The position numbers were made by a program, and so were the translations under genes. Shown piece after piece: positions 1 to 64,000 of a stretch of DNA of 64,000 nt. This DNA comes from Myxococcota bacterium. Its GTDB lineage: Bacteria; Myxococcota_A; UBA796; UBA2385. A model generated the notes under the pieces. The model made no database searches. It was not told the DNA's origin and saw only the letters and a list, made by a program, of their open reading frames with translations. Where the stretch lies: contig JBIJDH010000002.1 of the NCBI GenBank assembly GCA_044344255.1, positions 531,400-595,399 of the forward strand, written 5' to 3'. Within the stretch, counting starts at the first letter, position 1. Every line of letters begins with the position of its first letter.

Positions 1-412
1 GCCGGTCCGCAGCGTGCTGCAGGGGAAGCGCGTGGCGGTGATCGACGACTCCCTCGTGCGCGGGACCACCTCCCAGAAGATCGTCAAGCTGCTCCGCGAG
101 GCCGGCGCGGCCGAGGTCCACCTCCGCATCACCGCTCCGCCGACGACCGGCTCCTGCTTCTACGGGGTGGACACGCCCAACAAGGAGGAGCTGATCGCCC
201 ACCGGATGGACGTCGAGGGGATCCGCGCGTGGCTGGGGGCAGACTCCCTCGGCTACCTCTCCCTCGAGGGGCTGCGCCTCGTGGAGGGCGAACAACGCGG
301 GGAGTTCTGTGAGGCCTGCTTCTCGGGGGATTACCCCGTCGCGCCGGTCTCCGAGGTCGCCGAGGCCCAGGTGCCGCTCTTCGCGCGCGGAGACGACGGC
401 GGCGCGGCCTGA
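1..412 (+). CDS. purF: Amidophosphoribosyltransferase, C-terminal part (5' end outside window)
   Basis: PRPP-binding loop [31 protein letters not shown] and [11 protein letters not shown]e-S motif; frame open to window start. Confidence 0.95.
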
Positions 413-497
413 TCGGGCGCCGGTGTTCCGACAAATCGTGTCCGCGCGGGTGCCCGCGTTGCTATGATGCGCGCCTTGTGGTGGGGATGGGTGCGGC

Positions 498-3068
498 ATG
501 GGCAAGGTGATCGGAATCGACCTCGGGACCACCAACACCGCCGTCGCGGTCGTGATGGAGGGTCGGCCCCGGGTCCTCGAAGACGACAAGGGCTACAAGG
601 TGTTGCCCTCCTGCGTCTCCGTGAAGCCCGATGGGCGCTACATTGTGGGTCAGTCCGCCCGCAACCTCGTGATCACCGATCCCACGCGCACGGTCTACGC
701 GGTCAAGCGGCTCATGGGCCGACGCTTCGACAGCCCGGAGGTGACGGAGGCCCGGCGGCGAGTCGGCTACGCGATTCAGCCGGCGCCGGACGGTGGCTGT
801 CAGGTGGTGTTGGGCGGGGAGACCTACACCCCGGTCGAGATCTGCGCGCTGGTGCTGCAAGTGGCGAAGGGCATCGCCGAGAAGGCGCTGCACGACACGG
901 TCGACGAGGCCGTCATCACCGTCCCCGCCTACTTCAACCACCAGCAGCGAAACTCCACCCTCGAGGCCGCCCGCCTCGCCGGCCTCCGCTGCGAGCGGCT
1001 GTTGAACGAGCCCACCGCGGCTGCCCTCGCGTACGGCTTCCGCAAGGAGATCGAGCGCACGGTGGTCGTCTACGACCTCGGCGGCGGCACCTTTGACGTC
1101 AGCGTGCTCCACCTGTCAAAGGGGGTCTACGAGGTCCTCTCCACCAGCGGCGACACGTACCTGGGCGGCGAAGACTTCGACTTCCGCATCGTGGACTACC
1201 TCGCCAACCACTTCCAGTCGGACAACGCGGTCGACCTACGGCAGGACAAGACCAGCCTCCAGCGCCTGAAGGAGGCCGCTGAGCGCGCCAAGTGCGAGCT
1301 GTCCTTCACCGATCGCACCACCGTGCTGGTGCCGAAGATCACCGAGCGAGAGAACCTTGAGGTGGCCCTGTCCCGCCTCACCCTGGAGTCGCTGGTCAAG
1401 GACCTCATCGAGCGGACGGTCGAGGTCACCCGCGCCGCCGTGCAGGACGCCGGGCTGCAGCTCAGCCAGATCGAGGACGTCATCCTCGTCGGGGGGCAGA
1501 CCCGGATGCCCCGGGTGCGGGAGGCGATCAGCTCGCTCTTCCAGCGCGAGCCGAGCCGCACCGTCCACCCTGAAGAGGTCGTGGCGATTGGCGCGGCCGT
1601 CCATGCGGCCAGCCTCTCGGACTCCAACCTCGGCGCCACCGTCCTCCTCGACGTCACCCCCTTCGATCTCGGCATCGACGTGGCGGGCGGCCTCTTTCAG
1701 CCGGTGATCACCCGAAACAGCCACGTCCCGGCGGTTGGCACACGCACCTTCGCCACCGCCCACGACAACCAGGAGTCGGTGAAGGTGACCGTGCGGCAGG
1801 GAGAGAGCCGCTTCAGCGTCGAGAACGAATTCCTCGGGGAGTTCGTCATGAACGGCCTCACGGCGGCGCCGCGGATGCAGACGAAGGTCGATGTCCAGTT
1901 TCGCCTCGACAGCAATGGCATCCTGTTCATCACCTCCTCCGAGCAGGGGACGGGTGAGCGGAAGAAGGTCACGATCCGCAACTACGCCCAGGTCGCTCAG
2001 GGCGGCGGTCAGGCGCAGGTCGAGGTCGAAGGGGAGACCTCCGGGGCGGCCCAAAAGAGCCCCATCGCCACCGCGCCTGCGCCCGAGAAGGCCCCAAAGG
2101 GCGGGCTTGGCGCCATCGGCTTCTTGGACCGGATCTTTGGCCGCGGCAAGAAGGCGGGCGATCGTCCCACCTCCCAGGTGGCCCAGCCGGCCGCGCCGCC
2201 TCCCCTCGCGGAGGCCCCGGCGCCGGTCTTTGCGACCTATGAAGATCTCCCCGAGATGGACGCGCCAGAGGCCCTGCCCGACGACGCGCTCTTCGGGGAG
2301 GAGGCCGACCCACCCGAGGACTTCGGCGCGCTGGTCCCGCTCGACGAAGATGTACCGGCCTTTCCGCTAGACGGCTCCGATGAGGACGACGAGGGCCCGG
2401 AGCCGCTGCCGGTCGGCCTCCCCGCCTCCCGCGGCCCTGACCCCTACGCCCACGGTGGCGATGACCCCTTCGGCATCGGCGGCGGGGATGACGAGGGTGA
2501 CGACTCCTTCGCGATGCCCCTGGACGAGGAGGTCGGCTACGGGGCCGAAGAGAGCTGGGATCGGTCGCTCTCGGCGCCCCTCTCGCTGCCCGAGGACGAG
2601 CTCGAGCCGGAGCCAACGCCGCTGCCGCTGACCCCGCCTCCCGCAGCCGCCTCCCGCCCGGGCCCCTTGACGCCGGATCCCTTCGCCGATGAAGGCGAAG
2701 ACACCGACCTCCAACGCCTCCGTCGCCGCCCCCCCTCCGGTGACCGGTCCGCCCGCCGGAAGCCGGCGCGCCTCAAGCTCGCCTATCGGCGCGCTGACGC
2801 GATGGTGGTCGAGTACCTCGACAACCTCCGCCGAGGCGGTTGTTTCGTCAAGACCGAGAAGCCGCTCCCCGTGGGCCGCGAGTGCATCATCGAGGTTCGC
2901 TCCCCCGGGCTGCGGGAGCCCCTGCACATCGCGGGGGTGGTCTCCTGGTCGAGCGCCGATCAAGCCTCGCTGCCGCCCGGTCAGGCGGAGGGTATGGGCA
3001 TCGAGTACCGCCTCGACGAGGGCGGTCGGGAAGAGATCGTGCGCGTGCTCGAGGGCCTCGTCGGCTGA
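498..3068 (+). CDS. Hsp70/DnaK paralogue with acidic Pro-rich linker and C-terminal PilZ-like (TIGR02266-type) domain
   Basis: GIDLGTTN, TVPAYFN, NEPTAAALAYG, DLGGGTFDVS, LVGGQTRMP, linker VLLDVTP; C-terminus RRKPAR...YLDNLRRGGCFVKT...GMGIEY. Confidence 0.9.
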   Translation: MGKVIGIDLGTTNTAVAVVMEGRPRVLEDDKGYKVLPSCVSVKPDGRYIVGQSARNLVITDPTRTVYAVKRLMGRRFDSPEVTEARRRVGYAIQPAPDGGCQVVLGGETYTPVEICALVLQVAKGIAEKALHDTVDEAVITVPAYFNHQQRNSTLEAARLAGLRCERLLNEPTAAALAYGFRKEIERTVVVYDLGGGTFDVSVLHLSKGVYEVLSTSGDTYLGGEDFDFRIVDYLANHFQSDNAVDLRQDKTSLQRLKEAAERAKCELSFTDRTTVLVPKITERENLEVALSRLTLESLVKDLIERTVEVTRAAVQDAGLQLSQIEDVILVGGQTRMPRVREAISSLFQREPSRTVHPEEVVAIGAAVHAASLSDSNLGATVLLDVTPFDLGIDVAGGLFQPVITRNSHVPAVGTRTFATAHDNQESVKVTVRQGESRFSVENEFLGEFVMNGLTAAPRMQTKVDVQFRLDSNGILFITSSEQGTGERKKVTIRNYAQVAQGGGQAQVEVEGETSGAAQKSPIATAPAPEKAPKGGLGAIGFLDRIFGRGKKAGDRPTSQVAQPAAPPPLAEAPAPVFATYEDLPEMDAPEALPDDALFGEEADPPEDFGALVPLDEDVPAFPLDGSDEDDEGPEPLPVGLPASRGPDPYAHGGDDPFGIGGGDDEGDDSFAMPLDEEVGYGAEESWDRSLSAPLSLPEDELEPEPTPLPLTPPPAAASRPGPLTPDPFADEGEDTDLQRLRRRPPSGDRSARRKPARLKLAYRRADAMVVEYLDNLRRGGCFVKTEKPLPVGRECIIEVRSPGLREPLHIAGVVSWSSADQASLPPGQAEGMGIEYRLDEGGREEIVRVLEGLVG

Positions 3069-3081
3069 GCCGCGCTGCCCC

Positions 3082-3819
3082 TCAGACGGCGAGCCCGCCG
3101 TCTACAACCCACTCCTGCCCCGTGACGTAGGAGGCGAGGTCTGAGGCGAGGAAGGCCACCACGCGGGCCACCTCTTCGGGCCTGCCGACCCTGCGGAGCG
3201 GGGCCATCTCCTTGACGCCGTCGAGGATCCGAGGGTCCAGTGAGCGGGTCATGTCCGTGTCGATGAAGCCCGGGGCCACGCAGTTGACCCGAATGTTGCG
3301 CCGCCCGAGCTCCTTGGCCAGCGACCGGCTCATCGCGGAGATCCCAGCCTTGCTCGCGGCGTAGTTCGCTTGACCGGCGTTGCCACGCATACCAGAGACG
3401 CTGGTGAGGTTCACGATGACGCCTCGGCGCTGGCGAAGCATGATCTGCGCCGCGGCCCGGCACATTCGGAAGGTGGCGGTGAGGTTGGTGTCGAGGGTGG
3501 TAGACCACTCCTCGTCTGACATCCGCAGCAGCAGCGTGTCACGGGTCTGGCCCGCGTTGTTGACCACGATGTCGACCGAACCCAACGCTTCGGCGGCCGC
3601 GACGAGCGCCTGACAGCCCGCCTCGGTCGACACGTCGGCCTGGACGGCCACGCCGCCGATCTCCTCAGCGAGCTGAAGGGCCTCGGCGGCGCTCTTGTTG
3701 TAGTTCACGACCACCCGAGCGCCCGCTCGGGCGAGCTCGGTGGCGACGGCGCGTCCGATGCCCCGGCTGGCCCCGGTGACGATGGCCACCTTGCCGTTGA
3801 GATCGATGGTGACGGACAT
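3082..3819 (-). CDS. fabG: 3-oxoacyl-ACP reductase (SDR family)
   Basis: [27 protein letters not shown]; start placed at ATG 3819 (MSVTIDL). Confidence 0.88.
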
Positions 3820-3866
3820 CCTGGCCCCCGGGAGAGGGGGCGGTGGCCCGCCCCCGCTCGATCGCA

Positions 3867-4445
3867 TCACTTCTTGGTGTTGACTCGGGTCACGTACTCA
3901 CCCGTGCGGGTGTCGACCTGGATGACCTCGCCCGACTCCAGGAAGAGGGGGACCTTCACGGTCGCGCCGCAGGCGAGCTTGGCCAGCTTGGTGGCGCCGG
4001 TGGCGGTGTTGCCGCGCACGCCCGGCTCGCACTCCACGATCTCGGAGACGATGAAGTTCGGCAGTGTGATGCTGACCGGGTTGCCCTTGTAGAAGAGCAC
4101 GGAGACGTCGAGGTTCTCCGTGAGGTAGGGGCTCTCCTCAGTGAGCTTCTCGTTCGTGATCGCGATCTGCGTGTAGGTCTCGTTGTTCATGAAGTGATGG
4201 AATTCGGCGTCCGAGTACAGGAACTGCATCGGCTGCTCCTCGACGTCCGCCGCCTCGAGGCGCTCACCGGTGCGGTAGGTCCGCTCGATGATGTTGCCGT
4301 TGAACATGTTCTTCAGCTTCGTGCGCGTGAAGGCAGTCCCCTTGCCGGGCTTCACGAACTGGAAGTAGATCATCGAGAACGGAGCGCCGTCGATCTCGAC
4401 CTTGATGCCGTTGCGGAATTCCGAAGTTTCGTAGCTGCCGGCCAT
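3867..4445 (-). CDS. efp: Elongation factor P (Lys-type loop PGKG)
   Basis: [50 protein letters not shown] at 4445. Confidence 0.96.
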
Positions 4446-4665
4446 GGTGTACTCCGAGGGAGGATGCGCCAGTCCGTCGCGGGCAGGGCGCAGGTGCCTC
4501 GCCGACTGGCGGTGGAGCGGAGGGGACGGCGGCTTGGCTAACCTGCTCGCCCGGTCGGAGACGAGGCCAGCGGAGGTGACAGAAGAGGGACAGCCTCCAT
4601 CCTGTGGGGGGGGCTGTGCGGGAGAGTCGAGCTCCGATACCATCGCCTACGCATTGGGAGCCCGG

Positions 4666-6384
4666 ATGGCTGTACGTCGCGCGACGCGGACCTGGACTGA
4701 CCTCGCCGCATTCTTGGAGGACTTGAACGGCTCGCTCGCCGCGGGGGCGGTGCTCCTGCCGGCAGGCACCGTGGACGGCGAGCTCGCGCCCGAGGTCAAG
4801 CTGGACTTCGTCGTGCCGGTGATCGGCCGGGTCGGGCCGATCAGCGCCCAAGTGGTCCACCGGGGCGCGGACGGCAGCGTGGCGCTCCGCCTCCCGGAGC
4901 TCGAGGCTGAAGGTGCCGCCTTGAAGCGGCTGCCCGAGGCGATCGAGCTCATCCGAGTTCATCTGCTCGACACTGGCGCGCTCGTCCTGCCGACGAAAAC
5001 GGCTGACCTCGCGCGGCGGCTCGCCGAAGCCGAGGCGCGGATCGTGGCCCTCGAGGCCGAGCTCGCGACCGGTGGGGGTGTCGGCCGGAGGGGAGGCGCC
5101 GAGGGTGAGACAGCGCCCGCCCGCAGCGCGTCGTCGCCTGAACGCCGGGGGAGGGGCTTCGCCGTCCCAGACCTCCAAGGGGTGGCGCCGGCTCTGGAGG
5201 GGAAGCTGGGCGATCGGAGCTTTCGCGACGCCATCGTCCAGCTCGCGGTGGAGCGCGTCGGGGGCCTGTTCACGATCCACACGGCCGACGGGCGGGTTCG
5301 GTACGGCTTTTGGGACAAGGGCGGACCGGTCGCCTGGCGCACGGATCCGGTGCAGGAGGCCGAGGTCTTGGGGGTCCTGCTGCTCAAGGCAAACCAGATC
5401 ACCCAGGAGCAGCTGAGCGAGAGCCTCGAGCTGATGAAGCTGCACGGCATTCGCCAGGGGGAGGCCTTCATCCAGATGAACGTCCTCACCTTCACTCAGC
5501 TCATCATGGTGTTGGGCAAGCAGGTCGAGTTCCTCTTGCAGCGCGTGATGGCCGAAAAGGAGGGGAGCTGGACCTTCCACCCGCTTGAACAGCACACCGA
5601 GCAGTTCCTCCCGCCCCCGCTGAAGGTGCCCTCGCTCCTGTTTCGTGCCCTCCTGCAGCGCGCGGCCGAGTTCCGGTCGGAAGTGCTGGTCAACGCCCAC
5701 AAGCCGAACCTCGACTCCTACGTCTACGTCGCGCCGGATGTGAAGCCGATCCTGGACGACATTCGTATGCAGCCGGTGGAGAAGAAGTTCCTGGAGGTGC
5801 TTCAGAGCACCGCTTGGCGACTTCGCGAGCTGTTCAGCGTGTCGCCGATGTCCCGAAACCAGACCGCCTCGATGGTATGGGTCATGAACGAGCTCGGCTT
5901 CCTCGTCTACGACGCACGTCAGGACGTGCAGCGCTACCTGGCCGAGGTGGGGTTGCTCATCCAGCGCAAGAAGGCCCAGCTGAACAAGGCCACGCACTTC
6001 GACGCCCTTGAGGTCCACTGGATCTCGACCCCAGAGGAGGTCGAAGCCGGCTTCAAGAAGCTCGACACGGAGTTCAACCCTTCGAGCTTCCATGATCTGA
6101 CGCCGGAGCTTGCGGCAGACCTCCAGCACATCTCGAAGCGGGTGCGAGAGGCGCACGCGGTGCTGAAGGACGACAACTCTCGGCGGGAGTACCGAAAGAA
6201 GATCATCGAGGGCTTCATGATCGTCCAGTCCGCGGAGCTGCTCGCCCGAAAGGGTGAGATGGCGATCATGCGCAAGGACCGGCGTGAGGCCGTCACCTGC
6301 TTCCTGAAGGCCCTTGAGCTCGTGCCCGGCGGCGCCGAATATCGCGAGGGCCTCCGTCGGTCGCAGGAGGTCATGGCGAGCTAG
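4666..6384 (+). CDS. Multidomain protein: PilZ-like N-terminus, coiled coil, DUF4388-like region, degenerate J-domain, C-terminal TPR
   Basis: LEGKLGDRSFRDAIVQL...GGLFTI (DUF4388-like); THFDALEV...EEVEAGFKKL...REAHAVLKDDNSRREYR (J-like); AVTCFLKALELVP (TPR); ATG 4666 after GGGAG. Confidence 0.7.
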   Translation: MAVRRATRTWTDLAAFLEDLNGSLAAGAVLLPAGTVDGELAPEVKLDFVVPVIGRVGPISAQVVHRGADGSVALRLPELEAEGAALKRLPEAIELIRVHLLDTGALVLPTKTADLARRLAEAEARIVALEAELATGGGVGRRGGAEGETAPARSASSPERRGRGFAVPDLQGVAPALEGKLGDRSFRDAIVQLAVERVGGLFTIHTADGRVRYGFWDKGGPVAWRTDPVQEAEVLGVLLLKANQITQEQLSESLELMKLHGIRQGEAFIQMNVLTFTQLIMVLGKQVEFLLQRVMAEKEGSWTFHPLEQHTEQFLPPPLKVPSLLFRALLQRAAEFRSEVLVNAHKPNLDSYVYVAPDVKPILDDIRMQPVEKKFLEVLQSTAWRLRELFSVSPMSRNQTASMVWVMNELGFLVYDARQDVQRYLAEVGLLIQRKKAQLNKATHFDALEVHWISTPEEVEAGFKKLDTEFNPSSFHDLTPELAADLQHISKRVREAHAVLKDDNSRREYRKKIIEGFMIVQSAELLARKGEMAIMRKDRREAVTCFLKALELVPGGAEYREGLRRSQEVMAS

Positions 6385-6409
6385 GCCAGGGTGGGGTGGC
6401 CAAAACGAA

Positions 6410-6443
6410 GAGGGCCCGGCCACCGATGGTGTGCCGGGCCCTC
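6410..6443. terminator. GC-rich hairpin between convergent genes, possible bidirectional terminator
   Basis: GAGGGCCCGGC-CACC-gat-GGTG-t-GCCGGGCCCTC. Confidence 0.6.
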
Positions 6444-6480
6444 CCTTCACTGAGCGGATGCGCTCAGCGGTGCTGGCTCG

Positions 6481-7794
6481 TCAGTGGCCGCGATGGGCCT
6501 GGCTCGAGGGCAGCACATGCACATGGTCCGGATCCGGGGCGAGGAAGGGGTCGCTCACCACGATGGGCGGGACCTTGCTCAGGAAGCCGACCACCACGAG
6601 GATAAAGGCCCCAAGGAAGCCGAGGGTCATCCCGATCTCGCCGATGCCGAGGGGGAGGGTCTCCTCCTTCCAGACAGCCGGCATCACCACGAGGAAGCGC
6701 TCCAGCCAGATGCCCGTCGCGATGATGAAGGTGACGAGCAGGTAGGCCGGCGGGCTCTTCTTCAGGCCGCGCGAGAGCAGCATCGTCCAGGGCACCAGGA
6801 AGCAGAGCATGATGACGACCTTCGAGAGGGTCGCCCAGGGCTGCAGCTCGGTGCGAAGCAGGATGAAGCCGATCTCTTCGGTCATGTTGCCGTACCAGAT
6901 GGGCAGGTACTGAGCGAAGAGGGTGTAGGCCCAGAACATCGTCATGCCGAAGGTGAGCTTGCCGAGGTCATGGTACACGTTCGGGGTGAGCAGCTTCGTC
7001 GCCCCCATCCACTTGCGGAGGATGGTGGAGAACATGCCCAGGTACACGAGGCCGCTCCAGATGCAGCTCATGAAGTACCAGGCTGGGAACATGTTCGCGT
7101 ACCAGTGCGGAGTCAGGCTCATCGAGATGTCGATGGCCACCATCGACCACACGAGCGCGTAGGTCACGGCCACGGCCGGCGCGAGACGGGCCTGTCGTTC
7201 AGTGGAAGCCGCGATCTCGGCCGCTTCACCCTGCCAGCCGGCCGTCAGGCGACCCCACCAAGCCGGAGCCTTGTCACCGAGGCGGGCCGCGGCGTACCCA
7301 AGGTCGGACCGGAGGCTAGCGCGAATGAACAGCAGATCGAGGACCAGCAGGAGGCCGATGCCGACCACCTGTCGTGCGACGAAGAAGGTGGGGTTGAGGT
7401 AGATCGCCTTGTGCGGCGGCGCCTCGGCTTCGGTCCAGTGGAACCACTCGTAGGCGTTGAGGCCCCCTCCGAGCAGGAACACGATGAGCAGGATGTACAT
7501 CGGGATGAGGAAGAGGCCGAAGGCCTCCGCCATCCGCTTGAGCGGCCGGGGCCACCGTCCCTTGGTGATCGCGCTGATGCAGGCCAGCATGAAGCCGCCC
7601 TGCGCAATGCCACCAAAGTAGAGGAAGTTCACGATGAAGGCCCCGCGCTCTCGGTCGGGGTGCGTCATGAACCCGTACGCGGCGGACAACACGCCGATGA
7701 CGACGAGGGCGATGCCGCCGAACTTCGCTGCGGCGGGCATCGGACGCGGGGTGGTCGCGATGATGGAGCTGGTGTCGGGTGCGTGGTTTCCCAT
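6481..7794 (-). CDS. actF: Alternative complex III membrane subunit F
   Basis: About 10 TM helices, MSLTPHWYANMF, HDLGKLTFG, QYLPIWYGNMTEE; last gene of act operon. Confidence 0.88.
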   Translation of the reverse strand: MGNHAPDTSSIIATTPRPMPAAAKFGGIALVVIGVLSAAYGFMTHPDRERGAFIVNFLYFGGIAQGGFMLACISAITKGRWPRPLKRMAEAFGLFLIPMYILLIVFLLGGGLNAYEWFHWTEAEAPPHKAIYLNPTFFVARQVVGIGLLLVLDLLFIRASLRSDLGYAAARLGDKAPAWWGRLTAGWQGEAAEIAASTERQARLAPAVAVTYALVWSMVAIDISMSLTPHWYANMFPAWYFMSCIWSGLVYLGMFSTILRKWMGATKLLTPNVYHDLGKLTFGMTMFWAYTLFAQYLPIWYGNMTEEIGFILLRTELQPWATLSKVVIMLCFLVPWTMLLSRGLKKSPPAYLLVTFIIATGIWLERFLVVMPAVWKEETLPLGIGEIGMTLGFLGAFILVVVGFLSKVPPIVVSDPFLAPDPDHVHVLPSSQAHRGH

Positions 7795-7797
7795 GGC

Positions 7798-8376
7798 TCA
7801 GTTCCCCGCCGGCGGAGTGGTGACCGCGGGCGTCGGCGCCTGGTACGCAGCGCCGTTCAAGGTGCGGACGTAGTGGACGATCGCCCACATCTCCTCGTCA
7901 TCCATCGCCGCGTCATAAGCCGGCATGATCTTGGACCGGCTGCCGTTGCGGATGGTCAGGTAGACATGACCGTCTGTCTGCCGAGAGACGCGGGCGTTCG
8001 GGCCGGACAGGACGTTGATGACCGGGATCGGGAAGCGCTTCTTCCCCTCCGTGTTGTCCATCACCGTGCCCTCGCCCGCCCCGGTCGCGCCGTGGCAAGG
8101 CGTGCAGTACACGTTGTACAGCACCTGCCCCTTGGCTTGGGTCGCGGCGTCATCGGGCAGCGGGTTGGTGAGCGCCTGCCCTTCCGGGGTGGCGATGTCG
8201 TACTGCTGAACGTAGCGGTTCTGCGAGACGACGCCTTCCGGGAGGGTCATCATGACCCACTCGTAGGCCTTGAAGAAGTAGGAATCGACCATGTCGATGT
8301 CCCAGGGCAAGGCTGAGGCCGCACCGGAGGCCAGCAGCCCCGCGACGACGCCGAGCAGCACACGCTTCTTACGCAT
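7798..8376 (-). CDS. actE: Alternative complex III monoheme cytochrome c subunit E
   Basis: Signal peptide, CTPCH, distal MPAY, WAIVHYVRTL. Confidence 0.85.
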   Translation of the reverse strand: MRKKRVLLGVVAGLLASGAASALPWDIDMVDSYFFKAYEWVMMTLPEGVVSQNRYVQQYDIATPEGQALTNPLPDDAATQAKGQVLYNVYCTPCHGATGAGEGTVMDNTEGKKRFPIPVINVLSGPNARVSRQTDGHVYLTIRNGSRSKIMPAYDAAMDDEEMWAIVHYVRTLNGAAYQAPTPAVTTPPAGN

Positions 8377-8935
8377 GAGCCGCCTCCATGCCGGTCACTT
8401 CGGAGGCGCCGGCGGAGTGAAGGATGGACCGGACCTTGGCGGCGTCGGCGGGAGAGAGACCATTGACCACCAGCCCGAACACATCGTCGCTGAACCGGGG
8501 GTCGGTGACCTCGTACTGGAGGTTGTTGGCCGGCAGCCCACACATGATGATCATTCCGATCAGCGTGAAGAGGCAACCCATCATGATCGTGGCCTCGAAG
8601 GTGATCACGATGAAGGCCGGGATGGACACCAGCGGCTTTCCCGCTGGGATGATCATCGGCCAATTAAGGTGGGTCAACGAGGCCGTGAGGAAGCCAGACG
8701 TCCCCCCGAACAGCGCGCCACACATCGTGAACCACCGGATCGGGCTCGGGCGGCCCTCGTAGAGCTGCTCCTCGATCTCGTGTCGGGGGAGGGGAGAGGT
8801 CACCACCAGGTTCTTGTGGAAGCCCGCCTTCTTCAGGAGATCGATGGCCTCGATGAGGCAGTCGAGCTCAGGAAAGACGCTCTTGAGGGAGCCTGGGGTG
8901 GGGCCCGGAGGGGGACCGAAGGGGTTCGGGATCAT
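8369..8935 (-). CDS. actD: Alternative complex III subunit D (DUF3341-like)
   Basis: Two TMs, GKPLVSIPAFIVITFE, DPRFSDDVFGL; overlaps actC and actE. Confidence 0.85.
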   Translation of the reverse strand: MIPNPFGPPPGPTPGSLKSVFPELDCLIEAIDLLKKAGFHKNLVVTSPLPRHEIEEQLYEGRPSPIRWFTMCGALFGGTSGFLTASLTHLNWPMIIPAGKPLVSIPAFIVITFEATIMMGCLFTLIGMIIMCGLPANNLQYEVTDPRFSDDVFGLVVNGLSPADAAKVRSILHSAGASEVTGMEAAHA

Positions 8936-10257
8936 GCCGCCACCTCATCGCTCTTGAGCGGGGGACGAACGAGCTCCTTGATCTCCGCGATGGCGACCGC
9001 GGGGAGCACCTTGCAGAAGGCCGTGAACCAGAAGAAGAACCAGCCGAAGCTCCCGATGAGGATTCCGATCTCCACCCAAGTCGGGGTGTAGTAGGTCCAG
9101 GAGTTGGGGTCGAACTGGTGGGCCAGGGAGCTCGCGATGATGTTGAATCGCTCGAACCACATGCCGATGTTGATGACAATCGAGACGACGAACAGCGCCA
9201 CGTAGTTGGTCCGCATCTTCTTGAACCACCACACGAGCGGGATGATGCAGTTGCACGCCGCCATCATCCAGAACACCCACCAATAGTCTCCGGTGATGCG
9301 GTACACGAAGATGTCCCACTCGTACTTGTTGTCCGAGTAGTAGGCGACGTAGTGCTCCATCCCGTAGGCGTAGGTGAGGATGCCGCCGGTGAGGAGGCAC
9401 ATCTTGGCCAGGTGCTCGAAGTGCCAGAGGTTGATGTACTTCTCGAGGCTGAACAGCTTGGACAGGGGGAGCAGGATGGTGATGACCATCGCGCAGCCGG
9501 AGAAGATGGCACCGCCGACGAAGTAGGGAGGGAACAGCGTGGAGTGCCAACCGGCGGTCTGTGCCATCGCGAAGTCCCAGGACACCACCGAGTGCACCGA
9601 CAACACCAGCGGGGTCGCGAAAGCCGCGAAGAAGCCGTAGGCCGCCATGTAGTGGCGCCACTGCCGATCCGTGCCACGCCAGCCGATCGCGAGGGCCTTG
9701 TAGACCTCATGAATCGCACCCTTGGTGCGGTCCCGAATCGCAGCGATGTCAGGGACGAGGCCGATGTAGAAGAAGATGGTGGACACGGTGAAGTACGTCG
9801 AGACCGCGAACACGTCCCACATCAGCGGCGACTTGAAGTTCTGCCAGAGCTGCCGCTGGTTGGGGTACGGGAACAGCCAGTAGGCGTTCCAAGCTCGCCC
9901 GACGTGGATGGCCGGAAAGAGGGCGGCGGTCATGACGCCGAAGATCGTAGAGGCCTCCGCCGCACGGTAGATGCCCGTTCGCCACTTCGACCGGAAGAGG
10001 AAGAGGATCGCGGAGATCAGGGTGCCAGCGTGGCCGATGCCGATCCAGAACACGAAGGTCGTGATGTAGACGCCCCAGAAGACCGGAGGGGCGTAGCCCG
10101 CGGTTCCCAGACCGTAGGTGAGCTGGTACAACCAGCAGAAGCCGCCCCAGCCCAGGGCCGCGACGCACAGCCCCATCAGGCTCCAATAGGCCATCGAGGG
10201 CTTGAAGAGAGGGCGCAGGATGTCACGTGTGACTGCGCCGTAGGTCAGGCCTTTCAC
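8932..10257 (-). CDS. actC: Alternative complex III quinol-binding NrfD/PsrC-family subunit C
   Basis: WGVYITTFVFWIGIGHAGTLISAIL, NFKSPLMWDVFAVSTY, PLVLSVHSVVSWDFA, GWHSTLFPPYFV, GMWFERF. Confidence 0.93.
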   Translation of the reverse strand: MKGLTYGAVTRDILRPLFKPSMAYWSLMGLCVAALGWGGFCWLYQLTYGLGTAGYAPPVFWGVYITTFVFWIGIGHAGTLISAILFLFRSKWRTGIYRAAEASTIFGVMTAALFPAIHVGRAWNAYWLFPYPNQRQLWQNFKSPLMWDVFAVSTYFTVSTIFFYIGLVPDIAAIRDRTKGAIHEVYKALAIGWRGTDRQWRHYMAAYGFFAAFATPLVLSVHSVVSWDFAMAQTAGWHSTLFPPYFVGGAIFSGCAMVITILLPLSKLFSLEKYINLWHFEHLAKMCLLTGGILTYAYGMEHYVAYYSDNKYEWDIFVYRITGDYWWVFWMMAACNCIIPLVWWFKKMRTNYVALFVVSIVINIGMWFERFNIIASSLAHQFDPNSWTYYTPTWVEIGILIGSFGWFFFWFTAFCKVLPAVAIAEIKELVRPPLKSDEVAA

Positions 10258-10266
10258 GGTGCGCTC

Positions 10267-13200
10267 CTACTCTGCCTTGTGACCGTGGGCTTCGCCGGCG
10301 GGGGCGGAGTGTTCAGCGTCGCCGCCGTGCCCTCCCCCGTGATGAAGCTTGCTCGGGTTGTGATGGATGCGGGCCAGGTACCGGACGCCCGGCTTCGTGT
10401 TGAGCTCGCCCAGCATCGTGTAGGCGCGCTCGTCCTGGAACTTGTGGTGAACCTCACCCTCGCCGTCCTTGACGTTACCGAAGGTGATCGCGTCGGCCGG
10501 GCAGGCTTGCGCGCAGGCCGTGATCCGACGGAGCGCCTCGTTCGGAACCACCGCGTGGTCGCGGTCCCGATAGGTGTCCTTGGCCTCGCGGAGGCGTTGG
10601 ACACAGAAGGTGCACTTCTCCATCACGCCCATCTCCCGGGTGCTGACATCCGGGTTGAGCATCAGGTTGAAGGACTCGGGCCACTTGAAGCTGTGGTAGT
10701 TGAAGCGCCGCGCCGTGTACGGGCAGTTGTTTCCGCAGTAGCGCGTGCCCACGCAGCGGTTGTAGATCATCGCGTTCAGCCCGTCGAGGTTGTGGTAGGT
10801 CGCGAGGACCGGACACACACCTTCACAGGGAGCGTGACTACAGTGCTGGCACATCGTGGGCTGGAAGCGGACATCGGGGTGATCGTCGCCGCCCTCCCAG
10901 TACCGAGAGAGGCGAATCCAACCCATGTGCCGGGACTTCTTGATCTGCTCAGGGCCCACCACGGCGAGGTTGTTCTCGGCGTAACAAGCGGCTTCACAGG
11001 CACCACAGCCGGTACATCGATTCAGATCGAAGGCCATCGCGAAGCGGTACGTCGGGTGGTCTGGCTCCGGGTACATGTCCGTGAGCTTCGCCTTGATCAG
11101 CCGCTCGTCCACCGGCACTTCATGAATCGGGACGATGCTCGCCGGCTTGTCGCCCTTCCCGAGATCATCCTTGGAGACCACGTAGTTGATACCACGCCCC
11201 TCCATCGTGAAGGACCCGAGGTAAGGGTGAAGCGCACTCGGCTTGCCAGAGCGCTTGACCTCGCCGCGCGTGGAGACGTACGAGAGGGCGCCCGAAGCGC
11301 TGTCCACGACTGTGGGGATCAGGCGCAGCGGGTTCTTGCCGAAGCGCGTGTATCGCCCCGACGCCTCGTGCCCATTGCCCATGACCAGCCCGATGACGTC
11401 CTTTCGGATCCCCGGGTAGGCGAACCATCCGACCTCGATCTCTCCCTGAGCCGTCTGGACGGTGACCCCGTCGTCCTTGCTCAGGCCAAGCTTCTCGGCC
11501 GTCTCCGGGTGGATCTCCACCCAGGTGCCCCAGGTGAAAGAGCTCAAGGGCTCGGGGATCTCCTGGGCCCAAGGCTTGTTCGCGTGGCGACCGTCGTAGA
11601 TGAACGGGTGAGGGAAGAGCGCCACCACCACCCCGGCGCCGTCGGGCGTGACCGAGGCGGAGGAGGGGGCAGCCCCGAGCTGGAAGGTCGCTCCGGTGCC
11701 CGGCCGCTCTTGGAAGAAGCCTCCCTTCTGCAAGCTGGACGTCCAGAACGCCTGGGGCGTGGCCGAGCTCCCCGCTTTGGTCCAGATCTCGCTCACCCAG
11801 CGGGCCGCGAGGTAGTCGTGGAAGGTCGCCGCGTCGAGCCGCGGCCCGACCGGCGCAGGGGGCGGAGCCGCGGCCGCCGCGCTCGAGCCATCGGCGGACT
11901 GGGTGGACGTTGTGGAAGTCGGGGCGGTCACGGGGGCCACCACAGCCTCGGGGGCGGCCTGAAGACCGAGGCCCTTCGCGACCGCCAGGAGCGTGTCGCC
12001 CACCGAGCGAGTCTGGTGGATCGGCTTCATCGTGGGCTGCTGGAGCGTGTACCGGCCGAAGATCTCCTCGCCGTCTCCCCACGTCTCGAGGGTGGTCCCG
12101 GGCGGGAGCACGATGGCCTTAGGGTTGAGGGAGTCGGAAGGCTCGTTGGTGAAGACCACCAGCTGTCCGACCGACGCCAGGGCTTCGCGAGCGCCAGCGT
12201 CTACGGGGGTGCCGTGCACAATGTCGAGCTCGTCGAGGAAGAGGACCCCGACGTTACCCGCCTTGCAGTCGTCGAGGAGCGCCTTGACGTCCGCGAAGGT
12301 GCTGAATCCCTCCGTGTTCGGGTGATTGCCGAAGACCACGGTGGTGCCGATGTTCCCGGCCACCTCATTGAGCAACAGGACCGCGGTGTCAAGCGCGCTG
12401 GCCGCCGAGGAGGTCGCGGTGCCGCTCGGTAGGACTACGCTCGAGGCCTCGGCCATCCAGGCGGCCGTCTGCTGAAGTTTCCCGATGTCCACGCCCGCCT
12501 GGCTCGCCAGCGCCGCGGCGTCGAGCCCGGCCACCAGACCCGCCGCAGGACCGGAGTAGCTGCGCGCCGTCGCGACCAGCGAAGCCAGCGCCAGGGCGAC
12601 CGCGACCTCCGCGCCGGGGATGGCCGCGAGGTGAAGGTCGGACATGGCGGCGGTGGTTCCGACGCGCGGCTCAACGCAGACCAGGCGAGAGACGAAGCCG
12701 CCGTGGCTGGGGTCGCGGCTGTTGGCGTAGCCACGGGTGAGGGAGATGGTCTCCCCCCAGGTCCCGAGGAAGTCAGCGCCGAAGGAGACGATGGTGTGCG
12801 CATCGTCGAGCTTGAACGAAGGGATGGCGTCCATCCCGAATGCGGCGCGACCGGCGCTGCGAAGGCTCTCGCGACCAAGAGGCTCCCAGAGCACCGTCGT
12901 CCCGCCGACCGCCCCAGCGAACTGCCGCAGCAGCGCCGCGAGAGTGCCCGTGCGGTACTTGCCCAGCCAAGCGACCTTCTTGCCGCCAGCCTGCGCGGCC
13001 TGAATGGCCGTGACGACCGCGGCGGTGGCGTCAGCCTCGGCGACCTTAGCGCCGGCCACCATCGGGCCGGTGTAGCGGTCGGGGCTGTAGGTCGCCTGCA
13101 GACCCGCCTGTCCTCGGCTGCACAGCTTTCCGAGGTTGGTCGGGTGCTCGGGGTTACCCTCCAGCTTTACCACGCGGCCTTCACGATTTCTCGCGAGGAC

Positions 13201-13419
13201 ACCGCAGCCCGCCGGGCACTCGTTACACTTGGTGGCAAACCAAGTGGACAGACCAGGGATGATCTGGTCTGGGAGCGCAACATAGGGGAGGACGTTTTCG
13301 ATTGGCACCCGCGGGTCCCAAGAGAGGGGACCGGGGAGGTCAGTGCAGCCCGCGGCCGCCACGGCGGCGCCGGATACACCTGCCGCCTTGAGGAAGTCGC
13401 GCCGATTCAAATTGGACAT
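10267..13419 (-). CDS. actB: Alternative complex III subunit B (molybdopterin-oxidoreductase-like domain fused to Fe-S domain), Tat lipoprotein
   Basis: Tat motif NRRDFLK then AAAGC; Fe-S motifs CTGCGACEAAC, CQHCSHAPCEGVCP, CVGTRYCGNNCP, CTFC...CAQACP; ATG at 13419. Confidence 0.92.
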   Translation of the reverse strand: MSNLNRRDFLKAAGVSGAAVAAAGCTDLPGPLSWDPRVPIENVLPYVALPDQIIPGLSTWFATKCNECPAGCGVLARNREGRVVKLEGNPEHPTNLGKLCSRGQAGLQATYSPDRYTGPMVAGAKVAEADATAAVVTAIQAAQAGGKKVAWLGKYRTGTLAALLRQFAGAVGGTTVLWEPLGRESLRSAGRAAFGMDAIPSFKLDDAHTIVSFGADFLGTWGETISLTRGYANSRDPSHGGFVSRLVCVEPRVGTTAAMSDLHLAAIPGAEVAVALALASLVATARSYSGPAAGLVAGLDAAALASQAGVDIGKLQQTAAWMAEASSVVLPSGTATSSAASALDTAVLLLNEVAGNIGTTVVFGNHPNTEGFSTFADVKALLDDCKAGNVGVLFLDELDIVHGTPVDAGAREALASVGQLVVFTNEPSDSLNPKAIVLPPGTTLETWGDGEEIFGRYTLQQPTMKPIHQTRSVGDTLLAVAKGLGLQAAPEAVVAPVTAPTSTTSTQSADGSSAAAAAPPPAPVGPRLDAATFHDYLAARWVSEIWTKAGSSATPQAFWTSSLQKGGFFQERPGTGATFQLGAAPSSASVTPDGAGVVVALFPHPFIYDGRHANKPWAQEIPEPLSSFTWGTWVEIHPETAEKLGLSKDDGVTVQTAQGEIEVGWFAYPGIRKDVIGLVMGNGHEASGRYTRFGKNPLRLIPTVVDSASGALSYVSTRGEVKRSGKPSALHPYLGSFTMEGRGINYVVSKDDLGKGDKPASIVPIHEVPVDERLIKAKLTDMYPEPDHPTYRFAMAFDLNRCTGCGACEAACYAENNLAVVGPEQIKKSRHMGWIRLSRYWEGGDDHPDVRFQPTMCQHCSHAPCEGVCPVLATYHNLDGLNAMIYNRCVGTRYCGNNCPYTARRFNYHSFKWPESFNLMLNPDVSTREMGVMEKCTFCVQRLREAKDTYRDRDHAVVPNEALRRITACAQACPADAITFGNVKDGEGEVHHKFQDERAYTMLGELNTKPGVRYLARIHHNPSKLHHGGGHGGDAEHSAPAGEAHGHKAE

Positions 13420-13438
13420 GGGAACGCTCCGAACTCCG

Positions 13439-14185
13439 TCACTTGTGGCAGGTCCAGCAGTCCTTGAGCTCGGCTCGCCGCAGCTCGGCCTGGGCACCAT
13501 AGTTCTTGTCGACGTTCGGGTGGGACTTGTGGCAGTCCAGACACCATCCCATCGTCAGCTGGCCGACACGGTAGGCCGTGGTCATGTCGGTCTGCACCTG
13601 GCCATGGCACTCCTGGCACTGCAGACCGCCCTGAACGTGGCGCTTGTGGCTGAAATACACGAAGTCGGGGAGGTCGTGGACCTTCACCCAAGGGATCGGC
13701 TCACCGGAGGCGTAGTACTTCTCCAGCTTCTCGAGCTCCGTACGGCCGGGTTCGGGCCGCCCCTCGGACTTCACGTAGGCGTGGCAGTTCATGCAGGTCT
13801 GCGTCGGAGGCACGCCTGCGTGAATCGATTTTCTGGCCACGAAGTGGCAATATTGGCAGTCGATTCCCAGGGTGCCGGCGTGGAGCTTGTGGGAGTAGTT
13901 GATCGGCTGCTCTAGCCGTTCGTCACTGACAGCTCCATAGGCGACACGATCCCCGTTGGGGGGAGGCAAGAGCCAGTGCACACCCTGGGGGAAGGTCTGG
14001 TCGTCATCTTCGATCCAGGAGAAGGCCTCCGGGACCCGAGGGTCGTGGGGGACGTCATCAGCCGCGATGACCGCGACCTCGGTCTCGGGCTTCGATGCGT
14101 GACCGCTACCGGTCAGGCTCGCCGCCAGGGTCGCGGCTCCAACCAAGGGGGCAGCGAGGAGCAGGATCCGCTTCCAACGTGTCAT
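13439..14185 (-). CDS. actA: Alternative complex III pentaheme cytochrome c subunit A
   Basis: Five CxxCH (CQYCH, CMNCH, CQECH, CLDCH, CWTCH); QPINYSHKLHAG, LPDFVYFSHKRH, LTMGWC. Confidence 0.92.
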   Translation of the reverse strand: MTRWKRILLLAAPLVGAATLAASLTGSGHASKPETEVAVIAADDVPHDPRVPEAFSWIEDDDQTFPQGVHWLLPPPNGDRVAYGAVSDERLEQPINYSHKLHAGTLGIDCQYCHFVARKSIHAGVPPTQTCMNCHAYVKSEGRPEPGRTELEKLEKYYASGEPIPWVKVHDLPDFVYFSHKRHVQGGLQCQECHGQVQTDMTTAYRVGQLTMGWCLDCHKSHPNVDKNYGAQAELRRAELKDCWTCHK

Positions 14186-14472
14186 GGCTTCTTCCGGCTC
14201 TCTTCCCGCGGGGCCCGGTCGCGCAGATGGGCCTGCGCGCGTTGCCCTGGGCCCGTTGATGGGCCCGGTTCGGACGGGTCGCCCCCCTAATGTGCGGGCC
14301 CTTCTCGTTCAAGGATCCACATCCCGACATCGCCGCTCGGGCGGGAATGCTGTAGTCCATGTGGGGGTTCGTTCGGGATCATCTCGCGGTCCGGCCTGAT
14401 TGTCCGGAGGGTGTAGAGAGTTCCACCTTGTCGCAGCAGGTGGGGTCGCTATGAGAGGACGGCGAGGTGGAG

Positions 14473-14934
14473 ATGGTCCAGGGACCAAATTTGGACTTTC
14501 ACGCCCGAAGGTGGGCCTGGGGCTTGATCGCCTTCGGTGGTACTGCGGCCCTCCTGTTGAGCTGCGGAGGGGCTCGGCCGAGAGGAGAGCCGGAGGCGGC
14601 CTCGGCTCATTCGTCCGCTGCGCGGGAAGGAGAGGTGGCGGCGGCCGAGGGCACTTCGGCGGCGACCGCGGAGGGCCGCCGATCCGCGGACCTCTACGAA
14701 GGCTGTCGTCGGCGAGTCGAGGGTGCGGAGGTGGCAGGAGAATGTGCCACCGACGCGGACTGTGTCAGGGCGGGCTGCTCCCAGGAGATCTGCCTCAGCC
14801 GCCCAGCAGCGGAGGGGCTCATGGGGAGCTGTGAGGTCCAACCTTGTTTCAGCGTGCTGGATCAATGCGGCTGCCACGACACCCGCTGCACCTGGACGCT
14901 CAAGCCCGCTACACGCGCCGGTGGGGCCGGTTGA
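14473..14934 (+). CDS. Putative lipoprotein with eight-cysteine-cluster domain
   Basis: LLLSC lipobox-like; CATDADCVRAGCSQEIC...CEVQPC...CGCHDTRCTW. Confidence 0.65.
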   Translation: MVQGPNLDFHARRWAWGLIAFGGTAALLLSCGGARPRGEPEAASAHSSAAREGEVAAAEGTSAATAEGRRSADLYEGCRRRVEGAEVAGECATDADCVRAGCSQEICLSRPAAEGLMGSCEVQPCFSVLDQCGCHDTRCTWTLKPATRAGGAG

Positions 14935-14938
14935 GGCG

Positions 14939-15457
14939 ATGATTCGAATTACAGGCGGCGTAGCTCGAGGTAGGGCGGTGCCCGGCACGATCGGCGACCA
15001 CGTCCGCCCCACCTCGGGGAGAGTCCGTGAGGCGCTCTTCTCCATGGTCGGGCAGGACCTTCAAGGTTGGTCGGTGTTGGACGCCTTTGGCGGTACCGGT
15101 CTGTTGGCCTTTGAGGCCGCCAGCCGCGGCGCCGGCCCGGTGCTCGTCGTCGATCGGGACCCGAGGTCGGTGCGTCAGATCGAGGCCGCGGGTCGCCAGC
15201 TTGGGCTCGCCGTGACCGTCCTTCGAGAGGACGCGGCCCGTGCCCTCGTCGCGCCCGGCTGGGATCTCGTCCTCCTCGATCCCCCCTACGCGGAGGAGCC
15301 CGGGCCCTGGCTGGAGCGCGCCGCGCCAGTGACGCTCCGTTGCCTCGTCTTCGAGCACCGAAGTGGGCACCGCCTCCCGGATCAGGTGGGTCCGCTCCGG
15401 CTCGATCGACGCCGAGAGTACGGCGAGACGGCCCTCACCCTGTTTCGGCGCGGGTGA
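14939..15457 (+). CDS. rsmD: 16S rRNA m2G966 methyltransferase RsmD family
   Basis: MIRITGG..RG, VRPTSGRVREALFS, VLDAFGGTG, EAASRGA, LDPPY, YGET. Confidence 0.9.
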   Translation: MIRITGGVARGRAVPGTIGDHVRPTSGRVREALFSMVGQDLQGWSVLDAFGGTGLLAFEAASRGAGPVLVVDRDPRSVRQIEAAGRQLGLAVTVLREDAARALVAPGWDLVLLDPPYAEEPGPWLERAAPVTLRCLVFEHRSGHRLPDQVGPLRLDRRREYGETALTLFRRG

Positions 15458-15597
15458 CTCCGCTCCGATGCGGTGGCGCAGGGCTCCCGATGGTGCGGCC
15501 AGGGCGTTATCTGCGCCCCTCCGCTTCAGGGCGGCGCGGCGTCCGCGTGGGCCGCTCCCCCGAGCCCTCAGGTCCCCGATAGGGTCCGGAGCCCCAT

Positions 15598-16968
15598 ATG
15601 AACCCTGCTTCTGCTCTCCGTCCTGCTTCGGCTGAGGTCGCCGATCCTGGGCCTTCGGGGCGCCGCGTGGTCATCGGCTGTGGCCCAGACGGACTGCGGG
15701 CGGCGGCCGTGCTGGCCGCGGCCGGCCACGCGGTCACCTTCCTCCAGACCGCCGAGACTCCCTCCGGCTTGCGCTGGCCTGAGCTGCCCGTCGATGCGGG
15801 GATCCTCCGCGTCCCCGCCGCAGACCGTGCGGTCGCCGAGCAGGTTGTTGGATCGCTCGTCGAAGCTCCCACCCCCGAGCGAGCGCTGCTTGCCCGAGGG
15901 GCGCTCCACACACTCCCGCTCTCTCGCCCCGAGGTCGGCCGACTGTTCCCGGCCGCATCCGCCCTGCCTGCCGCGCAGAGTTGGGTGCGCTCCCGCTTCA
16001 AGAACACCCTGGCGGAGCTTGTAGGCGGTGGACAGGAGGAGCGCAGCTACAAGGACTGGGTCGTCCGCCGCATGGGTGGGCCGGCCTGGCACCACATCTA
16101 CCGTGCTTATGCTCACCAACGTTGGGGCTTCGACGGCGCGGTGCTCGGCGTCGGTCTCGCGCGGGTCTACCACGGTAGGCCAGATGCCGGGCCCTTCCTC
16201 ACGGTGGGCGGTGGGCCGGCCACGGCGCTCGCGAGGGCTGAAGAGCTCATCATCTCCGCCGGCGGCCGGGTCCGCCTGGCCGTGAAGGTCGAGCGGCTCG
16301 TCGTCGAAGGCGGGAAGGTACGGGCGGTCCTGCTCCAGGACGGTGAGCGAATCGACGTCCTCGGCCCGCTGTGGGCGGCGGTGCCGGCCCCGTGGTTGGC
16401 GAGCTGGCTGGAGGATGCGATCCCCGGCCCGATCCGCAGCGACACGGCGCTCTTGGAGATGCTCCCCGTGGCACGTGTGGCGCTCCGCGGCGACACCAAC
16501 CGACTCCCCGCCGAGGTGCACGTCACCGATGAGGGTGCCCCGTTCTGGCGGGTCATCCGCCCCTATGGCATCGAGCAAACCGCGATCTTTCACGTCACTG
16601 CTCCCAAGGAGGCCGACGATGACCGCCTCGCCCAAGGGGTCGCCGAGGCCGCGGCGGCGCTCGGCCTGGGGACGTACAGCGTCAGCGGGGCGAAGGTGGA
16701 GCGCCTCGTCGCTTGGCAGCCCGTGTGGCGGAGCACCTCGCACACCCGCCTAAGATCGGTGTTGCTCGCGTGGCGCACCCTCGGCATCGTGGCGGTGGGC
16801 CGATGCGGCGCCTTTGCTGGCCTCGACGCCGGCGAAGAGATCTCTTTCGCCGTGGCGCTTCGGGATCGCGACGATCCCGACCAGCGCGAGGTTCAGCGGG
16901 ATCTGGCGTCCCCGCCGGTGGGCCAGGACGACCTCCACGCCGCGATCACCCGCTTCATCGAGCGCTGA
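15598..16968 (+). CDS. FAD-dependent oxidoreductase (protoporphyrinogen/amine oxidase-like)
   Basis: Rossmann motif VVIGCGPDGLRAAAVL; C-terminal VGRCGAF; 456 aa. Confidence 0.6.
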   Translation: MNPASALRPASAEVADPGPSGRRVVIGCGPDGLRAAAVLAAAGHAVTFLQTAETPSGLRWPELPVDAGILRVPAADRAVAEQVVGSLVEAPTPERALLARGALHTLPLSRPEVGRLFPAASALPAAQSWVRSRFKNTLAELVGGGQEERSYKDWVVRRMGGPAWHHIYRAYAHQRWGFDGAVLGVGLARVYHGRPDAGPFLTVGGGPATALARAEELIISAGGRVRLAVKVERLVVEGGKVRAVLLQDGERIDVLGPLWAAVPAPWLASWLEDAIPGPIRSDTALLEMLPVARVALRGDTNRLPAEVHVTDEGAPFWRVIRPYGIEQTAIFHVTAPKEADDDRLAQGVAEAAAALGLGTYSVSGAKVERLVAWQPVWRSTSHTRLRSVLLAWRTLGIVAVGRCGAFAGLDAGEEISFAVALRDRDDPDQREVQRDLASPPVGQDDLHAAITRFIER

Positions 16969-16986
16969 TCGCGCGGCGGCGAGGGC

Positions 16987-17511
16987 TCAGTCCTTGGTCT
17001 TCATGTTGGTGCACCAATCCACCTCGAAGTCCCCCGACATCGAGCCGTCGTCGAAGCCGACGTCGAAGGAGCCCACGGCGGCGTCCTTCTTGGTGAACTC
17101 GTCGATGGTCAGGCTGCCGGTCTCGGCCCGGTAGACCGTCATGGCGCCGTCCTGGATCACCAGCAGTCGTCCATCTACGGGCGCGTCCCCTTCGAGGCTC
17201 ACGTTTCCTTCGGTGACGTCCGAGTCTTCGAAGGTGAACAACAGGGCGACGATATCATCTTCGACCGGCGGCTCCACACCGGTCTCGAAGGTGGGACCCC
17301 GCTTCACCCAGTACATGTCGATGCACTCGTAGGCCTTGCTCGTGAAGATGAGGAAGGGTCCTCCCCAGAAGTATCCCTCCGGCTTGAGGGTCTCTCCAGC
17401 GACGGTGCCGCTGAGATCGGCGTAGGCGTCCGCCCCACAGCCCGACACGGAGAGAGAGCCGAGCGAGAGGCCGAGGCAGAAGAGGACGGTGCGAGGGTCA
17501 AAGCTGGGCAC
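16987..17511 (-). CDS. Hypothetical lipoprotein
   Basis: GTG 17511 after GGAGGT; hydrophobic stretch ending VSGC; acidic beta-rich mature part. Confidence 0.65.
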   Translation of the reverse strand: MPSFDPRTVLFCLGLSLGSLSVSGCGADAYADLSGTVAGETLKPEGYFWGGPFLIFTSKAYECIDMYWVKRGPTFETGVEPPVEDDIVALLFTFEDSDVTEGNVSLEGDAPVDGRLLVIQDGAMTVYRAETGSLTIDEFTKKDAAVGSFDVGFDDGSMSGDFEVDWCTNMKTKD

Positions 17512-17656
17512 GGGGAGGACCTCCGGGCGGGCCGCGCAGCGCAGCGGCGTGGGGGGTTCGCGAAGGACCTCGGGCGAGGGGTGAGGTCCGCGGAGTAGAT
17601 CCCTCATACTCTATTCGGACCGAAGGCCGACCGGGGAGCGCGCTGGTTAAGGTCCG

Positions 17657-18697
17657 GTGGTGAACGACGACCCCGCCCCTCACCCGTCGACGGCTCAAAC
17701 CACGCTGACCTTGCCCCCCTCGTCGGTGGGCGCGGAGGTGCTCTTCAGCGGCTTCAAGCGGGCCGTACAGGGAGATCGTCGCGCCTTGGCACGGGCGGTC
17801 AGCCGGATCGAAGACCGGGCGGACGGCGTGTTGGAGGCGGTCGGCGGACTGCGGCCTCGCCGCCGCTCGGGTCCAGCGTCGCCCCATGTGATCGGCCTCA
17901 CTGGCCCTCCGGGCGCGGGTAAGAGCACCTTCACGAACCGCCTCGTCCGTGAAGCTCGAGAGCGGGGACAGCGGGTCGCCGTGCTGGCCGTTGACCCATC
18001 GAGCCCCTTCTCGGGAGGCGCGATCTTGGGAGATCGGCTCCGGATGGAGGAGCACGCCGCCGACCCGGCGGTGTTCATTCGATCGCTGGCCAGCCGGGGG
18101 CACCTTGGCGGGCTCTCCCGGGCGACCGGGCAGGTGGTGGATCTGCTCGACGCCGCTGGCTTCGACCTCATCCTCGTCGAGACCGTGGGGGTCGGGCAGT
18201 CCGAGCTCTCCGTGATGGAGGTCGCCGACACCGTCATCGTCGTCCTCACGCCAGAGAGCGGTGACACCGTCCAGACGATGAAGGCGGGCCTGCTCGAGGT
18301 AGCAGACGTGTTCGTGGTCAACAAGGCAGACCGCCCCGGGGCGGACCGCCTCCGTCGCGACTTGGAGCAGATGGTGCGCCTGGACGGCGAGGTACCAGGC
18401 TCGTCGACCGACTGGACTCCACCGGTCTTGACGACCTGCGCCACCGAGGGGACGGGTGTCAGCGACGTCGCGCGCGCCTGCAGGGCTCACCTCGGGTGGA
18501 TCTCTGGCGCCGGGCTCGCCGACTGGGAGCGTCGTCGCGCCGCCGGTCGGCTCCGCACCTTCCTCGATCTCATCGCCGAAGACGCCCGTGAAGCGGCCGC
18601 GTCTCGCCTCCGCACGACCGCCCTCTCTGAGCGTCGTGGGCTCGAGGCGGGAGAGCTCAACCCATACCTGCTCGCCGCCGCGTGGGGCCGCTCGTGA
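17657..18697 (+). CDS. meaB: Methylmalonyl-CoA mutase-associated GTPase MeaB/ArgK
   Basis: GPPGAGKST, AVDPSSPFSGGAILGDRLRM, ETVGVGQSE, KAGLLE, NKAD. Confidence 0.93.
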   Translation: MVNDDPAPHPSTAQTTLTLPPSSVGAEVLFSGFKRAVQGDRRALARAVSRIEDRADGVLEAVGGLRPRRRSGPASPHVIGLTGPPGAGKSTFTNRLVREARERGQRVAVLAVDPSSPFSGGAILGDRLRMEEHAADPAVFIRSLASRGHLGGLSRATGQVVDLLDAAGFDLILVETVGVGQSELSVMEVADTVIVVLTPESGDTVQTMKAGLLEVADVFVVNKADRPGADRLRRDLEQMVRLDGEVPGSSTDWTPPVLTTCATEGTGVSDVARACRAHLGWISGAGLADWERRRAAGRLRTFLDLIAEDAREAAASRLRTTALSERRGLEAGELNPYLLAAAWGRS

Positions 18698-19467
18698 GCG
18701 CCGGTCTCCGCGGCCTCCCGCGTGGCTCCGGTGTGGTCCACCTCGAGCGTGAGGGCGGCTGCTCGCGCATCACCTTCGACAACCCCGCGCGCCACAACGC
18801 GCTGTCTCCCGGGATGATGCTCGACCTCGAGGCAGCGGTGAGCGAGCTGGAGATCGATCCGGGCGTGTCGGTGATCCTCTCCGGCGCCCGTGGCGGCAGC
18901 TTCTGCGCCGGGGGCGATCTTGTCTCAGTCCGCGAGCACCTCCTCGCTCCCGGGCTCGGCGCAGAGATGTGCGCGTTCATGCAGGGTGCGCTCCAGCGCC
19001 TCTGCGCCCTCCCGGTGGTGATCATCGGCGCGGTCGAGGGCGCGGCCCTCGGGGGCGGGGCAGAGCTGCTCACCGCCTGTGACCGGGTCTTTGCCAGCGA
19101 GGCCGCCACAGTAGGCTTCGTGCAGGCGGCGCTCGGAGTGTCGACGGGTTGGGGCGGGGGCGCTCGTCTGGTTGAGCGAGTGGGCCGACGGCGTGCCCTG
19201 ATCATCCTGACCGAGGCGCGCCGGATGACCGCCGCGGAGGCAGCCGCCATCGGCCTGATCGAGGAGGTGGTGCCTGCTGGGCACGCGCTCTCGAGGGCGG
19301 TCCGGGTCGCCGCCGCCCTGTCTCTCCTCCCCCCGGGGGCGGTCCAGGCCGCGGTGCGCGTGGCACGTTCCTCCGATCTCGCCGTGGAGGCGCGGCTCTT
19401 CGCCGAGCTCTGGGGTGGATCGGCCCATCGCACAGCCCTCGGCGACGGCCAGGGTCGAGGTCGATGA
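18694..19467 (+). CDS. Crotonase-superfamily protein resembling ethylmalonyl/methylmalonyl-CoA decarboxylase (ECHDC1-like)
   Basis: NALSPGMM, FCAGGDL, ALGGGAELLTACD, GWGGGARL, LWGG; GTGA overlap with meaB stop. Confidence 0.8.
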   Translation: MSAGLRGLPRGSGVVHLEREGGCSRITFDNPARHNALSPGMMLDLEAAVSELEIDPGVSVILSGARGGSFCAGGDLVSVREHLLAPGLGAEMCAFMQGALQRLCALPVVIIGAVEGAALGGGAELLTACDRVFASEAATVGFVQAALGVSTGWGGGARLVERVGRRRALIILTEARRMTAAEAAAIGLIEEVVPAGHALSRAVRVAAALSLLPPGAVQAAVRVARSSDLAVEARLFAELWGGSAHRTALGDGQGRGR

Positions 19468-20003
19468 CCCTCCTGTGGGTCCTCGCGCTGTCCTGTCGCC
19501 GCGCCGGACCCCCTCAGTCGGAGCTCGAAGAGGCTGTGGAGCTCCTGCCCCCCCTCCGGAGCGTCGCGGGTGTGGTGACGGACGGGACCTTCGAAGACTC
19601 GGAGCTGCGCTATTCTTTGAAGGTCGGTGAGGGTTGGCAGGCCCGGCCGGGCTGGGTCGGCGACGCTCGGCGACTTGAGCTCGAGCATGTCGAGACCGCG
19701 GCTCGGATCGAGATTTGGCGGGTGGAGGTTGAGCTATTCCCCTTACGCCCCGATTGCATGTGGACCTTCCGCGACTCGGGCCCCTACCTGACCGTCGTGG
19801 ACTCGACACCGGCGGGAGAGACGGCCACGATTGGGACGTGCGTACCGGATGATCCCCACAAAGCGAGGATCCTCGCCTGGGTGATCCGCGCGGAGCATGA
19901 CACGACGCGCACCCTTCGGGTGGAGCTCCACGCACCGACGGATGCCATGCTTCACGCGCACAAGGACGCCCTCAGGCTGATCACAGAGCTGCTCTGGCCC
20001 TGA
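19464..20003 (+). CDS. Hypothetical protein, possible lipoprotein
   Basis: ATGA overlap with upstream gene; short hydrophobic N-terminus ending LSC. Confidence 0.55.
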   Translation: MTLLWVLALSCRRAGPPQSELEEAVELLPPLRSVAGVVTDGTFEDSELRYSLKVGEGWQARPGWVGDARRLELEHVETAARIEIWRVEVELFPLRPDCMWTFRDSGPYLTVVDSTPAGETATIGTCVPDDPHKARILAWVIRAEHDTTRTLRVELHAPTDAMLHAHKDALRLITELLWP

Positions 20004-20042
20004 GGCTTCAGGCCAGAGCACCGTGCCATTACCCTCCGGCGA

Positions 20043-21758
20043 TCAAAGACGCCGGCGGAGGAAGAGCAGCGCCAAGGGCAACGTGAACAGCACGGTGTTG
20101 CCGCCCGGGATCCCGGTGGTCCCGCAGCCGCCCGAGCAGCTGCTCGTATCTCCACCGCAGCCGCCGCAACCCTCGCCGCTCGAGTACGTGACCGGCCCCA
20201 GCCAAGCGTAGGCGCCGAGCCAATCCTGATCATCGCCCGCGGGGGCAAGTTGGAGATCGGTGAGCCCGTAGCCGCTGATTGAGGGCAAGGCGATGGCGAG
20301 GCCGGAGACCAGGCTCGAGATGATGGGCTCGATCAGCCCGCCGATGCTGCTCTGGAAGGTGGATTCGATCGTCGGGTTGTCATCCGGGTGGAATTCGTTG
20401 TCCACCACGGTCGGCACGAGATCCTCACCGGCGAGGATGACCTCCGCGTTCAGGCTCCCGGTGGTCCCGTCGAGCGCGAGGTTCACCCCGGCATCGACGC
20501 CGAGGTTGATGCCGACCACCTTGGTCTGGCGGTAGGCCACGGGAGCGTAGATGTCCAGGCCCAGATCGTCGATGTGGACACCGACGTCGTTCTCCGTGGC
20601 GAACTGCAGCACCGGCGCAGCCTCGGGCCGGGTCAAGATCAAGATCTCCTCCGACTCGGGGAAGAGATCGTCGAAGACATTGCCGGTCAGCGATCCGAGG
20701 ATGTCCGTGCTGAGGGCGAAGCCGGTCAGCTCCTCGTCCACGGTTTGACAGAGCATCCCGCCGCGCCACAGCGCGTAGAGCGCCTGATTGCCGATGTCGT
20801 CGGACAGGTTCACGCCGATGTGGTAGTCCGGATCGACCCCTGTGGGCGCGCTGCCCATCGCCGGGGGGGCTGACTCCGTGGCGAGCGAGCCCCCGGGGTC
20901 GTAGGCCGCGACACACTCTGCCGCGGTGTCGGTGCCCATGGAGCCGTCCATGACGAGCCGAGCGCCTGCTGGCGTGACCTCGATGTCAGCGGGGTACAGC
21001 TCCAAGTTGAGCAAGATGCCGTTGACGTCCAGGGCCTGGCTGATCGTGGCCGAGGCGAACGCGTCTTCGATCAAGGTCTCGATCTGCGGTCCAAATCCCG
21101 AGACGGCGTCGAGCAGGTAGGGCTCAGCGAAGGTCAAGATGAGGTCGTAGATGTTGAGACCGAAGAAGTCCAGGACGTCTGCCACCACGCCGATCACGCA
21201 GTTGTCCAGATGAATCTGGTCGCCGGTGAGACCCAGGTCGAGCACGATGTCGCTGACCGTGGCGTCCAGCACCGGACCGTCGGCACCCTCCACGACGTCG
21301 AGGCCAAGGGTGGTGGTCACGTGCACGGTGAAGGGGTCGACGTATCCGTCGCAGGTGTCGCCAATGCACTCCAAGGCCACGTACATGGCCATGGGGTCAG
21401 ACGAGCTGTTGACCGCCACGGTGAGGTCGATGTCGACCGCGAGGTAGCCCGTCTGCGGCGTGATGTGGGCGCTGTTGATCGCGACCGAGGCTTTGCCGTT
21501 GCTGAGCGAGTACTCGTAGCCGCCGAGCAGGCAGGCCGGGAAGCTCGCGTTACTCGACGCGCCCATCGCGGGGATGTCGATCGCCCCTGGAATGAAGCCC
21601 GGCAACAGCCCAGTGATCGCCTCGAAACCATCCGGAGTAATGTCGGCCACCGCCGCATCTTCGATGGTGGCCCCTGGCGCGTGAGTTCCCGCCAGTGTGA
21701 ACCCCGGGATGGAGAACATCAGGATCGCGGCGCCAATTCTCAGCGAGGGGTGGGTCAC
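20043..21758 (-). CDS. Secreted acidic protein with BPI/LBP(TULIP)-like segments and MYXO-CTERM-like anchor
   Basis: Signal peptide; ITPDGFEAI..., VNLSDDIGNQALYALWRGGML; tail GCGGCGG...SGGCG + hydrophobic stretch + RRRL. Confidence 0.65.
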   Translation of the reverse strand: MTHPSLRIGAAILMFSIPGFTLAGTHAPGATIEDAAVADITPDGFEAITGLLPGFIPGAIDIPAMGASSNASFPACLLGGYEYSLSNGKASVAINSAHITPQTGYLAVDIDLTVAVNSSSDPMAMYVALECIGDTCDGYVDPFTVHVTTTLGLDVVEGADGPVLDATVSDIVLDLGLTGDQIHLDNCVIGVVADVLDFFGLNIYDLILTFAEPYLLDAVSGFGPQIETLIEDAFASATISQALDVNGILLNLELYPADIEVTPAGARLVMDGSMGTDTAAECVAAYDPGGSLATESAPPAMGSAPTGVDPDYHIGVNLSDDIGNQALYALWRGGMLCQTVDEELTGFALSTDILGSLTGNVFDDLFPESEEILILTRPEAAPVLQFATENDVGVHIDDLGLDIYAPVAYRQTKVVGINLGVDAGVNLALDGTTGSLNAEVILAGEDLVPTVVDNEFHPDDNPTIESTFQSSIGGLIEPIISSLVSGLAIALPSISGYGLTDLQLAPAGDDQDWLGAYAWLGPVTYSSGEGCGGCGGDTSSCSGGCGTTGIPGGNTVLFTLPLALLFLRRRL

Positions 21759-21822
21759 GACGGCCTCAGGGATACGGGAGCGTCGCCTATCGTAGCGCCC
21801 GCGGAGGCCCTGCGCCATCGAA

Positions 21823-22470
21823 TCAAGCCGAGAGCGAACGAATGTGAAGGTAGCGTGCCCCCGCCGCCGCTGCCGCCGCGCCATCCGTGTCGTCCCGGTC
21901 ACCGATGTGGAGGAGACGCCCCGGAGTCACCCCGAGCTGGGCCGCTGCGGCAAAGAGGCCGTCGGGCTGTGGCTTGAAGGCGCCCAGCGCCCGACAGTCA
22001 ACGACGCAAGACCAGCCATCAAGGTCCAAGGCTCGAAGTTTATCCAAGGCGGGGAAGTCGCTCACCACGGCGCGGGGCAGGCCGCGCACGTCGACAGCCT
22101 TGATCAAGGCTGCCACCTCTGGGCGGACCCCACCGAACCGGAAGACCGATGGCCACCGGATGTCGAGCTCGTCGTGGAGCACCTCCCGGATCCGATCGGG
22201 CGATCCGCCAACGCGAAGTCCGACACGGCGGGCCAACTCGAGCTCGGCGTCGAGGACCCGCTCGTGCCGAAGCTCGTCTACGGCCCGGCCGTGCGCCAGC
22301 AGGATCCGGGGGTGGACCAGGAGGCGGGGCCAGGATCGGAGGAGCAAGGGGCCGGTGTCGACCAGCGTCCCGTCCAGATCAAAGGTCACAGCCTCCACAC
22401 CGTGGAGCAGCGTCGAACAGCGTTGAGGATCCAGGGGCCCCCCCTCCTTGACGGGTCCAGAAGCTATCAT
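21823..22470 (-). CDS. HAD-family hydrolase (start uncertain)
   Basis: FDLDGTLVD, VVSD, KPQPD, HIGDRDDTDG. Confidence 0.85.
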   Translation of the reverse strand: MIASGPVKEGGPLDPQRCSTLLHGVEAVTFDLDGTLVDTGPLLLRSWPRLLVHPRILLAHGRAVDELRHERVLDAELELARRVGLRVGGSPDRIREVLHDELDIRWPSVFRFGGVRPEVAALIKAVDVRGLPRAVVSDFPALDKLRALDLDGWSCVVDCRALGAFKPQPDGLFAAAAQLGVTPGRLLHIGDRDDTDGAAAAAAGARYLHIRSLSA

Positions 22471-22476
22471 TATAGG
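22448..22476 (+). promoter_or_regulatory. Candidate sigma70-type promoter upstream of tRNA-Phe
   Basis: TTGACG-17 nt-TATAGG. Confidence 0.35.
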
Positions 22477-22693
22477 CACTGCGCTTCGGACAGCTGGTTG
22501 AGCTGGTTCGCGATGCGAAGGGGTTCCTTGGGTTCCCTTCGTATGGGACTTGTTGAAGTGGCATGTGCGGGGTCCTCGGGCCATGGCTTGGGGCGTTCAG
22601 GTAGGCACATGGTGAAACCATGGGTTGCCTGAACACGAAGCTCGCGATAAGGAAGAGAAACACTCTGAAGAGAGTGCGCTGCGGTTGAAACAA

Positions 22694-22766
22694 GGCCAGG
22701 TAGCTCAGTTGGTAGAGCAGGGGACTGAAAATCCCCGTGTCGGCGGTTCAATTCCGTCTCTGGCCA
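22694..22766 (+). tRNA. tRNA-Phe (GAA); CCA not fully encoded (followed by CCT)
   Basis: Acceptor GGCCAGG/TCTGGCC, D-arm TAGCTCAGTTGGTAGAGC, anticodon loop CTGAAAA, T-loop GGTTCAATTCC. Confidence 0.97.
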
Positions 22767-22777
22767 CCTTTTTCTCA

Positions 22778-23086
22778 TTGCTCGTCTGCACCCTGCTTGG
22801 ATGTTCAAGTCAGGATGATTGCGAAGAGCTATGTACCCGCACCGCCAATCGCTTGTCTACCTGTATCGCTGGTTGGCCTACCGTTTGGGACGACTTTGGC
22901 GCCACGGGTCGGCGATCCTACATCAACGGTTGCCAGAATCGTTGGGCCGAAGTCCGTATTGATCTGGAGCCCCGTGAGCTGGACGACGCGTTGGACCAAT
23001 GCCAGGAGAGCCTCGACGCCCTCGACCAGATGAAGGACGATGGCGAAACCTGCGCCGACCTGCGGGCCCTCTTCTTGCTCCGTTGA
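22778..23086 (+). CDS. Small Cys-rich putative lipoprotein (true start may lie further upstream, within the tRNA)
   Basis: LLGC lipobox; mature part with CEELC and further Cys; natural-looking composition. Confidence 0.55.
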   Translation: MLVCTLLGCSSQDDCEELCTRTANRLSTCIAGWPTVWDDFGATGRRSYINGCQNRWAEVRIDLEPRELDDALDQCQESLDALDQMKDDGETCADLRALFLLR

Positions 23087-23149
23087 CATCGCCGCAGTCG
23101 AGCGCCGTTCCTGGACTGTCTCGCCGCCGATGAGGCGACCGAGCGCCGC

Positions 23150-24547
23150 CTAGTCGTAGATCACCTCGCGGCGGGAGATCCCTAGGCGGTGAATTCGATA
23201 GTTCAGATTTGAACGGGAGATTCCGAGGAGCTTCGCCGCTCGGGCCTGCACTCCATCCTCCTTGCGGAGCGCGTCGATGATCAGACGCCGCTCGTAGACC
23301 TCGAGCGCTGCGCCCAACGTCCCGCTGCAGGTTGTGGGCTCCGGCAGGGCCGGCGGACGAGGGGTTGCTGGCACCGCCTCCTCCTCTCCCAGCCGGATGT
23401 CGGTGATCTCCTCGCCAGGGCTTAGGATCACGGCTCGCTCCAAGGTGTGCTCCAGCTCCCGGACGTTGCCCGGCCAGGAGTAGGCGAGCATCGCCTCGAG
23501 GGCCGCGGGAGAGACGCGGCGAGCGGGGCGCTGGTGTCGGACCGCGAAGCGCTGGATGAAGTGCTCCACCAACAGCGGGATGTCGTCCCGACGTTGGTGC
23601 AGCGCGGGAAGTGGAATGTGGAACACGTTGAGTCGGTAGTAGAGATCCTCCCGAAAACGTCCCTCTCTAACCTCCTTTCTCAAATCTCGATTGGTGGCCG
23701 CCACGACCCGGACGTCCACCCGGATCACCTCCGAGCCGCCCACCCGCTGAAGCTCGCCTGACTCCAGCACCCGCAAGAGCCGCACTTGTGTCGCGAGCGG
23801 GATCTCGCCGATCTCGTCGAGAAGGAGAGTCCCTCCGGCCGCCTGCTCGAAGCGCCCCCGGTGCTGGCGAACCGCACCGGTGAAGGCGCCCTTCTCGTGC
23901 CCGAAGAGCTCAGACTCGAGCAGGCCTTCAGGGAGCGCTGCGCAATTGACTCCAACAAAGGCGCCTTCATGACGAGGGCTCCGGTAGTGGATGGCGTGAG
24001 CGATGAGCTCCTTCCCGGTGCCGGTGGGCCCCGTGATCAGGACCAAGGCGTCCGAGGTCGCTACCGCAGACACCAACGTATAGACTTCGCGCATCGCCGA
24101 TGTCTGCCCGATCACCCGCTCGAAGCCGTAGCGATCGGCGAGCTCGGCGCGGAGCTGGACGACTTCCTTCTCGAGCGCGCGGTTTCTCAGCGCCCGTTCG
24201 AGGATGACCAGGAGCTCATCCTTACTGACCGGCTTGATGATGTAGTCGGCCGCGCCGGAACGCATGGCATGAACTGCGTCTTCGATGCTGCCGCCACCCG
24301 TCATCATCACGACCGGCACGGTGGGCCATTGCGCTTTCACGGACTGAAGGAGGGCGCTCCCCCCTCCGCCGGGCATCTTCACGTCGCTCAGGACGAGAGA
24401 GCATGGGCGCTCGGTCATCACTGCGAGCGCCTCCTCCGCGTTCTCCGCCAGCACGACTTCGTAGCCGGCCTTCGACAGGTTCACGCGCAATGCGCTTCGG
24501 ACCGCCCGATCATCGTCGACGACGAGGAGGCGGGCTCCGCTGGTCAC
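23150..24547 (-). CDS. Sigma54-dependent response regulator (NtrC/AtoC family; REC-AAA+-Fis HTH)
   Basis: [64 protein letters not shown] overlap with sppA stop. Confidence 0.93.
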
Positions 24548-27024
24548 CGGACTTCCAAGCGATACGGAAGGAGCATCCAAACCTTTTCGTCGGACAGGCG
24601 CCTCATGTCCTCAAGGGCCTGAAGAGTCTCGGGCATGGCAGGGCTCCGCGCCGTGAGCCGGTCTTGCAGGCCGAGCTCCGCCGCGCGGACGGCCTGGGTC
24701 ACGAGCTCACCGCTCGCGAGAGGGTAGGCACCGTAGGAGATCAGCTCGACATGCACGTTCTCCGAGATTCCGGCCTCCCTGCGCGCCCTCGCCACCGCGT
24801 CAGCGAACCCGCCGAGCTCATCGACCAGCCCGTTCTGCTTGGCCGCCTGGCCGGACCACACCCTCCCGCGGGCGACGGCCTCCACCTGCGACTCGTCCAG
24901 GGAGCGGCCCTTCATGACCCGGTCCTTGAACTGTCGGTAGGTCTCGCCGACCATCCGATCCATCGCGGCAAACTCGATGTCGTCCATCGGGTGGGACATC
25001 GACCACATCGCGGCGTTCCGTCCCCGCTTGTAGATTTCGGAGCCCACACCCAGCTTCTCGTAGAGGGACTCCAGATTGAACTTGCCAGAATAGACGCCGA
25101 TGCTCCCCGTGATAGTCGAAGGTAGGGCGTAGATCGCGGTCGCTCCGGCCGCGACGTAGTATCCGCCCGATGCCGCCAGCCCGCCCATCGAGACGACCAC
25201 AGGCTTGTCCGCTTCTTGAACACGGCTGATCGCCCGGTAGATCTCGTCCGAGGCGAAGGCGCTGCCCCCTGGGCTATCGACGCGGAGAACGACAGCTTTG
25301 ACGCTATCATCGCCGCGGGCCTGTTCGAGCTGCCGGACGACGGTGTCGCCCCCGGTGACCGCGGATCCGCCCCCGAGCAGGCCGCCGCTGTAGCCGGATT
25401 CGCCTGTGACGATCTCGCCGACGACGTAGATCACGGCGATCTCACGGCTGGCCCGCCAACCGTTGGCCGCGTCCTCGACACCATAGCTCTCGTCGAAGTT
25501 GGCCTCGCCATCGAAGGCGGCATCGACCTCTTTCTCGAACTCGTCTGGGTACGCCAAGCGGTCCACCAGTCCCTTCTCCAGCGCCTCGGCCGCGGTATAC
25601 GGGCCGCCGTCCACCAGCTTCAGGATCTGCTCGTCCGTCTTGCCTCGGGAGTCGGCGATCCCCCGGCGCCAGGCTGCCGACAGATCGTCGACGAGGGACT
25701 CCATCTCCTCGCGCGTCCCCGGCGAAGCCTCGCTTGACGTGTACTGCTCTGGGCCCGACTTGTACTCGGAGCGACGAGCGAATTGGGCCTTAACTCCGAC
25801 GAGATCCAAGGTCGATCGGAAGAACTGCAGCTCCATCGACAGCCCGATCAGGCTCAGCTCCCCCGCGGGGTGGAGGAATACCTTGTCTGCGGATGCGGCC
25901 AACAGATAAGCACCGTTTGACGTCGCCTTGTCCAGGTAGACGTAGATGGGCTTCTTGTTCAGCTTGGCGACCGCGAGGACAGCTCGCAGCTCCTCAATTT
26001 GGGCCAGCGAGAAGGGTGTAGCGTCCAACTCCAGGACGATCCCGTCCACACCGGGATCGCGGGCGGCGCGCTCCAGGCGCTGGAGGAGGTGGAGGTAGCT
26101 CTCCGCCGATTCACCCAGAAAGAAGGCGGATGGCGGATTGTAGGGGTAAGAGTCCGCAATCCGGAATGTGGGCACCCTGTGCCCGTGGCCGATCAAGCGC
26201 TCCTCCGGCGCCGTCGACGCGCCGTACAGGGCGAGGTTCGCGACGCCACCGTTGGTCGGCAGGTATCCGTGGGCCCCCATGCCAGATCGTCCGAAATAGA
26301 TCTCGAGGCCAGCGCCGAGCGTGCCCACTTGGTCGACGGAACCTCGGACCACCAAGCCTTCTCTCGGGTGAAGGCGGAGGTTCGCTGCGAAGGCCCCAGG
26401 GGTCGTCACGTTGTTCGACAAGAGGTAGTCCAGGCCCAGCGTGACCTTGTCGCCCCAAGGCCGGAAGGCCACAGCAGGGCCAAAACGAGGGTCTACCCTG
26501 GCTTGGTCGCTGCCCACGTTGCGGGAGACCGCGGACATACCAAACCAGGTGAGCGGTCGCCAGGACGCACCCAGATCCCACAACGCAAAATTCTGTTGGT
26601 CACCCTCAGGGATTTGCCAGCCCACAGCTCCACCGATCCCAAATTGCTGATCCAGGCGTAGGGACAGCGCAGCGGAGAGGGACCACCACGCGGGCACAGT
26701 CCCATCGACCGACGCGCTGCGGTAGCTGAGTCCGGCGCCCAGCGGGCCCAAGTTGGTGGCCATCGCGAGGCGGCCGGGGGCGTCCTGATCGACGTTCTGC
26801 TGGTACAGGATGAACCAGGACGGGGAGGGGTCCAACGCGAGGTTCGCGGGATTGCTCCAAAGTGCGGCCGCGCCATCGTCGCCAGCGGTGGACCACGACG
26901 GGAGGGTAGGGCGCTCAGCGGAGGCCTCCACCGCGCGAGCCGGCGCCGCGGTCAGGGCCGCGACCAGGAGAGAGATCAGGCCCGCCCGGTTTCCTTGGCG
27001 GTGCTCTTCGGGCTGACCGGGCAT
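24544..27024 (-). CDS. sppA: Signal peptide peptidase SppA (two S49 domains) with N-terminal beta-barrel-like domain
   Basis: EYKSGPE (Lys), LRVDSPGGSAFAS, SMGGLAASGGY (Ser), TITGSIGV, GRVWSG; ATG 27024 after AAGGAG; N-terminal WSNPANLA plus amphipathic strands. Confidence 0.9.
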   Translation of the reverse strand: MPGQPEEHRQGNRAGLISLLVAALTAAPARAVEASAERPTLPSWSTAGDDGAAALWSNPANLALDPSPSWFILYQQNVDQDAPGRLAMATNLGPLGAGLSYRSASVDGTVPAWWSLSAALSLRLDQQFGIGGAVGWQIPEGDQQNFALWDLGASWRPLTWFGMSAVSRNVGSDQARVDPRFGPAVAFRPWGDKVTLGLDYLLSNNVTTPGAFAANLRLHPREGLVVRGSVDQVGTLGAGLEIYFGRSGMGAHGYLPTNGGVANLALYGASTAPEERLIGHGHRVPTFRIADSYPYNPPSAFFLGESAESYLHLLQRLERAARDPGVDGIVLELDATPFSLAQIEELRAVLAVAKLNKKPIYVYLDKATSNGAYLLAASADKVFLHPAGELSLIGLSMELQFFRSTLDLVGVKAQFARRSEYKSGPEQYTSSEASPGTREEMESLVDDLSAAWRRGIADSRGKTDEQILKLVDGGPYTAAEALEKGLVDRLAYPDEFEKEVDAAFDGEANFDESYGVEDAANGWRASREIAVIYVVGEIVTGESGYSGGLLGGGSAVTGGDTVVRQLEQARGDDSVKAVVLRVDSPGGSAFASDEIYRAISRVQEADKPVVVSMGGLAASGGYYVAAGATAIYALPSTITGSIGVYSGKFNLESLYEKLGVGSEIYKRGRNAAMWSMSHPMDDIEFAAMDRMVGETYRQFKDRVMKGRSLDESQVEAVARGRVWSGQAAKQNGLVDELGGFADAVARARREAGISENVHVELISYGAYPLASGELVTQAVRAAELGLQDRLTARSPAMPETLQALEDMRRLSDEKVWMLLPYRLEVR

Positions 27025-27221
27025 GCGGCGCTCCTTCGGTGCGTTGCACTCTTGCCACACCGGGGCCCAACGTGCCAGGGACTGCCGGCCGGCCGGCCTG
27101 CCGTCCCCGGCCTTCACCGCTTACACTGCGCCCGCCGGCACGCTTCGCGCGCCGGTACAATGTGCCCGCCGATCTCCGCTCACCCTCGCCGCCCTTCGCC
27201 TCCGAGCGCCTCATACACCCC

Positions 27222-28751
27222 ATGAAACTTCGGCTGTTGTCCCTCGGTGCACTCCTGCTGCTCGCACCGGCTCGAGCCGGAGGAGAAGCTCCTGCTGCGG
27301 CTCCTTCGGAGTTCCCCTTGTCTCCGTTGCTCGGCGGCCTGCCCCAAGATCGGCTGTTCCGAGACGCTCAGGTTGCGATGCAGGTGGTTGACGTTGTCAC
27401 CGGAGATGAGGTCTACGCGTGGCAGCCCGACACCGCCCTCGTCCCGGCCTCCGTGATGAAGGTGGTGACCTCCGCGGCTGCCCTTCGTACGCTCGGTCCC
27501 GCTTGGCGCTTCAACACCACGCTGTCTCGGGTCGGCGAGGTGGACGAAGACGGCGTGCTGAAGGGTGACCTCTACGTGTCCGGCACCGGCGACCCTACGC
27601 TCGTCGTGGAGAAGCTGTGGAAGCTCGTCCATGACCTCCAGAAGCAGGGCGTGCGCGCGATCGACGGGGACATCATCTTCGATGACTCCTACTTCGACAG
27701 CGAGCACCTGGTGCGAGGGTGGACCAAGAAGGTCGACATTGCGGCCGGTCCTGCCTACTTTGCCCCGATCGGGGCGCTCACGGTGAACCAGAACACCGCC
27801 TGCATCTTGGTGGCGCCGGGGACGCGCGCGGGATCCCCGGCGAGGGTGGAGCTCGACACTCCGTCGGAGCTGGTCGAGATCGTCAACCAGGTCCGCACGG
27901 TGGACCGGGGCAGGAAGGGATGGCTGCGGGTGGAGCGTGAGATCGACGAGAAGTCGGACCGGATCACCTTCACCGTCCGAGGTGAGATCGCCGCAGACGC
28001 GCCGGTCGAGGCCGAGTACCGCGCGGTGGGAGCGCCGCTTCCATGGTTCATGAGCGTGTTTGAAGGTCTGATGCAGGACCAGCGCGTTCCGGTGAAGGGC
28101 CGATACCGGGCCGGGAAGACCCCAAAGGAGGCCGTGGTCGTGACCCGCCTCGCGTCGCAGCCCCTGACCGAAGTGCTGAACCACATGAACAAGTACTCGA
28201 GCAACATCATGGCGGAGTCGGTGCTCAAGGCGATGGGCGCGGAAGCGCATGGCGCGCCGGGAACTGCCGAGAAAGGAGTCAAGGTGGTGGACGCCTACTT
28301 GACGGGGATCGGGCTGAAGACCGGCGACTACACCTTGGTCAACGGCTCGGGCCTCTCGTTGGACGTTCGCCTCAAGCCATCCCAGATCAACGCCGTGCTC
28401 GTCGACATGAACCGGGACGTCCGCCTCGGACCGGAGTACCTCGCCAGCCTCTCCGTGGCCGGCGTCGACGGCACTCTTCGCCGCCGGTCGGCCCCGACGG
28501 GGATGTCGGGGCGAATGCGCGGAAAGACGGGTAGTATCAATGGAATCTACTGCCTCGCTGGATTCATCACCGGCGCGGACAACCACACTTACGCCTTCAC
28601 CATGCTGGTCAACGGAATGCGGAAGGGCTCAACCGTGCGCGCGTTGCAGGACCGCTTCACCAACTCGCTCCTCGCCGCTGGCGCCACTGTGACCGGCGCG
28701 GAAGAGGGTCCCGATGATGAGGAGGCTCAAGGGGCGGAGCCTCCACCATGA
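27222..28751 (+). CDS. dacB: D-Ala-D-Ala carboxypeptidase/endopeptidase PBP4 (peptidase S13)
   Basis: PASVMK (SxxK), GTGDPTL, KYSSN (SxN), NGSGLS, GKTGS (KTG). Confidence 0.93.
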   Translation: MKLRLLSLGALLLLAPARAGGEAPAAAPSEFPLSPLLGGLPQDRLFRDAQVAMQVVDVVTGDEVYAWQPDTALVPASVMKVVTSAAALRTLGPAWRFNTTLSRVGEVDEDGVLKGDLYVSGTGDPTLVVEKLWKLVHDLQKQGVRAIDGDIIFDDSYFDSEHLVRGWTKKVDIAAGPAYFAPIGALTVNQNTACILVAPGTRAGSPARVELDTPSELVEIVNQVRTVDRGRKGWLRVEREIDEKSDRITFTVRGEIAADAPVEAEYRAVGAPLPWFMSVFEGLMQDQRVPVKGRYRAGKTPKEAVVVTRLASQPLTEVLNHMNKYSSNIMAESVLKAMGAEAHGAPGTAEKGVKVVDAYLTGIGLKTGDYTLVNGSGLSLDVRLKPSQINAVLVDMNRDVRLGPEYLASLSVAGVDGTLRRRSAPTGMSGRMRGKTGSINGIYCLAGFITGADNHTYAFTMLVNGMRKGSTVRALQDRFTNSLLAAGATVTGAEEGPDDEEAQGAEPPP

Positions 28752-29165
28752 GGGCGTGTACCGCAGCGGGTGCCTCGCCGGACGGGGAGGACCTCCGCCG
28801 ACCACTTTCAACGGGGGTGGGGGGTGCCCGAGGCAGGGTGGACCGAATATTAGGGTCGGAAGGGATCCGGACCGTGGGGGTCCGGCTGGGGTGGGTCAAG
28901 ATCTGGTGCGTTCCCGGTGAGGCCCAGCGGGGGCGGGTTAGACTGTAGGTGTGGTAGAGCTAGTGCGTGCACCTGGGGTGGACGCACTCTTCTAAGGATT
29001 GTCCAGGATTTCGCTACAACTTGAGCCGCCGGGCCCTCCATGGCCGGCCGAAGCGGGGCGGGGCCCCACCGTGAACCCGCCCGTCCCAGACAGCGCCCGC
29101 ACCCCAGCTCGTCAAGTCAAGCACACGTTTTCAAGCCCGAGAGCTTTCGCAGGGAGATCACCCGG

Positions 29166-29813
29166 ATGATTCAGAAGCCCCTTCTCGCCGCAGTAGGTGT
29201 CACCTGGGCCTTCTTCGCGGGTGCGGCGTACGCTCAAGCCACCCCGGCCTCGGCCCCCGCCGCGCCTGCGGACTCTGCCGCCTACAACCGCGAGCTGTTG
29301 ACCGTCGAGGAAGAGGTCCATGCCCTCAAGGAGGACGTGTTCCGCTCCAAGGCCACCCTGCAGCTGCTCCGAGAGATCGTGATCCAGGGCGCGTCGGCTG
29401 GTTCGCGTGCCACACTTTGGCACGTCAACCAGCTCAGCCAGGGGTACGTGGTCGAGTCCGCCACCTACTATCTGGATGGCCAGGGCAAGTTCTCGAAGGC
29501 CGATCCCAACGGTGGCTTGGATCAGATGAAGGAGTTCAAGGTCTGGGAGGGGGCGGTGACGCCCGGTAACCATGACATCACAGTGAGCCTCCAGCTGCGA
29601 GGGAACGGGTTTGGCGTCTTCTCTTACGTGAAGGACTACACCTTCAACGTGCAGTCCAGCACCACCTTCACGGCAGAGGAGGGCAAGACCTGCTCCGTCA
29701 AGGTGATCGCAGACGAGAGGAAGGGGATCGCGAAGTCCTTCATCGAAAAGCCGGACGTGCGTTTCGAGACCCAGTGCATTCGTCTGGTTGAATCGGCAGG
29801 TGGCGCGAAGTGA
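29166..29813 (+). CDS. Secreted hypothetical protein (coiled coil plus beta domain), first gene of Agl/Glt-like cluster
   Basis: Signal peptide ending AYA; VEEEVHALKEDVFRSKATLQLL; LRGNGFGVFSYV; ATG after AGGGAG. Confidence 0.75.
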   Translation: MIQKPLLAAVGVTWAFFAGAAYAQATPASAPAAPADSAAYNRELLTVEEEVHALKEDVFRSKATLQLLREIVIQGASAGSRATLWHVNQLSQGYVVESATYYLDGQGKFSKADPNGGLDQMKEFKVWEGAVTPGNHDITVSLQLRGNGFGVFSYVKDYTFNVQSSTTFTAEEGKTCSVKVIADERKGIAKSFIEKPDVRFETQCIRLVESAGGAK

Positions 29814-29847
29814 AGCCCCACCTTCGCCCAAATCGCGGGTTGGTTCC

Positions 29848-32178
29848 ATGAGATCGGTGCAGTCCAGAGTCTGGTCATGGTTGCCCTTCGTCGGCGCGCT
29901 CGGGCTTTGCTTGGCGGGTGGATCGGCCTCGGGCGCCGATCGAACCGCGGCAGAGCGCCTGAAGCTGTCGGATGACGCCGTCGCCTCCATGGAGGGACGT
30001 GTGACCGGCCTCTCACGAGACTACTCTCAGAGGCGCGGGCTCATCGGCGCGGAGGAGGCCATCACGCGGTACGAGGAAGGGGTCTACGCCTTCCTCATCG
30101 GGGAGTACGAACGATCTGCGATGACCTTCTTTACCATCGTCGAGTCGCAGGCGCTCTCGGAAGCGCCGCTCGCGAGGGACTCGGAGTGGTACCTCGCGGA
30201 GAGCTTGTTCGAGCTGGGTAACTGGACAACGGCGATCAGCGCCTACGATCGGATCATCGGCATTGGGGCTACACACCCCTTCTTCGCTGACTCTGTTCGT
30301 CGTGAGCTGGAGATCTACGGGATCCTTCGGGATAACGAGAAGTTCTACGCATTGTATACGAAGTGGATCCTCTCCGGGAGTGTCCCAGCGACCGACGCAG
30401 TTAAGTACACAGTCGCAAAGAGCTTCTTCCGCCAACACGAGTGGCCTCGTGCAAAGGCGATGATCACCGAGCTAGGCGCAGACAGTGAATACTATGGGCG
30501 GGCTCGATACCTGATGGGCGCCATCCTGGCCGCTGAGGGGGAGTTTCAACAGGCTGCTGCCGAGTTTGAATCCGTCGCTTCGCGCTCTGGGCAAGAAGAT
30601 CCGCGTGTGCTTGAGCAGGCTTGGCTTGCGCTCGGTCGTGTCTACTACGAGCTCGGTCAGTATGGAAAGGCCACCGAGTACTATCAGCGGATTCAGACAG
30701 ACTCTCCGTACTATGCTGATGAACTGTACGAAATTGTGTGGACCTACATCAAGCAGGGGCAGTGGAACGACGCGTTGCGTCAGATCGAAGTCTTCCTTAT
30801 CGTCTACCCGCAGCACGCGTACACGATGCAGCTTCGACTCATCCAGGGCCACTTGTACGTTAAGTCCCGCTCCTTTGATCGTGCGTTGTTCACCTACCAG
30901 ACCGTGGTCGAGACCTACACCCCGCTGAAGGACCAGCTTGCCAAGCTGGAAGCTGGTCGCACCGACTCCGCCGCCTTCTTTCAGCGTTTCGTGGATGAAA
31001 AGGTAGTCCAGGACACTGGAGCAGCGGCTCTTCCTCCCTTCGCCGTCCAGATGTTGGTGAGTCAGCCGGAGATGGGTCGGATGGTTGTGACCACTCGCGA
31101 CCTGGCCCAGCAGAAGGCCGACTTGGATGAGTCCCGGGCGCTGATCCGAGAGATCGAGATCGTCCTCGGTAATTCAGGTTCGTCCTTTGGTTCCTTCGCG
31201 TCTGGACGAGGGCGCTTGTCTCGGGTGCAGGATGATGTGCTGGCTCAGCGTGCCACGCTTCTGACGCTCGAGCTCGACGTCCTCAGCTCGGCGGGTAGCG
31301 AGTCCGTTCGCGGAGAAGTCAAGGTACTTCGCCGTAAGCTGGCCGAGCTGAACAATACAAAGGAGGCAATGCAAGGCGTCGAGAGCGCGCGCTCGGACAG
31401 TTATCAGACACAAGATGATCAAGTTCGCGCGGTGCAAGAGGTCGCGGCTCGGACGCATCGAGAGTCGTCGATGGTGCGGACCGACATCGACCAGCTCCGG
31501 GGGCTGTTGGTCGAGAAGAAGAGCACGTTCAGTTCATCTCAGCTCGCCGACATCGAACGGCAGATCAACGAGCTGCAGACCCGGGTTGAGGGGAACAGCA
31601 ACGCGCTAGATAGGCTGCACGGCGATGGCGTGAGGCGGCGGGTGATGAGCACGGTGACGAAGGAGGCCAGCGGAGCCTCCAGCGATCGGTCGCGCTTGGT
31701 CGACGGTTATGAGCAGCTCCACCAGCGCCTCCGATCTTTGGCTTCGAGCGTCACGGACAGCACCGCGAGCTCGTCGCTCAGCGGAGCCGACGAGCTGTGG
31801 CGCCGGGTCGCCGATGTAGAAGCTCGGGCGATTGACGCCCGCAGGTCGCTTGACTCAGCCGAGAGGGACGAGATCGGACTCCTTCGTCGGCAGCTGGCCG
31901 AACAGACTGCCATCGTCGAAACCCTTGAGAAGCGGCAGGCGAACTCCAGTCGTGGGAATGACGACCTCGCTAGTCGAGTCACGCGAACCAGCTTTGGACG
32001 ACTTGAAGCCCAGCTGTTCGAGAGCATTCAGGACGCTGATGTCGGTGTGGTGGATGTGTTCTGGCTCCGAAAGACGACGGTGACCGATCAGAGCACCATC
32101 CTCACCAAGCAGCGGAGCGCGGAGATGGCCGAGCTGGATGCTGAATTCAATATCATCCGTCAGAAGTTGGAGAACTAG
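29848..32178 (+). CDS. Secreted TPR plus coiled-coil protein (GltC-like)
   Basis: Signal peptide; TPRs (WYLAESLFELG, AWLALGRVYYELG); long heptad region; ADVGVVDVFW near C-terminus. Confidence 0.7.
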   Translation: MRSVQSRVWSWLPFVGALGLCLAGGSASGADRTAAERLKLSDDAVASMEGRVTGLSRDYSQRRGLIGAEEAITRYEEGVYAFLIGEYERSAMTFFTIVESQALSEAPLARDSEWYLAESLFELGNWTTAISAYDRIIGIGATHPFFADSVRRELEIYGILRDNEKFYALYTKWILSGSVPATDAVKYTVAKSFFRQHEWPRAKAMITELGADSEYYGRARYLMGAILAAEGEFQQAAAEFESVASRSGQEDPRVLEQAWLALGRVYYELGQYGKATEYYQRIQTDSPYYADELYEIVWTYIKQGQWNDALRQIEVFLIVYPQHAYTMQLRLIQGHLYVKSRSFDRALFTYQTVVETYTPLKDQLAKLEAGRTDSAAFFQRFVDEKVVQDTGAAALPPFAVQMLVSQPEMGRMVVTTRDLAQQKADLDESRALIREIEIVLGNSGSSFGSFASGRGRLSRVQDDVLAQRATLLTLELDVLSSAGSESVRGEVKVLRRKLAELNNTKEAMQGVESARSDSYQTQDDQVRAVQEVAARTHRESSMVRTDIDQLRGLLVEKKSTFSSSQLADIERQINELQTRVEGNSNALDRLHGDGVRRRVMSTVTKEASGASSDRSRLVDGYEQLHQRLRSLASSVTDSTASSSLSGADELWRRVADVEARAIDARRSLDSAERDEIGLLRRQLAEQTAIVETLEKRQANSSRGNDDLASRVTRTSFGRLEAQLFESIQDADVGVVDVFWLRKTTVTDQSTILTKQRSAEMAELDAEFNIIRQKLEN

Positions 32179-32179
32179 C

Positions 32180-35100
32180 GTGCGCTGGCTGGTCAATCTT
32201 GGACTTTTGGCCCTGCTGGTGCCCCCTGCTGTCGCGGCTGAGCCTGCGGCCGCGGAGTCTGGGGCGCCTGCGGTGGATTCTCCTGACCTGAAGGCTTTTA
32301 AGGAGACGGAGCAACGTTACGTTGAGAGGATGCGCGAGTACAAGGCGGAGGTTCGGTCCTACGTCGCCATTCGCGAGGCCGACGAGCGAGCGCGAGTTGA
32401 GGGGGTATTCAAAGAGCAGGTCACGGCCCTGAAGCTCGACGACCGCTACCTTCGAATCTCGGCTGGCAAGCAGTTCGAAGAGTTCCTCGACAAGTACCCA
32501 AACGCCTCGCACTCGCCCCACGTGATGTTCCGCCTTGCGGAGCTGTATTTTGAGGATGCAGAGGAGAATTGGACCAACAGCTATGGGGAGTATCAGAAGG
32601 CGTTGGACAGCGCCGACGAGGCGGCGCTAGAGCAGCTTCCGGAGGAGCCTAAGAAGGACTATCGTCGGTCGATGGCGATGTACGAGCGCATCTTGAAGGG
32701 GTCTCCAAGCTACGAGTATGTAGACGGTTGTTACTACATGCTTGGGTACTGTCAGTCGGAACCCAACTCGGAGCAGTACAGTGAGGAGGCGGGTCTCCAG
32801 GCGTTCCAGACTTTGATCGAAAAGTATCCGAAGTCGCGCTTTGCTTCTGCTGCACACCTGAGGATCGGAGAATACTACTTCGACACTAACCGTTACCCCG
32901 AGGCCATCCCACACTACAAGGCCGTGGTCGACGCAGAGGGTAGGGACGGCAAGCTGTTTGATCAGGGTCTGTACAAGCTCGGCTGGTCCTACTACAAGAT
33001 GAACGAATACGATCAGGCGCTCGTGTTGCTTGATCAGCTCCTTGTGTGGTCTAGTACCGTCTACATGGACCGCCGAGGCCGAGAGTCGGACATGGCGCCG
33101 GAGGCGATCGAGTACACTGCCATCTCGTTGTCCGATCTCGCGGATCGACGAGACCGGTCTCCGGTAGACGTGGCTCGGGAGTTTTACAAGAAGGCGGGCG
33201 ACCGGACTTTTGAGCCCAAGGTGTACAAGAGGCTCGCAGACGTGCTCACGCAGCAGGCGCGCTACGATGACGCCATCGCGGCGTACCGGGAGATTCAGGT
33301 CCGGTGGCCGAGTGATCCCGAGAATCCTACCTTCCAGTATCGCATCGCCAGCCTGTACATGTCCAAGCCCGCGCCAGAGGTGGACAACGCCAACCAGGCG
33401 ATCTCGCAGCTCACCGAACTGTATAACGATGATGGTCCTTGGTGGCGCGCCAACCGGAACAACCCGGACGCGCTCGCCGTGGCGCGGTCGTACATCGAAC
33501 AATCCCTGCTCGCGGTCGCTGCGCAGCAGCACTCCAAGGCCATCGACACCGGCGATCGGACCGTCTATGCGAAGGCCGCCGACCTTTACGGTCAGTACCT
33601 CCAAAAGTTCCCATTTGCGAAGGACTACTACGAGATCGAGTCCTACCGTGGTGACACGCTCCTTCGGGCTGGACGGTCGGAAGAGGCGGAGAAGGTCTTC
33701 GATCACCTCGCTCGTTCAAGTGGTCACAACTACCAGGAGGCCGCCCTCTGGAACCTGCTGAGCATTCGCCGGGAGCGGATCACCGCGAAGTACGGAGACG
33801 ACAAGGTTGTCCCGTCGGACGCGGTTGTGGCCTCGAAGGAGGTGCTCCCGAGCGGGGCCGAGCGGCCGATCTACGAGCTGGGCCCCCTCCACAAGGCGTT
33901 CGTGGAGACGGCCGATCAGGTCATGGCGATCGACTATAGCTTGGTCGCGAAGCGGATTAAGCAGCAGATTGAAGACTCCAGCTCTCCCCAAGAGAAGGAG
34001 ATCCTGGAGCGGCAACTGGAGGTGGTCAACACCTACGACGAAGGCTTGAAGCAGAATGCACCTGCTTTCGCCTACATCGTCGCGCAGGTGGACTTCGCTC
34101 ATGGGCGCTTTGATGAGGCTCGACCGCGGCTTCAGAAGGTGATCGATCTCTACCCTGAGCGCCAAGAGGCTGAGTTCTCGGCCTACTTGCTGGTGGATAC
34201 CTACACCCGGCAAGAGGACATGGCCAACGTCAGAAAGTACGCGGAGCGATTCGCGAAGCTGAGGCTCGGCCCCCGCACCACCCCCGCACCCGAGGGCTTC
34301 AGCGACCTCGCCGAACGTGCGTCCTTCATCTTGGCTCAGGACCTGATGGACAAGCAGAAGAAGTACGCCGAGGCCGCCACGGCCTTTCAGGACTTCCTCC
34401 GCGACTATCCAAAGTCGAAGTACTACAAGGATGCGCTGTACGATGTTGCGTACAACCTTGAGCGGGCTGGAAAGATTGACGAAGCCAATCGCTGGTACGA
34501 GCGGTACGTCCAAGAGAACCCAGTAGATGAGCGGAGCCGGCCTCTCCTGTTCATCCTCGCCGGAAACTACGCACAGAGCCTCGACCTCGACAAGGCCATC
34601 CGCTACTACGAGGATCTTTACAAGGTGACCCGAGGCAAGGGGATCGCATACTCGGATGCACCTGCTGCACTGTTCAACGCAGGTTTCCTCCGGGTGGGCA
34701 TTGGAGACCATGCCGGCGCTGCGAAGAACTTCGAAAAGTACGCTCGTGAGAATCCGATGATGGCCGACGCCGAGTCCGTGATGTTCTCCGCTGGAGAGCA
34801 GTGGGAGCGGGTGGGCGATTCCGAGGCGGTTCGGTTCTACCGAGAGTATGTGCGCGATTACCCGGAGACCAACCCGAATCACGTCATGGAGGCGCTGTTC
34901 CGCATCGCCTCCACCATCGAGAAGGGAGGAAAGCCGCGGGACGCAGACAAGGCGTGGGCCGACCTCTTCGAGGCGTACCGGCGGCTGCAGCCGTCCGGAC
35001 GTGTCGGCAACGCTGGGCGACACTACGCTGGTATGTCACAGATCCGCGAGTTCTCGGCGGAGGTTGACCAGTACAAGGTCATCAAGTTCTCCGCAGACGA

Positions 35101-35578
35101 CAAGAAGAACGCAGAGCTCCTGGTCGGCGAGAAGAAGGCGAGGCTCATTGAGCTCGACGCGCGCGCGACCTCGATCATCTCGACCTTCCAGGACTTCGAA
35201 GCATCTTCTGCGGCGCTCTACCTGCTCGGGACCGCCTACCTGGCATATGCCGACATGTTGTACGATGCTCCGCCGCCCAAGGGCTTCAACGAAGACATGA
35301 TGGCGATCTATCGGGAAGAGCTCGACAAGAAGCGCCTCCCGGTCGAGGACAAGGGCAAGGCCCGACTTCAAGCCGTGGGCAACCTCTCGGTAGAGAAGAA
35401 GCGCTGGTCTGAGTGGCAGGTAAAGGCGCAGGATTCGTTGAGCAACAAGTATCCGAGCGAGTTCGCCCCGGACAAGCCTGAGCTTCACGCGTCAGGAGAC
35501 AGCGCGGTGGTCCCGATCGCTGGGCCGCTGCCTGTGCTTGAGAAGGCAGAGCCGGCCAAGGCTGGAGGTGCACCGTGA
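32180..35578 (+). CDS. Large periplasmic TPR protein (GltD/AgmU-like)
   Basis: HVMFRLAELYFE, AHLRIGEYYFD, LYKLGWSYYK, WWRAN, DAPPPKGF...YREEL; >1100 aa of TPRs. Confidence 0.78.
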   Translation: MRWLVNLGLLALLVPPAVAAEPAAAESGAPAVDSPDLKAFKETEQRYVERMREYKAEVRSYVAIREADERARVEGVFKEQVTALKLDDRYLRISAGKQFEEFLDKYPNASHSPHVMFRLAELYFEDAEENWTNSYGEYQKALDSADEAALEQLPEEPKKDYRRSMAMYERILKGSPSYEYVDGCYYMLGYCQSEPNSEQYSEEAGLQAFQTLIEKYPKSRFASAAHLRIGEYYFDTNRYPEAIPHYKAVVDAEGRDGKLFDQGLYKLGWSYYKMNEYDQALVLLDQLLVWSSTVYMDRRGRESDMAPEAIEYTAISLSDLADRRDRSPVDVAREFYKKAGDRTFEPKVYKRLADVLTQQARYDDAIAAYREIQVRWPSDPENPTFQYRIASLYMSKPAPEVDNANQAISQLTELYNDDGPWWRANRNNPDALAVARSYIEQSLLAVAAQQHSKAIDTGDRTVYAKAADLYGQYLQKFPFAKDYYEIESYRGDTLLRAGRSEEAEKVFDHLARSSGHNYQEAALWNLLSIRRERITAKYGDDKVVPSDAVVASKEVLPSGAERPIYELGPLHKAFVETADQVMAIDYSLVAKRIKQQIEDSSSPQEKEILERQLEVVNTYDEGLKQNAPAFAYIVAQVDFAHGRFDEARPRLQKVIDLYPERQEAEFSAYLLVDTYTRQEDMANVRKYAERFAKLRLGPRTTPAPEGFSDLAERASFILAQDLMDKQKKYAEAATAFQDFLRDYPKSKYYKDALYDVAYNLERAGKIDEANRWYERYVQENPVDERSRPLLFILAGNYAQSLDLDKAIRYYEDLYKVTRGKGIAYSDAPAALFNAGFLRVGIGDHAGAAKNFEKYARENPMMADAESVMFSAGEQWERVGDSEAVRFYREYVRDYPETNPNHVMEALFRIASTIEKGGKPRDADKAWADLFEAYRRLQPSGRVGNAGRHYAGMSQIREFSAEVDQYKVIKFSADDKKNAELLVGEKKARLIELDARATSIISTFQDFEASSAALYLLGTAYLAYADMLYDAPPPKGFNEDMMAIYREELDKKRLPVEDKGKARLQAVGNLSVEKKRWSEWQVKAQDSLSNKYPSEFAPDKPELHASGDSAVVPIAGPLPVLEKAEPAKAGGAP

Positions 35579-37224
35579 GGCGCATGTCGTCGCTCCTGTT
35601 GGTCGTTGCGCTGGCTGCGTGCGGACCTAAGAAGCCCGCTCCCGGCGTACAACTTCCGTCGCCTCCAACCGCGCCACCGACCGGGATGCCCTCTCCTCCC
35701 CAGCCGGGCGCCCCCGATGCTCCGTCGGCCGCTCCGGCCCCGGCAGAGCTGTCGGTTGGTCAGCAGGTTGAGGAGATCAACGGCCTGCTCGCGGATGGGC
35801 GGACGGCGGACGACGCCCGCGCAGCGCTGGACAGGCTTCGTACGCTGTCCGACAGGTCGCCCGACCTCGCGGTGCTTCACTACAACATGGGTGTGGCTTA
35901 CCTTCGGCTGGGGGATGTGAACAGCGCGCGGAAGTCCTTCTTGCGGACTACGGATATCGATCCGAAGGTCGGAGATGCCTGGTACAACCTGGGCGCCTTG
36001 GCAGAACAGTCGGGTGACTACGATCGGGCATTACGAAGCTACCAGGCGGGGCTGCGGGATGAACCGGACAATGTCCACCTCGCCGCGGGTGAGATCGGTG
36101 TCCTACGAAAGCTGAAGAAGTACTCGGACGCCGAGGCGCGGTCTCGGGACGCAATCCGACGAAACGCCAACAACATTGGTGCTTACAACAACCTTGGGCT
36201 GGTGTACTTGGACCAGGGCAAGGTGGACCTCGCGCAGTTCGTTTACCAGCGCGCGATCAACGTTGTCGAGGGCGCCGTGGACGATGCGTCGATCCATTGC
36301 AACCTCGGTCGGGTCTACCTGACGCAGAAGCACAAGGAGCTCGCGACGGCTGAGTTCGAGGCCGCGCTCGTCATCGACCCCAAGCTGGTCTCCGCGCTGA
36401 TGATGTTGGGTGAGCTTCATCTCCAGGATCACAACTGGGATGCGGCGGTGGTCGCCCTGGAGAAGGCACGTGATCTTGACCCGGAGAACGCTGCCATCCG
36501 GATGAACCTCGGGATCGCGTATCGCGGGCTCAAGCGCTTCGATGAGTCGAAGCGCAGCTACGAGAAGGCGCTCGACCTGAACCCAAGCAACCCGGACCCC
36601 TACCTGAACTTGGGGGTGTTGCTGGGCGATCACATGCAGCTCTTCGATCAGGCTCTGGAGATGATCGAGTCCTACCGCAAGCATGGCGGCTCCCGCCCTG
36701 ATCTGGCCAACACGTGGGAGACCGACCTCAAGAATCGCAAAGAGAAGGCTCGCTTGGCGGAGGATCGGCGGAAGCGGTCGGAGGAGTCCAAGCGGAAGCA
36801 GGAAGAGCGTGAGCGACAGCGTCAAGAGGAAGAGGCCAAGCGCGCGGCGGAGGTCCCGACCCCGCCGCCCGCACCGGAGCCGCTCCCCGCTGCTCCGGAG
36901 GCGCCGCCCCCGGCGCCGGCCCCTGTCGAGGTCGCTCCGCCGTCCAGCCCGCAGCCATCGGAGCCTGTCGCTCCATGGGGCGGCAGCGCCCCGACGAACA
37001 CTCCCACGGAGGTACCGACCGCGGTCGTGGCTCCGCCTGCCGCTCCCCCCGCCGCCCCGGCGGGTTGCCAACAGGACGACCAGTGTCCGACGGGCACGAC
37101 TTGCCAGCAGAACGCCTGCGCCCCGCCGCCCTCTACGCCCGCAGCGGTGCCGTGGGGCACGCCGGCTCCCGCCACGAGCCCGGAGACCGGCAGTGGCACC
37201 ACCGCTACTCCATGGGGTCCCTGA
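35575..37224 (+). CDS. TPR lipoprotein (GltE/AglT-like) with Pro/Cys-rich tail
   Basis: Lipobox LAAC; many TPRs (HYNMGVAY, WYNLGAL, YNNLGLVY, MNLGIAY); GTGA overlap with upstream gene. Confidence 0.78.
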   Translation: MRRMSSLLLVVALAACGPKKPAPGVQLPSPPTAPPTGMPSPPQPGAPDAPSAAPAPAELSVGQQVEEINGLLADGRTADDARAALDRLRTLSDRSPDLAVLHYNMGVAYLRLGDVNSARKSFLRTTDIDPKVGDAWYNLGALAEQSGDYDRALRSYQAGLRDEPDNVHLAAGEIGVLRKLKKYSDAEARSRDAIRRNANNIGAYNNLGLVYLDQGKVDLAQFVYQRAINVVEGAVDDASIHCNLGRVYLTQKHKELATAEFEAALVIDPKLVSALMMLGELHLQDHNWDAAVVALEKARDLDPENAAIRMNLGIAYRGLKRFDESKRSYEKALDLNPSNPDPYLNLGVLLGDHMQLFDQALEMIESYRKHGGSRPDLANTWETDLKNRKEKARLAEDRRKRSEESKRKQEERERQRQEEEAKRAAEVPTPPPAPEPLPAAPEAPPPAPAPVEVAPPSSPQPSEPVAPWGGSAPTNTPTEVPTAVVAPPAAPPAAPAGCQQDDQCPTGTTCQQNACAPPPSTPAAVPWGTPAPATSPETGSGTTATPWGP

Positions 37225-37463
37225 TGCGAGTACGCTCCCACTTCTTCGGTTTTCTGCTCTTCGGACTGCTGGTGCCGGTGTCGGCCTCCGCTCAACAGCG
37301 TCGGAGGGTCACTTACGAGGAGATCGTCATCCAGGGTGAGATCAAGAAGCCGGAGATCACGATCTTCATCACTCGGCAGAATCTTGCGACCGACTATTCC
37401 TTGGAGCTGAGGGAGTCGTTCGTGCCGAAAATTGTGGAGAGCGTTGAAAAGAAGCCCTTCTAG
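37224..37463 (+). CDS. Small secreted protein (GltF/CglF-like)
   Basis: TGATG overlap; signal peptide ending ASA; IVIQGEIKKPE...LRESFVPKIVESVEKKPF. Confidence 0.72.
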   Translation: MRVRSHFFGFLLFGLLVPVSASAQQRRRVTYEEIVIQGEIKKPEITIFITRQNLATDYSLELRESFVPKIVESVEKKPF

Positions 37464-37517
37464 AGAGATAATTCGGCCAAGCGCGTACACCAACGGCCGG
37501 CAATTTCGGAGCTGAGG

Positions 37518-38180
37518 GTGATGGAGCTCCTTGCGGTGGGGATGCAGAAGGGTGGCATCTTCATGTGGCCGATCCTCGCGATCTGCATCCTCGCCATGGC
37601 CATCTGTTGCGAGCGCCTGTACGTCATCGCTTTTCGAGCCGACATGGATGGCGTAGCCTTCATGGCGCAGATTCAGAAGTTCGTGCTTCAAGACAACGTG
37701 GACCGTGCGATTGTCCTCTGCGACGCACAAGGTAGCGCCGCCCTGGCTCGAGTCCTTAAGGCCGGTTTGACGTGCGCAAACGGGAGTGCGCAAGAGATCC
37801 AGGACGCCGTGGACGAAGCGACTCTGGAGGTGTTCCCCACGCTGCAAAAGCGAACCAGCTACCTACCTATGCTCGCGAACGTCTCCACCTTGGTGGGGCT
37901 GCTCGGGACGATTCAAGGCCTGATTCAAGCCTTCGACGCCGTCGCCCACGCATCAGCGGCCACCAAGCAGGCGCTTCTCGCAGAAGGGATTGCGGTAGCG
38001 ATGTACACCACCTTCGGTGGGCTCGTCGTCGCCATACCCACTCTCGTCCTGCACAGCTTCATCTTGTCGCGTACCACCAAGGTGATGGACGACGTGGACC
38101 AATTTTCCCTCCGCGCGGTACATCTGCTCAGCGCGAGGCGACGCGCCCCCGGCCCGGAGAGGGCAGTGGCCCAAGTCTGA
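37518..38180 (+). CDS. MotA/TolQ/ExbB proton-channel protein (AglR-like)
   Basis: GGIFMWPI...ERL, TLVGLLGTIQGLIQAF, GIAVAMYTTFGGLVVAIP. Confidence 0.92.
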   Translation: MMELLAVGMQKGGIFMWPILAICILAMAICCERLYVIAFRADMDGVAFMAQIQKFVLQDNVDRAIVLCDAQGSAALARVLKAGLTCANGSAQEIQDAVDEATLEVFPTLQKRTSYLPMLANVSTLVGLLGTIQGLIQAFDAVAHASAATKQALLAEGIAVAMYTTFGGLVVAIPTLVLHSFILSRTTKVMDDVDQFSLRAVHLLSARRRAPGPERAVAQV

Positions 38181-38211
38181 ACGTCGCCCTGCCCACCACG
38201 AGGCGTCCGCG

Positions 38212-38724
38212 ATGCCCGGTCCTCGCCCGAGACCGTCCTCTACTGAGCTCAACCTGCTACCGATGCTCAACATGATCAGCGTGATCATCCCCTTCTTGAT
38301 CATGGGCGCACAGGTATCCTCTCTGGCTGTAGTAGACGCCCGTGTGGACGAGCCAGGGTTGGAGAGCTCTACCGATGGCAGCACCCCTCGCCGGGTCGCG
38401 GTCACGCTGTCGGTAGGGCGAAGCGGGTTGAGGGTGTCCACCATGGGAGGGGGGGAGGGGATGAGCGCGGACCTCCCTTGCCGCGCAGACGACTGGTGTA
38501 CCGACGCCGATGACTACGACTGGGCGGAGCTCACCGCAGTCCTGGCCCGCGTGAAGGACGTTCACCCTGCCGTTCAAGACCTGCTGCTCGTCCCGGAGGC
38601 CTCGGTTCGGTACGAGATCTTGATCCGGGCCATGGACGCGAGCCGTGAAGACACCTCTAGCCTCGTGGACGGGCGGCCTCGTCGCTTGTTCCCCAGCGTG
38701 ACCATCGCCAGCGAGGAGCCATAG
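38212..38724 (+). CDS. ExbD/TolR-family protein 1 (Asn at the conserved TM Asp position)
   Basis: ELNLLPMLNMISVIIPFL; LLVPEASVRYEILIRAMDASR. Confidence 0.85.
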   Translation: MPGPRPRPSSTELNLLPMLNMISVIIPFLIMGAQVSSLAVVDARVDEPGLESSTDGSTPRRVAVTLSVGRSGLRVSTMGGGEGMSADLPCRADDWCTDADDYDWAELTAVLARVKDVHPAVQDLLLVPEASVRYEILIRAMDASREDTSSLVDGRPRRLFPSVTIASEEP

Positions 38725-38731
38725 GCAACCG

Positions 38732-39277
38732 ATGTCACGGATGAAGTCGAGGCGCCGACTCACCGCTGAGCCCACGCTCAACCTCACTTCCATGATGGAC
38801 ATATTTACCATCATCCTGGTTTTTCTCTTGAGGTCGTTCGCGGAGTCTACGGCACCGGTCTCCGCAAGCCCCGATCTCCGTCTGCCGGTCTCCTCGTCGA
38901 AGGAGTCCATGGCTGCCGTGGTGAGCCTGGTCTTGTCGCGTGACGCGATCCTGGTGGACGGGCTCGCCGTCGTCGACCTCAACCGTAGGCCCGATCCGGA
39001 TCGGGAGGGCGCAGAGCTCTCGGTGATCCCCCCGGAGGAGCTGAGCGGCAACTCGATCCCTCGGCTCTCCGCGCGCCTCAAGGAGAAGCGGAGGTCGCCC
39101 GACCGTCCTTCCGCCGACGGGCCCCCCGGTGGAGCAGCGGTCGCGCCGACCCGCCACGGACGGGTCCTCCTTCAGGTGGACCGGGACATCCCGTTCTCGA
39201 TGGTGCGACAGGTGATGTTTACGGCGGGGCAGGCTGGCTTCGACCAGTTCAGCTTCGCTGTCTACCACTCCAGATGA
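38732..39277 (+). CDS. ExbD/TolR-family protein 2 (AglQ/AglS-like)
   Basis: LNLTSMMDIFTIILVFLLRSF; LQVDRDIPFSMVRQVMFTAGQAGF. Confidence 0.87.
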   Translation: MSRMKSRRRLTAEPTLNLTSMMDIFTIILVFLLRSFAESTAPVSASPDLRLPVSSSKESMAAVVSLVLSRDAILVDGLAVVDLNRRPDPDREGAELSVIPPEELSGNSIPRLSARLKEKRRSPDRPSADGPPGGAAVAPTRHGRVLLQVDRDIPFSMVRQVMFTAGQAGFDQFSFAVYHSR

Positions 39278-39541
39278 GCTTGGATGGCCCCCGATCCAGC
39301 CCGGACACCTTGCCTCCCCACCCAAGGCCGGTCTATGCTTGTGACAGCACTTGGAACCTCCCGTGGGAGTTGGTGAGCCGCGTCCAGCCTGACGATCGCA
39401 GAACAAAAGTTTTGCGAACCAACCGGGGGCTGGGGTGTCGATTGGCCTACGTCAGGGGATTACCGGTGAGAAGCATCGTCCGCGCTGGGTGGCCGTGGAT
39501 TCTCCCACGCCGCGTTCGCCTGGGGCAGAGGTAAGGGGCAG

Positions 39542-40894
39542 ATGGCCGAGCACAACAAGCAAGCTCCGCAAGCACAACAGGCGGCCCAAGGCCCGCAGGT
39601 GAAGGTGCTTCGCATCGGAATCGTGCAAGGCGGGAAGGTCGTGCACGAGCGGGTGGTCAAGTCGGGCCAGAACGTCACCATTGGTGAGTCGCCCAAGAAC
39701 ACCTTCGCATTTCCGGCCAAGGAGCTGCCTAGCAAGCAATTTACGCTCTTTCAGGCGAAGGGTGAGGACTATGTCCTCCACTTCACCGAGAAGATGACCG
39801 GCAAGATCGCCCAGGCCGCCGGTGCCAAGAACGTTGAAGACCTCGTTGCGGCAGCCAAGGCGGGCGGCTCCTTTTCCCTGCCGTTGGATCAGAAGGATCG
39901 CGGCAAGATCACGGTGGAAGATGTCACCGTGTTGTTCCAGTTCGTCGCTGCGCCGCCGGAGTCCGCTCGGGTGGTCGCGTCAACGTCCGACTTCCGGCCG
40001 AAGCTGCTCGAGAGCGACGATCTCATCTTCATGAGCTTCCTGGGGCTCTTCACAGCGCTCGCCTCGGTGTTGATGATCTACGTCGTCAACGCCGAGGTCC
40101 GAGAGTTGACCCTGGACGACGTGGATGATCGGATCGTGGAGATCCTCTTGCCGACCGTGGTGGATGAGGTCGAAGACGAGGTCGCCGAGGCCGCCGAGGC
40201 GACCCCGAAGGCGCCCGAGACCAAGGCGACCTCCAACGAGAACACGCAGGCCAAGAACCAGACCACTCAGCCTAAGACCGAACAGCAGCAGCGGCAGGAT
40301 GTGGTGGAGTCGTCCGCGCTCCTCACCGCCATCATCGGTACCCACGGCGAGGGGCAAGGTGAGACCGAGGCCGATCCGTTCGCAGACAGCGACGCAAACC
40401 TCGACGCCCTGCAGCAGAACCTCAGCAATGTCAACGCGACGGCCGACGCCAATTCCACCACGATGGGGATCCGATCCGGGCAAGACGCCAACCGAGGGGG
40501 CGCTACCCTCAGCGGTGTCGGCAGCGGCACCGTCGGCGAAGCGACCACGACTCAAGTGAAGCAGGTCGTCCCGAAGGGGCGTGCGAGCGTAGGTGGAGTC
40601 GAGGGCGCTTCCGCGGAGGGCTCAGACGCCGTGAGCTCCGCCCTGAAGAAGTACGCTCCCCAGATCAAGTCCTGCTACGACGAGCGGCTGGGCGCCAACC
40701 CGAACCTCTCCGGGCGCATCGCCGTCGGAGTCGACATCAGCGCAGGTCGGGTGACCACCGCCCGGATTGAGGAGAACACGACGGGTGACAAGGATCTCGA
40801 GACCTGCGTGGTCAAGAAGGTTCGGGGCTGGAGATTCCCCACCGAGGTCACGGAGTCGGGCGTGTACTTCCCCTTCTCGCTGTCCACCGGCTGA
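39542..40894 (+). CDS. Single-pass protein with TonB-C-like AgmX/PglI C-terminal domain (GltG-like)
   Basis: N-terminal VLRIGIVQGGKVVHER..VTIG, one TM, extended linker, IKSCYDERLGANPNLSGRI...CVVKKVRGWRFP...FPF. Confidence 0.85.
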   Translation: MAEHNKQAPQAQQAAQGPQVKVLRIGIVQGGKVVHERVVKSGQNVTIGESPKNTFAFPAKELPSKQFTLFQAKGEDYVLHFTEKMTGKIAQAAGAKNVEDLVAAAKAGGSFSLPLDQKDRGKITVEDVTVLFQFVAAPPESARVVASTSDFRPKLLESDDLIFMSFLGLFTALASVLMIYVVNAEVRELTLDDVDDRIVEILLPTVVDEVEDEVAEAAEATPKAPETKATSNENTQAKNQTTQPKTEQQQRQDVVESSALLTAIIGTHGEGQGETEADPFADSDANLDALQQNLSNVNATADANSTTMGIRSGQDANRGGATLSGVGSGTVGEATTTQVKQVVPKGRASVGGVEGASAEGSDAVSSALKKYAPQIKSCYDERLGANPNLSGRIAVGVDISAGRVTTARIEENTTGDKDLETCVVKKVRGWRFPTEVTESGVYFPFSLSTG

Positions 40895-40918
40895 GATTCA
40901 GGAGAGTTCATGAGCTCG

Positions 40919-40950
40919 CAGGGCCCCGCGCGCGCGGGGCCCTGTTGTTT
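40919..40950 (+). terminator. Rho-independent terminator after GltG-like gene
   Basis: CAGGGCCCCGCG/CGCGGGGCCCTG stem followed by TTGTTT. Confidence 0.75.
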
Positions 40951-41073
40951 GGGCGCTGTTCATGCGCGTTTGGTCCGCCTGCGGACGCGTGCCGGCCGGC
41001 GGGTTATAACAAGTGAGTGTTGGCTGGTCCGGCTCGGCCAAGGCCGGCCGGCCTGGACAACAGCGGGATGAGG

Positions 41074-41102
41074 TTGACGGTTCACCTGAGATCGCCTATT
41101 CT
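41074..41102 (+). promoter_or_regulatory. Sigma70-type promoter
   Basis: TTGACG-17 nt-TATTCT, 28 nt upstream of ATG 41131 with GGAGG SD. Confidence 0.6.
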
Positions 41103-41130
41103 CGACATATGTGACCTTCGGAGGCCCCCC

Positions 41131-41742
41131 ATGCGCAAGATGATGAACCCCTCGGACTTTGGATCGGCGGGCCGTGGGGGCGTATCGAGCCTTCGAGCCT
41201 CGTCCTTGGCCCTGCTGTTGGTGTTCGGTGGCGCGTGGGCCGGGAGTGTCGCCCACGCCGAGGACACCGCTGACTTCGGCAGTAGCTCGTCACTGACGGG
41301 GAGCAGCAGCCCCCGGCAGCAGATCGACTCCGCTCGTCAGCACCTCGACCAGATGCGGGATGACCTCAAGACGGTCACCAAGATCGGCGAAGAAGCTGAC
41401 AAAGACGGAAACGTTGACCAGATTCAGTGCGTGAAGAAGGCCCTCGCCAACATCAAGGCCCTCGTAGGAGCGGCAGAGCGCTCGCAGACCACGATGAAGG
41501 ACGCCATCGATGAAGGCCAGCTTGACAAGGCGTCGGCTGCGTTCCGTCAGGTTGAAGTGGCCGCTGGCAAGGTTAAGAACTTCGTTCGCGACGCGAACGA
41601 GTGCACCGGCGCCCGAGGCACCACCGAGGGCAAGACCGAGTTGAGCGTCACCGGCGGGTCCCCGACGGATGATCCCGAGACGCCCTGGGATGATTTCTCC
41701 GAAGGCTTCTTCGAGCAGCCGCGACCGACCCGCTTCCGCTGA
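41131..41742 (+). CDS. Secreted helical hypothetical protein with two Cys
   Basis: Signal peptide ending AHA; IQCVKKAL...ANECTG; SD and promoter support the 41131 start. Confidence 0.7.
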   Translation: MRKMMNPSDFGSAGRGGVSSLRASSLALLLVFGGAWAGSVAHAEDTADFGSSSSLTGSSSPRQQIDSARQHLDQMRDDLKTVTKIGEEADKDGNVDQIQCVKKALANIKALVGAAERSQTTMKDAIDEGQLDKASAAFRQVEVAAGKVKNFVRDANECTGARGTTEGKTELSVTGGSPTDDPETPWDDFSEGFFEQPRPTRFR

Positions 41743-41825
41743 GGAGTCCCCGGACGGAATGTGCGCTTAGCCGCCCGATGTGATAGCGGTACCGTCGTTG
41801 GGATCAAGCCGTCTGGCAAGGACAG

Positions 41826-43133
41826 TTGCTAATGTTTACCGAAAAAAAGTGCTGGTCTGCGCCCATGCTCGGTGCAACGATCGGACTCTTGGTACTCTCG
41901 GCGCCCGCTGCGGCCGGTCCGGGAGACCACATTCGGGCCGGAAACGCTGAGATAATCCCCTCCGTCACCTGGTTGGCCGGCTGGCGGTCCAACGTGTTCT
42001 TGGCGGCGGGTGATGCTTGTGCCACCGATGGTACCGTCCTGGAGCCCACCCACTCTGGGGCGGCTTTCGACCTGATTCCGGCCATCGGCATCACGAGTGG
42101 TCCGTCCGATAATCTGACTTACAAGCTCGACGCTAACTTCACTGCCCGCAAGTACCTCACGTCTGATCTGTCGAACATGGATCGGTACCAGGACTTCATG
42201 ATTGTTGGTTCGATGCAGGTAAGGCCGAACTCCCCCGTCGGCTTCGAGGCGAGGAACGAGCTACGCAATTTTGGTCGTGAGACAGACTTCGACACCGCGG
42301 ACAATCCTTACTTCGGTCGCTTTGAAGAGCGGCTCACCCTGTTCTCGAACATTCGCCCCGGGGGGGCGATCTCGTTCGATGCTGGCGGTCGCCTAGGCTA
42401 TATCGCCTACAACCGTCCCCACCGTGACGAGACGACCGAGACTTTGGTGAACTCCCGCAGCAGCGTGGCGGGGCTGGTTGACTTTCGTTGGAAGTTCTTC
42501 CCAAAGACGGCGCTGGTCGCTGACTTGGAGTTCGAAAAGTTCAACTGGAAGTTCAACGAGGGCAACACCAGCGCGAGCGAGGTGAGCGCTTCGCCGAAGC
42601 CTGACGGTTGGCTCATGCGGGCCTCCACCGGTGTCCGAGGTCGGGTGACGGAGAAGCTCCAGATCCGCGCGACGCTCGGCTACGGCTTCGCCGGCTACGA
42701 GGGCGACGCTGTGGACATGTCGGGCTTCCCCGACAGCCTCCTCGTGGGCTCGGAGCTCGTCTTTGACCCGATCGAGGGGCAGTCGGTCTCCGTAGGCTAC
42801 ACAAAGGATTTCCAGGACTCCGTATCTTCTTCGTTCAGTAACTACAACCTGTTCTTTGGTCGCTATCAGGGCAGGTTTTTTGACAAGCTAACCGCTGACC
42901 TCTCCGCCACCTACCGGCGGGATCAGTATGAGGGCGCGCTTGTCGCCACCGACGCTACCATTCGTCCGAAGGTGGAGGTCGGCTACGAGCTTACACCCTT
43001 CCTCGTGGCCGAGGTTGGAGTTGGCTGGGTGAGGCGTCTGAACGTAGAGAGCGCCACCGCCGCAGGTGGGCAGGACTGCTCCCGCGAGTTTGATGACGTC
43101 GAGGTCAACGGCGGTCTGGTCTTCACGTACTGA
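41826..43133 (+). CDS. Outer-membrane beta-barrel protein, possibly polysaccharide-export porin (Wzp/EpsX-like)
   Basis: Signal peptide; alternating hydrophobic strands throughout; FRWKFFPKTAL; C-terminal GGLVFTY aromatic end. Confidence 0.7.
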   Translation: MLMFTEKKCWSAPMLGATIGLLVLSAPAAAGPGDHIRAGNAEIIPSVTWLAGWRSNVFLAAGDACATDGTVLEPTHSGAAFDLIPAIGITSGPSDNLTYKLDANFTARKYLTSDLSNMDRYQDFMIVGSMQVRPNSPVGFEARNELRNFGRETDFDTADNPYFGRFEERLTLFSNIRPGGAISFDAGGRLGYIAYNRPHRDETTETLVNSRSSVAGLVDFRWKFFPKTALVADLEFEKFNWKFNEGNTSASEVSASPKPDGWLMRASTGVRGRVTEKLQIRATLGYGFAGYEGDAVDMSGFPDSLLVGSELVFDPIEGQSVSVGYTKDFQDSVSSSFSNYNLFFGRYQGRFFDKLTADLSATYRRDQYEGALVATDATIRPKVEVGYELTPFLVAEVGVGWVRRLNVESATAAGGQDCSREFDDVEVNGGLVFTY

Positions 43134-43266
43134 CCGGCTCAGCCTGATCGTTTGAGCCTCTCCGCGCAAGCGGTGGTGTCGCCGCGTCGGGCCCGCGGAG
43201 CAACATCGGGTGTTGGGCTGGCGCGAGTCCGACCGCGACGCATCTTCGTAGCGTCCCGGTCTTCGA

Positions 43267-44280
43267 TCAGGGTACGCGAGATCGCCTCCCATACCGTGGC
43301 GCCACGGCCCACGCGCAGGCTGTGCGCGTGATGTCGTCGATCGAGTCCCAGCGCGGCTCCCAGCCAAGCTCCCGCCGAGCCTTGTCAGCCGATGCGAAGA
43401 GCGCGGGGGGATCGCCCTCACGTGGAGGGGCGGAGATCGTCGGGACCGGGCGTCCCAGGACACGCTGAACGGAGTCGATGACCTGTCGGACGCTGGTCCC
43501 GATGCCGGTGCCTACGTTGTACGCGGTGCCCACCTCTCCCTCGAGGAGTCGCGTGACCGCGAGCCGGTGGACCTCGGCGAGGTCCTGGACGTGGACGTAG
43601 TCGCGGATGCAGGTGCCGTCCGGCGTCGGGTACTTCTCGCCGAAGATCTGCAAGGGGCCTCGTTGGCCGAGGGCCGAGGCGATGGCCAAGGGGATGAGGT
43701 GAGTCTCCGGTTCGTGGGCCTCACCGAGCTGTCCGTCCGCGGTTGCTCCAGCGGCGTTGAAGTACCGGAGTGTGGTTACCCGAAGGCCCTCCTTCTCTCG
43801 GCAGGCGGCCAACATTCTCTCGACCATCGCCTTGCTCTCCCCGTAGGGGCTGACCGGGCGACTGGGGTGATCTTCCGTGAGGGGCGTCCGTTCTGGGTCT
43901 CCGTAGATCGCGCAGGTGGATGAGAACACCAGCGAGCGCACCCCCTCCGCGAGCATGGAATCCACGAGGGTGGCCGTGCCGCCTACGTTGACATCGAAGT
44001 AGCGGAGCGGGTGCTCCACGCTCTCCCCGACCAGCGATCGCGCGGCGAAGTGCAGGACCGCGTCAAAGCGACCGTGGCGGAGCACCTGACGGAGACTGGC
44101 GCGGTCTCGCACGTCACCGACGACAAGCTCGTCCTCCACCGCTGCGCGATGCCCGGTGCTCAGATCGTCGAAGGTGACGGTGTGGTGCCCCGCTTCGCGT
44201 AGGGCCCTCCCACAGACGCTCCCGATATAGCCGGCACCGCCCACCACGAGCACCCTCGCGCGCGCTGACCCGATCGCCAT
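43267..44280 (-). CDS. galE: UDP-glucose 4-epimerase
   Basis: GGAGYIGS, HFAARSLVGES, FSSTCAIYG, YGESK, LRYFNAAGA, DGTCIRDYVHV; ATG 44280 after AAGGAGG. Confidence 0.93.
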   Translation of the reverse strand: MAIGSARARVLVVGGAGYIGSVCGRALREAGHHTVTFDDLSTGHRAAVEDELVVGDVRDRASLRQVLRHGRFDAVLHFAARSLVGESVEHPLRYFDVNVGGTATLVDSMLAEGVRSLVFSSTCAIYGDPERTPLTEDHPSRPVSPYGESKAMVERMLAACREKEGLRVTTLRYFNAAGATADGQLGEAHEPETHLIPLAIASALGQRGPLQIFGEKYPTPDGTCIRDYVHVQDLAEVHRLAVTRLLEGEVGTAYNVGTGIGTSVRQVIDSVQRVLGRPVPTISAPPREGDPPALFASADKARRELGWEPRWDSIDDITRTACAWAVAPRYGRRSRVP

Positions 44281-44448
44281 GGGACCTCCTTTCATGCTCA
44301 TGTAATACTTTAAGAAGGGGGATGACCCGTCAAGCCCAATCCGATACCTTGCCGATGTACTCCTGTCCGCATGGACCGCGGGCGCCGGTCCGGGTCCGCC
44401 GCATGGACTGCGGGCGCCGGTCCGCGCCCGCCGCAGTTGAGGTGCCAG

Positions 44449-47322
44449 GTGGCCCGCGCCGACTCTACCCCAGACATCGACGACGCTCCCCTGGAGGCAG
44501 CCCGCCCTTCGAAGGCCGCTGCGACGAGGGCGGCCGCAGCCAAGGCCTCGCGTCCGCGTGCCAGCCGCGTTTCGGCTCGAAAGGTCGCAGAGGATCGCCG
44601 GGCCTCTCCGTCCCTTCGGGTGGTCAAGCAGCTGGGCTTGCTGCTCGGCATCCTCGGCTGCGCATACGCCACCGTCTCGCTGATCACGTATGATTCGCGC
44701 GATCCGGGCTTCTTTACCACCGGTTCTCGCGATGTGAAGAACGCAGCGGGCCCGGCGGGAGCGGTGCTCGCCGACGTGCTGCTTCACCTCGTCGGGGTGG
44801 GAGCCGCGGGAGCCCCGATCACCGGCGTCGTCCTCGGCCTCAAGCTGGCCGGCCGTGCCGTCGGGGCCGGGCGCATCATCGCCAGCGTGCTCCTCGGCTG
44901 GGCCGCGCTCTGCATCGCGGCGCTGCTCTCGCCGACCCCAATCGGCGCCGTAACGTTCGGCCCGGGTGGCATCGTCGGCGCCGAGACCACCAGCGCCCTC
45001 CGAGCGGTGGTGGGGCCGGCCGGCTCCTGGATCGCCGTTGGGGGCGCCGTCCTGACGCTCACCACCGTGGTGGCTGGGGTCGACTGGGAGCGGGCCGCCA
45101 ACCGGGTCGTGAGCCTCTTCGAGGCCGTCCTGCCGTGGCTCGGTCGCACCGGTCTGCGCGCGGGGCGCTCGATGGTGGGAGGCGTCGTGCGTTCTGGCTC
45201 CGCGGTGGCGGGTCGGGTCGGAGAAATTGCGCGGAGGCGGCCGGCGGCCGGCGCGGAGGAGGAGTACGACTTCGCCTTCGATGACACCTCTGACCCCGGT
45301 GATCTTGACGAGGACGAGCTCGATGAGGAGGAGGTCGACGAGGATGACCTCGATGAGGATGACCTTGGGGACGATCTCGGGGACGACGAGGTCGCGGAGG
45401 TGACGCCGCCCCGTCCGGCTGCTCGGCCTGCGAAGGCCCTGCCGGTGTCGTCCAAGCGGCCTCCAGCGGAGGCGGCAGACGATCGCACCCGCCGCACGCG
45501 CCCTGCGGTTCGGGAGCTCGCCGAGGTCGAGTGGGAGCCAACCTCCGTGCACGACGCGCCGCCGGAGGCGCCTGTCCGCTTGGCCCAGCCCGCCGTGAAC
45601 GCCCCTCTGCATCCTCCCCTGGACGTTCATCGCCCCGCGGTGTCGCATCGCCCGCCCGCGGCCGTCGAGCCGGAGCCCGAGCCCGTCGTGTTGAGCCCAT
45701 CGCCGGAGGCCGCCGAGAAGGCCGCAGAGCGCGCCGCCTCCAGGAAGCGGGTGTCGGCGATCCGCGGCATCGAGCTCACCCCTGGGGTCCTGGTCTCGGG
45801 TGGTCAGGATGACGGCGGTGCGGTGGTCGACCGCGGAGGGAAGACGGCCTTTGAGCTCCCCCACCTCGGCCTCCTCGACGAGCACCCCCGGGATGTCGCG
45901 CAGGTCAACGAGCTCGAGCTCCGCGCCCTCGGTGACACCCTTGAGCAGAAGCTAGCCGACTTCGGAATCAGCGGCTCGATCTCGGCGATTCGCCCCGGGC
46001 CGGTGATCACCACCTACGAGTACCAGCCGTCCGCCGGCATCAAGCTGAGCCGCATCACGGCCCTCGAAGACGACATCGCGATGGCGCTCAAGGCGCTCTC
46101 CGTGCGCATCGTCGCCCCGATCCCCGGTAAGGGCGTGGTGGGCTTCGAGGTGCCGAACAAGAAGCGCCAGACCGTCTGGGTCCGCGACATCCTCTCCAGT
46201 GAGCAGTTCCGCAAGAGCAAGACGCTCCTCCCGCTCGCGCTCGGCAAGAACGTCGAAGGCCGCCCGGAGATCGCCGATCTGGCCAAGGCGCCCCACCTCC
46301 TTGTCGCGGGCACCACCGGCTCTGGGAAGTCGGTGGGCGTCAACGCGATGTTGCTGAGCATGCTGTTCACCCGGAGCCCCGAGGAGCTTCGGCTGATCCT
46401 CATCGATCCCAAGATGCTCGAGTTCGAGATGTACCAAGACATCCCGCACCTCCTGCACCCCGTCGTGACCGACTCCAAGCTCGCCGCCGCGGCCCTGAAG
46501 TGGGCCTGCACCGAGATGGACGAGCGCTACAGGCTCATGAGCCGCTGGAAGACGAGGAACATCGAGGGCTTCAACGAGCGGGTTGACCACGAGCTCCAGG
46601 ATTGGACGCCCGCCAAGGCGAGGCAGTACGCGCCCGCCGAATGGCCCGAGGGCGAGCCCCTCCCGCGCCCGAAGAAGCTCCCCTACATCGTGATCGTCAT
46701 CGACGAGCTCGCCGACTTGATGATGGTGGCCGCCAAGGAGGTCGAGATCTCGATCGCCCGCCTCGCCCAGAAGGCGCGCGCGGCCGGCCTCCACCTCATC
46801 GTGGCGACCCAGCGGCCCGAGAAGACCGTCGTGACCGGCATCATCAAGGCCAACCTCCCGAGCCGCATCGCCTTCCAAGTGCGCAGCAAGCTCGACGGTC
46901 GCATCGTCCTTGACCAAGGCGGCGCCGAGACCCTCCTCGGTAAGGGCGACATGCTCTTCTTGCCGCCCAGCACCTCCGACCTGCAGCGCATCCACGGCCC
47001 CTTCGTCAGCGACGAGGAGGCCCGCCGTGTCACCGACTTCCTTCGCGCGCAAGGCATGCCCGACTACGAGGCTGACATTCGCGTAGACGAAGAGGCCTCC
47101 GAAGACGCCGGTATGTCCGAGGACGAGTATGATCCCCTCTACGATCTGGCGGTGGCCTACGTCTCGCAGATCGGCAAAGCCAGCACCAGCATGATCCAGC
47201 GCGAGTTCAAGATCGGCTACAACCGGGCCGCGCGCATGATCGAGGTGATGGAGCGGGAGGGCCTCGTCGGCGCCGCGGATGGCGCGCGCCCCCGTGAGGT
47301 CCTCCACCCCGGCGGTCATTGA
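44449..47322 (+). CDS. ftsK: DNA translocase FtsK (start approximate)
   Basis: N-terminal TMs, acidic linker, PGPVIT, VAGTTGSGKSVG, IDPKMLE, IDELADLMM, ATQRP, IGYNRAARMIE gamma domain. Confidence 0.95.
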   Translation: MARADSTPDIDDAPLEAARPSKAAATRAAAAKASRPRASRVSARKVAEDRRASPSLRVVKQLGLLLGILGCAYATVSLITYDSRDPGFFTTGSRDVKNAAGPAGAVLADVLLHLVGVGAAGAPITGVVLGLKLAGRAVGAGRIIASVLLGWAALCIAALLSPTPIGAVTFGPGGIVGAETTSALRAVVGPAGSWIAVGGAVLTLTTVVAGVDWERAANRVVSLFEAVLPWLGRTGLRAGRSMVGGVVRSGSAVAGRVGEIARRRPAAGAEEEYDFAFDDTSDPGDLDEDELDEEEVDEDDLDEDDLGDDLGDDEVAEVTPPRPAARPAKALPVSSKRPPAEAADDRTRRTRPAVRELAEVEWEPTSVHDAPPEAPVRLAQPAVNAPLHPPLDVHRPAVSHRPPAAVEPEPEPVVLSPSPEAAEKAAERAASRKRVSAIRGIELTPGVLVSGGQDDGGAVVDRGGKTAFELPHLGLLDEHPRDVAQVNELELRALGDTLEQKLADFGISGSISAIRPGPVITTYEYQPSAGIKLSRITALEDDIAMALKALSVRIVAPIPGKGVVGFEVPNKKRQTVWVRDILSSEQFRKSKTLLPLALGKNVEGRPEIADLAKAPHLLVAGTTGSGKSVGVNAMLLSMLFTRSPEELRLILIDPKMLEFEMYQDIPHLLHPVVTDSKLAAAALKWACTEMDERYRLMSRWKTRNIEGFNERVDHELQDWTPAKARQYAPAEWPEGEPLPRPKKLPYIVIVIDELADLMMVAAKEVEISIARLAQKARAAGLHLIVATQRPEKTVVTGIIKANLPSRIAFQVRSKLDGRIVLDQGGAETLLGKGDMLFLPPSTSDLQRIHGPFVSDEEARRVTDFLRAQGMPDYEADIRVDEEASEDAGMSEDEYDPLYDLAVAYVSQIGKASTSMIQREFKIGYNRAARMIEVMEREGLVGAADGARPREVLHPGGH

Positions 47323-47460
47323 CCGGCCGTCGCGCTCCCGCGGGGATGGAATGACCGACCCCTTCGGCGCGTCTGCCCCCCAAGGCTGGAAGCCCGGTCG
47401 GTTGCGACAGCCCCGTCGCCCGGCTAAACCCCACGGCTTCCGCCGTCCGAGGAGACGCCC

Positions 47461-48117
47461 TTGCGCCGGTTTTCGATTGGCCTCCTGGCCCTGTTCTTGT
47501 CTGCCGCGGCCCCTGCTGAGCCCGCCCACGACCCCACCAACACCACCGAGCTCGTCGGCGCCCTCGAGCAGACCTACAAGGGCGTGACCAGCTTGAAAGC
47601 TGACTTTGTCCAGGTTCAGCGCTCTGCTGCCACGGGCGAGGTGCGGCAGAAGGGCGTCGTGCAGTTGAAGCGCCCTCGGAAGGCCCGTTGGGAGTTCCAG
47701 GGTGCAGACGGCACCACCTTCGTCACCGACGGCAAGACGATCTGGCTGTACACGCCCTCGGCCAAGCAGGTCATCGAGACCGGCAGCGCCGCTGGCGCTG
47801 GGGGCGGCGGGATGGGCGAGCTGCTCGACAGCCTCGACAAGCTCGACCAGTTCTTCAACCTCCAGCTCGTCGAAGGGCAGGACGGGAAGCGATCCTACCG
47901 CGTGATCGCGACGCCGAAGTCGCCCGCCCAGTACAAGCAGCTCGAGATCGTGGTCTCCCGCAAGAGCTACACGGTCGAGAAGGTTGTGGTGGTCGATCAG
48001 ATGGGCGGTCAGACCGAGCTTACTTTCTCCAGCGTGAAGCTGAATTCAGACGTCCCCGACACCGCCTTCACCTTCTCGGTGCCGGCTGGCGTGCAGGTCA
48101 TCAAGGGAGCGATGTAG
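47461..48117 (+). CDS. lolA: Outer-membrane lipoprotein carrier LolA
   Basis: Signal peptide; SLKADFVQ, LKRPRKARWEF, VTDGKTIWLYTP, FTFSVPAGVQVI; follows ftsK. Confidence 0.88.
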   Translation: MRRFSIGLLALFLSAAAPAEPAHDPTNTTELVGALEQTYKGVTSLKADFVQVQRSAATGEVRQKGVVQLKRPRKARWEFQGADGTTFVTDGKTIWLYTPSAKQVIETGSAAGAGGGGMGELLDSLDKLDQFFNLQLVEGQDGKRSYRVIATPKSPAQYKQLEIVVSRKSYTVEKVVVVDQMGGQTELTFSSVKLNSDVPDTAFTFSVPAGVQVIKGAM

Positions 48118-48120
48118 ACG

Positions 48121-49470
48121 ATGGAGAGAGTCCACCTCATCAGCCTCGGCTGTCCCAAGAACCGTGTGGACAGCGAGGTGATGGTCGGGAAGCTGCAGCG
48201 CGGCCCCTTCGAGATGGTGGACGATCCGGCGGCCGCTGACGTCATCGTCGTCAACACGTGCAGCTTCATCCAGCCGGCCACCGAGGAGTCCATCGACACC
48301 GTCCTCGCGATGTCCGGCTACAAGCAGGCGGGCAGCTGTAAGAAGCTGGTGGTCACGGGTTGCATGGTCCAGCGTTACGGCCGCTCGCTGGAGGAGGAGC
48401 TGCCCGAGGTCGACTACTTCTTGGGCACGGGCGAGTACCACCGAATCGACGAGGTCATCCAGGCCCGCGCGGGTGAGCTCCCTCGGAGCTACATCGACAC
48501 GCCGCTCTACATCCACGACGAGCTCGCACCCCGTCTGAACTCGTGGAAGCCGCACTCGGCCTACCTCAAGATCTCCGAGGGCTGTGACCATCGTTGCGCC
48601 TTCTGCATCATCCCGACCCTGCGCGGCAAGATGCGCAGCCGCACGGTCGCCTCGCTGGTCACCGAGGCCACTCGTCTGGCCGAGCAAGGGGTGTTGGAGC
48701 TCAACCTGGTCAGCCAGGACTCCACCGCCTACGGGCGTGATCTCTCCGACGGATCTGACCTCGGCAAGCTGCTCCGCGCCCTCGCCAAGATTGACGGAAT
48801 CCAGTGGATCCGCCTCCACTACGCCTACCCGATCGGGCTCCCCGAGAGCCTCCTCCGGGCCATCGCCGAAGAAGAGAAGGTGGTCCGCTACCTCGACATG
48901 CCGCTCCAACACGCCAGCGGCCGCATGCTGAAGGCGATGCGCCGCGGCGTCACCCGCGAAGGGCAGGAGCGGATCCTCGAGCGGGTGCGGCGCTTCGTGC
49001 CCGACATCGCCATCCGCACCACCTTCATCGTCGGCTTCCCCGGTGAGACCGACGAAGACTACGCGGAGCTCGAGAGCTTCGTGAAGGCGCAGTCCTTCTC
49101 CCGGGTCGGCGTCTTCACCTACTGCCAGGAGGAGGGCACGGAGGCCGCCAAGCTCTCCGATCAGGTGCCCGAGAAGGTGAAGCTCCAGCGCCAGAAGGCG
49201 CTCATGAAGGTGCAAGCCGGGATCAGCAAGAAGTTGCACCGCGCCTTGATCGGCAAGGTCTTCCCCGTGCTCGTCGATGGCCCCTCCGAGGAGAATGAGC
49301 TCGTCCTCGCCGGTCGCCTGCAGAGCCAGGCCCCCGACGTAGACGGCGTCGTCTTCCTCGACGAGGCTCCGGAGGATGTTCGCGCCGGGCAGATCCGCGC
49401 CGTGCGGATCACCCGCGCTTCGGACTACGATTTGATCGGGCGGGTGGACGACTCCCCCGCTGAATCTTGA
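48121..49470 (+). CDS. rimO: Ribosomal protein S12 methylthiotransferase RimO
   Basis: SLGCPKNRVDSE, NTCSFI, radical SAM CDHRCAFC, QAPDVDG, C-terminal TRAM. Confidence 0.95.
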   Translation: MERVHLISLGCPKNRVDSEVMVGKLQRGPFEMVDDPAAADVIVVNTCSFIQPATEESIDTVLAMSGYKQAGSCKKLVVTGCMVQRYGRSLEEELPEVDYFLGTGEYHRIDEVIQARAGELPRSYIDTPLYIHDELAPRLNSWKPHSAYLKISEGCDHRCAFCIIPTLRGKMRSRTVASLVTEATRLAEQGVLELNLVSQDSTAYGRDLSDGSDLGKLLRALAKIDGIQWIRLHYAYPIGLPESLLRAIAEEEKVVRYLDMPLQHASGRMLKAMRRGVTREGQERILERVRRFVPDIAIRTTFIVGFPGETDEDYAELESFVKAQSFSRVGVFTYCQEEGTEAAKLSDQVPEKVKLQRQKALMKVQAGISKKLHRALIGKVFPVLVDGPSEENELVLAGRLQSQAPDVDGVVFLDEAPEDVRAGQIRAVRITRASDYDLIGRVDDSPAES

Positions 49471-49480
49471 AGGAGGTCGG

Positions 49481-49912
49481 ATGCTCCGTCGCCTGCTGAT
49501 CCCGCTCCTCGCCGTCGCCTGCGGGGGCGGCAAGACCGCCACCGAGTTCAGCGGTGTCTCTGACACCGGGCTGGAAGTGGACGAAGATCCGCCCGTGATC
49601 TCCCACACCCCGATCTCCGAGAGCCAGCCGATCCGCGTGCCGGTGCTGATCCTGGCGACCGTCACGGACAACCTGAGCGGGGTGGCCAAGGTGGAGCTCT
49701 CGTACAAGCGAGAGGACAAGGTCGACTACACCACGGTCAACCTCAACATCCAGGACGCCAACGCCGGAACCTGGTCGGCGGAGATCCCCGGAGCCGACAT
49801 CGTGGTGGGCACGGACTACTTCCTGCACGCCCTCGACGTGGAAGGAAACGAGAGCTTCGCCCCCACGGACGGGGGCAACAACCCCTACCACTTCCGAGTG
49901 GACGGGGGCTGA
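49481..49912 (+). CDS. Hypothetical lipoprotein with Ig-like beta domain
   Basis: AAGGAGGT SD; LAVAC lipobox; PPVISHTP...ATVTDN.SGV...YFLHALD. Confidence 0.7.
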   Translation: MLRRLLIPLLAVACGGGKTATEFSGVSDTGLEVDEDPPVISHTPISESQPIRVPVLILATVTDNLSGVAKVELSYKREDKVDYTTVNLNIQDANAGTWSAEIPGADIVVGTDYFLHALDVEGNESFAPTDGGNNPYHFRVDGG

Positions 49913-49957
49913 TTCGCGGGGGGCCATGCGCCATCGCCGGTGGTGAGCGCCTTGAGC

Positions 49958-50722
49958 TCACCGCCATCGGCGAAGGTGAGCCGCCTCGAAGCTCCAGCTC
50001 GGCAGGTCGATCCCCCCTGCGCCCCAGGTCCACCAGCCGGCCTCGGGGCCCAGCTCGACGTGGAAGTCCTGGGCCGGCATGAAGCCCTCGCCCACGAGCA
50101 GAAGGGTGTCCGGGCCTCGGCGTGCGACGTCAAGCAGGAGGACAGCGTGGCCGGGTGAGCCGCCCTGCACGAGGAGGTCGCCCGGCTCGGGCGTCGTGTC
50201 GGGGAGCGTCTCGTAGGCCTGGAGCGAGCGCGTGCCCGCCCAGGTGAAGACCGCGCTCAGGTAGCCCTCCCAGGTCGGAGCGGCCTTGGCGCGGGTCCAG
50301 GTGATGTGGTTGCCCGAGGCCACGGGGCGCTCTCCCGCGGCGTAACGCGACCAGGGCAAGGGGTCGCCGGAGGTGGCGTGCCAGCTCACCGCCCGCCCGC
50401 GCGCCCGAAGCCACTCGGATCGGAGGCGAATGAGGGAGTCCGCGCACTGTTGGAGGTCGCCGGGCACAAGCGGGAGCTCCACCACGCGCGCGCTGTGGCC
50501 TACCACCCGGCCGTCAAAGGTGCGCACCGGGACGCTCGGATCGCGCAGGGTGAGCGCGCCCAGCCAGGCGCCCCAGTCCCCCCCGTCGACCCGCTCGAAG
50601 CCGGCGGGAGCCGGATAGGCCTCGCGGAGGCTGGGGCCGGCCGGCGGATCGGCCATCGCCGGGGCGAGGAGCGAATGAAGGGCGATCACAGGCAGCAGGG
50701 CGAGAGGGAGGGGGCTCGGCAT
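49958..50722 (-). CDS. DUF4846-like secreted protein
   Basis: PAPAGFERV, DLQQCADSLIRLRSEW, WAGTRSL, GGSPGHAV, EGFMPAQDFH; ATG 50722. Confidence 0.75.
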   Translation of the reverse strand: MPSPLPLALLPVIALHSLLAPAMADPPAGPSLREAYPAPAGFERVDGGDWGAWLGALTLRDPSVPVRTFDGRVVGHSARVVELPLVPGDLQQCADSLIRLRSEWLRARGRAVSWHATSGDPLPWSRYAAGERPVASGNHITWTRAKAAPTWEGYLSAVFTWAGTRSLQAYETLPDTTPEPGDLLVQGGSPGHAVLLLDVARRGPDTLLLVGEGFMPAQDFHVELGPEAGWWTWGAGGIDLPSWSFEAAHLRRWR

Positions 50723-50746
50723 GGCGCTCCAGCGGCTTCGGACACT

Positions 50747-52072
50747 GTGCCAGAGGGCGTCGGCGCCCGCAGCGCCCCGGCGTGGATCGCCTCCGGCCTC
50801 CGCCACCGCGCCGAGGGGCGCCGCGCCCTGGCGGTGGCTGACTTCCGCGCCGCGCTCCGCCTCGCCCCCGATGACCCTGACGTCTGGAACGCGCTCGGGC
50901 ACGGCCTCCTCACGGAGGGCGCCTTTGAGGAGGCCGAGGCCTGGCTCGGACGGGTAGCGGCCGCCCTGCCCGACAACCCGCGCGCCCTCAACAACCACGC
51001 GGGGGCCCTCCGCCGCCTCGGCGCCCTCGATCGGGCCCTGGCCATCTATGATCGCGCCCTCCGCCTCCCCGACGCCCCCCCCGGCGCCCGCTGGAGCCGC
51101 GCCTTCGCCCTCCTGCTGTCCGGTGACTATGCGCGCGGCTGGCCGGAGGCGGAGTGGCGCTATCGGCGGCCCGGGGTGCAGGCGCCGGCCTGGGCGGCGG
51201 CGCAGTGGGACGGCCGATCGCTCCGCAGCGGCACGCTCCTCGTCCGCGCCGAACAAGGCATCGGCGACACCCTGCAGTTCAGCCGTTTCCTCGCCCTCGC
51301 CCGGGAGCGGGTCGGCCGCCTCGTGCTCCAGGTGGGCGTCGAGCTCCACCCTTTGCTGGCGGACCTCCCGGGCGTGGACGAGCTCATCGGCAAGGCGGAT
51401 CCCGAGCCCTTTGTCCAGGCCCGCGCCCTGTTGATGAGCCTCCCCGTCTGCCTCGGCTGGCGCGACGCGGGCCCATGGGTGGGCCCCTCCCTGCGGGCCG
51501 ATCCGGCGCGGGCGCAGTCCCTCCGAGCGCAGCTTCGGGGAAGCGACCGGCGGCCGCTCCGGGTGGGTCTGATCTGGCAAGGCAACCCTGCCTTCGAGGA
51601 GGACCACCTCCGCTCGCCGCCGCTCGCCGCCTTCTCCCCGCTCTTCGGCGTACCTGGGCTTCGCCTCTTCAGCCTGCAGCAGCGGCACGGCCTCGATCAG
51701 CTCGAGGCGCTCGGCCCGGCGCTCGGCTCTGCGTCCGGCATCACGGAGATCGGCCCCGACCTCGACGCCGGCGCTCCTTTTGTCGGCACAGCCGCCGCGA
51801 TGGCCGCCCTCGACCTCGTGATCAGCTCCGACACCGCGAGCGCCCACCTCGCGGGCGCCCTCGGCCTGCAAGCCTGGGTGGTCCTCCCCTTCGCCCCCGA
51901 CTGGCGCTGGGGCCTCGGCGCCGACACGACCCCGTGGTACCCGAAGCTCCGCCTGTTTCGGCAGCCGCGCCCTGGAGATTGGGACGGCCTCTTCAACGAG
52001 CTGCGCGCCGCGCTGCTCCAGATGATCCTCGAACGCAGCACCGCCCTTGAAGAGGGGAGGGAGGCCGGATGA
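50747..52072 (+). CDS. TPR-containing glycosyltransferase family 9-like protein (start uncertain)
   Basis: TPRs, then LLLSGDYARGWPEAEWR, EQGIGDTLQFSRF, VGLIWQGNP, LDLVISSDTASAHLAGALG, DWRW, PWYPKLRLFRQ. Confidence 0.85.
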   Translation: MPEGVGARSAPAWIASGLRHRAEGRRALAVADFRAALRLAPDDPDVWNALGHGLLTEGAFEEAEAWLGRVAAALPDNPRALNNHAGALRRLGALDRALAIYDRALRLPDAPPGARWSRAFALLLSGDYARGWPEAEWRYRRPGVQAPAWAAAQWDGRSLRSGTLLVRAEQGIGDTLQFSRFLALARERVGRLVLQVGVELHPLLADLPGVDELIGKADPEPFVQARALLMSLPVCLGWRDAGPWVGPSLRADPARAQSLRAQLRGSDRRPLRVGLIWQGNPAFEEDHLRSPPLAAFSPLFGVPGLRLFSLQQRHGLDQLEALGPALGSASGITEIGPDLDAGAPFVGTAAAMAALDLVISSDTASAHLAGALGLQAWVVLPFAPDWRWGLGADTTPWYPKLRLFRQPRPGDWDGLFNELRAALLQMILERSTALEEGREAG

Positions 52073-52452
52073 AGGTCGAGATGTCCCTCGGCGATGTGGT
52101 GGACCGCATCACAATTCTCCGCATCAAGGTCGAGCGGATCAGCGACGCGGCGCGCCGCGAGAACGTCCGTCATGAGCTCGCGGTCCTCGAGGCAGCCTGG
52201 TCCGACGCCGGCCTGCCGGTGCTGGAGGGCCTCGCCGATTGGGCGGCGCTCTCGGGGGTGAACCTGCGCTTGTGGGAGATCGAGGACGCCCTCCGCGATC
52301 GGGAGCGGGCCCGCGACTTCGGCCCGGCCTTCGTCGAAGATGCCCGCGCGGTCTACCATCTCAACGACGAGCGGGCGGCGCTCAAGCGGCGGTTGAACCT
52401 GCTGTTGGGCTCCGAGATCGTCGAAGAGAAGTCCTACGCCGCGTACACCTGA
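52069..52452 (+). CDS. DUF6165-like protein
   Basis: SLGDVVDRITILRIK, VNLRLWEIED, ARAVYHLNDERA, SEIVEEKSY; ATGA overlap. Confidence 0.8.
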   Translation: MKVEMSLGDVVDRITILRIKVERISDAARRENVRHELAVLEAAWSDAGLPVLEGLADWAALSGVNLRLWEIEDALRDRERARDFGPAFVEDARAVYHLNDERAALKRRLNLLLGSEIVEEKSYAAYT

Positions 52453-52492
52453 GGTAAGCCGCGCTCCAGCTGTCGCTCCCCCGAGGCCCCCC

Positions 52493-53455
52493 ATGCCGAG
52501 CCTGCACGGCCGCCACACCCGCCTCCGTCAGCGCCACCGAACGCTGCAGGCGCTGCGCTCCGCCCTCGACGAGCGGGGCTTCACCGAGATCACCGCCCCT
52601 TGCCTCGTGGAGGGCACCTGCCCCGACGCCCACATCGCCTCCTTCGCGGTGGGTCCGCGCTACCTCACCACCTCCACCGAGTACGCCATCAAGCGGCTGA
52701 TCGCGGAGGGGATGGACCGTCTCTATACGTTACAAGCCAACTTTCGCGAGGGTGACCAGGGGCCGCTGCACAACCCCGAGTTCACGATGCTCGAGTGGGC
52801 GCGGGTGGATGTCGGCCTCGCGGAGATTGAGGCCGACGCCCAAGCCATGGTGTGCGCCGCCGCCGCCGCTCTCGGCGTGGAGGCCGTCGAGCGGGCGGGC
52901 CGACGGGTCCCCCTCCAAGGGTCCTGGGAGCGCCTGCCGCTGCGCGTGGCGGTCGAGCGCCACCTTGGTGTGCCGCTGCCCTCCTTTGAGGCCGAGGCGC
53001 TGGCCGAGGCCCTCCGCGCGGTGGGCGAGCCCCTGCCGCCCGGCGCCGACCGCGACCTCCTCTTTGCGCTTCTCCAAGACCGACTCCAGGCCCACCTCGG
53101 CTGGGAGGGGCCGATCTTCCTGGTCGATTGGCCGGACTTCCAGACCTCGTCGGGGGCCTCCGCCGACGGGGTCGCCGAGCGTTCGGAGCTCTTCATCGCG
53201 GGCGTCGAGCTCGCGGATGGTTTCCCTTCTCTGCTCGATCCCGCCGCTCAGCGGGCCGCCTTCGCCCGGGCCGCAGCCGACCGACGCCGGCAGGGCCTCC
53301 CCTCGGTCACCCTCGATCATCGCTACCTCGAGGCCCTCGACGGCGGCTTGCCCGCTGGCGCCGGGATGGCCCTCGGGGTCGAGCGGCTGCTGCTGCTGCT
53401 GCTCGGCGCGCCGCACATCCGCGACGTGATGGCGATCTCGTGGGCCGAGCTCTAA
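52493..53455 (+). CDS. EpmA/GenX-like class II LysRS catalytic-domain paralogue with altered active site
   Basis: YLTTSTEYAIKRL, FREGD..LHNPEFTMLEW, AERSELFIAGVELADGF, GMALGVERL; no anticodon-binding domain. Confidence 0.85.
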   Translation: MPSLHGRHTRLRQRHRTLQALRSALDERGFTEITAPCLVEGTCPDAHIASFAVGPRYLTTSTEYAIKRLIAEGMDRLYTLQANFREGDQGPLHNPEFTMLEWARVDVGLAEIEADAQAMVCAAAAALGVEAVERAGRRVPLQGSWERLPLRVAVERHLGVPLPSFEAEALAEALRAVGEPLPPGADRDLLFALLQDRLQAHLGWEGPIFLVDWPDFQTSSGASADGVAERSELFIAGVELADGFPSLLDPAAQRAAFARAAADRRRQGLPSVTLDHRYLEALDGGLPAGAGMALGVERLLLLLLGAPHIRDVMAISWAEL

Positions 53456-54201
53456 GGCAGCGCGCCCTGGACGCCGCCGTCGGGGGAGACGAAGACCCCC
53501 TCGGCCTCTCCCCCGATCCAGGCCGTGCCTCGGCGCTCGAGGCCGAAGCGCGCCGCCACCCGCGCCCCATCGGCCGAGACCGTGAGCGCGCAGCGGCGGT
53601 GCTCTCCCAGCGGGGGCAGGGCCGCCGCCAGCTCCCCGAGCAGGGCGCGGGAAGCCCGAGAGCGCCGGAGCAGGGCGGTGATGCTGTAATTGAACAGGTA
53701 GACCGCGCATCCAGGCTCGACCGCAGCGAGCGGCGCCACCTGGCCCCGGTGCCGGAGCTGGTCCGGGTGGCGGAGCAGGAGCTCCAGGGTATTGGCGGCG
53801 ATCGGGTACCAGCCGGTGTAGCCGACGGGCAGCCAGTCTCCGGCCGCGTCCTCGGCGAGAACCAAGCGAAAGCCTTGCGGGAAGGTGCTCACCACCCAGG
53901 CGAGGCGGGCGAGCTCCACCCGGTCGACCGGGGAGGGGTACGCCGCGGCGTCTGCGGCCCAGAGCGCGCCGAGGAAGGCCCGCCCGACCGGGCTGTCCGC
54001 GAGCTCCCGACCCTGCGGCAGATCCTCCTCGGAGAGGACCCAGCTCAGCGTCGGTGTCGCCTCGCCGTCCGGGGGGAGGCCGAGGGCGCGGGAGCGGGCC
54101 GAGAGGGACTCCGCCCACTCGTGCAGGGCGCCGAGGGCCCAGCGGGACGGCAGGCGGGGCAGCGGTGGTCGGGGGGCGGGGCGGGCCATCGGCGAGCTCA
54201 C
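53452..54201 (-). CDS. Hypothetical protein with GNAT-like features
   Basis: AAGGAGGT SD before GTG 54201; VGYTGWYPI, VYLFNYSI..LLRRSRASRALL, ALTVSADGARVAARFGL. Confidence 0.6.
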   Translation of the reverse strand: MSSPMARPAPRPPLPRLPSRWALGALHEWAESLSARSRALGLPPDGEATPTLSWVLSEEDLPQGRELADSPVGRAFLGALWAADAAAYPSPVDRVELARLAWVVSTFPQGFRLVLAEDAAGDWLPVGYTGWYPIAANTLELLLRHPDQLRHRGQVAPLAAVEPGCAVYLFNYSITALLRRSRASRALLGELAAALPPLGEHRRCALTVSADGARVAARFGLERRGTAWIGGEAEGVFVSPDGGVQGALP

Positions 54202-54222
54202 AACTTCCGGACCTCCTTCATT

Positions 54223-54289
54223 TCGGATGAAGGCATATCGGATCATGGCATATCGGATGATGGAAGGCCAGGGATCGGCTGAAGGTCAT
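54223..54289. repeat. Three tandem imperfect 15-bp direct repeats plus one displaced copy in divergent intergenic region
   Basis: TCGGATGAAGGCATA / TCGGATCATGGCATA / TCGGATGATGGAAGG; TCGGCTGAAGGTCAT at 54275. Confidence 0.8.
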
Positions 54290-54337
54290 CTTTGAGGCGA
54301 GACAGGGTCTTGCCACGTCAAGGGCAGTCTGCTACCT

Positions 54338-54775
54338 TTGCGACGCTCCGAATCGCTCCTGCTGGAGGCTCCGCTGGACTCGGCCCTCGCCCGCCGCATC
54401 ATCTGGAACGTGCTGCCCACGGCTATCGTCGTCGGCGCGCTCTGGATGGCGCTGGCGGGGAAAGAGGGCCTGCTCAAGCGCCACGCGGTCAAGCAGCGCC
54501 TGATCGCCACCGAAGAGCGGGTGCAGCAGCAGCAGATCGAGAACGAGATCCTGCGCGCCCGCATCCGCGGCCTCCGGCAAGACCCGATCTCGTTGCGCCG
54601 GGTCGCCGCCGAGCGGCTCCTGATGGCGGAGGCGGGGAGCACGATCTACCGCTTCACCGACGAGGCGCCCGCTATTGCCGCGGCGCCCTCTATCGCTCCC
54701 GTGCCCGCTACCGCCGCGGCGCCCGCTACTGCCACGGCACCCTCCACCGCCGCGGTCGTCGTGCCGAGCCCCTGA
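54338..54775 (+). CDS. Septum formation initiator (FtsB/DivIC-like) with Ala/Pro-rich tail
   Basis: One TM, GKEGLL, coiled coil ENEILRARIRGLRQDP, AAERLLMAEAGSTIYRF. Confidence 0.75.
   Translation: MRRSESLLLEAPLDSALARRIIWNVLPTAIVVGALWMALAGKEGLLKRHAVKQRLIATEERVQQQQIENEILRARIRGLRQDPISLRRVAAERLLMAEAGSTIYRFTDEAPAIAAAPSIAPVPATAAAPATATAPSTAAVVVPSP
54665..54754 (+). repeat. Five imperfect 18-bp in-frame repeats in the FtsB-like tail
   Basis: GCGCCCGCTATTGCCGCG-type units encoding APAIAA/APSIAP/VPATAA/APATAT/APSTAA. Confidence 0.7.
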
Positions 54776-54810
54776 CCGGAGCCTCCGAGCTCTTAGGGCG
54801 CGGTGGGCGC

Positions 54811-57090
54811 CTACGATGCCGCCCGGTTGAGCTCGTTCGGCAGCCAGAACCAGCGCAGGGCCTCCGCCGCCTCCGACAGCGGGGGATCGACGTGGAGCGG
54901 CGGCGGGCGCGCTTCGAGCCGCCGCGCCAGCGCCTCGGCCGCGGCGAGGTAACCCCGCAAGGCCGACTCGGGCTCAGTCATGCGGGTCGCCTGATGCTCG
55001 ATGTGGCCGAGGTTGTAGGTGAGCCGGTGTAAGCTCAGGCCCTCCTCCGCACGCGCCTCCCGGTGGATCCAGGCGCCGCTCTCCGCGTCGAAGGTGTAGA
55101 GCGGCAGGAAGCGCCAGCCCTCGCGCCCGACGAAGCGGACGGCCTCGATCAGGTAGTCGGTGACCGCGTCGGAGAAGAAGTAGTTGAAGCCCAGGCGGAA
55201 CCAGCCGGGCTTGAGGCCGGCGCAGCCCCGCTCGATCTGCTCGGTGAAGGCATGGGAGCGGGCCTCGCTGATGCCGAGCAGGCGGTGGCCGTAGGGGCCG
55301 GCGCAGGAGCAGCCCCCGCGGGCCTGCACCCCGAAGAGGTCGTTGAGCAAGGCCACGACGAAGTTCCAGTGGAGGTAGCGCTCCCCGTGCCGGGCGAGGA
55401 GGCTCACGATGCTCAGGCGGTCGAGCTCGGTGCTGCCCAGGATCTCGAGGCCCGGCTCGGCCGACCAGGCGGCGAGGGCGCGGCCCAGCAGCTCCTCCTC
55501 GCGCGACCGGATGAGGTCGGTGCCCACGGCCTCCTTGAGCTGAAAGACGAGGCCGGCCCGGATCGACTCGAGGATCGCCGGCGTGCCGCCTTCTTCGCGG
55601 TGCACAGGGTCGGTGAGGTACTGGTGCTCGGTCGGGGAGACCCACTGCACCGTGCCACCGCCCGGGACCACGGGCACCGGGTTCTGCAGCAGCCGCCGCT
55701 TCACCACCAGCACCCCCGGCGTGCCCGGCCCGCCGGGGAACTTGTGTGGGGACAGGAAGACCGCGTCCTTCGCGGCCTCGGGGTCGTCGGCCGCGTTCAT
55801 CCGCACGTCGAGGTAGGGCCCAGCGGCCGCGAAGTCCCAGAAGGAGAGCGCGCCGTGGCGGTGCAGGAGGCGCGCGATGGCGCGGTGGTCGGAGATGATG
55901 CCCGTGACGTTGGAGGCCGCCGAGAAGCTCCCGATCTTCAATCGCCGCCCCGCCACCGCCTGCAGGGCCCGCTCGAGGGCCTCGAGGTCGATGCGGCCAG
56001 ACGCGTCCTCGGGGATGGTGACCACCCGGCAGATGCTCTCGCGCCAGGGAAGCTCGTTGCTGTGGTGCTCGTAGGGCCCGATAAAGACGACGGGGCGCTC
56101 GTCCTCGGGGATCAGGCTCGACAGCCCGTAGCGGGCCTCGAGCTCGGCGGGGATGCGAACGCCGAGCAGCCCGACCAGCTTGTCGATCGCCCCGGTCGCC
56201 CCTGACCCGCAGAAGATCACGAGGTCGTCGGGCCCGCCGCCCACCGCCGCGTGGATGATCTGGCGCGCCTCCTCGCGGAGCTGCGAGGTGTGCAGCCCGG
56301 TCGCCGAAGACTCGGTGTGGGTGTTGGCGTAGAGCGGCAGCACGTCGCTGCGGATGAAGTCCTCGATGAAGCGGAGCGAGCGGCCCGAGGCGGTGTAGTC
56401 GGCGTAGACGAGGCGCCGGAGGCCGAAGGGCCCGCGCAGCACGAGGTCGTCGCCGATGATGTCCTCCCGCACCCGCTCGATGAGGGCCAGCGCCCCCTCA
56501 CTCGAGGCCCGCGGGCCGAGCGGCTCCCCGGTGGCCTCGATGCGCCGCAGCTTCTCGACGATGGCGACCAGCAGCGCGCGCACCACCGGCTCGTCGTGGA
56601 CAGAGAGGCGCTGAAAGGTCCTGGCGTCGAGCTCCACCACCACGGCCCGCTCGCGCAGGCGGGCGGTGGTGGTGCGCACCCCGCCTGCGAGCAGTGAGAC
56701 CTCACCGAAGAAGCGCCCCGGGCCGAGCACCCCGAGGCCGAGCACCCGCTCGCCCACGCGGGCCGAGATCTCGAGCGAGCCTTGGACGAGCAAGAAGGCG
56801 CTGCAGGCCTCCCGGCCCTCCTCGAAGAGCAGCGTCCCGCGGTCGAGCCGCCGCGCGGGGAGGGCGTCCAGCAGGCGATCGAGGAGCGCGTCGTCAAAGT
56901 CGGCGAAGAAGCTGAAGTGACGGATGCGGCGGCGGAGCTCGGGGCTGAGGGGCAGGGGGCTGCCAGGCAGGCCCAGCGGGGGCGGCCCGGAGACGCCCCA
57001 GTGTGCGGCGCCGTGGAGGCGCTCATCCAGCTCCATCGCCTGCCGCCGGAGCGCGCCCAGCGCCCCCTCTGTCTTCGTCTCGGTGTGCAT
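54811..57090 (-). CDS. Cyclic-nucleotide-binding domain fused to class V PLP enzyme (cysteine desulfurase-like)
   Basis: LFEEG...LLVQGSLEI...GPGRFFGEVSLL..GVRTTTA; YADYTASGR, YANTHTE, EHHSNELPW, SPHKF, EEGGTP, RGGCSCAGPYG. Confidence 0.88.
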   Translation of the reverse strand: MHTETKTEGALGALRRQAMELDERLHGAAHWGVSGPPPLGLPGSPLPLSPELRRRIRHFSFFADFDDALLDRLLDALPARRLDRGTLLFEEGREACSAFLLVQGSLEISARVGERVLGLGVLGPGRFFGEVSLLAGGVRTTTARLRERAVVVELDARTFQRLSVHDEPVVRALLVAIVEKLRRIEATGEPLGPRASSEGALALIERVREDIIGDDLVLRGPFGLRRLVYADYTASGRSLRFIEDFIRSDVLPLYANTHTESSATGLHTSQLREEARQIIHAAVGGGPDDLVIFCGSGATGAIDKLVGLLGVRIPAELEARYGLSSLIPEDERPVVFIGPYEHHSNELPWRESICRVVTIPEDASGRIDLEALERALQAVAGRRLKIGSFSAASNVTGIISDHRAIARLLHRHGALSFWDFAAAGPYLDVRMNAADDPEAAKDAVFLSPHKFPGGPGTPGVLVVKRRLLQNPVPVVPGGGTVQWVSPTEHQYLTDPVHREEGGTPAILESIRAGLVFQLKEAVGTDLIRSREEELLGRALAAWSAEPGLEILGSTELDRLSIVSLLARHGERYLHWNFVVALLNDLFGVQARGGCSCAGPYGHRLLGISEARSHAFTEQIERGCAGLKPGWFRLGFNYFFSDAVTDYLIEAVRFVGREGWRFLPLYTFDAESGAWIHREARAEEGLSLHRLTYNLGHIEHQATRMTEPESALRGYLAAAEALARRLEARPPPLHVDPPLSEAAEALRWFWLPNELNRAAS

Positions 57091-57197
57091 CTTCGGCCCC
57101 CGCGCCCCGCCTATCTCAGCGAGGCGGCGAGCCGATGGGCGAGGGGTGGCGCGGCCTGGGATAGGGAGCGCAGCGGCACCGCCGCGAAGGAGCCCCG

Positions 57198-58574
57198 CTG
57201 CCCCAAGCTGCCCCGCCCGCTGAGCCCCCCGCCGGCGCCCGCCCCCTGTACGTCGCGATCGTCGGCGCCGGGCCGGCCGCCTTCTTCGCGATCGGCGCGC
57301 TCCATCAGGCGGAGAGCCTGCCCGGCGGACGCGCGGTCGCGGTGGACCTCTTCGAGCGCCTGCCCACCCCCTACGGCCTCCTGCGCAGCGGCGTGGCCCC
57401 CGACCACCAGAACATCAAGGCCATCCGCCACAAGTTCGCGCGGACCGCCGCCAGCGTCCGCATCCGCTTCTTCGGAGGCGTACAGATCGGCCGCGACCTG
57501 AGCGTGGAGGCGCTCCGGGAGCAGTACGACGCCCTGCTCATCGCCACCGGCTGCGAAGATGACCGTCCCCTCGGCATCCCCGGCGAGGCGCTGCCGGGCG
57601 TCCACTCGGCCACCGACTTTGTCTGCTGGTACAACGGTCACCCCGATCACTCGGCTGCCTTCGAGGCCCTCGGTCGGGCGCGGCGCGTGGTGGTGATCGG
57701 CAACGGCAACGTGGCCGTTGACGTCGCCCGGCTCCTCCTCCGCGCCCCCGCGTCGCTGGCGGCCACCGACATCTCCGCCCCGGCCCTGCGTGCGCTCGGT
57801 GAGGGCTCGGTCGAGTCTGTCCACCTCGTGGGCCGGCGCGGCCCCGAAGAGGCCGCCTTCACCCAATCCGAGCTCGACGAGCTGCTCGAGCTCGACGGCG
57901 TCTCGGTCTCCGCGGCGCCTCCCCCGGAGGCCTCGGAGGGCGCCCGGTCGGCCTCGATCGCGCTGGCCTGCGGGCGCGCCGGCCCCGCCGCTCGTCGGCT
58001 CCACCTCGAGTTCTCCGCCTCCCCCACCGAGCTCCTCGCCGACGACCAGGGGCGGCTCCGCGCGGTCTGCCTGCGACGCAACCGGCTCTTGCGCGAGGGC
58101 GGGCGAGTGGTGCCCGTCCCCACCGAGGAGCGCTGGGAGGAGCCCTGTGAGCTCCTGCTTCGGGCCATCGGCTACCGCGGGGTGCCGATCCCCGGCCTCC
58201 CCACCACCGCGGAGGGCATCGTCCAGAACGAGGGCGGGCGGGTGATCGACGCCGCCGGGGCCCCCATCCCGGGGCTGTACGTGACCGGCTGGGCCCGCCG
58301 CGGCCCGGTCGGCCTGATCGGCGGCTGTCGGCCCGACGCTCAGGAGGTGGTCGAGGCGCTGCTGGCCGACCTCCCCGGCGCCGCGACCGACCGGGCGCCC
58401 CCCGATCCCGAGGCCCTGCTGCGGGCCCAGGGGCACCCGTGGGTGAGCTGGGCGGGCTGGGAGCGGATCGACCACGAAGAGCTGCGCCTGGGCGCGCTCC
58501 ACGGCAAGCCGAGAGAGAAGCTGGTCAGCTGGGGGGCCCTGTTGGCCGTCGCCAAGGACGCAGGCTCGCTTTAG
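57198..58574 (+). CDS. Ferredoxin/adrenodoxin-NADP+ reductase (FprA-like); probable CTG start
   Basis: In-frame VAIVGAGPAAFFA upstream of first GTG; PTPYGLLRSGVAPDH, FVCWYNGHPD, IGNGNVAVDVAR, GWARRGPVGLIG, GKPREK. Confidence 0.88.
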   Translation: MPQAAPPAEPPAGARPLYVAIVGAGPAAFFAIGALHQAESLPGGRAVAVDLFERLPTPYGLLRSGVAPDHQNIKAIRHKFARTAASVRIRFFGGVQIGRDLSVEALREQYDALLIATGCEDDRPLGIPGEALPGVHSATDFVCWYNGHPDHSAAFEALGRARRVVVIGNGNVAVDVARLLLRAPASLAATDISAPALRALGEGSVESVHLVGRRGPEEAAFTQSELDELLELDGVSVSAAPPPEASEGARSASIALACGRAGPAARRLHLEFSASPTELLADDQGRLRAVCLRRNRLLREGGRVVPVPTEERWEEPCELLLRAIGYRGVPIPGLPTTAEGIVQNEGGRVIDAAGAPIPGLYVTGWARRGPVGLIGGCRPDAQEVVEALLADLPGAATDRAPPDPEALLRAQGHPWVSWAGWERIDHEELRLGALHGKPREKLVSWGALLAVAKDAGSL

Positions 58575-58625
58575 GGGAGGCCCGGCGCGGCGACGCTTGG
58601 CTGTAAGTTCAAGGCGGCTCCGCCG

Positions 58626-61600
58626 TTGGGGCCCACGCGCGGCGCCGCTCGGGGCCGCCCCCCCTCCGCGCCCCCTCTCCGTGCCCCCCTCCCGCTCGGA
58701 CCGCCCTTGTCGCTCGCCCTCCTCCTCCTGCTCGCCGCGCACGCCCAGGATGAGGCCGTGGTGCCCCTCCTGGCGATCGAGCGGCCGCCGGAGCTTGAGG
58801 TGCCCCTGCTCGCGCCCACCCCGCTGCTGGTGCATCGGCTGTCGGTGGAGCTCCGGCCCGGGCGGCCCGAGAGCCAGGTTGAGCTCACGGCGGAGCTCGA
58901 GGGTATGGGCGGCGGCTGGATCGACCTCCCGGTCGCGGGCGCCGGCCTTACCATCATCGAGGCCCGCCTGGACGGCGTCCCGGTGGCCCTGCCGCCGGCG
59001 GAGGACGGCTGGCGGCACCTCGTCACGCGCGCGCGGGGGCGCCACCGCCTCACCCTGACCGGCCTCCTCCCGAGCCCCGAGTCGGGGGTGGCGCTGCCCA
59101 TGATGTCCGCGGCGCGCGCCTCGCTGCGGGTCATCGCGCCCGGGCAGGACGTCCGCCAGGCGGGGCGCCTGCTCCGGGGCGGACGGGTCGACCTCGCCCC
59201 CGGGGAGGCCCTCTCCCTCCAGTGGGCGCCCACGAGCCCGCCGCCGCCGCGCCCCGTCGTGCTGGTGGCGGAGAGCGCGGTCGCCCTCCGCGCCGACGCC
59301 GCCGGCATCGAGGGGCGAGCCCGCCTCACGTGGCGGGTGAGCGGGGGCAGCGTGCAGGAGGTGCGCTTTCGGATGCCCGGCCGCACCGAGGCCCTGAGCC
59401 TGACCGGCGCGGGGGTCCGCGGCTTCCGCCAGGAGGGGGGGCTCGTCATCGTCAGCCTCGAGGCCCCCGAGCGCGACGGGGTCTCGATCGACCTCGGCTT
59501 TCGCGGGCCGCCGCCCGCAGACGGCGCCGAGGCCGCCCCGGTGCCCGTCCCCGAGGCCGCCCGCGCCACGGGCTGGCTCACGCTCCTCCGCGGCGACGAG
59601 TCCATCCTCATCCCCGCGGCCGGCCCCGGCCTCGAGCCGGTCTCCGCGCGGGCCCTGCCCGCCGCCGCCAGCGGCCTGCTCGACGGCAGCGTGCTCGCCA
59701 CCTATCAGACCGCGCAGAGCCCCTCGCTCACCTGGCGGCTCAGCCGCTACACCCCCGTAGACGAGCCCCCCACCGTCGTCGATGACGCCCGCTACACCTT
59801 GGCGCTCACGGAGGTCGGGCGGGTGGTGCTGCGGGCCCGGTACCAGGTCCGGAACGACCGCAACCAGTTCCTCCGCCTCACGCTGCCGCCGGGCTACCGC
59901 TGCCTCGGGGTGCGGGTGTCGGGGCGCACCGTCAACGCCGTCGCCGACGCCTCCGGCGTGCTGGCGATCCCGCTCGAGAAGTCGGTCGAGACCTTGAACG
60001 GGCTCGTCACCTTCCCGGTCGAGCTGCTCCTGATCGGCGAGGAGCCGGCCTGGGAGGCCCGCGGGGCCCGAGTGCTCCAGAGCCCGGCGCTCGACGCCCC
60101 GATCGCCAGCGCCCGCTGGGAGCTCCGCCTGCCCGCTGGCGTCGAGGTCCGCGAGGTGGAGGGCGCGGTGCGGCGGGTCGAGGAGTGGACCGGCAGCGAG
60201 CAGGCCATTCAGTACGGATCGGCCTACACCCGGGGCGGCGGGGGCGATGACGGCGACGAAGAGGCCGTGGAGATCGACTTCGCCTCCCCACGCGGGCAGC
60301 GCCGCGCCGCCCGACGGGCCGCGGCAGCGGAGGAGGAAGAGGAGGAGGGCGGCGAGCGCGCCGCGGGACAGGCCGCTCAAGACGACACCCGCGAGCAGGT
60401 CTCCCAAGAGCTGTGGAACCAGGCCTACGACGCCTACAAGACCAACGAATTCTCAAAGGCCGACGACCTCCTCCAAGCCTCGATCGCCGCCGACCCCACC
60501 AACATCGCCGCGAAGTCGTTGCAGTCCAACGTCAACGTGCTGCTCGGCAAGGACAAGGCGAGCGAGGGAGAGGTGGGCGCCCGCCGCGTCAAGGACATGG
60601 CCCGGGCCAAGACGGGGCGCGCCGAGGTCGAGCAGGAGAAGCTGCTGAAGGAGGCTGAGGAGCAGACGCGCCGCGGGGACTACGCCGCCGCGGAGTCCAA
60701 CTACGAGCGGCTCGTCGAGATCACCTCCGGCCTCGCCAACGTCGAGCAGCAGGAGAGCAACGAGCAGAAGGTCAACCTCTCGACGATCACGAGCAGCCTC
60801 TCCTCCCTCCGTTCGCAACGTGAGAGCGCGGCGAATTCCCCGGTCGGCGGCCTGCAGGGTCAGGTCGCGGCGGCCCACCCGGACGGTGTCACTGGCGCCC
60901 CTTTCGGCGACGCTATCGGCGACGCTATCGGCGACATTTCGGGCGCGACCACGGGCGAGGAAGGCGAGGTAGAACCAGCATCACCAGGCTTCTTCGGCGC
61001 GAGCCAGGTCGATAATGGCTATATCGTCGATGCGTTGGAGATCTCAGACGACGAGCGCCCCGCGCCGCCGGTGGAGTCCCCCGAGCCTGTCCAATCGGCG
61101 GACCAGGACGCCGGGATCGACGACGTGGACCTCGCCGAGCCCGAGGTCGTCTACGCCACCGAGGACCTCCCCGAAACCACCGTCGCGGCGCAAGCGATCG
61201 TGCTGGAGTCCAAGCGATCCATCCCGATCTCGGGGCGGTCCTACTCGACCACCGTCCAGTCCGCGTCGGGCGTCGAGGGCCGGGAGCGGAACAAGAAGAT
61301 CGGGGGCAAAGGCTCCGGCGCGGGCCGGGCAGCGCCCGACAAGGCGCCGGCTGCGCAGGCCTCGCCCGCGCCGGTAGCCGCCCCCGCCGCGCCACAGGCC
61401 GCGCGCCCCGCCGAGCCCGCTCGGCGCGCCGTCGCCGATGAGAAAGCCAAGCTCAAGTCGCCCAAGTCAGAGGCCGTCGCCCCGCAGAAGCCGGTTGACC
61501 GCCCCCAGAGCCTCGCGGACTCCCTCAGCGGGGTCGAGGCCTTCCCCCTCTCGATCGCCCTCCCGAGCGCCCTCCACCCCCTGCGGGTGGAGAAGGAGCT

Positions 61601-61664
61601 CGTCGCGGAGGGCCAGCCCATCACGATCACGATCCGATACCGCACCCGGAAGGACAGACCATGA
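58626..61664 (+). CDS. Large secreted hypothetical protein, paralogue of downstream gene, with helical/TPR-like and low-complexity insert
   Basis: Signal peptide ending AHA; YQVRNDRNQFLRLTLP; ATGA overlap with next gene. Confidence 0.75.
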   Translation: MGPTRGAARGRPPSAPPLRAPLPLGPPLSLALLLLLAAHAQDEAVVPLLAIERPPELEVPLLAPTPLLVHRLSVELRPGRPESQVELTAELEGMGGGWIDLPVAGAGLTIIEARLDGVPVALPPAEDGWRHLVTRARGRHRLTLTGLLPSPESGVALPMMSAARASLRVIAPGQDVRQAGRLLRGGRVDLAPGEALSLQWAPTSPPPPRPVVLVAESAVALRADAAGIEGRARLTWRVSGGSVQEVRFRMPGRTEALSLTGAGVRGFRQEGGLVIVSLEAPERDGVSIDLGFRGPPPADGAEAAPVPVPEAARATGWLTLLRGDESILIPAAGPGLEPVSARALPAAASGLLDGSVLATYQTAQSPSLTWRLSRYTPVDEPPTVVDDARYTLALTEVGRVVLRARYQVRNDRNQFLRLTLPPGYRCLGVRVSGRTVNAVADASGVLAIPLEKSVETLNGLVTFPVELLLIGEEPAWEARGARVLQSPALDAPIASARWELRLPAGVEVREVEGAVRRVEEWTGSEQAIQYGSAYTRGGGGDDGDEEAVEIDFASPRGQRRAARRAAAAEEEEEEGGERAAGQAAQDDTREQVSQELWNQAYDAYKTNEFSKADDLLQASIAADPTNIAAKSLQSNVNVLLGKDKASEGEVGARRVKDMARAKTGRAEVEQEKLLKEAEEQTRRGDYAAAESNYERLVEITSGLANVEQQESNEQKVNLSTITSSLSSLRSQRESAANSPVGGLQGQVAAAHPDGVTGAPFGDAIGDAIGDISGATTGEEGEVEPASPGFFGASQVDNGYIVDALEISDDERPAPPVESPEPVQSADQDAGIDDVDLAEPEVVYATEDLPETTVAAQAIVLESKRSIPISGRSYSTTVQSASGVEGRERNKKIGGKGSGAGRAAPDKAPAAQASPAPVAAPAAPQAARPAEPARRAVADEKAKLKSPKSEAVAPQKPVDRPQSLADSLSGVEAFPLSIALPSALHPLRVEKELVAEGQPITITIRYRTRKDRP

Positions 61665-63502
61665 TCCGCTCCGCCCTGCTCGCCCTCCTCCTCCTCCTCC
61701 CCCTCGGCGTCGCGCAGGCGGCCGACGACATCCCGGCCGCCCGGGTGGTCCTGCCCTGGGCCGACTTCAAGGTGCTCTACGAGAAGGGCAAGGCCCCCGA
61801 GGTCAAGCCGGAGCCCTCGCCGCGGGCCTTCGCGGTGGCCAAGGCGGTCTACACGGGAGAGGTCCAGGGCGAGTCCACGGTCTTCAAGGCCCGGATCCGG
61901 GTCAACGTGCTGAAGGAGAAGGGCTGGGCCACCGTGCCCCTGCTCCCCACCTCCGTCGCGCTCCGCCAGGCCCGCGTGGGCGCCGCAGACGCGGCGATCT
62001 ACCTGGAGAACGGCTGGTACACCTTCATCACCGACAAGTCCGGCCCCGTCGACATCGACCTCGAGTTCGCCGTCTCCACCTGGGAGAGCGCGGGCCAGAG
62101 CGGCTTCACCTTCGCCCTCGCCCCCTCGGGGGGCACCGAGGTCGATCTCGTCGTCCCCGCCGAGCAGCAGCTCGAATTCAAGGTGAGCAACGCCCAGCAG
62201 GTGGTCTCGACCGCGGCGGGCAACACGCGCAAGATGCACGCCCTGCTCCCCGCGACCGGCAACCTCGCCGTGACCTGGCAGCGGAAGGGGGCCTCGGCGC
62301 AAGACACGGGCCCGGAGGCCACCGCGCGGGTCTACGCGGAGCACCAGGCCCTGATCGGCGTCGGTGAGGGGATCCTGCAGGGTACGAGCATCATCAATTA
62401 CTCGATCCTGCACAAAGGGGTCCAGAGCCTCCGCTTCTCGCTGCCGGCCGACGTGACCGTGCTCGATGTGACCGGGAAGGGCGTCGCCGACTGGAAGGCT
62501 ACCGAGGCCAACGGTCGCCGCAACATCGAGGTCAGCCTCGGCTTTGAGGCCAAGGGCGCCTACACCCTGCGGGTCGACTACGAGCGCGGCCTGAAGGAGG
62601 GCAGCACCAGCGTCGAGGTGCCCCAGCTCGCCCTCGCAGGGGTGGAGCGCATCAAGGGCTGGGTCGGCGTCGACGCGCGCTCCAACCTCGAGATCACCGC
62701 CGGCACCGTCGCCGAGGCCCGCGCGGTCGATGTCCGGGAGCTGCCCGCCTCGATCCTCGGCCAGACCGACTGGCCGGTGCTGCTTGGCTTCGCCTACCGG
62801 AAGGAGGGCTGGAACATCCCCCTCGTGGTGCGCCAACACACCGATCTCGACATGATCGTCACCCTCATCGATCAGGCCGCCGCCACCACCGCGCTCACCC
62901 CCGACGGCCGGCGGATGACGCAGGTGACCTACGCCATGCGCAACAACCGCGCCCAGTACCTTCGGTTGAAGCTACCGAAGGGCGCCCAGCCCTGGAGCAC
63001 CTTCGTCGGCGGTCGGGCGGTGAAGCCCGCCCAAGGCGACGACGGCCGCATCCTCATCCCCCTGGCGCGCAGCCAGACCGCCGGCGGCGATCTCGCGCGC
63101 TTCGCCGTGGAGATCGTCTACGTCGAAGAGGGCAACCCCCCGTCGGGCGGGCGGACGAGCGATTTCGAGGCGGAGCTGCCCATCGCCGACGTCCCCTCCA
63201 CCGCGGTCGACTGGACCGTCTACGTGCCGAAGGGCGCCAAGATCAAGCCGCGCACGATCGGCGGCGCGCTCCGCCCCGTGCCGTACTTCACGCCCATCGA
63301 CCTCGGCGGCGTGGCGCTCGACCAGCTCAAGAACCAGGTCCAACAGCAGGCCAACGCCCAGTTCGACAGCGGCGCGATGGGGGCTGGCGTCCAGCCCGTG
63401 CGGGTGTCCCTGCCCCTCGACGGTCAGGCCTACAACTTCGAGAAGCTGCTGGTCTTGAACGAGAAGCTCGACCTGCACTTCACCTACAAGGGCCCGAAGT
63501 AG
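61661..63502 (+). CDS. Secreted hypothetical beta-rich protein
   Basis: Signal peptide ending AQA; YAMRNNRAQYLRLKLP; strongly GC3-biased codons. Confidence 0.82.
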   Translation: MIRSALLALLLLLPLGVAQAADDIPAARVVLPWADFKVLYEKGKAPEVKPEPSPRAFAVAKAVYTGEVQGESTVFKARIRVNVLKEKGWATVPLLPTSVALRQARVGAADAAIYLENGWYTFITDKSGPVDIDLEFAVSTWESAGQSGFTFALAPSGGTEVDLVVPAEQQLEFKVSNAQQVVSTAAGNTRKMHALLPATGNLAVTWQRKGASAQDTGPEATARVYAEHQALIGVGEGILQGTSIINYSILHKGVQSLRFSLPADVTVLDVTGKGVADWKATEANGRRNIEVSLGFEAKGAYTLRVDYERGLKEGSTSVEVPQLALAGVERIKGWVGVDARSNLEITAGTVAEARAVDVRELPASILGQTDWPVLLGFAYRKEGWNIPLVVRQHTDLDMIVTLIDQAAATTALTPDGRRMTQVTYAMRNNRAQYLRLKLPKGAQPWSTFVGGRAVKPAQGDDGRILIPLARSQTAGGDLARFAVEIVYVEEGNPPSGGRTSDFEAELPIADVPSTAVDWTVYVPKGAKIKPRTIGGALRPVPYFTPIDLGGVALDQLKNQVQQQANAQFDSGAMGAGVQPVRVSLPLDGQAYNFEKLLVLNEKLDLHFTYKGPK

Positions 63503-63556
63503 GCGGGCTCGGGCCCCTTCGTCGAGCCCCTGTGTCGGGCTACGCGACCGGGCCCG

Positions 63557-63676
63557 TCACCGCGGCACGTGCTCCTTGCAGCGCGCCGCGTAGTCCTCCG
63601 GGCACTCCTTGGTCAACAGCCACTCGGTGATCAGGGTCTCGAGCTCGGCCTGGTCGGCGGCGTCGGTGCGGGCTGG
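63557..63676 (-). pseudogene. Possible 3' gene remnant abutting the IS91-like end
   Basis: Coding-like frame PARTDAADQAELETLITEWLLTKECPEDYAARCKEHVPR* starting at the putative oriIS boundary. Confidence 0.3.
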
Positions 63677-64000
63677 GGATAGGGCGCATGAACGGCGGGG
63701 GGCAATCACGACGCCGACCTTACCACAGGTCCCCGCTACCCTCGCTCTGCCGGGGTACGGCCCCGAGAGGGCGTCTTTTGTCCCGATCTCGGGTGCCCAG
63801 CCAAAGCTGGCGCCCCGGTCCCGCGTCGCCGCCCTCCGGTCATCGCGCTGCGGCCGCGGCGGCGGGTGGGCCCCGGGAGGCCGCCGCGCTTCGACGCAGG
63901 CTCGCGAGCACCTGGCTCGTCGTCGGGCCGCCTTCGAACACGGCGCGCAGGGTCATGCGGCAGCCACAGCCCGGGCACCGCCAGCCATCTTCCGCGAACA
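63677..64000 (-). mobile_element. Downstream end of an IS91/ISCR-like rolling-circle element (transposase C-terminus 63840-64000 plus oriIS-like end)
   Basis: Minus frame (V)FAEDGWRCPGCGCRMTLRAV...VLASL...SRGPP...*; downstream GCCGTTCATGCGCCCTATCC resembles oriIS termini. Confidence 0.6.

Follow-up and report, generated by a model that had tools for sequence, protein, structure and literature searches.

The window analysed here, a 64,000-nucleotide stretch of a Myxococcota genome, encodes a ligase of a distinct clade in the EpmA family. Members of this clade have a rewritten amino-acid pocket and displace canonical EpmA rather than supplementing it, the two ligases being nearly mutually exclusive. 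A single GNAT family and class II HDAC-family hydrolases are encoded in tight linkage with the variant ligase. With some reserve, we consider it probable that these genes constitute a fourth EF-P activation route, in which an EpmA-derived ligase would put an acyl-capped or non-standard beta-amino acid on Lys34 and a GNAT/HDAC pair would reverse it. The ligase, its altered pocket positions and the adjoining GNAT gene lie as follows.

52493..53455, plus strand: variant EpmA-clade ligase P0001, 320 amino acids (open reading frame, profile and alignment evidence)
52799..52801, plus strand: A103, in place of EpmA Y118 (alignment)
53144..53185, plus strand: T218, S220 and S231, in place of EpmA A220, L222 and F236 (alignment)
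53216..53230, plus strand: D242-G-F-P245-S246, in place of N247-G-F-H250-E251 (alignment)
53369..53371, plus strand: A293, equivalent to EpmA A298, the beta-versus-alpha backbone gate, retained (alignment)
53452..54189, minus strand: partner GNAT-fold protein of no named family (fold and neighbourhood evidence)

P0001 consists of a class II catalytic core and lacks the N-terminal OB-like domain kept by many of its relatives. Its translation contains LTTSTEY, NFREGD, HNPEFTMLEWAR, ELADGFPSL and GMALGVERL, which bears out the initial annotation's readings of these motifs. The pocket substitutions reported there are likewise present in an alignment with E. coli EpmA (P77 to T62, Y118 to A103, N247 to D242, H250 to P245 and E251 to S246). 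From the LysU and GenX structures, we take EpmA Y118 and E251 to be the ligands of the epsilon-amine. A further reported change, FRNEE to FREGD, is present but mostly not diagnostic, because Gly occurs at position 102 in 67 of 133 canonical EpmAs; only E103 to D is enriched (171/222 variants versus 7/133 canonical sequences). The lysine-binding residues are described as conserved between YjeA and LysRS2 in the accessible text of PMC2821294.

The profile score of P0001 is 229.5 bits for TIGR00462 (cut-off 286.9) and 182.3 for NF006828 (cut-off 264), under both, and the curated EpmA cut-off is mostly missed by the canonical EpmAs of the host's order too (1 of 41 genomes is over). Its best PDB sequence matches are EpmA/GenX, automatic annotation names the family GenX, and it has neither the anticodon-binding domain nor the Gly at the backbone gate that are features of class II LysRS. 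Scores under the cut-offs could point to a decayed gene or a sequencing error, and the initial annotation had allowed that the substitutions might be unique to this sequence. The chance of this is negligible: the pattern is common to 222 sequences with nearly invariant catalytic residues, and the pocket codons of P0001 show no differences in contigs from three other, independent DNA runs. The pocket pattern is neither decay nor error.

A search for relatives found 554 proteins; the best 120 of 554, query included, are all without P77 and E251, and none of their printed motifs has Tyr after MLEW. We sorted 384 catalytic domains by motif into 222 variant, 133 canonical, 27 LysRS-like and 2 mixed sequences, with the variant class defined by loss of Y118 and E251 and the LysRS class by Gly at the gate. 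Position 118 is A or G in 212 of the 222 variants, and the other substitutions are similarly consistent (P77 to T in 189, A220 to T in 207, L222 to S in 207, F236 to S in 195, N247 to D in 209 and H250 to P in 186). The columns of T218, S220 and S231 hold fixed small polar residues and played no part in defining the class. R261, E257 and E201 have disappeared together with E251, and the distal-amine residues are invariant in 27/27 LysRS sequences. The ATP and catalytic residues are nearly invariant across the variants, which keep E78, R100, E111, E116, R235, E244, R303 and A298 and retain the EpmA signatures T75, S76, W117, R119, E130 and A298. At the gate, Ala occurs in 217/222 variants (the remaining 5 are gaps) and Gly in 27/27 LysRS sequences.

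In a quick tree of 115 sampled rows, 47 variants and one mixed row form a single clade (SH-aLRT 100) that sits inside a branch of canonical-type EpmAs (support 97) and apart from LysRS, with weak deeper forks. By phylogenetic placement, the variant clade is descended from EpmA and not from LysRS. Because tests by profile cut-off, pocket and clustering each came out negative, we class it as a subfamily derived from EpmA rather than as EpmA itself. Many members are ~405 amino acids long and begin with a beta domain that can be aligned with the anticodon-binding region of LysRS (e.g., residues 1-70 of P0033). This compact domain is common to canonical-type EpmAs and variants, absent in P0001, and possibly an intermediate in the transition from LysRS to EpmA. 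In a fold search with a long family member, the lowest-rmsd matches were EpmA (Z 38.0, rmsd 1.8, 303 aligned), with Z tied with LysRS.

Displacement of canonical EpmA is most directly seen at the efp locus of the host.

3867..4445, minus strand: efp, encoding an EF-P of 192 amino acids with an FVKPGKG loop, in which Lys35, equivalent to E. coli Lys34, is the predicted acceptor (domain scan)
3820..3866, minus strand: 47-bp gap between efp and a fabG-like gene, the site of canonical epmA in relatives (synteny)

The order is efp-epmA-fabG in all three same-family relatives examined (G010, G005 and G007). In the host the flanking synteny is kept, with efp, then 47 bp, then the fabG-like gene, so epmA was lost inside a contig and not at an assembly gap. 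The ligase gene (52493-53455, plus strand) does lie 48 kb from efp (4445-3867, minus strand), as noted earlier, and also as noted, no KamA/EpmB gene is nearby. A check of the host genome for canonical epmA and epmB found no canonical epmA and two KamA-family genes, both on other contigs. P0001 is the sole EpmA-like gene in this 95%-complete genome.

Among 50 module genomes, selected because a partner gene is present at the locus, canonical EpmA occurs in four (G041, G071, G076 and G079); the 34 other non-variant matches are LysRS-type, one of them without a parsed motif 3. Two genomes (G047 and G059) carry the module genes on chromosome-length records. In the Polyangiaceae, 56 of 61 genomes have one ligase match each at E<=1e-68, with 47 over the cut-off; those read by motif are 33 canonical and 4 variant. 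A four-genome chlamydial family is split between two with efp-epmA and two with the module instead. Five loci (L008, L010, L043, L063 and L079) have record titles (Patescibacteria, an archaeon, Bifidobacterium) that clash with their tree position or with one another, which suggests misbinned contigs; of the four double-ligase genomes, G041 and G079 may be affected. In a third, the Polyangiaceae genome G076, two variant ligases (L057:7734-8981 and 15759-16976) flank GNAT/HDAC genes and a canonical EpmA lies elsewhere, possibly a recent acquisition before displacement.

The lysyl-tRNA synthetases of the host are also unusual. The genome encodes a class I LysRS (G000:C18:334582-335637, L007) and no class II LysRS was found in it; relatives read by motif have class II LysRS, making the host a case of a second swap among lysine-activating enzymes. 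The idea that the variant ligase stands in for a missing LysRS was discarded, given the class I enzyme of the host and the LysRS-II of most module genomes.

Linkage to the partner genes was measured in a species-genome scan that yielded 329 relatives, of which the best 79 of 329, plus the window, gave 80 loci. These comprise 41 with ligase, GNAT and HDAC, 10 with ligase and GNAT, 7 with ligase and HDAC, and 22 with the ligase alone, several of the last on short contigs. The GNAT adjoins the ligase in 51/80 of this set (best 79 of 329 and the window), and an HDAC-family deacylase lies next to the ligase in 48/80. Gene orders vary (convergent pairs, HDAC-ligase, HDAC-GNAT-ligase and GNAT-HDAC-ligase), and by record title the module loci come from Myxococcota, Alphaproteobacteria, Chlamydiota, Spirochaetota, Bdellovibrionota and Chloroflexota. 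The 29 genomes in which no GNAT adjoins the ligase include 16 that carry one elsewhere, beside an HDAC gene in 10 of the 16; the other 13, which are MAGs, gave no GNAT match elsewhere in the genome. In one alphaproteobacterial clade (L021, L030, L035, L066, L086, L331 and L334), the module lies near genes that by eye resemble those for ribosomal proteins L13/S9 and gltX, so its surroundings there are translation genes.

The association also holds in reverse. Scanning by GNAT recovered 32 metagenome loci, some of them duplicates, with a ligase in 25 and an HDAC in 19; all 23 readable ligases are variant. Of the 61 Polyangiaceae genomes, all 4 with a variant ligase and 0/57 others carry the GNAT. 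In the 151 genomes of the host's order, the variant ligase occurs in 10, the GNAT in 9 and both in 8. The one GNAT genome left over, G178, agrees in its coordinates with G111, the genome of variant locus L083. None of 21 other host-family genomes has the GNAT.

In the window, the partner GNAT gene is convergent with the ligase gene. The initial annotation had the ligase overlapping the stop of a GNAT-like gene, and this is correct: the overlap is 4 nt and the downstream open reading frame has a GNAT fold. The open frame reaches 54246, and the 245-residue form in the database is P0293. No Pfam or NCBIfam family scores above noise and no PDB sequence matches, so fold and feature searches alone place the protein. 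Its model (pLDDT 88.5) has a best Foldseek E of 3.9e-6, with 128 matches at E<=0.001 and an Atlas score of 0.97, and it aligns with CurA GNAT-L (VIA Z 14.3, rmsd 2.8, 165 aligned). Non-acetylating GNAT-like decarboxylases lead the fold matches (Z 14.3, 14.0 and 13.3), with ordinary acetyltransferases slightly lower (Z 12.8). The usual GNAT motif A is a glycine-rich acyl-CoA pyrophosphate loop; in the partner family this loop keeps basic R/K at 164 and 170 and has no conserved Gly. The AblB profile TIGR03827 matches 0/42 members of the family and nothing in the host genome.

The HDAC-family partners have intact metal and catalytic motifs: a consensus built from 59 module HDACs shows GHH, DxHxG, GxD and EGGY, as does the host copy. 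They do not form a tight clade. The best host candidate (G000:C74:208478-209458) is on another contig than the ligase and has a close orthologue in G011, a genome with canonical EpmA and no GNAT. Because of that orthologue, we regard the host protein only as a candidate module member.

Upstream of the ligase gene lies a gene pair that was considered as a source of further partners.

50675-52452: TPR protein, overlapping DUF6165 by 4 nt (Pfam TPR only)

A domain scan recovers the DUF6165 neighbour reported earlier. The supposed TPR-glycosyltransferase has TPR matches but no Pfam call for a glycosyltransferase domain; we take its C-terminal region to resemble family 9 glycosyltransferases. Neither gene appears in any cluster of at least 4 loci among the 60 largest neighbour clusters or among the 30 commonest neighbours, and both are absent at this position in 5/5 relatives. 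As they do not recur, they give no clue to the target, and they are probably a separate gene pair. Synteny with the five relatives stops after a lipoprotein at 49912, and the TPR protein, DUF6165, ligase and GNAT occupy a lineage-specific stretch (49958-54189) with host-like GC3. At 0.88-0.91, GC3 gives no sign of recent transfer, a search for plasmid carriage gave no match at 1e-50, and a promoter and terminator scan found nothing. Expression evidence consists of two 151-base RNA contigs and is uninformative. Elsewhere, the window encodes an Hsp70 fused to a C-terminal PilZ domain (498-3068, plus strand), a 759-residue protein that by eye is an apparent fusion of cNMP-binding and cysteine-desulfurase-like parts (54811-57090, minus strand), and two adjacent secreted proteins of 1012 and 613 residues, mutually related by eye (58626-63502, plus strand).

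So, is EF-P the target? All 33 module genomes searched carry efp, with PGKG in 29 of the 30 loci read; the exception, G081, has a second, PGKG-type efp directly downstream of the ligase. KamA-family genes are over the cut-off in 40/51 genomes (and in 7/14 controls), with ordinary-looking, intact aminomutase motifs in the module genomes, and in G046 the aminomutase is still beside efp. One of the two host KamA-family genes is short and closest to TIGR03822 (355 against 396). In 10/51 genomes there is no KamA-family match, G081, where efp abuts the ligase, among them. A full-length KamA-like aminomutase gene in the host is convergent with genes for a PLP decarboxylase and an ATP-grasp protein (L149:5967-10225, G000:C59), probably a separate pathway. 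EF-P is the likeliest target because canonical epmA is displaced while the PGKG tip is kept, as is lysine aminomutase in most genomes, and we predict with good confidence that EF-P Lys34 is the acceptor of the variant ligase.

The initial annotation had raised a target other than EF-P, and had set finding a sole EpmA against that idea. A sole EpmA is what the host genome contains, and with canonical epmA gone from the efp operon and the near mutual exclusion of the two ligases, the proposal is not supported. The ligase thus seems unlikely to act on some other protein, on a tRNA or on a small molecule such as a polyamine-like metabolite that the GNAT and an amidohydrolase would cycle. GNAT/HDAC pairs commonly act on small amines, which lends this idea some appeal, as do the 4/50 genomes that hold both ligases and the alignment of the long members' N-terminal domain with the LysRS anticodon-binding region. 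However, that domain is common to canonical-type EpmAs and absent in P0001, and another acceptor would leave unexplained why canonical epmA was repeatedly lost in exactly these genomes while EF-P stayed PGKG. The ligase does rarely adjoin efp, as another acceptor would predict: efp is within 2/79 ligase loci (L046 and L065; best 79 of 329) and epmB within 0/79, and efp is near the GNAT in 0/32 metagenome GNAT loci. About 0.3 efp adjacencies would be estimated by chance, and the two observed, in G081 and G068, are modest evidence for EF-P. In G068, efp heads an efp-HDAC-GNAT run that converges on the ligase.

What would the ligase attach? The initial annotation also proposed a changed amino-acid substrate, and the clade-wide pocket rewrite, together with dedicated GNAT and HDAC partners, makes this likely. 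EpmA A298 is described as the beta/alpha gate that selects beta-lysine (accessible text of bioRxiv 10.64898/2026.07.07.736966), and its retention implies a beta-amino acid substrate. The pocket has exchanged its distal acid, its tyrosine and the arginine associated with them for small polar residues, which implies a neutral, bulkier side chain. Our tentative scheme for an alternative EF-P activation pathway that displaces EpmA has four steps. An EpmB/KamA-type aminomutase would keep making beta-lysine, whose epsilon-amine the partner GNAT would acylate, probably acetylate. The ligase would then adenylate N-epsilon-acyl-beta-lysine and transfer it to EF-P Lys34, and the zinc HDAC-family deacylase would strip the acyl cap to give active beta-lysyl-EF-P. 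The cap may serve as a protecting group or an on/off switch, since its removal by the deacylase would yield the active form.

This acyl-beta-lysine scheme is favoured by A298, by the rewritten pocket and by the presence of a GNAT and a lysine-type deacylase that could add and remove a cap. It is weakened by a GNAT that is not AblB by profile and has an atypical CoA loop, by genomes without a detectable aminomutase or GNAT and the four with both ligase types, by the scarcity of efp at ligase loci (2/79, best 79 of 329) and GNAT loci (0/32), and by a host HDAC on another contig with an orthologue in canonical-EpmA genome G011. The scheme has no explanation for N247 to D, which we count against it. 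The native EpmA core is reported to take N-epsilon-acylated lysines through a permissive distal pocket (bioRxiv 10.64898/2026.07.07.736966, accessible text), so the rewrite is not required for acyl acceptance and could only shift preference. That permissiveness, the sole EpmA-like gene of the host and the automatic GenX annotation would also suit an ordinary EpmA with a relaxed pocket and passenger GNAT and HDAC genes. We hold this to be very improbable, as the GNAT family was found only with the variant ligase (0/57 other Polyangiaceae, 0/21 host-family genomes), across several gene orders and phyla.

The partners could also act after ligation. Plain beta-lysine would then be attached as usual, and the GNAT would add an acyl group to the EF-P-bound amine, or to Lys34 itself, for the HDAC to take off again, providing metabolic on/off control. 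The same linkage and displacement data fit, the absence of a tight specialist clade of module HDACs is as expected for a generic protein-lysine deacylase, and CobB control of acylation is described for the paralog EfpL (accessible text of PMC12856214). A post-ligation switch nevertheless leaves unexplained the loss, in the GNAT-carrying clade, of R261 and of distal-amine residues invariant in 27/27 LysRS, and we give it a modest chance. We give a rather small one to a chemically new modification, in which GNAT and HDAC-family enzymes would build a different beta-amino acid, non-lysine or permanently acylated, for ligation to EF-P. N247 to D and the four newly acquired Ser/Thr residues alter the pocket beyond its distal end, 10/51 genomes have no KamA match, and the GNAT's top fold matches are the non-acetylating decarboxylases, if only slightly above acetyltransferases. 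Yet most module genomes have EpmB-type enzymes with intact aminomutase motifs, and one of these is beside efp in G046.

Parallels with known systems are partial. EpmA (GenX/PoxA/YjeA), the EF-P:(R)-beta-lysine ligase, was compared using PDB 3A5Y, 3A5Z and 3G1Z and TIGR00462. The variant is nested in the EpmA tree, keeps the A298 gate and the ATP residues, and occurs with a PGKG-type EF-P in the host; unlike EpmA, it has Y118, E251, R261, P77, L222, F236 and N247 replaced, scores under the curated cut-off, is linked to GNAT and HDAC rather than efp and epmB, and takes the place of canonical epmA. It shares with class II LysRS (LysS/LysU) the catalytic fold, motifs 2 and 3 and, in long variants, the N-terminal domain, but has Ala rather than Gly at the backbone gate, and P0001 lacks that domain. 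In AblA/AblB (TIGR03820/TIGR03827), acetyl-beta-lysine is produced by an aminomutase together with a GNAT; we propose this chemistry for the partner GNAT as well, although that protein is not AblB by profile. EF-P-linked yjeK never clusters with ablB, according to the accessible text of PMC2821294. For EfpL, PMC12856214 describes, in its accessible text, largely non-enzymatic acylation of unmodified lysines reversed by the sirtuin CobB; acyl/deacyl control of an EF-P-family factor is proposed here as well, but it would depend on a ligase accompanied by a dedicated GNAT and by a zinc HDAC-family enzyme. Bacillus subtilis 5-aminopentanolylation is likewise a multi-enzyme route with intermediates built on the EF-P Lys, but it uses different enzymes, and the accessible text of PMC12856214 names no EpmA-like ligase there. 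The accessible text of PMC6544042 gives no EpmA residues that contact EF-P. We found no description of an EpmA-GNAT-HDAC module in the literature searched, which lay mostly outside subscription papers.

Three modifications of bacterial EF-P have been described, and the beta-lysylated form is generally regarded as constitutively active (PMC12856214, accessible text). Surveys type EF-P as beta-lysine by the mere presence of EpmA and EpmB (PMC11388002, accessible text), and the variant clade would therefore be filed as ordinary. All three genes are present in strains available in culture (Sorangium sp. So ce388 and So ce1099, and Chondromyces apiculatus DSM 436), so the proposals can be put to a direct test. 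If our reading is true, the clade would be a natural source of an EpmA adapted to acylated beta-amino acids, of interest for genetic-code expansion with the EpmA scaffold. A universal translation factor would carry an unrecognised chemistry or a regulated cap, with an enzyme-regulated writer-eraser cycle on the EF-P tip, and EpmA would have been displaced repeatedly in myxobacteria, alphaproteobacteria, environmental chlamydiae, spirochaetes and Bdellovibrionota.
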